Virus record (IMG/VR): IMGVR_UViG_2667528045_000005
Length of the DNA stretch: 30,049 nt
Direction: 5' to 3' (one strand)
Origin: a virus
Taxonomy: Duplodnaviria > Heunggongvirae > Uroviricota > Caudoviricetes
Shown: piece by piece, positions 1 through 30,049 of the stretch
Layout of the letters: each line of letters opens with the position of its first letter
How positions within the stretch are numbered: position 1 is the first letter of the stretch
Made by a program: the position numbers and the translations under genes
Notes under the pieces: model-generated
The model's input: only the letters and a program-made list of their open reading frames with translations
What the model was told of the DNA's origin: nothing
Database searches by the model: none

Positions 1-1170
1 TCACTCCTCATTTTCTTCTGAGCTGTACTCCACATCGGAGAGTTTAACCTCAAGCTCTAAGCCCGTCGTGAAACCGTTATTATTGAGGTTGTGGGTCACC
101 TTGCTGATTAACCATGCCTGCTCGTCTATGACGCGCTTAAAGCCTGACACGCGTACAGGCGTCTCAGGAAATAAATCCGCTCGCCCTAGCGCCAGTGTGA
201 TTGAAAACTCCGCAACGCCTCGCTGCAGTTTATCCCACTTAGCCTGAGCGGCGCGCATCGCCTGTGCCTTTGAGGCATAGACTGTCGTCAGCGCCAGCAC
301 GTTATCGGCTTCACCGGCCATGTACTCACCCTCACGTGCTTCCTGTTCTTTTTTGACCTTTGTCTTTTTGCTGACCGGCTTTGCTTTTGGGTGTTCCAGT
401 GCGCGCAGGTGCTTCTCTTTTGGCTTGCGTTTCAGCGTTACTTTCTGCTTTTGTGGCTTCGGGTCTTTGGTGTGCAACCATTTAGCAGTGACGCCGGTAT
501 AAGCCCCACGGTCGGCAATGGCAAACTGATGACGGTCACCATCACTGCGGGTCAGCGTCATTTGCGGGACGGGTTTGCCGCTGGCCGTCATCGCACTACC
601 GGCTTTCAGAAACAACAGTTTCCCTGCCTTCACCGATACCGTTGCCCCGTTGCGGTCAGCCAGTCGACTCAAAAATACCGCGTCGGATTCCTGCGACTGG
701 TCGATATGCGGTACCGGGATTTTTTTCAGCGATTCCGCAATGCTGGCCGTCAGTTTGTTGCGCTTTGCGATGGTACTGACCAGTTCGCCGATGGTGGTGT
801 CGTGCCATGACTCTTCACGCCTGGAATTTAGCGTGCCGCGAAAGTCCGCGCTGCGCGCCCGGATGGTCAGGGTATCAGGAGCCCCCCGGTGCTCAATCTC
901 ATCGACCGTAAAAACCCCCTTATTCAGCAGCGCCGAACCCTGCCAGCCAAGCCACAACGTCAGCACTGCCCCGCGCAGGGGTAACTCGACTTTCCCATCG
1001 GTGTCATCGAGCTCAATGTCGAGCTGGTCAGCTTCAAAGCCCCTATTGTCCGTCATGGTGAGAGAAATCAGCCGGTCGCTGAAGTTGCTGGTAATGTCCT
1101 GACTGTTCAGCGTCAGCATAAAAGCCGGTGCAAGGCTGGCACCGGCGTCAATTGCCATCCCCGTTATCAT
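1..1170 (-). CDS. D: tail protein gpD
   Basis: 389 aa; N-terminus MITGMAIDAGASLAPAFMLTLNSQDITSNF matches P2 gpD as I remember it; last gene of tail operon; stop codon at window positions 1-3. Confidence 0.88.
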   Translation of the reverse strand: MITGMAIDAGASLAPAFMLTLNSQDITSNFSDRLISLTMTDNRGFEADQLDIELDDTDGKVELPLRGAVLTLWLGWQGSALLNKGVFTVDEIEHRGAPDTLTIRARSADFRGTLNSRREESWHDTTIGELVSTIAKRNKLTASIAESLKKIPVPHIDQSQESDAVFLSRLADRNGATVSVKAGKLLFLKAGSAMTASGKPVPQMTLTRSDGDRHQFAIADRGAYTGVTAKWLHTKDPKPQKQKVTLKRKPKEKHLRALEHPKAKPVSKKTKVKKEQEAREGEYMAGEADNVLALTTVYASKAQAMRAAQAKWDKLQRGVAEFSITLALGRADLFPETPVRVSGFKRVIDEQAWLISKVTHNLNNNGFTTGLELEVKLSDVEYSSEENEE

Positions 1171-1652
1171 GCAGTGAAACCTCCGGGCATACCCTGCAGT
1201 TTATCTGTCAAATTACCGGCAGAGCCGAGAAGCTCACTGGCCTGTTTATTCAGGTCACCAAACATCTCTGTCAGCGATTCATCAACCCGTTTTAGCGAAA
1301 GCGTGAAATCAATCTTTCTGGCCGCACCATCACTGAAAAACTCGGTGCGTGTAGTCGATACTTTATCGACGATATACATCCCGAGGATATTTCCGGTTCC
1401 CTCTATCAACGGCCACGCTCTGCCTTCATTGGCTATCACCTCTACAGCCTTAAGTGAGATCCAACCGCCAGTGATAGCGGGGTATAGCGTACCAGCAAGC
1501 TGTATAGAGGTTTCCCCCTCGCCAATAAACTGATAGGCAGGTGGTTTACCCACCCGGTCATTGGACACCCAGCGATAATCTTTCGAATGCTGCATCGACT
1601 GGTAAGGCAGGGTGCGAAGTTCAAACACAAACATTCCGAGAGCAAGCATCAT
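1167..1652 (-). CDS. U: tail protein gpU
   Basis: 161 aa; position between T and D; 4-nt overlap with D start (coupling); sequence resembles P2 gpU. Confidence 0.85.
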   Translation of the reverse strand: MMLALGMFVFELRTLPYQSMQHSKDYRWVSNDRVGKPPAYQFIGEGETSIQLAGTLYPAITGGWISLKAVEVIANEGRAWPLIEGTGNILGMYIVDKVSTTRTEFFSDGAARKIDFTLSLKRVDESLTEMFGDLNKQASELLGSAGNLTDKLQGMPGGFTA

Positions 1653-1665
1653 CGTTTAATCCCCC

Positions 1666-4110
1666 TCAATAGTCGTGGGTCATGTTGGCACGCTGGCGGG
1701 CGCGTTTATCGCGCTCAATCTGTTCGAGCGTGTCGCGTAGTTGTCTGTCAAGCTGATGCCCCGGCGCAACACCTCCCGGCAGATTGATGTTGTATTCGCT
1801 TTTGCTCTGGTCAATGTAAGAGCGCCCCGCCGGTGCGGTAACTGGCTGATAAGCCTGATAGCCGCCATATGTGCTGGTTGCCGGGATGTAGGAATTACCC
1901 TGTGTGGCGGCATTGGTTTTGGCGGCGGTCTGGTCGAGGCTGTCCGACTCTTTGTTGATGATGCCGAGCTTTTCGAGAAGCCAGTCGACACCGCTGCGCA
2001 GCTTGTTAAAAACATTGAGCGGAGCCATCAAGGCAGAGGCCAGTGCCTGACCAAATATGACGCCGACACTTTTGCAGCTATCAAGCGTTTCCTGCGTGGC
2101 CTTAATCGGTGCTATCAGGTCTTTAAACCACTGCCAGACGCCGCGCAGTTTCTCGCCGAGACCATCAAAAATGGGAGCCAGTGGAGCGAACATTTCCCCG
2201 ACTGGGGCAAAGGCACTCATGATGCCCTCAATCACTCCCGAGAAAAATGCGCTGATGGGCTCCCAATATTTACGGATGAGTAGCGCCCCCGCCACAATCG
2301 CCGCACCGACGGCCACTATCGGCCAGGTAATCGCACCGAGCGCTGTCGCAATGGCACTACCGACGACAGTAAAGACCGTACCCAGCACGCCAGCAGCGGC
2401 GATAATGGCATTAATCCCCATGACAACCGGCCACGCAACGAGACCAATGCCGCCGATGATACCAATCAGCGCCAGCGCACCACCGGCGATGATGCCGATA
2501 GTTTCCGCTAACTCCTTGTTGTCTTTGATCCAGTCATCAAGCTTTAGCACATACCGTGTTGCTGTCTGAGTTAGCTGACGCAATGAGCTATCTTGCTGGT
2601 CGTAGAGGTCGGTACCGACGGCCTCATAAGCGGATTGAAACTCTTTGAAGTCGCCACCTAAGTTATCCTGCATAATTTTAACAAGCTCTGCGGTTTTTCC
2701 GTCTGAGGCTTTCAGGGTGGAGGTTAGCTGGTCAAGTTTGCCGGTTGAGGCGGCAGTCATGAGCACCGCCGCCGCCGAACTGGCTTCCTCACCGAATATC
2801 GTTTTCATGTATTCGGCTTGTTGACCGGTGCCGAGATTGTTACGCTCAAAACTGGCCTGCATTTCCTTGAGGATGGTAAAAATCGGGCGCGTGTTGCCTT
2901 TACTGTCGGAAGTTTTGACACCCAGCTCCTTAAGCGCATCCCACGCTTTACCGGTCGGAGCCTGCAGGCGGCTTAAAACCGCACGGCTCCCGGTGCCGGC
3001 CATCGAGCCGGTGATTTTGGCGTCATGCAGGGCGCCCACCATTGCGGCAGTTTCTTCAATGCTGACACCGGCATTTTTCGCCACCGGCGCGGCGTATGTC
3101 AGCGCATCGCTCAGCCCGTCGAAATCGGCAGCAGTTTTATTCATCACCGTCGACAGAACGTCGCCAATGTGCGCCACCTTGTCATTGGAAAGCTGAAACG
3201 CAGAGCGCATCCCCATCAGTAATGCGGCGTTTTCTTCCATCGTGCGACGGTTGGCAAGCGCCATATTGAGGGTGACCGGTGTCGTCGCCTGAATGGCTGC
3301 CGCATCGCCGCCCCCTTTGGCGATAATAATCTGCGCACTGGCTGCATCATCAGCAGAAGCGGCTGTATTGTCACCGAGCTGGCGTGCCTGTTTGCGTAGC
3401 GCCTCCATTTCTGGCGACTGCTTATCGACCCCGAGCACGGCCTGCAGCTCGGAATTTTTCTGCGCAAAGTCATAACCGGGCATCAGTAATTTCACCCCGG
3501 CCATCGTTCCCGCTGTCGCGATACCTACCCCGGCAGCCCCTGCAGCGGCCATGTTACCGGCAAGCTCCTTGCCTGATTTATATCGCTCTTTCACCCGGCC
3601 TAATTTCGCCTGCTGCGCACTGACGCGCGCCAGTGCCTCACGCTGGCGGTTAAGCTGCGCCGTCGTTTCGCTGATGGAGGTTTTGAGCCGACGCTCATCG
3701 GCAGAAAGGGTGCGGGTATTAATACCGGCCTGCATCAGTTCGGAGCGCTGGCGCTGTACAGACGTTCTCAGATTGTTGTACTTCGTCTGTAGCTCAGAGG
3801 CAGCACGCTTTGCCGCTTCGAGTGCCTGCGCCTGCGCGCGGGTCGGACTGGTGGAGTTTTTAAACTGCACGGCCAGTTCACCGGCTTCGCGTTTCGCTTT
3901 CTCAAGCGCCTGACTGGTCACGGCCAGTTGCGCACTGGCCTTACGAAAGCCGTCGATTTTTGACGCCTGACCATTCAGGTCACGCAGCCCTTTTTGTGTT
4001 TCGCGAATATCGCCCGACAGGGTTTTACTCGCGGTCTGGATGGATTTAAGCGGTCGGGTCGCCTGGTCGACCGCTTTCAGCAAAACCTCAAGTCTCAGGT
4101 TATTACTCAT
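1666..4110 (-). CDS. T: tail tape measure protein gpT
   Basis: 814 aa, Ala/Gly-rich with coiled-coil N-terminus and hydrophobic central glycine-zipper segment; follows E/E' as in P2. Confidence 0.9.
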   Translation of the reverse strand: MSNNLRLEVLLKAVDQATRPLKSIQTASKTLSGDIRETQKGLRDLNGQASKIDGFRKASAQLAVTSQALEKAKREAGELAVQFKNSTSPTRAQAQALEAAKRAASELQTKYNNLRTSVQRQRSELMQAGINTRTLSADERRLKTSISETTAQLNRQREALARVSAQQAKLGRVKERYKSGKELAGNMAAAGAAGVGIATAGTMAGVKLLMPGYDFAQKNSELQAVLGVDKQSPEMEALRKQARQLGDNTAASADDAASAQIIIAKGGGDAAAIQATTPVTLNMALANRRTMEENAALLMGMRSAFQLSNDKVAHIGDVLSTVMNKTAADFDGLSDALTYAAPVAKNAGVSIEETAAMVGALHDAKITGSMAGTGSRAVLSRLQAPTGKAWDALKELGVKTSDSKGNTRPIFTILKEMQASFERNNLGTGQQAEYMKTIFGEEASSAAAVLMTAASTGKLDQLTSTLKASDGKTAELVKIMQDNLGGDFKEFQSAYEAVGTDLYDQQDSSLRQLTQTATRYVLKLDDWIKDNKELAETIGIIAGGALALIGIIGGIGLVAWPVVMGINAIIAAAGVLGTVFTVVGSAIATALGAITWPIVAVGAAIVAGALLIRKYWEPISAFFSGVIEGIMSAFAPVGEMFAPLAPIFDGLGEKLRGVWQWFKDLIAPIKATQETLDSCKSVGVIFGQALASALMAPLNVFNKLRSGVDWLLEKLGIINKESDSLDQTAAKTNAATQGNSYIPATSTYGGYQAYQPVTAPAGRSYIDQSKSEYNINLPGGVAPGHQLDRQLRDTLEQIERDKRARQRANMTHDY

Positions 4111-4590
4111 TGTGGTGTCCGCTACGCTGCAGCGCCTTTTCGCGCCATGTGATGAGCTCGGTCAGGCTCAGGGAATAGAGCTCTGATAGCGGCCAGTGGA
4201 ATATCACCGCGATATCCGCCATCAGGTCATCGGTCGACAGGTCGGGCGGGAAATCTACTCCGCCGAAGCCGGTGACAAAAAACCAATCACCTTAGCGGCC
4301 AGCGACAGCATATCGGGCAGGTTCATTGCGGTAAGCTCCTGCGCCGTAAGCGCGGGGTAGGTCATGCGTGGCAATACCTTAATCAGCGCATCGACTTCGG
4401 ACTGCGCCACCGCTGCCAGACTGACACCGCGCAGGGTACCGGCGTTCGGCTCAATCAGTGTGACTTTATCAATCGTCTGACCGGCGCGCTTAATCGGCTT
4501 GTCGAGGGTCACGACGTTCGGGTTTACGGTGTCAATTTCATTGCCAGCCATATCAACAAATTCAGCGGTTTTACGTGGTGCTTTTGCCAT
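4103..4590 (-). CDS. E': gpE+E' programmed -1 frameshift product
   Basis: Slippery TTTTTTG (minus strand, plus coords 4276-4282); -1 frame continues ...HWPLSELYSLSLTELITWREKALQRSGHHNE and stops at TAA 4103-4105, overlapping the T start codon, as in P2. Confidence 0.7.
4255..4590 (-). CDS. E: tail assembly chaperone gpE
   Basis: 111 aa ending GFLSPASAE; the GGT TTT TTG codons near the 3' end form the T6G slippery site. Confidence 0.85.
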   Translation of the reverse strand: MAKAPRKTAEFVDMAGNEIDTVNPNVVTLDKPIKRAGQTIDKVTLIEPNAGTLRGVSLAAVAQSEVDALIKVLPRMTYPALTAQELTAMNLPDMLSLAAKVIGFLSPASAE

Positions 4591-4653
4591 GATGTTTTTC
4601 TCTGCTCTGAATGGGGATTAATAACCGGCCAGCAGTGCTGACCGGTCAGGGAA

Positions 4654-5172
4654 TTACAGCCCGATTGCGCGGCGGTGCTGTTCCAGACGGTCGACGCCGT
4701 TCACCTTCTCAACCATGTTGACGGTATCGATTTCGATGACGTCGCTACCATCAATCGTGAGGCGGTAATAGGTGCATACGGTCGACAGTTTGGTCGAGGT
4801 GTTTTCACCCTGCTTATTCTCGCCGCCGTCGATTTCTTTATGACGGCCACGCATGACCACCTCGACCGCCACGATTTCGCCAGTGTCGTCACGTTGGTAA
4901 GAGCCAGCAAAACGCAACGGCACAGCGTCAGCACCCGGCGCGGCGTACTGCGCCCACAGCGCCACATCAGGCAGGCCACCGACAGACCATTCGACGGTGA
5001 GCGCATCATCGTCGAGACCAAGGTCAATCGCCGCCGCGCCATTCATGCCGCCGCCGCGATAGTTTTCGAGCTTGCGGGTCAGCTTCGGCAGCGTCACGGA
5101 TTCAACAACGCCCATGTAGCTAAGGCCGTCATTGAACATGTTCAGATATTTAAGTTTGCGGGGTAGTGCCAT
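4654..5172 (-). CDS. FII: tail tube protein gpFII
   Basis: 172 aa; MALPRKLKYLNMFNDG... matches P2 FII. Confidence 0.9.
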   Translation of the reverse strand: MALPRKLKYLNMFNDGLSYMGVVESVTLPKLTRKLENYRGGGMNGAAAIDLGLDDDALTVEWSVGGLPDVALWAQYAAPGADAVPLRFAGSYQRDDTGEIVAVEVVMRGRHKEIDGGENKQGENTSTKLSTVCTYYRLTIDGSDVIEIDTVNMVEKVNGVDRLEQHRRAIGL

Positions 5173-5187
5173 GTTGTTTCAGGCTCC

Positions 5188-6393
5188 TTAGCTGTTGACC
5201 GATTCGGCCAGATTTACCAGATATTTATCGGTGATACGCTGGCGCAGGGTCAGGCTTTCCAGTGGTGGAACCGGTGTATAGTCGTAGTCGATATACAGTT
5301 TCCCTGCCTTGAGGGTTTCCTTATCGTTCGATTCCTCGTCAAACCAGCATTCACCGTCCACGATGTAGCCGTTTGATTTCAGCTCGCGGAATTTGGCGTT
5401 AATGCCGTCGACAATGTCACGGATAAGTGATGCGGTGATGGGCTTATCGACCGCCCACATGTGCGCCTCGGCCATCGTGTCGGCCAGCACCTGCGCGGTG
5501 CGGGTGTAGTTCTCAAACAGGAAAAGCGGGTCATCAGAGCAGGTGCGGTTACCCCAAAAGCGGAAGCCATCCTTACGCACCAGTGTTGTGAGCCCGGCCT
5601 CGTTGAGCAGATCAGCATCGGTGCCGGATGCCTGCAAATCCCAAAACACTGACGCACTGATGCCGGTAACACCCTGCACGCCGATGTTAGACAGGGTTTT
5701 GTGCCAGCCGACGGTCTGGTCGATATAGGCACGCAGGCCGAGTGCGCGCGCAGTTGCGTATGCCGGTGCGGTGGCGTTTGTGGTGGTATCCCATGCAAGG
5801 AAATCAGGCCAGATGACCATCAGCTCGCGCTGGCTGAAATTCTCGCGATAGGCCATCGCCTCGGAAATGGTTTTACAACCCCATGCGCTGATATAGCCAA
5901 AGGCGCGCAGGCTGATACAGACCGAAGCAAGTGCGACTGCGACCTCTTTGGTATCGAGACCCGGCACGCCGAGAATGCGCGGCTTAACGCCGGTGACTGC
6001 TTCGGCAGTCAACAGCGCCTTGATGCCGGTATATTTACCGCTCTCATCCGTGCCGCCGATGATATTGGAAATGGTCTGCGCTTCGGCGTCTTCTCCGGTA
6101 CCTTCGGCAACACGCACGACAACTGTGACAGGTTTTGACTGGTCGGCGATGGCCTGCAGGGACGCGGCCAGCGTGCCTTTTTTACCGGCTTTCGCAATGG
6201 CGCTTTGCACATTGGTAATCAGTACCGGCTCGTTGAGGGGAAAGGTTGCCGCATCCGCATCGCTGGCTGTACAGACCATGCCGACGATTGCGGTTGCAAC
6301 AGTGGAAATGACGCGGGTGCCGTCGTTAATCTCAAGCACCTGCACGCCGTGGTGAAAATCACTCATCCGGTTAACTCCGTGGTTAGTGGGCAA
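5188..6393 (-). CDS. FI: contractile tail sheath protein gpFI
   Basis: 401 aa; position and sequence typical of P2 FI sheath. Confidence 0.9.
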   Translation of the reverse strand: MPTNHGVNRMSDFHHGVQVLEINDGTRVISTVATAIVGMVCTASDADAATFPLNEPVLITNVQSAIAKAGKKGTLAASLQAIADQSKPVTVVVRVAEGTGEDAEAQTISNIIGGTDESGKYTGIKALLTAEAVTGVKPRILGVPGLDTKEVAVALASVCISLRAFGYISAWGCKTISEAMAYRENFSQRELMVIWPDFLAWDTTTNATAPAYATARALGLRAYIDQTVGWHKTLSNIGVQGVTGISASVFWDLQASGTDADLLNEAGLTTLVRKDGFRFWGNRTCSDDPLFLFENYTRTAQVLADTMAEAHMWAVDKPITASLIRDIVDGINAKFRELKSNGYIVDGECWFDEESNDKETLKAGKLYIDYDYTPVPPLESLTLRQRITDKYLVNLAESVNS

Positions 6394-6464
6394 GTGTTAT
6401 TGTCCTGGCTGGTCTGTTGAGGGGCTATTTGTCAGTGTTGGGTGATGTCTGACACATTGAGACA

Positions 6465-6707
6465 TCAGCAACGGATGCGGGAAATTTTTTGTATAGCGTT
6501 GAGATACCCGAGGCGATCCAGTTTCCAGACCACAAGCGTATCGCCCTCTGACAAGGTTCTGAGTAACCTCTTTAGCCCCGGCCAGTCTGATGTTTTGCCG
6601 CTGATTTTATCTTCGAAAATCAGCTCGCATCCTGCGCACTCCAGTTCATTTCGCTGTAATGCGGTGTTCTGGTCATTTGTTGATACACGTACATAACCGA
6701 TAAACAT
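6465..6707 (-). pseudogene. truncated Hin/Gin/Pin-family serine DNA invertase (N-terminal ~67 aa only)
   Basis: MFIGYVRVSTNDQNTALQRNELECAGCELIFEDKISGK...GDTLVVWKLDRLG aligns with the Hin N-terminus (catalytic Ser in RVST present); homology stops after DRLG and the ORF ends 13 codons later; only ~70 bp remain before the FI start. Confidence 0.75.
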
Positions 6708-6761
6708 GAGAAATAACCCGGTAAAAAGTCGGGATCATGCCAACTGAACGGAATATCTGCA

Positions 6762-6787
6762 TTTTCTAAAAGGTTGGTTTGGGAGAA
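6762..6787. other. hix/gix-like 26-bp inversion crossover site (outer site)
   Basis: TTTTCTAAAAGG TT GGTTTGGGAGAA; its inner half is the exact inverted copy of the inner half of the site at 8660-8685; in frame with the start of the alternative fibre ORF. Confidence 0.6.
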
Positions 6788-7126
6788 GCGGCTAAAAGGA
6801 ATGTAGGGACAGGGGCGAATCAGATACCTGATATGGGTAGCTTCACGCTTTCTGTTTCAGGTACTGGATATCAAAAATTACCATCAGGTTTTATTCTTCA
6901 GTGGGGCTCAATCGGCGCACCAGGCATTGCACAGGATGTAGTAACCCATTTCCCGATTGCATTTCCAAACAGATGTCTGCGTGTTTTGGTCTCACAAGAC
7001 TACACACCAGATAGCGGGGCTGTTGGTTATATTGCCTGTGCAGGTTTTAGTCCCGACCCGGTTAAATTTATATCCAGAGCCAGTACTCCTGGCCTCGGCG
7101 CTTCATTTTTAGCGTTAGGCTGTTAA
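6779..7126 (+). CDS. alternative tail-fibre C-terminal variable segment (Sv'-like), silent in this orientation
   Basis: 115-aa ORF with no ATG (begins TTG inside the crossover site); reading frame continuous with the H constant part after inversion; contains a [11 protein letters not shown]-type fibre-tip sequence. Confidence 0.55.
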
Positions 7127-7147
7127 TTTAGCTATATGGAGTGAAAA

Positions 7148-7588
7148 ATGAATTACATATATTCCGCGACTACAAACTCTTTCTATCCGCTGGAGATGAA
7201 AGAGGATTACACTCAAGCTGACTCATGGCCAGATGATGCTGTTGAAGTTGATGAGCAAGTGTATATTGAGTTTTCCGGATTACCGCCGAAAGGAAAAATC
7301 CGTATCGCTGGAGAAAATGGTTTTCCTGCATGGTCTGAAATTCCACCACCAACACATGAGGAACAGATTGCTGCAGCCGAACTGGAAAAGCAGCAACTGA
7401 TTAATCAGGTCAACGATTATATGAACAGTAAACAATGGCCTGGTAAAGCCGCTATTGGTCGTCTGAAAGATGATGAACTGGCGCAATATAATTTGTGGCT
7501 GGATTATCTGGACGCACTGGAGCTGGTCGATACTTCCGGTGCGCCAGATATTGAATGGCCTACGCCTCCGGCAGTTCAGGCCAGATGA
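7148..7588 (+). CDS. tail fibre assembly protein (alternative, U'-like)
   Basis: 146 aa, Tfa-like C-terminus (LWLDYLDALELVDTSGAPDIEWPTPP); own GGAG RBS; convergent with and overlapping the 3' end of G. Confidence 0.8.
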   Translation: MNYIYSATTNSFYPLEMKEDYTQADSWPDDAVEVDEQVYIEFSGLPPKGKIRIAGENGFPAWSEIPPPTHEEQIAAAELEKQQLINQVNDYMNSKQWPGKAAIGRLKDDELAQYNLWLDYLDALELVDTSGAPDIEWPTPPAVQAR

Positions 7589-8162
7589 CATCCGGCGCGG
7601 TGCTGGTATCTGTTGCCGTCACCGCGTCAATGTAATCCAGCACAGCGTTAAGGCGGGTTGTTTCTGCCTGCGTCAGTTTACGTCCGGCCTGCAATTTCAG
7701 CTGAATCAGACTGATGGAGGCCATTGCAGTATCAATCAGCGACTGGCGCTGTGCTTCTGCTGCATCTACTGCTGCGCCGTGCTGTGCCTCGGTATCCGTC
7801 ACCCATTTCTCACCATCCCATTTATCGTATGGCGTTAACGGGGCGATAGTGGTTGTATTTTCATGGTAATCACCCGGAGCTGTGATTTCTTTTGATTCTC
7901 CTGTTTCAGTGCTATATACCGTTTCACCACGGTGGTCTGGCACATATACCCATGAGTTAAAATCTGCAGAACGGCAGATTGCATAACCAGCTTTATATGA
8001 GTCAGGAGCATCTAAACAGGAGCATGCCGGAATGCCGACACCCACAGCAAGATATTCAGTTGATGTGAAAATATATTCCCGTGTTTCACCATCATAGTTA
8101 TAAACAGTAATATTTCCTGCTTGGGTGGCGATAAATTCGTTATTTAATACGGCGTAATCCAT
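7560..8162 (-). CDS. G: tail fibre assembly protein gpG
   Basis: 200 aa; Tfa-family C-terminus (LDYIDAVTATDTSTAPDVIWPELPEA); immediately downstream of H. Confidence 0.85.
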   Translation of the reverse strand: MDYAVLNNEFIATQAGNITVYNYDGETREYIFTSTEYLAVGVGIPACSCLDAPDSYKAGYAICRSADFNSWVYVPDHRGETVYSTETGESKEITAPGDYHENTTTIAPLTPYDKWDGEKWVTDTEAQHGAAVDAAEAQRQSLIDTAMASISLIQLKLQAGRKLTQAETTRLNAVLDYIDAVTATDTSTAPDVIWPELPEA

Positions 8163-9280
8163 TATGCAGCCCTCACGATATACGCAAATGCCAGGTTCCG
8201 TGGTCTGGTTTCTTTAATTAAAGAGGAGGCATCAGGTGAACTCACTGATTCAGCACCATTTCTTCCACCAGTGGTATAAGTAAAAACTCTTTCACTGTTA
8301 GACCAGTAATCCACACCAACTGTTTTTGCTGATGAAAAAATGGTTTCATCAGATATAACCTGTTCTATTCCATACGGGATATTAGTAACTGACCCCACTT
8401 TTGTAGGTATTCCATGATTATGAGAAATTACTGCATGCTCTTGATTCGTTAATAAAGTACGACCGCTATCCACTCCACGCCCGTCATCCCAGCCACGAAT
8501 AAACTCACCACGTAAATCAGGCAATTTATTTGTCGGATAAGCCTTTGCCAGTTCCGGGTATTCTTCAGCAGAAAAAGCGGCACCGTTGCATTTCAGCCAG
8601 CCTGTTGGCGGAGTGGCGGAAGGCCACGGAACAGGCACGCCAACGGGTAATGCCGAACCTTCTCCCAAACCAAGGTTTTTAAGAACGTCGCCGGCCAGTC
8701 CCGCGTCAACCATTTCTTTCAGAGCATTAGCGATTAACGGGTACTGCTTGTGTGGATTGGCGGCCTCAACATGTTTTTTCATCAGGTCATCAGCATATCC
8801 TTTCACCTCGATAATCTTGTCGTCGACATACTGGCGCGTTGCCAGCACGACTGCCGGGTCGATTTTCAGGGTGATTGCCGATGTGCTCGACACAACCAGA
8901 ATCATGCGAATGGTCTGCGTGCGACCGCTTCCCTCCTGCAGTTGTGGCTTGTAGGTCTCCGGACAGTTCGCCACGGCAATCAGAATACCATCATCGTCAT
9001 AGAGACCAATCTCGCGGATCCAGAAACCACCTTCATTCTCGGGAATAATCTGTTCCGCGATAATCTGACTGGTATTGGCCGGGTCAACGGTCAGCAGGTT
9101 CAGCGGCGCGATGCGTTTCTGGTTAATGAGCTTCGTCTGCGCCGGGTCAGGGGTCGGCAACGTACCATTCGCATCACCGACGGCCATCTGCGTCAGGTTG
9201 AGTTTGGTACCGAGTGCCGCCGCGTTCGCCAGCCGCGCCGCGCCCTGATTGGTCAGAATGGCAAAATATTTTGCGGTCAT
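8162..9280 (-). CDS. H: tail fibre protein gpH (constant N-terminus + current variable C-terminus)
   Basis: 372 aa; N-terminus aligns with P2 gpH (MAVGD...AVANCPETYKP...SGR.QT.RM..VVSS); a hix-like site lies within the coding sequence at residues ~199-207. Confidence 0.85.
   Translation of the reverse strand: MTAKYFAILTNQGAARLANAAALGTKLNLTQMAVGDANGTLPTPDPAQTKLINQKRIAPLNLLTVDPANTSQIIAEQIIPENEGGFWIREIGLYDDDGILIAVANCPETYKPQLQEGSGRTQTIRMILVVSSTSAITLKIDPAVVLATRQYVDDKIIEVKGYADDLMKKHVEAANPHKQYPLIANALKEMVDAGLAGDVLKNLGLGEGSALPVGVPVPWPSATPPTGWLKCNGAAFSAEEYPELAKAYPTNKLPDLRGEFIRGWDDGRGVDSGRTLLTNQEHAVISHNHGIPTKVGSVTNIPYGIEQVISDETIFSSAKTVGVDYWSNSERVFTYTTGGRNGAESVSSPDASSLIKETRPRNLAFAYIVRAA
8660..8685. other. 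hix/gix-like 26-bp inversion crossover site (inside H)
   Basis: TTCTCCCAAACC AA GGTTTTTAAGAA; about 21/26 identical to Salmonella hixL as I remember it; encodes VLKNLGLGE of H. Confidence 0.6.
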
Positions 9281-9885
9281 GCGTTCACTCTCAGGTTATC
9301 AATCAAATGGATGGCCGAGGCCGGGTAATATTCACCGCCGACGACAATCTCCTCGGGGGTGTAGGGGTAAACAGTCAGCGCGTCGCCGTGATAGCATCCC
9401 GCGCCGACATACAGTTCGCCGGTCGAGCTCAGACTGATAGCCAGCCCGGTCAGGTGGCGACTTGCCGGTTTGGCGTCTTCAATCAGGCGCTCAAGCTCCT
9501 GATACATTTCGTCAGTGATGCCGCTGTCGAGGACGCCAACAACGAGGCGGAATGTGCCTGGCTCCTCGTCGAGTTGCCACCACTCGCGCACCTCAATCAG
9601 AAAGCCGAGCGGCTCGACGACCCGACGCAATGCGCTGATGGTGCCTTTGTGCTGATGGACGAAAAACGAGGACGCGCAGACGTTGCGCTTTGTCGCCTCC
9701 GGCCATTTCTCATCCCACCTGTCGACCGACAGCGCCCACGCCAGATACGGCAGCAGCTTTACCGGGCAGGTGCGCCAGTTCCACAGGGTGCGCAGCGGTA
9801 CCGGCACGCGCTGAATCTCAGAGAACGCAGCGGCGGCGGCAACCTCCAGCGGCGACGAGCCAACGGGTAATAGCCGGTCACTCAT
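9277..9885 (-). CDS. I: baseplate assembly protein gpI
   Basis: 202 aa; position and sequence consistent with P2 gpI. Confidence 0.85.
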   Translation of the reverse strand: MSDRLLPVGSSPLEVAAAAAFSEIQRVPVPLRTLWNWRTCPVKLLPYLAWALSVDRWDEKWPEATKRNVCASSFFVHQHKGTISALRRVVEPLGFLIEVREWWQLDEEPGTFRLVVGVLDSGITDEMYQELERLIEDAKPASRHLTGLAISLSSTGELYVGAGCYHGDALTVYPYTPEEIVVGGEYYPASAIHLIDNLRVNA

Positions 9886-10786
9886 CCGAGCCCCCGATAG
9901 TTATCTGGTACTCAGTACAATTCGACGCCTGCGACTTACTCAGCACAATGTCGGCCTGCGGTGATGCCAGTTCGACACGCTGCACCCCCTCAACATGCAG
10001 CGCCGCGTAAATGGCCGACAGACGGATATCACGCCCGAGGCGGTGCTGCGCGCTGATGTAACTCTGCAGCTTTTGTTCTGATGCCTGCCTGATGGGCTCA
10101 GACTCGGGGCCGGGGTAAACGTAGAGCGTCGCGTCAATTTGGTACGGCACAATCTCGGCTGACTGGACGGTCACCCGGTCAGCCACCGGGCGCACATCTT
10201 CGGCATTCAGCGCTTTATCAACAATCGCCAGTAAATCAGGGCTGGCGGTGCCGTTGCCCTCACGTGATAGCACAGTAATCGTCACGCAGGCTGGCGACGG
10301 ACTGGCGACCGAAACGTCAGCGACCCGCCCGTCGGCACTGCGACCATGATACTCATATGCTCCGACCGGCCCCGCCACACTCAAGCCCTCAAACGCTTGT
10401 TGCGTGCGCAGTCGCAGGTCAGTATCTGATTCCATAACGGCAGGCGTCGGCGGGATGGTAGTGTCATCCGCCGGGGTGATGGTCAGGCGCTCGGTATTGT
10501 TGTTCCCGGCCACGACGTCGAGGTCGTTACCGGCAGAATAGGCCAGCGTTACCGCCTGCGCGGCTTCGTTCACCCGCTGACGCCAGATAATTTCACGGTA
10601 GGCGTTTTCCTGCAGCAGCTTAACAATCGGCTCTGACTCAAGTGCGAGCGTCCGGGCAATGGCCTCCTGCTGGTCTTCGGGATAGAGCGAAATCAGTATC
10701 GCTTTGCGTTCCGCAAGGATGGTTTCATAGTCCAGTTCCTCAACCACATCGGGAACGGGTAACTGACTCAGGTCAACGTTTGCCAT
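9878..10786 (-). CDS. J: baseplate protein gpJ
   Basis: 302 aa; P2 gpJ-like (gp6-like baseplate wedge). Confidence 0.88.
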   Translation of the reverse strand: MANVDLSQLPVPDVVEELDYETILAERKAILISLYPEDQQEAIARTLALESEPIVKLLQENAYREIIWRQRVNEAAQAVTLAYSAGNDLDVVAGNNNTERLTITPADDTTIPPTPAVMESDTDLRLRTQQAFEGLSVAGPVGAYEYHGRSADGRVADVSVASPSPACVTITVLSREGNGTASPDLLAIVDKALNAEDVRPVADRVTVQSAEIVPYQIDATLYVYPGPESEPIRQASEQKLQSYISAQHRLGRDIRLSAIYAALHVEGVQRVELASPQADIVLSKSQASNCTEYQITIGGSDE

Positions 10787-10792
10787 AGTGAT

Positions 10793-11140
10793 TTAACTCA
10801 GTGAAACAGTGGTTGAAACTGACGCACCGGTATCGGTACGCATCCCGGTAATATCGACATACATTTCGCCAGCGTCGCCGGTCTCAAAGCTGATGGCGGT
10901 AAGCCTGATGCGCGGCTCCCACTTCTGGATAGCCGAATAGCACGCCACCATAATTTGCAGCCTGAGCGCCGGGTTTTGCGGCATATCAATCAGCGCCGAC
11001 AGAAGCGAGCCATATTCTCGACGCATTACCCGCGAACCGACCGGCGTCAGCAGAATATCGCGCATGCTCTGGCTGATATGCTCGGTATCGCTGATGCCGA
11101 GGCCGGTATTTCGGTTCATACCCTGATAGCGCGCCGTCAT
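10793..11140 (-). CDS. W: baseplate protein gpW (gp25-like)
   Basis: 115 aa; matches P2 gpW length and sequence pattern. Confidence 0.88.
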   Translation of the reverse strand: MTARYQGMNRNTGLGISDTEHISQSMRDILLTPVGSRVMRREYGSLLSALIDMPQNPALRLQIMVACYSAIQKWEPRIRLTAISFETGDAGEMYVDITGMRTDTGASVSTTVSLS

Positions 11141-11772
11141 AACGGTGTCCCCGTTTGCCCGCCGCTGTCCCCCGGGTGTTTATGGGTGTGGAGTACCTTG
11201 CCATTAGACGACAGTGACCCGCCGGTATGTTCGATATTGCCGCTCATCTTGCCGCCTTTTTGTACCTCAAGCGTCGCTGTCGTCAGCTTATTGGTGCAAA
11301 TTACCTCCGGGGTGTCGAGGGTGATACTGGTCGAGGCTTTCACCAGTACCAGCGGTACGGTTGCAGTGATGGACTCCGATGCCGTCACGTCGGCAGTTTT
11401 GATACCGCTGACCGTCAGCGCGCCGGTCTCGGGCTCGTACTCAATGACCGCACCATCAGGGAAAACCACATGCCACGCATCCGCCGAGGCAGAGGGGGCG
11501 GGGTTATCGTCGGAGAAAATTCCAGGCAGCACGAAAGCGGTATCAAGCTCGCCACCGATTGCCAGCAGCAGAACCTGCTCACCGACCGAGGGAGCCCACC
11601 ACGTCCGCGAACGACCGGCGCGGGTGGTCAGCCAGTTCAGCCATGTAGTCTGGATCCCGCCGCTTTGTACGCGGCACAGCCCCTGCACGGTATCAACCTC
11701 AGTCACCACACCTGAGCGGATGAGGTTGCGAATCGCACGCGCGAGCTCCTGTATCGTGTATAACGTATTCAT
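11137..11772 (-). CDS. V: baseplate spike protein gpV
   Basis: 211 aa; P2 gpV-like. Confidence 0.88.
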   Translation of the reverse strand: MNTLYTIQELARAIRNLIRSGVVTEVDTVQGLCRVQSGGIQTTWLNWLTTRAGRSRTWWAPSVGEQVLLLAIGGELDTAFVLPGIFSDDNPAPSASADAWHVVFPDGAVIEYEPETGALTVSGIKTADVTASESITATVPLVLVKASTSITLDTPEVICTNKLTTATLEVQKGGKMSGNIEHTGGSLSSNGKVLHTHKHPGDSGGQTGTPL

Positions 11773-11840
11773 AGTGCAAGGATGCCTCTGGTCTGGAGTC
11801 GCGCCAATTCGCGCGGCTCCGGTGGTGGTTCACACAATAT

Positions 11841-12290
11841 TTATTTGCCGAGATGCCTGATAATGACGTCTTCAATCATCTGCTCATCGTCGCGGGTGAA
11901 ACCGAGTAACGGGCGCGCCTCGTACTGCACATCCCGGCTGTTGCGGTTTGGTCTGTCTTTGAGCCCGTACTGATGCACCCGCGCCATGCGCTGCACCTTG
12001 CCGGTAAACTCCACCACCGCCGCACTGTCGCTGCCTTTGGCTTTCATAAAGCGACTGGTGCGCAGTTTGGCGAACATTTCATGTTTAATCCGACCTTTCT
12101 TGCTCCTCACCGGCTGGCGCTTTCGTGCCGCATACGGGGTGCCGTCTGGTGCCTGCTGGCGCTTGATACGCTGTTGCTGACTGGTACGCAGCCTTTTCGC
12201 AATCTCAGCCGCCATTTGCCGACGCGCCGCCGGTGACAGGCTGGCAATCAGACCGGCAAGGCGTTCCTGCAGTGCGGTTAACTCACTCAT
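11841..12290 (-). CDS. S: tail completion protein gpS
   Basis: 149 aa; P2 gpS-like. Confidence 0.85.
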   Translation of the reverse strand: MSELTALQERLAGLIASLSPAARRQMAAEIAKRLRTSQQQRIKRQQAPDGTPYAARKRQPVRSKKGRIKHEMFAKLRTSRFMKAKGSDSAAVVEFTGKVQRMARVHQYGLKDRPNRNSRDVQYEARPLLGFTRDDEQMIEDVIIRHLGK

Positions 12291-12759
12291 CCCACTTACT
12301 CACCAGTTCGCCATTAACGTACAGCTCGACCGGGCGCGTCACCGGCTCAGGCAGCGGCGGCTCAGGGGCATAGCTGACATGCAGCGCGCCGTCGACCTCT
12401 TTGACGAGCGTGCGCTCGGTGAGCCTCAGGCTGATACTGATATCGAGCGAATCGTCGTTATTGATATCAATAATCCAGGTGAATCCTTTTTCCCGCCCGT
12501 CGTCGGTGGTCATAATGTCCGGCTGATGTTCACGCAGCCACGCCTGCACCGGCACGAATATCAAATCAAGGTCACCGGTGAAGTCGGTCACCACCACGTT
12601 AAGCACGTACACCTTTTCAAACGACAGCGAGCTCGCCAGTCTGGAATCGGTATGGCCGTTGTCGGCAAAAAGGCGCAGCATATCGGGGTTGTTTCGGAGC
12701 TGCGGCACGGCGTTAATCAGCGCTTTGCGCAGGCTTTTGTGCTTCTGCATCGAGTTCAT
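12283..12759 (-). CDS. R: tail completion protein gpR
   Basis: 158 aa; P2 gpR-like. Confidence 0.85.
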   Translation of the reverse strand: MNSMQKHKSLRKALINAVPQLRNNPDMLRLFADNGHTDSRLASSLSFEKVYVLNVVVTDFTGDLDLIFVPVQAWLREHQPDIMTTDDGREKGFTWIIDINNDDSLDISISLRLTERTLVKEVDGALHVSYAPEPPLPEPVTRPVELYVNGELVSKWDE

Positions 12760-13003
12760 CCTGACAGTGTTTGACGGTTTTGACCTGTAGCGCGCAGGCG
12801 ATCAGCGCACCCTCAAGGCGGCGGATATCTGCGCTCAGGTCACCATTGGTTTTCGGGTCACTTCCCGGCATCGGGCAAAGGCTCACTCTCGGGCATCCGT
12901 TGACCACAATCACCGGCGCTGGCGCAGGCGGTGCGGATGTGCAACCGACGCACAACATCAGGTAAAGCAGCGTTATACCAGCGGCGAAAGGCTTCATTTT
13001 CAT
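12713..13003 (-). CDS. lysC: LysC outer-membrane spanin (Rz1-like lipoprotein)
   Basis: 96 aa; signal peptide plus lipobox (LCVGC), Pro-rich mature part; begins inside lysB in another frame and runs into R. Confidence 0.72.
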   Translation of the reverse strand: MKMKPFAAGITLLYLMLCVGCTSAPPAPAPVIVVNGCPRVSLCPMPGSDPKTNGDLSADIRRLEGALIACALQVKTVKHCQDELDAEAQKPAQSAD

Positions 13004-13271
13004 TAAGTAACCTCGTTATTGATTGCTCGCGGCGGCTGGCTTCCTCGCTGGCCTTTGCGAGCTGTTCACGCAGTGCCACCTGCGCAGATTCATTACGTCT
13101 GGCAAGCTGACCGGCAACACTGAGCTGATTTTTCAGCATGCCAATCGTCGTCTTTTGTTCGCTCGCGACGCGGTTTGCTGTCTCAAAGGAGCGGGATAAA
13201 TTGCCGTTCTCATGGCGCAACCACAACATCCCGAGCACAGTCAGCACCAGAAGTGTAATCAGGATTTTCAT
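12858..13271 (-). CDS. lysB: LysB inner-membrane spanin (Rz-like)
   Basis: N-terminal TM helix (MKILITLLVLTVLGMLWL) then coiled coil; start trimmed to the ATG that overlaps the K stop (ATGA) rather than the 146-aa ORF-track start. Confidence 0.78.
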   Translation of the reverse strand: MKILITLLVLTVLGMLWLRHENGNLSRSFETANRVASEQKTTIGMLKNQLSVAGQLARRNESAQVALREQLAKASEEASRREQSITRLLNENEAFRRWYNAALPDVVRRLHIRTACASAGDCGQRMPESEPLPDAGK

Positions 13272-13765
13272 TCCATTACCCCGCCAGCGGTGCGCCATAC
13301 GGTGACCAGTTTGTCGAGGCTGTGCTCACGTTGGCCGTAACCGGCACCCGGTAACGACGCCCAGATATTGCGGCACCGTGAAATTGCCCGCTCAATACGC
13401 CCCGCCTTAATATCCTCAATGGCACCGCGTTCGCGGATTAACTGAATCGCAAGTTTGTCCTGCGACAACGGGCTGAAATCAGGCAATGCGAGTTGTTTCT
13501 GATAATGCGGCCAGTAGAGATAAAGCTGTTGGTAACGCCCTGATGCCGTGGATTTTTCGCCGCGTCGATTAAACACTTTCGCTGGTCTGCCATGTGCGAA
13601 AGGGTGGTCGGTGTAGTCGGTGAAAATTTCCGGCTTGCCATCAAGGCCAGTGACAATGACGTCGTAACCACGATTTTTCGTCAGCGGATGCGTCGCCGTC
13701 CCTTCGGAATAGGCCAGCATGTCCAGAAATGCGGCGATATTCTGGTGAGTATTAATGACCGGCAT
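13268..13765 (-). CDS. K: endolysin gpK (lysozyme)
   Basis: Starts MPVINTHQNIAAFLDMLAYSEGT as P2 gpK; 165 aa; the 242-aa ORF in the track is an upstream over-extension. Confidence 0.9.
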   Translation of the reverse strand: MPVINTHQNIAAFLDMLAYSEGTATHPLTKNRGYDVIVTGLDGKPEIFTDYTDHPFAHGRPAKVFNRRGEKSTASGRYQQLYLYWPHYQKQLALPDFSPLSQDKLAIQLIRERGAIEDIKAGRIERAISRCRNIWASLPGAGYGQREHSLDKLVTVWRTAGGVME

Positions 13766-14048
13766 CGCTATCCCCCTGTTGTGACTTAAAGCGGCGCTGA
13801 ATGGCGATTTCCACCACCTGATAACCTGCAATGCCGAGCATGGATCCAATCCCGCAAACGGCAGGCAGTGACATATCTGGAAACTGCACCAGAACAACAC
13901 CGGCGACCATTGAAACAAAACCGCCGAGCAGCATGCGGCCGATAAACAGGCGCGGGGTAATGGGCTCACCACCCGCCAGCACTTTTCCGACAACAATCAT
14001 CACGCCAATCACAAACAGTGACAGGACGCCTTTTTCCCCTTCTGTCAT
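13752..14048 (-). CDS. Y: holin gpY
   Basis: 98 aa with multiple TM segments and charged C-terminus; directly upstream of K. Confidence 0.85.
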   Translation of the reverse strand: MTEGEKGVLSLFVIGVMIVVGKVLAGGEPITPRLFIGRMLLGGFVSMVAGVVLVQFPDMSLPAVCGIGSMLGIAGYQVVEIAIQRRFKSQQGDSDAGH

Positions 14049-14051
14049 GGT

Positions 14052-14255
14052 TTACTCCCAAAGGTTGATAGTTTCTGTTACGGGTGACGATGCCACGTCG
14101 GGCAGGTCAATCGCCGTGCCATGCGGCAGAATGACGCCCAGCTCAGACAGACCGGGATTAGCCTGCAGCACCGTCTCGACCACGCCCTCAGTGCGCCCGT
14201 AATACCGGGCGCAAAGCGCGTCGAGGGTGTCGCCCTGCATCGCGTAGACTTTCAT
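14052..14255 (-). CDS. X: tail protein gpX (LysM-like)
   Basis: Start trimmed to MKVYAMQGDTLDALCARYYGRTEGVVETVL..., matching the 67-aa P2 gpX; ATGA overlap with the L stop. Confidence 0.8.
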   Translation of the reverse strand: MKVYAMQGDTLDALCARYYGRTEGVVETVLQANPGLSELGVILPHGTAIDLPDVASSPVTETINLWE

Positions 14256-14764
14256 CAGAGCTGACCCACGATGCAGCGCGGCTTGTCCTGCAGACGCGAG
14301 ACCGACCAGCGCATATCCCGCCACAGGTCATCAATGGTGGTTTCGACGCTGTCGGCTTTTTTGTCACCCTTGCCCGTGGCCTCAACCCCGCGATAACGCT
14401 CATACAGGGTGGCGGTCGCCATCGCCGTCACGGCGCTGAGGTAGTGGAAAACGCGCACATTCTCGCCGTCGATTTCCTCGGAGTCAGGCACGTCGGCCAG
14501 TGTCTTAAACCCTGCGGCAATCTGGCGCAGCCGGTAGTCGTAAAGCTCCGCATTGGTTTCCGCCATGCCGGTCTTGATGGCGTTGCGCAGGCGCGCATCG
14601 GAAACCGTCTGCTCAAGGCGCATCAGTTCGCGCACCCGCTTCGGATCCACATCAGGGAAAAAGAACGTGTTTTTAATCACTGCGTCGCCCGTCTCCGGTG
14701 CGGGAATCACCACGCCCGGTACGTCCTGCGGTTCGTCGGGCTGATTCAGTATTACTGTCGTCAT
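14255..14764 (-). CDS. L: head completion/stabilisation protein gpL
   Basis: 169 aa; P2 gpL-like. Confidence 0.88.
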   Translation of the reverse strand: MTTVILNQPDEPQDVPGVVIPAPETGDAVIKNTFFFPDVDPKRVRELMRLEQTVSDARLRNAIKTGMAETNAELYDYRLRQIAAGFKTLADVPDSEEIDGENVRVFHYLSAVTAMATATLYERYRGVEATGKGDKKADSVETTIDDLWRDMRWSVSRLQDKPRCIVGQL

Positions 14765-14857
14765 GACAACCTCATTAGGTTGGGCGGTGGACGCCGGTCG
14801 CCGTCAGGGTCAAAACCCGCTTTGACCGGCGTGCCGCCCGGCTCGGGGAGCGTTCAG

Positions 14858-15607
14858 TTAACCGGCGGTTTTTACCGCCTTTGGTGGACGCCCGCGCTTT
14901 GCCGCCGGTTTGTTGGCAGGTTTGCGCGTGCGCGGTTTAGTCGTTTTACGGGGCGCGGCCTCTGGCTTTGGCTTCAATGCCCGTTCCAGTCGCTCAATCT
15001 CCTTGCGCACACCGGCATTGCGGTCGAGCTGCATCGCGCGCTGAAACTGCGCCAGCGCCTCTGCATTCATACCGGCATCACGCAGGGTCAGGCCTGTCAC
15101 CTTATGCAGACGGGCGCGCACCATATCGGGAACGTCAGCGCCGTCGGTCAGGTCGATAGTGGTCTGCAGCCAGGAAAGGTCGACAGACTCACCGGCATCG
15201 CGCAGGCGCTGCGCAGCAAGCGCCACTTCCTCAACCAGCATGTAAGGTGTTGTGCGGCGGTGGTCAGAGGTGAGGCCGTATTTCAGCGCGTACGGGGCAA
15301 TTTCCAGCGCGCCAGCGATATCACCGGCATCGAGACGCCACAGCATGACGGTCATGACAATGTCATCCTGCGCACCACGGCCATCAGCCAGCACACCGGC
15401 GACCCACGGCGCATAGAACGGCAGCAGCTCGCGCTTTTTCTCGGCTTTACGTTCGTTTGAACGGATGTTTTTTAACGTGCGGCGGTCATCGGCCAGCTTA
15501 ACCAGCATCTGCTCATAGGCGGTTGCATGGCGCAGCGGGGCTTGCTCCCGCTGCGCGGCTTGAGAGGCCGAGACCCGCATCATGTGACGCTGTGCGGGGC
15601 TCGTCAT
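14858..15607 (-). CDS. M: terminase small (endonuclease) subunit gpM
   Basis: 249 aa with basic Lys/Pro-rich C-terminal tail; P2 gpM-like. Confidence 0.88.
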   Translation of the reverse strand: MTSPAQRHMMRVSASQAAQREQAPLRHATAYEQMLVKLADDRRTLKNIRSNERKAEKKRELLPFYAPWVAGVLADGRGAQDDIVMTVMLWRLDAGDIAGALEIAPYALKYGLTSDHRRTTPYMLVEEVALAAQRLRDAGESVDLSWLQTTIDLTDGADVPDMVRARLHKVTGLTLRDAGMNAEALAQFQRAMQLDRNAGVRKEIERLERALKPKPEAAPRKTTKPRTRKPANKPAAKRGRPPKAVKTAG

Positions 15608-15610
15608 GGT

Positions 15611-16678
15611 TTAGGCTCCGCTTTCCGGTGCTGCAGGTGCGGTGAAATCGCCCAGGGTGATGTTTTCCAGCAGGCACCCGGCGGCATACGCCTCGACCAC
15701 ATAGTCGATATTCATCGACTCGTAGTTTTCAACGCGGTCTTTTTTCGGGTTTTCATCAATGCTGCGGCGGTGACTCTCATCCATGAAATAGATAGATAGG
15801 TTTTCCAGCGTGGTCACTAACACGGCATTCGCCGGGAAGTACGGCACACGCACAGCAGGCAGGTTGCCGATTCGCTTCTGGCTGATGATGATATCTGCCG
15901 CAAGCGCCTCGCTGTTTTCCTGCGGCTTGTTCACCAGCGGGAAATATTTGTCGGCCAGCAGCTTACGGCCAACGATGGCAACGAGTTTCGGGTCATCCTG
16001 ATAAACCTCGTCAATCAGGTTGTTGGTGGCGTCCATCACCAGCGCGTCGAGGTTCTCATAGTCGCCGTTTCGACCTACACGAATCACTGCTGAAACGACC
16101 TTACCGTCAGCGTCGGTGATGTTGCTCATCACGCGCGTCGGGGCTTCATTGCGGTATTTCTGCAGCCAGCCGACGGCCACATCCTGCAGCATCGGATTTT
16201 TGGTGCGGTCAGAGGTGGCGGCGCGGGTGGTACCGTTAAAACCGGCCATGATGAAATCCAGTGCCTGACGTTTGACAATGGCGTCGCGGATGCGGCGCTG
16301 GAAGTCCTGAAAACGCGCCCACAGGTCGAGGGTTTTATATTTCAGATGGAAGTCAAAATTAATTTGGTCGCACTCGTACTTGTTGGACTCAAGCGCGGTG
16401 AAGTCGGCGGTCTTACGCTCATCATCGCCCGAGGTGTCGGTCGTGCTGGCGATAGTACCGGTCACACCGACGCCGATTTTCTCACCCTTCATTTCTGCGA
16501 CCGGCAGAATATTAATCGTCTGCAGAAACGCGGATGACTCCTGCACTTTGTTCATCAGTGTTTGCGTGACGGACGGCTCGACGGTGAATTTTTTACTGAC
16601 GTCATCAGTGCTGATGCCGTTCAGCTCAGCGACGCGGGTCAGATAGGCATTGAACTTAAAACGGGTATCCGGGCGCAT
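15611..16678 (-). CDS. N: major capsid protein gpN
   Basis: 355 aa; P2 gpN-like. Confidence 0.9.
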   Translation of the reverse strand: MRPDTRFKFNAYLTRVAELNGISTDDVSKKFTVEPSVTQTLMNKVQESSAFLQTINILPVAEMKGEKIGVGVTGTIASTTDTSGDDERKTADFTALESNKYECDQINFDFHLKYKTLDLWARFQDFQRRIRDAIVKRQALDFIMAGFNGTTRAATSDRTKNPMLQDVAVGWLQKYRNEAPTRVMSNITDADGKVVSAVIRVGRNGDYENLDALVMDATNNLIDEVYQDDPKLVAIVGRKLLADKYFPLVNKPQENSEALAADIIISQKRIGNLPAVRVPYFPANAVLVTTLENLSIYFMDESHRRSIDENPKKDRVENYESMNIDYVVEAYAAGCLLENITLGDFTAPAAPESGA

Positions 16679-16754
16679 AGTATTTCCTGTTTGAATTTAT
16701 CGGTTAGTCACTGCATCGGGCGGGGATGCCGCCCGGTTTCTGGTCTGCGGTTTA

Positions 16755-17609
16755 TCAGCAGTCTGTCAGCAGCTCATCGCCACCACCGCCGCTGGCTTTC
16801 GTGCGTCGCGGCTGGCTGAAACTTTCGGTTTTATCGAGGGTGGTTTTCAGGTCGGAAAATGCCTGGCTGGTTTCTTCAACCTTGCCGGTCAGTTCCTGTT
16901 TGAAAGTGGCAAACGCGGTTTCCATAGCGGAAAGGCGCTCGTCCTGTTTTGTCAGGTTGGTTTGCACATGTTCGCTGACGGTGGTCACCGCTTCATGCAC
17001 ATCATTCAGGCGCGCATCGTCGCTGACCTGCTTACGGCTGAAAATGGCTTTCACCTTATCGGCCAGGCTGTTGAGCACCGTGTCGGGAACGTCTTCAAAC
17101 TCCAGCTCGGCCAGAGTGGCAGCGGAAAAGACGTTTTCAGGGTTGGTCTTAAAGCGCTGCAGCGGGTTGTGCTTCGCGTTGCGGCAGAATTCGAGGTATT
17201 CAGTGCCGAGGCTCGCCGGGTCATCGGTGACAGCAAGGCCGACGAGGTAGCATTTGCCGGTATTGGCAAAATTCGGCTGAATTTCCATTGAGGTGTAGAC
17301 CTTCTGCAATTTTTTATTCATAGCAATCAGGTCGTCGGTTGGGGTGATTCTGGCGAACAACGCCCATTTGCCGTTAAGCGCAGAATCGTCGTCAATTATT
17401 TCAGCTTTCAGTTCAACCACATCGCCTAAGCGTTTGAAGTCGCCATCAGGAAAGAGACCGCGAATATGCTCAAGGTTAATGCGGCAACCGTAGACGCGAG
17501 GGTCAAACGATTCGGCCATTTCCTGAATATCGTTGCCGCTGATAATGCGGCCGTCGCAGGTGTCACCCTCGACGCCGATGCGAAAGAATTTTGAGACTTT
17601 TTTTGCCAT
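16755..17609 (-). CDS. O: capsid scaffolding protein gpO
   Basis: 284 aa; P2 gpO-like; divergent from P. Confidence 0.88.
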   Translation of the reverse strand: MAKKVSKFFRIGVEGDTCDGRIISGNDIQEMAESFDPRVYGCRINLEHIRGLFPDGDFKRLGDVVELKAEIIDDDSALNGKWALFARITPTDDLIAMNKKLQKVYTSMEIQPNFANTGKCYLVGLAVTDDPASLGTEYLEFCRNAKHNPLQRFKTNPENVFSAATLAELEFEDVPDTVLNSLADKVKAIFSRKQVSDDARLNDVHEAVTTVSEHVQTNLTKQDERLSAMETAFATFKQELTGKVEETSQAFSDLKTTLDKTESFSQPRRTKASGGGGDELLTDC

Positions 17610-17774
17610 TGTCAGGAGTCCTGAGGTTGAGGTTACTGGTCACCGCCAGTTTCCAGACTCAGGACACGCCAGACCACTAATGACGACTGGACAACCGCCC
17701 ACACAACAGCACCTTAGCGAATCACTGACGGCCATTAAGTAGCCTTGCCCTGAATCCACTACGGCGAGGCATCA
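17610..17774. promoter_or_regulatory. divergent late promoter region (P_O / P_P equivalents)
   Basis: 165-bp gap between divergent O and P starts, the site of the Ogr-activated late promoters in P2; no exact TGT-N12-ACA found, so positional only. Confidence 0.4.
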
Positions 17775-19544
17775 ATGACCATTTCCACCGATACAACCTT
17801 GTTGCATGACCCGCGACGGCAGGCATCGCTGCTTTACTGGCAGGGTTTTTCCGTGCCACAGATTGCCGAAATGCTGCAGGTCAAGCGCCCGACCGTGCAG
17901 AGCTGGAAGCAGCGCGACGGCTGGGACGGCATCGCGCCGATTTCCCGCGTTGAAAGCAGCCTTGAGGCCAGGCTGATTCAGCTCATCGCCAAGCCGCAAA
18001 AGACAGGGGGTGATTTCAAAGAGATTGACCTGCTCGGACGGCAGATTGAACGGTTGGCGCGAGTCAACCGCTACAGCCAGACCGGCAACGAAGCCGACCT
18101 TAACCCCAACGTCGCCAACCGCAACAAAGGGGAGCGCAAAAAGCCGAAAAAGAATTTTTTCAGCGACGAGGCTATCGATAAACTAGAGGAATTATTTTTC
18201 GACCAGTCTTTCGAGTACCAGTTGCAGTGGTACCGCGCAGGACTGGAGCACCGTATTCGTGACATTCTCAAATCCCGCCAGATTGGCGCGACATTCTATT
18301 TCTCCCGCGAGGCACTGCTGCGCGCACTCAAAACCGGCCATAACCAGATATTTTTATCAGCCAGTAAAACGCAGGCTTACGTGTTCCGCGAATACATCAT
18401 CCAGTTTGCGCGACTGGTCGACGTTGATCTGACTGGCGACCCGATTGTCATCGGTAACAACGGCGCAAAACTGATTTTTCTCGGTACCAATTCCAACACC
18501 GCGCAGAGCCATAACGGCGATCTGTATGTCGATGAAATATTCTGGATCCCGAATTTTCAGAAACTGCGCAAAGTCGCCTCGGGCATGGCCTCGCAAAAGC
18601 ACCTGCGCTCGACCTATTTTTCGACACCTTCCACGCTGGCGCACGGCGCTTACCCCTTCTGGTCTGGCGAGCTGTTCAACAAGGGGCGCAGCCGGATTGC
18701 CGACCGCATCGAAATCGACATCAGTCACAGCGCGCTCGCCGGTGGCCAGCTCTGCGACGATGGCCAGTGGCGGCAGATTGTCACCATTGAGGACGCCCTT
18801 GCGGGTGGCTGCACCCTGTTCGACCTCGACCAGCTCAAACGCGAAAACAGTGATGAGGACTTTAAGAACCTGTTTATGTGCGAGTTTGTCGACGATAAAG
18901 CGTCGGTATTCCCGTTCGAGGAGCTGCAGCGCTGCATGGTCGATGTGATGGAGGAATGGGAGGACTTTGCCCCGTTCGCCGACCATCCGTTCGGCTCTCG
19001 TCCTGTCTGGATTGGCTACGACCCGTCACACACCGGCGACAGTGCCGGGTGCGTCGTGCTCGCGCCGCCGGTGGTCTCTGGTGGCAAGTTCCGCATGCTG
19101 GAGCGCCACCAGTGGAAGGGCATGGATTTTGCAGCACAGGCAGAGGGCATCCGCAAGCTGACCGAGAAATACAACGTCGAATACATCGGCATTGACGCAA
19201 CCGGCCTCGGTCTCGGCGTGTTCCAGCTGGTGCGCTCATTTTACCCGGCGGCACGCGGCATCCGTTACACACCTGAAATGAAAACCGCAATGGTACTCAA
19301 GGCGAAAGACACCATACGCCGTGGCTGTCTGGAGTACGACGCCGGAGCAACCGACGTCACGCAGTCGTTTATGTCCATCCGCAAAACCATGACCAGCAGC
19401 GGGCGCTGCGCCACCTATGAGGCCAGCCGCACCGAGGAAGCCAGCCACGCCGATATCGCATGGGCGACCATGCACGCCCTGTTAAACGAACCGCTTTCTG
19501 CCGGTAGCGGCATGCAGCCTAAATCTATTCTGGAGTTCAACTAA
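17775..19544 (+). CDS. P: terminase large (ATPase) subunit gpP
   Basis: 589 aa; P2 gpP-like. Confidence 0.9.
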   Translation: MTISTDTTLLHDPRRQASLLYWQGFSVPQIAEMLQVKRPTVQSWKQRDGWDGIAPISRVESSLEARLIQLIAKPQKTGGDFKEIDLLGRQIERLARVNRYSQTGNEADLNPNVANRNKGERKKPKKNFFSDEAIDKLEELFFDQSFEYQLQWYRAGLEHRIRDILKSRQIGATFYFSREALLRALKTGHNQIFLSASKTQAYVFREYIIQFARLVDVDLTGDPIVIGNNGAKLIFLGTNSNTAQSHNGDLYVDEIFWIPNFQKLRKVASGMASQKHLRSTYFSTPSTLAHGAYPFWSGELFNKGRSRIADRIEIDISHSALAGGQLCDDGQWRQIVTIEDALAGGCTLFDLDQLKRENSDEDFKNLFMCEFVDDKASVFPFEELQRCMVDVMEEWEDFAPFADHPFGSRPVWIGYDPSHTGDSAGCVVLAPPVVSGGKFRMLERHQWKGMDFAAQAEGIRKLTEKYNVEYIGIDATGLGLGVFQLVRSFYPAARGIRYTPEMKTAMVLKAKDTIRRGCLEYDAGATDVTQSFMSIRKTMTSSGRCATYEASRTEEASHADIAWATMHALLNEPLSAGSGMQPKSILEFN

Positions 19545-19545
19545 A

Positions 19546-20592
19546 ATGGGTAAACAAAAATCCCGTAAAGCCAACGCACAAAAGGCCAGCAAACCACAAC
19601 AACTGACCGCCAGCGCACCGCCAAAAACGACAGCGTTCACCTTCGGCGAGCCGGTGCCGGTACTCGATAAGCGCGACATTCTGGATTACGTCGAGTGCAT
19701 CAGTAACGGCAAATGGTACGAGCCGCCGGTCAGCTTCTCAGGGCTGGCAAAGAGCCTGCGCTCTGCCGTGCATCACAGCTCGCCAATTTATGTTAAGCGT
19801 AACGTGCTCGCGAGCACCTACATTCCGCACCCGTTGTTATCCCGTCAGGATTTCAGCCGCTTTGCGCTCGATTATCTGGTGTTCGGTAACGCCTTTCTTG
19901 AGCAGCGCCACAGCGTCACCGGCCAGTTAATCAAACTGCTGGCCTCGCCAGCCAAATACACCCGACGCGGAGTCGACGATTCGATTTTCTGGTTTGTGGA
20001 AAACTTCACCCAGCCGCACGAGTTCGCGCCTGATACCGTGTTTCACCTGCTGGAGCCCGACATTAATCAGGAGATTTACGGTCTGCCGGAATATCTCAGC
20101 GCGCTTAATTCCGCTTGGCTGAATGAATCCGCGACGCTGTTCCGCCGCAAGTATTATCAGAACGGCGCGCACGCAGGCTACATCATGTATGTGACTGACC
20201 CGGCGCAGAGCGCGACCGACGTCGAATCGCTGCGCGAGGCGATGCGCAACTCAAAAGGGCTCGGCAACTTTAAGAACCTGTTTTTCTACGCTCCCGGCGG
20301 AAAACCGGACGGCATCAAAATCGTGCCACTGAGCGAGGTCGCCACAAAGGATGACTTTTTCAACATCAAGAAGGCCAGTGCCGCCGATCTGATGGACGCG
20401 CACCGCGTACCGTTCCAGCTCATGGGCGGCAAGCCCGAGAATATCGGTTCACTCGGTGATGTTGAGAAGGTGGCAAAGGTATTTGTGCGCAACGAGCTGT
20501 CGCCGCTACAGGACAGGTTCAGGGAGGTAAATGACTGGCTCGGCATGGAGGTCATCAGATTCAAAGAGTACACCCTCGACAACCCAGAATAA
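19546..20592 (+). CDS. Q: portal protein gpQ
   Basis: 348 aa; P2 gpQ-like; 1 nt after the P stop. Confidence 0.9.
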   Translation: MGKQKSRKANAQKASKPQQLTASAPPKTTAFTFGEPVPVLDKRDILDYVECISNGKWYEPPVSFSGLAKSLRSAVHHSSPIYVKRNVLASTYIPHPLLSRQDFSRFALDYLVFGNAFLEQRHSVTGQLIKLLASPAKYTRRGVDDSIFWFVENFTQPHEFAPDTVFHLLEPDINQEIYGLPEYLSALNSAWLNESATLFRRKYYQNGAHAGYIMYVTDPAQSATDVESLREAMRNSKGLGNFKNLFFYAPGGKPDGIKIVPLSEVATKDDFFNIKKASAADLMDAHRVPFQLMGGKPENIGSLGDVEKVAKVFVRNELSPLQDRFREVNDWLGMEVIRFKEYTLDNPE

Positions 20593-20622
20593 CTTAGGCC
20601 GCCACAATCTCTGCGCTCATTA

Positions 20623-20651
20623 TTGAAGATGCAATCTGCGAAAGCTATAGT
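20623..20651 (+). promoter_or_regulatory. sigma70-like promoter (TTGAAG - 17 nt - TATAGT) for the 334-aa orphan gene
   Basis: -35 at 20623-20628, 17-nt spacer, -10 at 20646-20651; ATG at 20670. Confidence 0.45.
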
Positions 20652-20669
20652 GCATCGAATATCAAAACA

Positions 20670-21674
20670 ATGGGCGCGGAGATTAATATTTTGGAAACTG
20701 ATTTTAAAATAACCCTCGAAGGTTTCGCTACTGAGCAAGAAGCAAATAATATCGGTAATTTCACACTAGAAGCTATCCGAGCTTTAACAAAAAATCTCAA
20801 TCTTGATATCTCCAAATTAAAATGCGTGATTGTTTCCTATAACTTCAGTGAAGCTCTTCAAAAGGTAACATCCTCTTACCAACACAAATCCCCTAGTTCA
20901 TTTACCAATAGCAAACAGGGCGCAGCCGTCGGGCAGTTAGTAACAAAAATTGGCAATGATGGGCTATGTGAAGAATATACCCTTGTGCTATCGATTGATT
21001 TTTTTGTTGAGCTTTTCAATGATGGTAGCTTCTTAAAACTGAAAGAAGAAGGATACCTCGCAGTCATCCATCGCATTCACCATGAATTAGTGCACGTACA
21101 TGAAAAAAACTTACTAACATGCTTAGCCCAAAACTTTACAGTCAACGAGTATGGTAGCGCGCTTCTTATCTCAGCCACGCGTGCATGGTCTGAATATCTC
21201 GCTAATTACATGTCTTCGGGGTCTGCCCCTCAAGAAACTATCGATTTATTTTTAGAGAATCTTGACACTGTTGTAAATGAAGTATCTGACGAGATTGAAA
21301 AACTCATCTGGGGTTATAAGTACGGTAATATTTCTCTGAATGACATGTATCTTGAAGTAAAAAAACGTATCAGGCTAATCATCAACTCTTATGCTTATGC
21401 GATGGGTTATGTCCATTCTCTAAACATCAATATTAAAGAATACGATCCAAAGCTATCCCTTACACTATCCAACTCAAAGATAAGATATCAATTATCAGAA
21501 TTAGGCATTGCTTTTCAGAATCTTTATGGGAAGTTTAATGACCAGCACATTACAGGTTTTGGTGATTTTCGGGAGATAACAATAATCATTGATGAAATAT
21601 TCAAGCAGTTTGGGCTTGTTTTAGAGTGTCCCGATTGGTCTGGCGACGGTGAACTCTACATACATGTAAATTAG
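20670..21674 (+). CDS. hypothetical protein, AT-rich orphan gene; HRIHHELVHVHE segment (HExxH-like or HEPN-like)
   Basis: 334-aa intact ORF; markedly lower GC than flanking phage genes; inserted between portal Q and cos. Confidence 0.6.
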   Translation: MGAEINILETDFKITLEGFATEQEANNIGNFTLEAIRALTKNLNLDISKLKCVIVSYNFSEALQKVTSSYQHKSPSSFTNSKQGAAVGQLVTKIGNDGLCEEYTLVLSIDFFVELFNDGSFLKLKEEGYLAVIHRIHHELVHVHEKNLLTCLAQNFTVNEYGSALLISATRAWSEYLANYMSSGSAPQETIDLFLENLDTVVNEVSDEIEKLIWGYKYGNISLNDMYLEVKKRIRLIINSYAYAMGYVHSLNINIKEYDPKLSLTLSNSKIRYQLSELGIAFQNLYGKFNDQHITGFGDFREITIIIDEIFKQFGLVLECPDWSGDGELYIHVN

Positions 21675-21893
21675 TTTAATCATAGTAGAAACATAATTAG
21701 CAGTTTGAATCCTGCCACTCCTATAAAGCCGCTGCTCCTGGTGGCTTTTCCATGCACACCACCATCACGCATCAGATGCGTCTCACGCGCACGAACACAC
21801 TCGACCACCAACGAACCAGCAGCGACCACGACAGCGCCATCACGACGCGCTCAGAGGATAATTTTTATTATTATGCATCACTGCTGGCGCGCA

Positions 21894-21912
21894 ATGCTTT
21901 CCCCGCCACGCC
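21894..21912. other. cos cohesive-end sequence (186-type)
   Basis: ATGCTTTCCCCGCCACGCC is the reverse complement of GGCGTGGCGGGGAAAGCAT, the phage 186 cohesive end as I remember it (2 mismatches to P2). Confidence 0.7.
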
Positions 21913-22072
21913 TGCCCGCTTTATGGGGCGGTTTTAATGCAGTTGCATGACAACTCTGGATCCGCGCTAGCTCTGGCGGCGCACGGACAGAACGGGCAAG
22001 ACTGACGCATGCAAAACCATGCACCTAATGCATGCACGACTAAAAAACGGGAAATTCGCGGAAAAATGGCAT

Positions 22073-22106
22073 AAAAAAACCGGCATTCAGGGTGCCGGTT
22101 TTAGTC
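22073..22106. terminator. bidirectional intrinsic terminator
   Basis: A7 - CCGGCA TTCAGGG TGCCGG - TTTT; on the minus strand the hairpin is followed by seven Ts. Confidence 0.6.
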
Positions 22107-22120
22107 TGGTTTTGTCGCGA

Positions 22121-22222
22121 TTAATGGCCGCGCAATGCGCCAATAACACTGTTGAGGCACATGCTGGCAAAAATCATCAGAAAAATCGTCGTCCACGGAT
22201 TTTCATAAACGAGAGATAACAT
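22121..22222 (-). CDS. possible small hydrophobic membrane peptide (33 aa)
   Basis: MLSLVYENPWTTIFLMIFASMCLNSVIGALRGH; AAGAGGA upstream of the ATG; last ORF before the terminator; not in the ORF track (under 60 aa). Confidence 0.25.
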   Translation of the reverse strand: MLSLVYENPWTTIFLMIFASMCLNSVIGALRGH

Positions 22223-22238
22223 ATTTATATAGTTCCTC

Positions 22239-22523
22239 TTATTTGCGCATTCTGATGTGATTTAACAGGTGTTTGATAACGACTGATAGCTCATCTTTAC
22301 CGGCCTGCTCGACCATTTTTGCGGTGTAGCTTTCCACCTCGCGAGAGCTCAGGTCGTTATTTAAAGCCATTAAAGTCAGATTCTTTGCCCAATCGGCAAA
22401 CGGGTCATTTTTCGATGAAAGGGGATTTTGCATGTCCAAAAACCTCGAATTATTTAACCAGCAGACGGTTGAAGTATTTGCGACGCTATGACCGGCTAAC
22501 GCCTCGCGTAGCTCGTTGTTCAA
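22239..22523 (-). CDS. hypothetical protein (start uncertain: TTG at 22523 or ATG at 22433)
   Basis: 94-aa ORF in the cos-proximal island; N-terminal codons overlap repeat copy R1. Confidence 0.4.
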   Translation of the reverse strand: MNNELREALAGHSVANTSTVCWLNNSRFLDMQNPLSSKNDPFADWAKNLTLMALNNDLSSREVESYTAKMVEQAGKDELSVVIKHLLNHIRMRK

Positions 22524-22564
22524 CCCCGCCAGACCTGAAAGCGAGTTTCAGCTCCGGCGGCGTT
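22496..22564. repeat. 69-bp structured direct repeat, copy R1
   Basis: 60/69 identical to 22901-22969, no gaps; contains imperfect palindrome CCGCCAG..CTGAAA..TTTCAG..CCGGCGG; starts right after the 69-aa ORF stop. Confidence 0.6.
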
Positions 22565-22566
22565 AT

Positions 22567-22776
22567 CTATGGTCGACGTGGTGGCGGTGAGTAATGTGTC
22601 GGCTTGCTGATGCTATCCAGCTTGCCGTAATTATCCCTGACTATTTCGGCACACCCGACCAGCTCGGCGGGTGTCAAATTCTCATTGACCATTATCTGCT
22701 GCAGACGATGAACGATGGCCATCAGTTTGATGCTTTTAGTTTTGTGCTGCGGAATTTCGCCCGGTAGTCGATGCAT
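22567..22776 (-). CDS. hypothetical protein (69 aa)
   Basis: ORF with GAGGG RBS; bracketed by the two 69-bp repeats. Confidence 0.4.
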   Translation of the reverse strand: MHRLPGEIPQHKTKSIKLMAIVHRLQQIMVNENLTPAELVGCAEIVRDNYGKLDSISKPTHYSPPPRRP

Positions 22777-22900
22777 ATTATCGCCCTCAATGAATTTTAT
22801 TTAGCGCTGCCACAGCGCCACTATAAAACCCGCTAAGGTAACGTCCCATTCATCACTGGTGTGTAACCAATAAAACATCGAGAAACTTTGAGAGGAAGAA

Positions 22901-22969
22901 CTAGCGCCTCGCGGTGCGAGTTGTTCAACCCCGCCAGCACTGAAAGCAAGTTTCAGCACCGGCGGCGTT
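22901..22969. repeat. 69-bp structured direct repeat, copy R2
   Basis: Copy of R1; starts right after the DinI-like stop codon. Confidence 0.6.
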
Positions 22970-22971
22970 TG

Positions 22972-23205
22972 TTAATGCAGCCAGCTATCGTCCTCCCATA
23001 CCTGCTGCATGATTTCCATTACTCGTTTTTTATCTTCGTCCAGTTTCAAACCGCTTAGTTCAACGCCATTAGCGGAGCCCTTGCGAATTCGGATAGCAGT
23101 CTTTGGGTAAATAGGTTGAAGATTGCGGTACAGTTCAGCCTCAAGTGCATCCAATGTTGCCTGACTAATTTTTTGCTCTTTATCCAACGTGATATTGATT
23201 CTCAT
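22972..23205 (-). CDS. dinI: DinI-family protein
   Basis: 77 aa; MRINITLDK...LDALEAELYRNLQPIYP...DEDKKRVMEIMQQVWEDDSW aligns along its length with E. coli DinI. Confidence 0.82.
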   Translation of the reverse strand: MRINITLDKEQKISQATLDALEAELYRNLQPIYPKTAIRIRKGSANGVELSGLKLDEDKKRVMEIMQQVWEDDSWLH

Positions 23206-23208
23206 AAT

Positions 23209-23391
23209 CTAATCAGCCTTATAAAAATTATCATCTTCGGTTTCGTTATTTTCGCTGTTTGCTAGGTCTGCAATGAGAGTGAGCGCGAGCTTTAAGTCTG
23301 ATGGCTTGCAGTTTGCAATCAGAGATACCTCGGCAATAAATTGCACACAAGCCCACTTTTGCTGCGTTCGGCTGAAATGTTCGCCAACCAT
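23209..23391 (-). CDS. hypothetical small protein; candidate SOS-induced antirepressor (Tum-like) by position
   Basis: 60 aa, acidic C-terminus; first gene after the LexA box; stop 4 nt before the dinI-like start. Confidence 0.4.
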   Translation of the reverse strand: MVGEHFSRTQQKWACVQFIAEVSLIANCKPSDLKLALTLIADLANSENNETEDDNFYKAD

Positions 23392-23410
23392 GAAATCCCT
23401 CCCACAGGGT

Positions 23411-23430
23411 TACTGTATATTTATACAGTA
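23411..23430. promoter_or_regulatory. LexA operator (SOS box) overlapping a minus-strand promoter
   Basis: TACTGTATATTTATACAGTA fits CTGT-N8-ACAG consensus perfectly; minus strand has TTGCCA upstream and an AT-rich -10 inside the box; GGGAGGG RBS then ATG of the 60-aa ORF. Confidence 0.8.
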
Positions 23431-23504
23431 GCACGTATTGGCAAAAGATGGGAAGAAAAAAAACGAATAGAGCGATTGCTGTATGTGCATGATATGGATA
23501 TGAA

Positions 23505-25727
23505 TTACTCATGTATTGGTTTTGATGCTTCAGCCATCGCCGCAACACGATTAAGGATTTTCCGAGCTTTAGCCTCATGCGATGGTGCTGCGGAAAATAT
23601 TTCTCCTTTGGCCGTTCCGCGTAGCCATTTACCATCAAAACAACTTTTACCACCGGCCATCAGGTGCAGGGCTTCGCCCCGGCTGATATTAATGCCGGTT
23701 GTCAGATGTATCTCATCGATAGTTTTAGCTATAGCTGCGTTTTGCTCATCCGTTCCGTGGATGAATTTTCGCCGTGCTGCTGGCTTTTGCTTCCTGAGTC
23801 GGTTGGTCAATTCTCGTCTTTCACGCCGACTCAGTGGTTTTGTTAAATCCAGTATCGGTGGATCGCTTTCGCTTCCCGTACAGTTATTGACAGAACTCCG
23901 AGGGACGGCTTTGCCGTCCTGAAGGTCAACGGCCAAATCAACAGCACGCTTCGGAACAATCTTCCACTGAGTGAGCCGGGTTAAAATCGGGCTTCCTGCA
24001 CCTATGGAGGAATCGTAGACCCCCTTAATACATACCGTTTCCTCACCGTACTGATTAAGCTCGGTGCGCGGTTCATACAGTGTGCGCACCTGTAAATCAT
24101 CGCGACGGACAAACGGCCCACCCTGAGCATTAACATAACCAGCCCAGTCACCAGCGTCGGCGGCATCATGGACGGCGGCAAACTCAACGCTCAGACCGTG
24201 CGCGGTTTCGGTATCAGCGAGGCGACGCAACTCACGGTAAACCGTCACCGGCGCACCACCAATAAACTGAAACTGACGGATGTGCCAGCGCGCAGCCCAT
24301 GCTGAAACGGCGGGGGCTGTCTCTTTCAGCAGCTCACCGCTTTCATCATCGGTTTCACCATCGAGAGCATAACCGTCGATATTTTTTGAAATGTATTTAG
24401 CAACATAGCCGGTTGCGCTGCCTTTCTCCGGGTCAATGGACTCGGCGTGGAAACGTGCTTTTTTGGATTTATCGCTTTTCAGTTCGTGGCGGTCTTCTTT
24501 CCATGCGTATTTACGGACGATGGAGCGAACATATTCAACATCTTCCGGCAGCATGAACATCAGCATGTGCCAGTGTGGAGTGCCGTCGTGATGGGGCTCG
24601 GCGACACGAATACCGAAAATACGGACATCTTCCCGATGTAGTTTGGCACGGATACGCGCCCAGATACCGGTTAGATAGTTTTGCGTGTCAGCCGGGCTGG
24701 CACCGCTCCATTTGCTGTTACGGTAACCGGCTTTAGTCGTGGCGTGATATTTTGACGGCGCGGTTAGAGTGTAAAACTCACCGACATAACCGAGCTCATT
24801 ACAGATGTTTTCAAACCCACGAATGCGGGTCATGAGCTCACAGCGGCGAATCGCAGGGTTAGCAACTGAGCCATCATATTTTTCAATTAGGCTGATACGG
24901 TTGCCGTCTTCGTCTTCGAGATCCAGACCTTTGAGAAATTCACGAGTGCGGCGCTTTTGTTCACGCCAGTCAGTCACGCAGTTTTTACTCGCGTAAGTGT
25001 TTTTTTTCTTACTGACGTTGCCGACTGCAATTTGCAGGTGTTCGCGCCACGTAGCTGCAACACGGCGCAAACGACCGCGCCACCACCCATCGTTAAACAT
25101 TTTGGCGATAGCCGGTGCGATTTCATCCGCACCGACATATTTTTTTTCAACCCGCTCCCAATGTGGTGGGATAACGTTGAATTGGAGGGAAATAAAGCCA
25201 GCACGAATATACCAGGTGTACAGCGTTTTAAGCTCGCCGAATCCGTGGTCATTAATGTTGGCAAGTTCACCACGAATGAAATTAGCAATATCAGCGGCCA
25301 ACAGGTCAACATCAGCGCGCGACATGTCCGGGAGACGGTTATATTGGGCGACCATATTAACCATGCGTGACGACAGATATTGCATTTGCTGAGTATCAAA
25401 ATGACTTCCAAAAACAGCGGTTGATACCTTGCTGTTGATACCAGCGCATTCGTATTTTTTTGCGACCAGTTCAAGACGCGGCAATGCCTTTTTGCAGAAG
25501 CTGATTAAAAATGCATTGGCTCGTTGACTACCCTGATTTTGCTCCAGCACCGCAGCAGTGCGATAAACATCTAACCGCACGCAGTCGGGCTGGAGAGAAA
25601 GCACCTTTTTTGCATGCAGCAAAGCCGCGAACATACGGTCGCGGCGATGCTGTTGCTCATAAGTAAGGTATGGGCTGGAGATTGCCGACCGTGGGACGTT
25701 CCACGGATAAGCGAATTGAACAGCCAA
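23505..25727 (-). CDS. A: replication initiation endonuclease gpA (rolling-circle)
   Basis: 740 aa; P2 gpA-like. Confidence 0.9.
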   Translation of the reverse strand: MAVQFAYPWNVPRSAISSPYLTYEQQHRRDRMFAALLHAKKVLSLQPDCVRLDVYRTAAVLEQNQGSQRANAFLISFCKKALPRLELVAKKYECAGINSKVSTAVFGSHFDTQQMQYLSSRMVNMVAQYNRLPDMSRADVDLLAADIANFIRGELANINDHGFGELKTLYTWYIRAGFISLQFNVIPPHWERVEKKYVGADEIAPAIAKMFNDGWWRGRLRRVAATWREHLQIAVGNVSKKKNTYASKNCVTDWREQKRRTREFLKGLDLEDEDGNRISLIEKYDGSVANPAIRRCELMTRIRGFENICNELGYVGEFYTLTAPSKYHATTKAGYRNSKWSGASPADTQNYLTGIWARIRAKLHREDVRIFGIRVAEPHHDGTPHWHMLMFMLPEDVEYVRSIVRKYAWKEDRHELKSDKSKKARFHAESIDPEKGSATGYVAKYISKNIDGYALDGETDDESGELLKETAPAVSAWAARWHIRQFQFIGGAPVTVYRELRRLADTETAHGLSVEFAAVHDAADAGDWAGYVNAQGGPFVRRDDLQVRTLYEPRTELNQYGEETVCIKGVYDSSIGAGSPILTRLTQWKIVPKRAVDLAVDLQDGKAVPRSSVNNCTGSESDPPILDLTKPLSRRERRELTNRLRKQKPAARRKFIHGTDEQNAAIAKTIDEIHLTTGINISRGEALHLMAGGKSCFDGKWLRGTAKGEIFSAAPSHEAKARKILNRVAAMAEASKPIHE

Positions 25728-25728
25728 T

Positions 25729-25950
25729 TTATACCCCCCGATAGTGTTTGTTTTTTAGCTCTGCTATTTGCTGGCAGGTTACGCAAAAAGCCACGCCCGG
25801 AATCGCAATGCGGCGAGCTTCCGGGATTGGTGTGTCACATTCCTCGCAAAGAAAACGGGAAGGTGCAGCGATACGGGTGCGTGCGTTGCTGATGTGGCGT
25901 TCGCGGTCTTCCTGCTCGCGCAGTTGTGCTAAATCCATTGCGTCGGCCAT
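25729..25950 (-). CDS. TraR/DksA-family C4 zinc-finger protein (P2 orf82-like)
   Basis: 73 aa with CEEC...CVTC motif. Confidence 0.78.
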   Translation of the reverse strand: MADAMDLAQLREQEDRERHISNARTRIAAPSRFLCEECDTPIPEARRIAIPGVAFCVTCQQIAELKNKHYRGV

Positions 25951-26177
25951 TAGTGCAGCTCCTGTGATTCATTCTCAAAGCGGGTTGCTTCACGGCGCAG
26001 CAGTTCGGCAGCTTCGGTGCCGCTCATACCCTCTCTGGTAATATGAATAGCCAGCGCCTCAAGGCGGATGGAAACAGCGAGCGCGCGGTCTTTACGCTCT
26101 TCTTTTTTTGCATCGGTCAGCAATACGGCCAGCGCATCGCTATCAGTGTTAAAACTACGGATTTCGGTATTACGCAT
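25950..26177 (-). CDS. hypothetical early protein (P2 orf81-like)
   Basis: 75 aa, positional. Confidence 0.55.
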   Translation of the reverse strand: MRNTEIRSFNTDSDALAVLLTDAKKEERKDRALAVSIRLEALAIHITREGMSGTEAAELLRREATRFENESQELH

Positions 26178-26244
26178 AATTAACTCTCCTGCTTTCGGGC
26201 AATAAGATGCCCGGCGGGTTTACGCCATTAAATTTCTGTTTGGA

Positions 26245-26583
26245 TTAATTCGGCATGGTTAGCCGTTTGGGAAATAAGCTCACTACTGCACGAAAATGAT
26301 TCATCGCTGTAATAAGCGCCTTTTTCTCGTCAGTAGTCAGCTCACTTAATTCGAGTTCATGACGAGCCGCCGGTATTTTTGCCAGAAAGAAAATAGCGGC
26401 CAGCGCCCGATTATTTTCTTCAAATTGTGGGTCACGTTTATCGCGCATATCATCGACAAAACGTTCAACCTCTTTCCAGCTATCGCCCCAATATCTCGCG
26501 CGCAATTCGGCAACATGATTGAGACCGGCCAGACGTTCACCCGCTTTTAGCGGAACAGTCGCGGAAACAGCTTCGATAGCCAT
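26245..26583 (-). CDS. hypothetical early protein (P2 orf80-like)
   Basis: 112 aa, positional. Confidence 0.5.
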   Translation of the reverse strand: MAIEAVSATVPLKAGERLAGLNHVAELRARYWGDSWKEVERFVDDMRDKRDPQFEENNRALAAIFFLAKIPAARHELELSELTTDEKKALITAMNHFRAVVSLFPKRLTMPN

Positions 26584-26753
26584 GATCCCCCCCGCTTTTG
26601 AGTAGAGAGGCCAGCCAGTAAATCAGCCTGCGAGTGGCTCGGGTGCCAGCGCTTGCCGTCCTTACCTGCGATCCAGCCGTGGCCGTAGTGCATGCCGGGG
26701 CTTTGCTTAACGAGCAGCGATGCGAATGACGGTTCACTTTTCAGCATACGCAC
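26547..26753 (-). CDS. hypothetical small early protein
   Basis: 68 aa between B and the next ORF; overlaps the 5' end of the 112-aa ORF. Confidence 0.35.
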   Translation of the reverse strand: MRMLKSEPSFASLLVKQSPGMHYGHGWIAGKDGKRWHPSHSQADLLAGLSTQKRGGSWLSKLFPRLFR

Positions 26754-26754
26754 C

Positions 26755-27264
26755 TCAAATCAGACCAAACGATGCGCCAATACCGCTCATGGTATCGACC
26801 ACGCTCGACATAGCTGGATTAGTCTGCAGACGTGCATGCAGCGCCAGAGCCGACAATGACAACATGCGAATGCCGGAGTTAACGCTTTCAATCATGTTGT
26901 GCTTACGGGCAGTGGTCAGACGTTCATCAGATACCGCGCCGCTCGCCAGTTCGCCGAGTTCACGCATCGCGCGCATGACATAAGACTGCAATTTGTCTTT
27001 AGCCAACTCATTAACCGGCACGCATGGTAGGCAGTGAATCTGCGCTAAAAAACCATCAATGAGGGTTGAGTCTTCGGTCAGGTCAGTCAGCAGCCACAAT
27101 TCAGGCGGCGTGAACTGGTGAGGCTGTTCCGGGTTGAGCTTGTTACGTAACGTTTGAACGTTCATACCTGCACGCTCGGCCAGCTTCGCCATGTTGTGAC
27201 GCTGTGCGAAAATGCGGCATGCTTCGTCATAGTGGGGATGTTTGGAAACCTGAAAATCAAACAT
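26755..27264 (-). CDS. B: replication protein gpB
   Basis: Start trimmed to ATG at 27264 (MFDFQVSKHPHYDEACR...) with GAGGGA RBS; P2 gpB-like; track ORF begins at an upstream TTG. Confidence 0.8.
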   Translation of the reverse strand: MFDFQVSKHPHYDEACRIFAQRHNMAKLAERAGMNVQTLRNKLNPEQPHQFTPPELWLLTDLTEDSTLIDGFLAQIHCLPCVPVNELAKDKLQSYVMRAMRELGELASGAVSDERLTTARKHNMIESVNSGIRMLSLSALALHARLQTNPAMSSVVDTMSGIGASFGLI

Positions 27265-27296
27265 GGTTAAATTCCCTCTAACTTGCATAATCAAAT

Positions 27297-27668
27297 TCAG
27301 TTAAGAGCGGTGCGCTGGTCGATGTAGCGACAATCAATCGCTTGTTGAGTCAGCTTATCGCGCCATGCTTTTACATTTACGAGGGTTCGGCTTCGTTTAG
27401 CAGCTTCCTCTTTGTTGGAAAAGTCTTTGGTCGGAGCTTTGAGAAGGACTCCCTCATCGAGCCATTGCCAGACCAGACGCTCGCTAACACCGCGAGTAGC
27501 GGCGAAGTCTTTCACAGTCATCGTGTCTGACATAGCGGAGCGAATCATTGTCTGTAGAGCTGGCAGCATGGCGGTAACGATGGCATCAAACTGTGTTGGG
27601 TCTAGCAGCACAGTTTGATTTTGTGAGTTTTGCGAGTCGTGCGTCGAGATTGATTTTGCATCTGACAT
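27297..27668 (-). CDS. Cox/Apl-like HTH protein (putative excisionase / lytic-switch regulator); start uncertain
   Basis: First gene of the early operon, divergent from cI; HTH-like TVKDFAATRGVSERLVWQWL; 123 aa is longer than Cox or Apl, so an internal Met may be the true start. Confidence 0.45.
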   Translation of the reverse strand: MSDAKSISTHDSQNSQNQTVLLDPTQFDAIVTAMLPALQTMIRSAMSDTMTVKDFAATRGVSERLVWQWLDEGVLLKAPTKDFSNKEEAAKRSRTLVNVKAWRDKLTQQAIDCRYIDQRTALN

Positions 27669-27781
27669 ATCGCATTATCTCCTGTTGTTTGAAATGTAGT
27701 GCAGTGGTGTGCATCTTGGTCGGTGAGCACCAATATAGATCGCTAAATTTTGGTTGTAAACAAAATTCTTGTTGGTGTCAT
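27669..27781. promoter_or_regulatory. immunity switch region (early and repressor promoters and operators)
   Basis: 113-bp gap between divergent cox-like and cI starts; direct repeats GGTGTGCA (27706-27713) and GGTGAGCA (27722-27729), plus TTGTTTGAAA / TTGTAAACAA inverted elements. Confidence 0.4.
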
Positions 27782-28627
27782 ATGTCTAAAAATGATGTTA
27801 ATGCGTCTGCCGCATTGGAACGTGTCCTTTCTGCATACGGCTTTAAGCAGCAAAAGGAACTAGCCGAAAGGCTTGGCATACATGCAAACAACGTGAGTAG
27901 CTGGCTTGCTAGAAACGTAATCCCTAGCAACGTTTTCGTTGAGTGTGCTCTTGATACTGGAGCTGACCTGCGATGGCTAATTAATGGTGAGCTTGCAAAT
28001 GCAAGATTTGAAGTGGTGAAAACTAAGCTTAAAGGTAAGCAACTCTATGATGAAATCATGGCAAATGGAGGGAGGGCGGTTCTGCGTCGGATTCTCGATG
28101 CGTATGGTTTTACTCTGCAAAAAGAGCTTGGAGATTTATTAGGTATATCTTCCGGCACTATAAGCACTTGGGTTAGACGCGATTTTTTCCCCGGTGACGT
28201 GGTTGTCACTTGCGCCCTTGATACTGGCGTATCGTTAGAATGGTTATCAACCGGAAAAGGCCAGATGCGTAACAGTAATGATGGTGAACCGGCAAATGCT
28301 TTAACGATTAGAAAGTGCCGCCTCGAGGCTGGCGAACTCAAAGATATCGGACGCTGGACTCCTGATATATCTATGGTTCCATCAAATACTGATGATTTAG
28401 TGTTTATTGATGGTGTGAGCACATCTTGGCTTGTTGATAGTTCTAACTCGAAGATAGGAAATGGTCGCTGGCTTATTGGTATTGATGGCGCACTCGATGT
28501 TTTTGACGTAATCAGGTTGCCAGGCGGAAAGGTCAGGTTATCAAATAAGTCTGCTGAGTTTGAATGTAATATTTCAGATATCACACCATCAGGTGCGGTT
28601 ATTTTTACTTTGGAAAAGCATGTTTAA
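27782..28627 (+). CDS. cI: CI-like immunity repressor with tandemly duplicated N-terminal HTH domain
   Basis: Start trimmed to ATG 27782 (MSKNDVN...), 281 aa; two ~65-aa repeats (AYGFKQQKELAERLGI...CALDTGADLRWL and AYGFTLQKELGDLLGI...CALDTGVSLEWL). Confidence 0.72.
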   Translation: MSKNDVNASAALERVLSAYGFKQQKELAERLGIHANNVSSWLARNVIPSNVFVECALDTGADLRWLINGELANARFEVVKTKLKGKQLYDEIMANGGRAVLRRILDAYGFTLQKELGDLLGISSGTISTWVRRDFFPGDVVVTCALDTGVSLEWLSTGKGQMRNSNDGEPANALTIRKCRLEAGELKDIGRWTPDISMVPSNTDDLVFIDGVSTSWLVDSSNSKIGNGRWLIGIDGALDVFDVIRLPGGKVRLSNKSAEFECNISDITPSGAVIFTLEKHV

Positions 28628-28636
28628 GGAGCAGTA

Positions 28637-28975
28637 ATGAAAAAGTTTATATTTGCGATAGTCTGCATTGCACTTTCTTCCTCAGCCATAGCCGCTGAGA
28701 AGTTTAAAGAGATAGACGGCGCTGCATATGGTGACAAGTGGCCTCTAACCTTTGAAAAGGCAAAGGTATCATGTGTTAACCGTGCTTATGCTTTTGTGTA
28801 TGACATCAAAACTGATGATAGATATCCTCTGAATGGCATGGCGGTAGATGCTGTTAAATCAGGAAAGCTGGAGGGGTCTAACTTAGATGACGTATGGAAG
28901 GATGACCCTGAGTATGACGGCGTTAAAATTTCAATTTCACCGGTGATTGATGCCGCTACAGCCCTTTGTAATTAA
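28637..28975 (+). CDS. secreted small protein of unknown function (signal peptide), moron between cI and int
   Basis: 112 aa; MKKFIFAIVCIALSSSAIA signal peptide; two Cys in mature part; lower GC than the phage core. Confidence 0.6.
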   Translation: MKKFIFAIVCIALSSSAIAAEKFKEIDGAAYGDKWPLTFEKAKVSCVNRAYAFVYDIKTDDRYPLNGMAVDAVKSGKLEGSNLDDVWKDDPEYDGVKISISPVIDAATALCN

Positions 28976-28999
28976 TTTTCTTTTAGCCTCGGTATCGCA

Positions 29000-30049
29000 A
29001 TGACTGTAAGTAAACAAAAAAGTGGAAAATGGTTGTGTGAACTCTATCCAAATGGTCGAGAAGGGCGGCGTATACGTCGGCAGTTCAATACCAAAGGTGA
29101 GGCCGAGGCATTTGAAGCATTTACCAAAAGCGAGAGTGAAGATAAGCCGTGGCTCGGCAAGAAAGAAGACCGCCGACGCTTAAGCGAGATTATTCAGCTT
29201 TGGCACAATTTGCACGGTCAAGCGTTAGTCGCCAGTAAGTCGAGATTTGCAAAGCTTCAAATCGTATGTAATGGACTTGGCGACCCGATTGCATCTCGCC
29301 TTACCGCGAAAGACTGGGCTCATTATCGTGACCGTCGATTACGTGGTGAAATAGACAATGGTTATCATAAAGACCCCTCGAAATGGATCGCCAAACCTAT
29401 AACCGTCAATCGCGAACAACAATACCTAGAAGCAGTGTTTAATGAGCTCCGCCGGTTAGGGGAGTGGAGCCTACCCAATCCACTTGATGGGATCCGAGTA
29501 TTCAAAGAAGCTGAGAAAGAAATGTCCTGGCTAACTTTGTCTCAGCTCCCGGAGCTGTTTCGAGCCTGCGAGCAATACGGCAAAGAAGACCTCACCATGA
29601 TTGTTAAGGTGTGCCTTGCAACCGGCGCTCGATGGGGGGAAGCGGAGAGATTGACCCGACCTCAACTTTCTCCATATAAACTAACGTTCACCAAAACCAA
29701 AGGTAAGAAGAATCGCACAGTTCCTATTCCTAAATGGCTGTACGACGAGTTGTCCGTACGTCAAGGCAGAATGTTTAAACCCTGCTATCAGGAGTTTAAA
29801 AAGATGCTCAAACTAACGAATATTGAATTGACGGAAGGGCAGAAGACGCACGTTTTGCGTCATACTTTTGGTGCGCATTTTATGATGAACGGAGGGAATA
29901 TACTGGTGCTGCAGAAAATTCTCGGACATGCCAATATTCGAGAAACAATGAAGTATGCGCACTTTGCTCCTGACCACCTTGAACAAGCTGTAACCCTCAA
30001 TCCGTTATCGCTGTATGTTGGCGACAATGTGGCGGCAGAGGTTGCATAA
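29000..30049 (+). CDS. int: tyrosine integrase
   Basis: 349 aa; C-terminal catalytic signature (HVLRHTF...GHANIRETMKYAHF); ends exactly at the window edge. Confidence 0.9.
   Translation: MTVSKQKSGKWLCELYPNGREGRRIRRQFNTKGEAEAFEAFTKSESEDKPWLGKKEDRRRLSEIIQLWHNLHGQALVASKSRFAKLQIVCNGLGDPIASRLTAKDWAHYRDRRLRGEIDNGYHKDPSKWIAKPITVNREQQYLEAVFNELRRLGEWSLPNPLDGIRVFKEAEKEMSWLTLSQLPELFRACEQYGKEDLTMIVKVCLATGARWGEAERLTRPQLSPYKLTFTKTKGKKNRTVPIPKWLYDELSVRQGRMFKPCYQEFKKMLKLTNIELTEGQKTHVLRHTFGAHFMMNGGNILVLQKILGHANIRETMKYAHFAPDHLEQAVTLNPLSLYVGDNVAAEVA

What the first reader, a model, noticed from the sequence alone, without database searches (positions are those of the whole stretch)
28637..28975. Signal-peptide moron between repressor and integrase
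A 112-aa protein with a clear Sec signal peptide and two cysteines in the mature part sits between cI and int, a slot that is empty in P2 as I recall, and is co-oriented with cI so probably expressed in the lysogen. Lower GC than the phage core. Exported lysogen-expressed proteins are classic lysogenic-conversion or superinfection-exclusion factors.
Basis: partly seen in the sequence, partly recalled or inferred. Interest (0 to 1): 0.5.

Follow-up and report, generated by a model that had tools for sequence, protein, structure and literature searches.

The report
Prophage copy of periplasmic YebY protein
The flagged ORF is a real, well-conserved gene for a small exported YebY/DUF2511-fold protein in the repressor-integrase operon of a PSP3/186-type P2-like prophage; the family, and its placement between a CI-type repressor and a recombinase, are already on record, but what it does for the lysogen is still untested.

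Summary
Observation confirmed. Window 28637-28975 (+) encodes 112 aa with a Sec-type signal peptide and two cysteines in the mature part. It lies 9 nt after the cI stop and 24 nt before int. The same interval is empty in P2 and 186.

New here:
- In about 90 related loci the order cI-DUF2511-int is kept and the reading frame is intact in every locus where it could be read whole. dN/dS is about 0.1.
- The gene exists as deeply diverged alleles that are swapped independently of cI and int.
- Seven of ten other DUF2511 lineages I sampled lie in P2-like prophage DNA and an eighth in other prophage-like DNA. In six of these the gene follows an HTH repressor-like gene, directly in four and one gene further on in two.

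Function is inferred only. My best reading is a lysogen-expressed periplasmic binder that protects the cell (exclusion or immunity type). The rival is modulation of host YebZ copper import. It is not a classical moron, because it has no promoter or terminator of its own. Interest is modest.

The parts
27782..28627 (+). cI immunity repressor, 281 aa, PSP3 type with two tandem HTH domains; first gene of the lysogenic operon
   Evidence: Pfam Phage_CI_repr (2 stretches, E 1.5e-47) plus Phage_CI_C. The start at 27782 agrees with the phage Midge annotation.
28626..28631 (+). Shine-Dalgarno AAGGAG for the DUF2511 gene; it overlaps the cI stop codon (TAA 28625-28627) and ends 5 nt before the ATG
   Evidence: Read from the sequence. 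An AAGGAG or AAGGG motif at this position is conserved across the related loci.
28637..28693 (+). Sec (SPase I) signal peptide, residues 1-19 or 1-20; cleavage predicted after AIA(A)
   Evidence: Hydropathy and the A-x-A rule. It evolves faster than the mature part (dN/dS 0.2-0.6). Recombination breakpoints fall at its 3' end.
28694..28975 (+). Mature YebY/DUF2511 domain (about 92 aa) plus stop codon; Cys46 is codon 28772-28774 and Cys111 is codon 28967-28969 (predicted disulfide)
28976..28999 (+). 24-nt spacer before int, with no terminator or promoter-like site
   Evidence: The spacer is 21-25 nt in nearly all related loci.
29000..30049 (+). Tyrosine integrase, 349 aa; last gene of the operon
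   Evidence: Pfam Int_N plus Phage_integrase. Host genes yfiB/dgcN follow it in complete genomes.
27669..27781 (.). Switch region between the divergent apl/cox-like gene and cI; it holds a promoter-like site on the minus strand (27760..27732, 10 of 12) for the lytic operon. The lysogenic promoter was not found by the consensus scan.
   Evidence: The arrangement is analogous to pR/pL of phage 186.
26755..27668 (-). cII (Phage_CP76, 26755-27294) and the apl/cox-like gene (27297-27668); in 186-type phages CII activates pE, which reads into cI and onward to int
   Evidence: Pfam and PHROG hits. The 186 annotation of pE. That pE exists here is inferred by analogy.

Best explanation
The gene encodes a small, non-enzymatic periplasmic protein of the YebY/DUF2511 fold. 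It is the middle gene of the cI-DUF2511-int lysogenic operon of a PSP3-type (Eganvirus, P2-like) prophage.

Inferred expression: it is transcribed with cI in the lysogen and with cI and int during establishment.

Inferred maturation: export by Sec, cleavage by signal peptidase I, and locking by a C46-C111 disulfide.

Inferred activity: stoichiometric binding of a target exposed in the periplasm.

The most likely benefit is protection of the lysogen's envelope against an incoming agent. This would be superinfection exclusion of other phages at the DNA-entry step or, less likely, immunity to a peptide toxin. It would parallel what MlbQ does for its producer and what the non-homologous periplasmic Glo protein does from the equivalent slot of phage K139.

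Shown here: gene identity, fold, operon anatomy, purifying selection, and allelic mosaicism. Inferred only: expression, localisation, target, and phenotype.
For: Identity and fold.

Operon anatomy:
- The SD overlaps the cI stop; there is an 8-9 nt gap to cI and a 21-25 nt gap to int in nearly all of the ~90 loci measured.
- The interval has no terminator, and promoter-like sites are not in excess of shuffled sequence.

Selection:
- 57 distinct intact proteins.
- Mature-domain dN/dS 0.08-0.15, comparable to cI.

Allele behaviour typical of specificity or immunity genes:
- Median dN is 0.33, against 0.23 for cI and 0.07 for int.
- 16 of 92 locus pairs with near-identical cI and int carry unrelated alleles.
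- Breakpoints sit at the gene borders and at the signal-peptide/mature junction.
- Hypervariable positions fall in residue groups 49-50, 57-58, 84-85 and 92-94, which lie outside or at the ends of the strands and helices of the AF2 model, around about 35 invariant residues.

Recurrence:
- Seven of ten other DUF2511 lineages sampled lie in P2-like prophage DNA and an eighth in other prophage-like DNA.
- In six the gene follows an HTH repressor-like gene on the same strand, directly in four and one gene further on in two.

Precedents:
- K139 glo sits immediately upstream of int and is annotated 'periplasmic protein; involved in phage exclusion'.
- 8% of P2 defence systems lie between integrase and primase (PMC13586616).
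- The same slot takes other cargo: a bPH_3-SHOCT protein and a 134-aa exported ORF.
- MlbQ is a self-resistance protein proposed to bind its lantibiotic (PMC8689200).
Against: - No expression, localisation or phenotype data exist for any phage-borne member.
- There is no match to any PADLOC defence model.
- Glo is not homologous (hhalign probability 1%), so that parallel is positional only.
- Overall dN/dS is low, and no site shows statistically secure positive selection.
- The only functional data for a Gram-negative family member concern copper uptake, not phages.
- My sample of ten other lineages was drawn from the sequences closest to the phage clade, so it is biased towards phage contexts.
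Confidence: 0.4

Rival explanations
1. Copper-homeostasis conversion. The prophage protein acts like host YebY. It docks on the host inner-membrane CopD-type importer YebZ (or on YobA) and damps copper import. That would alter copper-dependent signalling (mar activation) or copper stress tolerance of the lysogen.
For: It has the same family and fold as E. coli YebY. Co-expressing YebY with YebZ lowers cellular copper, and YebY is proposed to inhibit import (PMC11923076). YebZ-YebY fusions exist (PMC8689200). E. coli and Salmonella hosts carry the yobA-yebZ-yebY operon.
Against: There is no copC or copD next to the gene in any phage locus. Identity to YebY is only about 30%. Operon-linked YebYs form a tight separate clade with their own signatures (VIQIDDP without the Trp; PLND), which the phage proteins lack. 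A regulator of one conserved host transporter would not be expected to exist as many deeply diverged, freely swapped alleles.
Confidence: 0.2
2. Peptide-antibiotic immunity. The protein sequesters a bacteriocin, microcin or host antimicrobial peptide in the periplasm, in the way MlbQ is proposed to bind the lantibiotic NAI-107.
Against: It has no lipoprotein anchor, unlike MlbQ. No ABC transporter or toxin biosynthesis genes lie nearby. Lantibiotics do not normally cross the Gram-negative outer membrane (general knowledge).
Confidence: 0.1
3. A phage-cycle function instead of a lysogen benefit. For example, it might modify the envelope during establishment of lysogeny or after induction, to aid the phage's own entry or release or to prevent adsorption of progeny to lysing cells.
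For: It would be transcribed together with int from the CII-dependent promoter during establishment (inferred by analogy with 186). It is strictly conserved in the PSP3-type clade.
Against: P2 and 186 complete the same life cycle without it. Alleles are exchanged independently of the rest of the module.
Confidence: 0.1
4. Periplasmic inhibitor of a peptidoglycan hydrolase (Ivy/PliC-like). This could, for instance, block the tail-associated lysozyme of incoming phages.
Confidence: 0.05

Closest known systems
PSP3 gp28 (AAN08391.1) and its counterparts in phages SW9, SI22, SEN1, Midge, RCIP0057 and vB_EcoM-613R3; RefSeq WP_000713422.1
   Same: Same gene in the same place (cI-gp28-int), 63-84% identical in those phages. 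It is 100% identical to the protein annotated in E. coli TW10598 and 16 other complete E. coli genomes.
   Different: Nothing of substance. The window's allele is a chimera: its signal peptide resembles one allele group and its mature domain another.
E. coli YebY (PDB 7N0J), third gene of the yobA-yebZ-yebY copper-uptake operon
   Different: About 30% identity. Not next to copC/copD. Lacks the clade signatures of operon-linked YebY. Sits in a phage lysogeny operon.
MlbQ (PDB 2MVO/6QFP), lantibiotic NAI-107 self-resistance lipoprotein of Microbispora
   Same: Same fold and disulfide position. Extracytoplasmic binder with a protective role.
   Different: MlbQ is a lipoprotein with a long linker, is encoded with ABC transporters in a lantibiotic cluster, and comes from a Gram-positive host. 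Identity is 19-22%.
Glo of Vibrio phage K139 (Peduoviridae)
   Same: A small signal-peptide protein encoded in the lysogenic operon immediately upstream of int. It is annotated as periplasmic and involved in phage exclusion.
   Different: No detectable homology (hhalign probability 1%; no DUF2511 hit).
P2-like phage cargo and defence hotspots (Rousset et al. 2022; PMC13586616)
   Same: A variable accessory locus in a P2-like prophage. The integrase-primase interval holds 8% of recognised P2 defence systems. The slot also accepts other cargo.
   Different: This is not one of the two main hotspots. The protein matches no known defence family.

Membership tests
Pfam PF10709 DUF2511 / YebY family | Match to the family HMM above the gathering score | tested here: met
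   67.8 bits against a cut-off of 21, E 1.1e-18, profile positions 5-87 of 87.
Pfam PF10709 DUF2511 / YebY family | Two conserved cysteines that form the Cys48-Cys113 disulfide in YebY, plus the conserved Trp (Trp37 in YebY) | tested here: met
   C46, C111 and W35 align with them. W35 and C46 are invariant, and C111 is present in all but one, of the 22 clade members aligned. Actual disulfide formation was not tested.
Pfam PF10709 DUF2511 / YebY family | Alpha/beta fold of YebY: a four-stranded antiparallel sheet packed by helices | tested here: met
Pfam PF10709 DUF2511 / YebY family | Extracytoplasmic location through an N-terminal signal peptide | tested here: met
   Sequence features only: MKK, a 10-residue hydrophobic core, then AIA. 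Localisation itself cannot be tested with these tools.
Copper-linked AZY-operon YebY | Encoded next to copD (yebZ) and copC (yobA) | tested here: not met
   The neighbours are cI and int in the window and in every related locus.
Copper-linked AZY-operon YebY | Falls in the clade of operon-linked YebY sequences | tested here: not met
   In the NJ tree and alignment, AZY copies form a separate tight clade with VIQIDDP and PLND; the window protein has VWKDDP and PLNG. The tree has no support values.
Moron (autonomous accessory transcription unit in a phage genome) | Own promoter and terminator flanking the gene | tested here: not met
   The gap after cI is 9 nt and the gap before int is 24 nt. 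No terminator-like site lies in 28600-29000. The promoter-like sites do not exceed what shuffled sequence gives.
Moron (autonomous accessory transcription unit in a phage genome) | Absent from close relatives, with atypical base composition | tested here: inconclusive
   It is absent from P2 and 186. But it is present in every PSP3-type locus examined, and its low GC is shared with cI and int.
Superinfection-exclusion proteins (K139 Glo type) | Homology to Glo | tested here: not met
   hhalign probability 1%.
Superinfection-exclusion proteins (K139 Glo type) | Reduces infection by superinfecting phage when expressed | not testable with these tools
   This needs plating and DNA-entry assays.
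MlbQ-type lantibiotic immunity lipoproteins | Lipoprotein signal (lipobox Cys) and linkage to a lantibiotic or ABC-transporter cluster | tested here: not met
   There is no lipobox: V9 precedes C10, which is too close to the N-terminus. No such neighbours exist.
Periplasmic lysozyme inhibitors (Ivy, PliC/MliC) | Significant fold or sequence similarity, and the Ivy CKPHDC loop | tested here: not met
Known anti-phage defence systems (PADLOC-DB 2.0) | Match to any defence protein model | tested here: not met
   No hit at E <= 0.01.

The most novel reading that the evidence does not exclude
YebY-fold (DUF2511) proteins are an old, recurrent component of the repressor operons of P2-like phages across Enterobacterales, Pseudomonas and marine hosts. 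Under this reading they form an unrecognised family of periplasmic superinfection-exclusion or envelope-immunity proteins whose swapped alleles set specificity. The chromosomal copper-operon YebY would then be one specialised offshoot of a largely phage-borne family.
Probability: 0.25. Interest if true: 0.6.

Novelty: new member of a known kind. Interest (0 to 1): 0.33.

Why it matters
If the protein protects lysogens, it would give a function to a widespread domain of unknown function. It would also add a periplasmic, non-enzymatic mechanism to the defence repertoire carried by P2-like prophages. These prophages are common in E. coli, Salmonella and Klebsiella. If it instead tunes copper import, it would be a new type of lysogenic conversion acting on metal homeostasis and, through mar, on antibiotic tolerance. 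In either case the experiments are cheap, because PSP3, SW9, SEN1 and Midge are cultured phages that carry the gene. As it stands, the finding is an annotated gene of unknown function in a context already noted in the literature.

Tried and rejected
- Orphan ORF or chance ORF: rejected by homology and dN/dS.
- Lipoprotein: rejected, no lipobox.
- Recent capture of the host yebY gene: rejected. Identity is about 30% and the clade is separate. The 301 IMG/VR hits to host yebY all sit at the extreme contig end, so they are host flank of an integration site and not phage cargo.
- Homology to K139 Glo: none.
- 186 Orf69 as a counterpart: it lies downstream of int, is a repeat-rich protein that is not exported, and is unrelated.
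- Known defence family: no PADLOC hit.
- NCBIfam: no model matches even E. coli YebY, so the result is uninformative.
- Actinophage or other cultured-phage DUF2511 genes: tblastn with three distant members found only the PSP3 group, and a fourth (P0256) additionally found phage 520873.
- RNA element or repeats in or over the gene: none.
- Site-wise positive selection: a parsimony count shows hypervariable sites but nothing statistically secure, and recombination violates the single-tree assumption.
- Literature on the function of phage-borne YebY: none found. Nesper et al. 1999 on Glo is not in the library.
- A profile-based scan of viral contigs with the diverse alignment failed because no stretch was conserved enough.
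- The species-representative genome scan gave only 3 loci.

Full report
**1. The observation**

The ORF at 28637-28975 (+) exists as described: ATG to TAA, 112 aa.

- The N-terminus has the anatomy of a Sec/SPase I signal peptide: MKK, a hydrophobic core F4-L13, then SSSAIA-A. There is no lipobox.
- The predicted mature protein is about 92 aa, acidic (pI 4.6), with two cysteines, C46 and C111. A third cysteine, C10, lies in the signal peptide.
- Upstream is a CI repressor at 27782-28627 with two tandem Phage_CI_repr HTH domains plus Phage_CI_C. Downstream is a tyrosine integrase at 29000-30049.
- The cI stop codon overlaps an AAGGAG Shine-Dalgarno that ends 5 nt before the ATG. The gap to int is 24 nt.
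- GC is 0.422 against 0.528 for the window. But cI (0.436) and int (0.469) are also low, so the whole lysogeny module is AT-richer, not this gene alone.
- P2 has a 115-nt gap with no ORF between C and int. In 186, cI and int abut.

**2. What the window is**

- The window runs from gene D to int of a PSP3/186-type P2-like prophage (Peduoviridae, Eganvirus). It is 89-96% identical in DNA to phages vB_EcoM-613R3, SW9, SI22, Midge, SEN1, RCIP0057 and PSP3.
- The identical protein (P0001 = WP_000713422.1) occurs on more than 900 contigs labelled Salmonella enterica and E. coli. It occurs in 17 of 5,426 complete E. coli genomes, and a further 7 carry recognisably related alleles.
- In complete genomes the prophage lies next to yfiB/dgcN/yfiR.

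**3. What the protein is**

- It is a clear member of Pfam PF10709, DUF2511/YebY: 67.8 bits against a cut-off of 21. It also matches phrog_2950, of unknown function.
- By sequence, phmmer finds one solved relative, E. coli YebY (7N0J), at E = 4e-8.
- C46 and C111 align with the YebY C48-C113 disulfide, and W35 with the conserved Trp37.

The literature on the family (PMC8689200; PMC11923076) says the following:
- YebY is a monomeric periplasmic protein stabilised by that disulfide.
- It binds copper only weakly, and only when reduced.
- It reduces YebZ-dependent copper accumulation when co-expressed with YebZ.
- MlbQ is a lipoprotein thought to bind the lantibiotic NAI-107.
- PMC8689200 also states that in some Enterobacteriaceae yebY lies between a XerD-type recombinase and a CI-repressor gene. 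That is exactly this context.
- PSP3 gp28 was annotated in 2002 as similar to the E. coli protein.

So the object and its placement are already on record.

**4. Conservation and operon anatomy**

- I examined 80 IMG/VR loci, 3 species-representative genomes, 8 loci carrying the identical protein, and the cultured phages. In every one the order is PSP3-type cI, DUF2511, int.
- The gap between the cI stop and the ATG is 8-9 nt in most of them. The gap to int is 21-25 nt in nearly all. An AAGGAG or AAGGG motif precedes the start.
- There is no terminator-like site between cI and int. The few promoter-like matches do not exceed what shuffled sequence gives.
- Because int has no other visible source of transcription, the gene must be transcribed whenever int is made from the upstream promoters. 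This is an inference by analogy with 186 pL and pE. It was not shown.
- All full-length copies are intact: 57 distinct proteins of 112-113 aa.
- Pairwise NG86 dN/dS for the mature domain is 0.08-0.15. That is similar to cI (0.07-0.15) and higher than int (0.03-0.04). The signal peptide is much freer, at 0.2-0.6.

This is a functional gene under purifying selection.

**5. Allelic mosaicism**

- The gene is the most diverged gene of the module. Median dN is 0.33, against 0.23 for cI and 0.07 for int.
- It exists as at least five allele groups.
- Sliding-window comparisons show clean replacement:
  - L044 is 95-100% identical to the window through cI and through the 3' part of int, but only 42-75% identical within the mature domain.
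  - L024 is the reverse: the mature domain is 98-100% identical while cI is 53-85%.
  - In L024 and L025 a breakpoint falls at the signal-peptide/mature junction.
- The window's own allele is such a chimera.
- Of 92 locus pairs with nearly identical cI and int, 16 carry unrelated DUF2511 alleles. Of 179 pairs with nearly identical mature domains, 103 have diverged cI.
- A parsimony count of substitutions finds about 35 invariant positions. Repeated amino-acid replacement concentrates at residues 29-30, 33-34, 49-50, 57-58, 84-85, 92-94, 98-99, 103 and 109. None of these is statistically secure evidence of positive selection, and recombination undermines the single tree used.

**6. A wider pattern**

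A profile search of 1.84 billion representatives finds 867 DUF2511 clusters. The PSP3-type clade collapses into one cluster (E = 3e-47), with the next at E = 5e-22. I looked up the genomic context of ten other lineages that are 28-45% identical to the window protein. Eight are in phage DNA.

Seven are in P2-like elements:
- P0025: 2xHTH cI, then DUF2511, then a bPH_3/SHOCT protein.
- P0256: HTH protein, then an Flk_N-like protein, then DUF2511, then int 5 nt later. There are 46 IMG/VR loci of this type.
- P0028, P0229 and P0133: downstream of small HTH proteins in elements that carry Ogr/Delta, gpD and gpU.
- P0218 and P0032: beside ogr/gpD at the other prophage end.

One, P0227, is in another prophage-like region, between an HTH gene and a GHKL ATPase.

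Two, P0247 and P0266, are plainly chromosomal.

In an NJ tree the copper-operon YebYs form one tight clade with their own signatures (VIQIDDP without the Trp; PLND). This clade includes the host copy that lies beside the Winslowiella prophage remnant. The prophage forms occupy at least five deep lineages that keep the general family motifs WP[LF]T, PLNG and [VI]W.D[DN]P.

Caveats: the ten lineages were chosen from the best hits to phage-like sequences, and the tree has no support values.

As a control, E. coli yebY itself hits 301 IMG/VR contigs, but always at the very end of the contig. That is host flank of a prophage integration site, not phage cargo.

Among cultured phages, DUF2511 is confined to the PSP3 group plus phage 520873.

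**7. How it most likely works**

Shown here: family, fold, cysteines, signal-peptide features, operon position, selection, mosaicism.

Inferred:
- Co-transcription with cI.
- Sec export.
- Disulfide formation. By analogy with YebY this would be by the periplasmic Dsb system; that is my own knowledge.
- Action as a stoichiometric binder. The family has no catalytic motif, and both characterised members act by binding or modulation.

The best-supported reading (0.4) is a lysogen-protecting periplasmic factor of the exclusion or immunity type. The reasons are:
- It is tied to the repressor gene across many P2-like lineages.
- It behaves genetically like a specificity determinant (old alleles, cassette-like swapping).
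- The same slot in K139 holds Glo, annotated as periplasmic and involved in exclusion, although Glo is not homologous.
- The slot takes other cargo.
- The integrase-primase interval is a minor defence hotspot in P2-like phages.
- MlbQ is a protective binder.

The main rival (0.2) is modulation of host YebZ copper import, which is the only activity shown for a Gram-negative family member. The separate clade, the missing copCD linkage and the allele diversity argue against it.

The lesser rivals are:
- Peptide-toxin immunity.
- A role in the phage's own cycle.

**8. Novelty and verdict**

- The gene, its family, a solved homologue and the genomic context are all already recorded. The window's copy is identical to a RefSeq protein.
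- What I could not find in the literature searched is any functional study of the phage-borne form. I also found no recognition that DUF2511 recurs in the repressor operons of diverse P2-like phages with swapped alleles.
- I rate it a new member of a known kind, of modest interest (0.33). The upside is real but untested: it may define a periplasmic exclusion or immunity family.
The 'moron' label does not hold in the strict sense. The functional guess is reasonable but unproven.

Noticed in passing
window 27782-28627: The cI repressor has two tandem Phage_CI_repr HTH domains plus the CI C-terminal domain (281 aa). 186 CI has a single HTH domain (192 aa). Every locus with the PSP3-type DUF2511 gene has this duplicated repressor type.
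   Followed up: partly
L012 3570-3974 and L023 (between cI and the DUF2511 gene): Some relatives carry an extra 134-aa ORF with a signal peptide and no Pfam or PADLOC match, inserted between cI and the DUF2511 gene. This is a second exported cargo protein in the same operon.
   Followed up: partly
L032 4355-4861 (also L031, L033, L037; L097 5475-5975): A 166-168 aa bacterial PH (bPH_3) plus SHOCT domain protein is inserted between the DUF2511 gene and int in several relatives. So the interval behaves as a small cargo hotspot.
   Followed up: partly
window 20670-23400: The classical P2 cargo region between the portal gene and the replication gene A holds a 334-aa ORF (20670-21674, +) with no Pfam family. 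It also holds several small ORFs and a DinI-like gene (22972-23205, -).
   Followed up: partly
L097/L098 1-5339 (Winslowiella toletana): A degraded P2-like prophage with its own cI-DUF2511 pair lies directly beside the host copC-copD-yebY operon. The two paralogues are therefore about 3.5 kb apart in one genome.
   Followed up: no
L162-L241 (IMG/VR contigs that hit E. coli yebY): Host yebY sits at the extreme end of 301 predicted viral contigs, mostly 40-50 kb. This indicates a heavily used prophage integration site immediately next to yebY in E. coli and its relatives.
   Followed up: no
window 27585-27658: Within and just upstream of the 5' end of the apl/cox-like gene there is a 14-nt inverted repeat (27585-27598 / 27606-27619). 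There are also two copies of AG(T/A)TTGATTTTG spaced 35 nt apart (27612, 27647). These are candidate repressor or Apl operator sites of the switch.
   Followed up: no
L105 5374-7350: In another prophage-like context the DUF2511 gene is followed by a 658-aa GHKL-type ATPase (HATPase_c_3). This resembles defence-type cargo.
   Followed up: no
L002 2084-2149 (phage Midge record): The deposited annotation calls a 21-aa ORF upstream of cI a 'putative ligase' on the basis of a 26% HHpred probability. This is almost certainly an annotation artefact.
   Followed up: no
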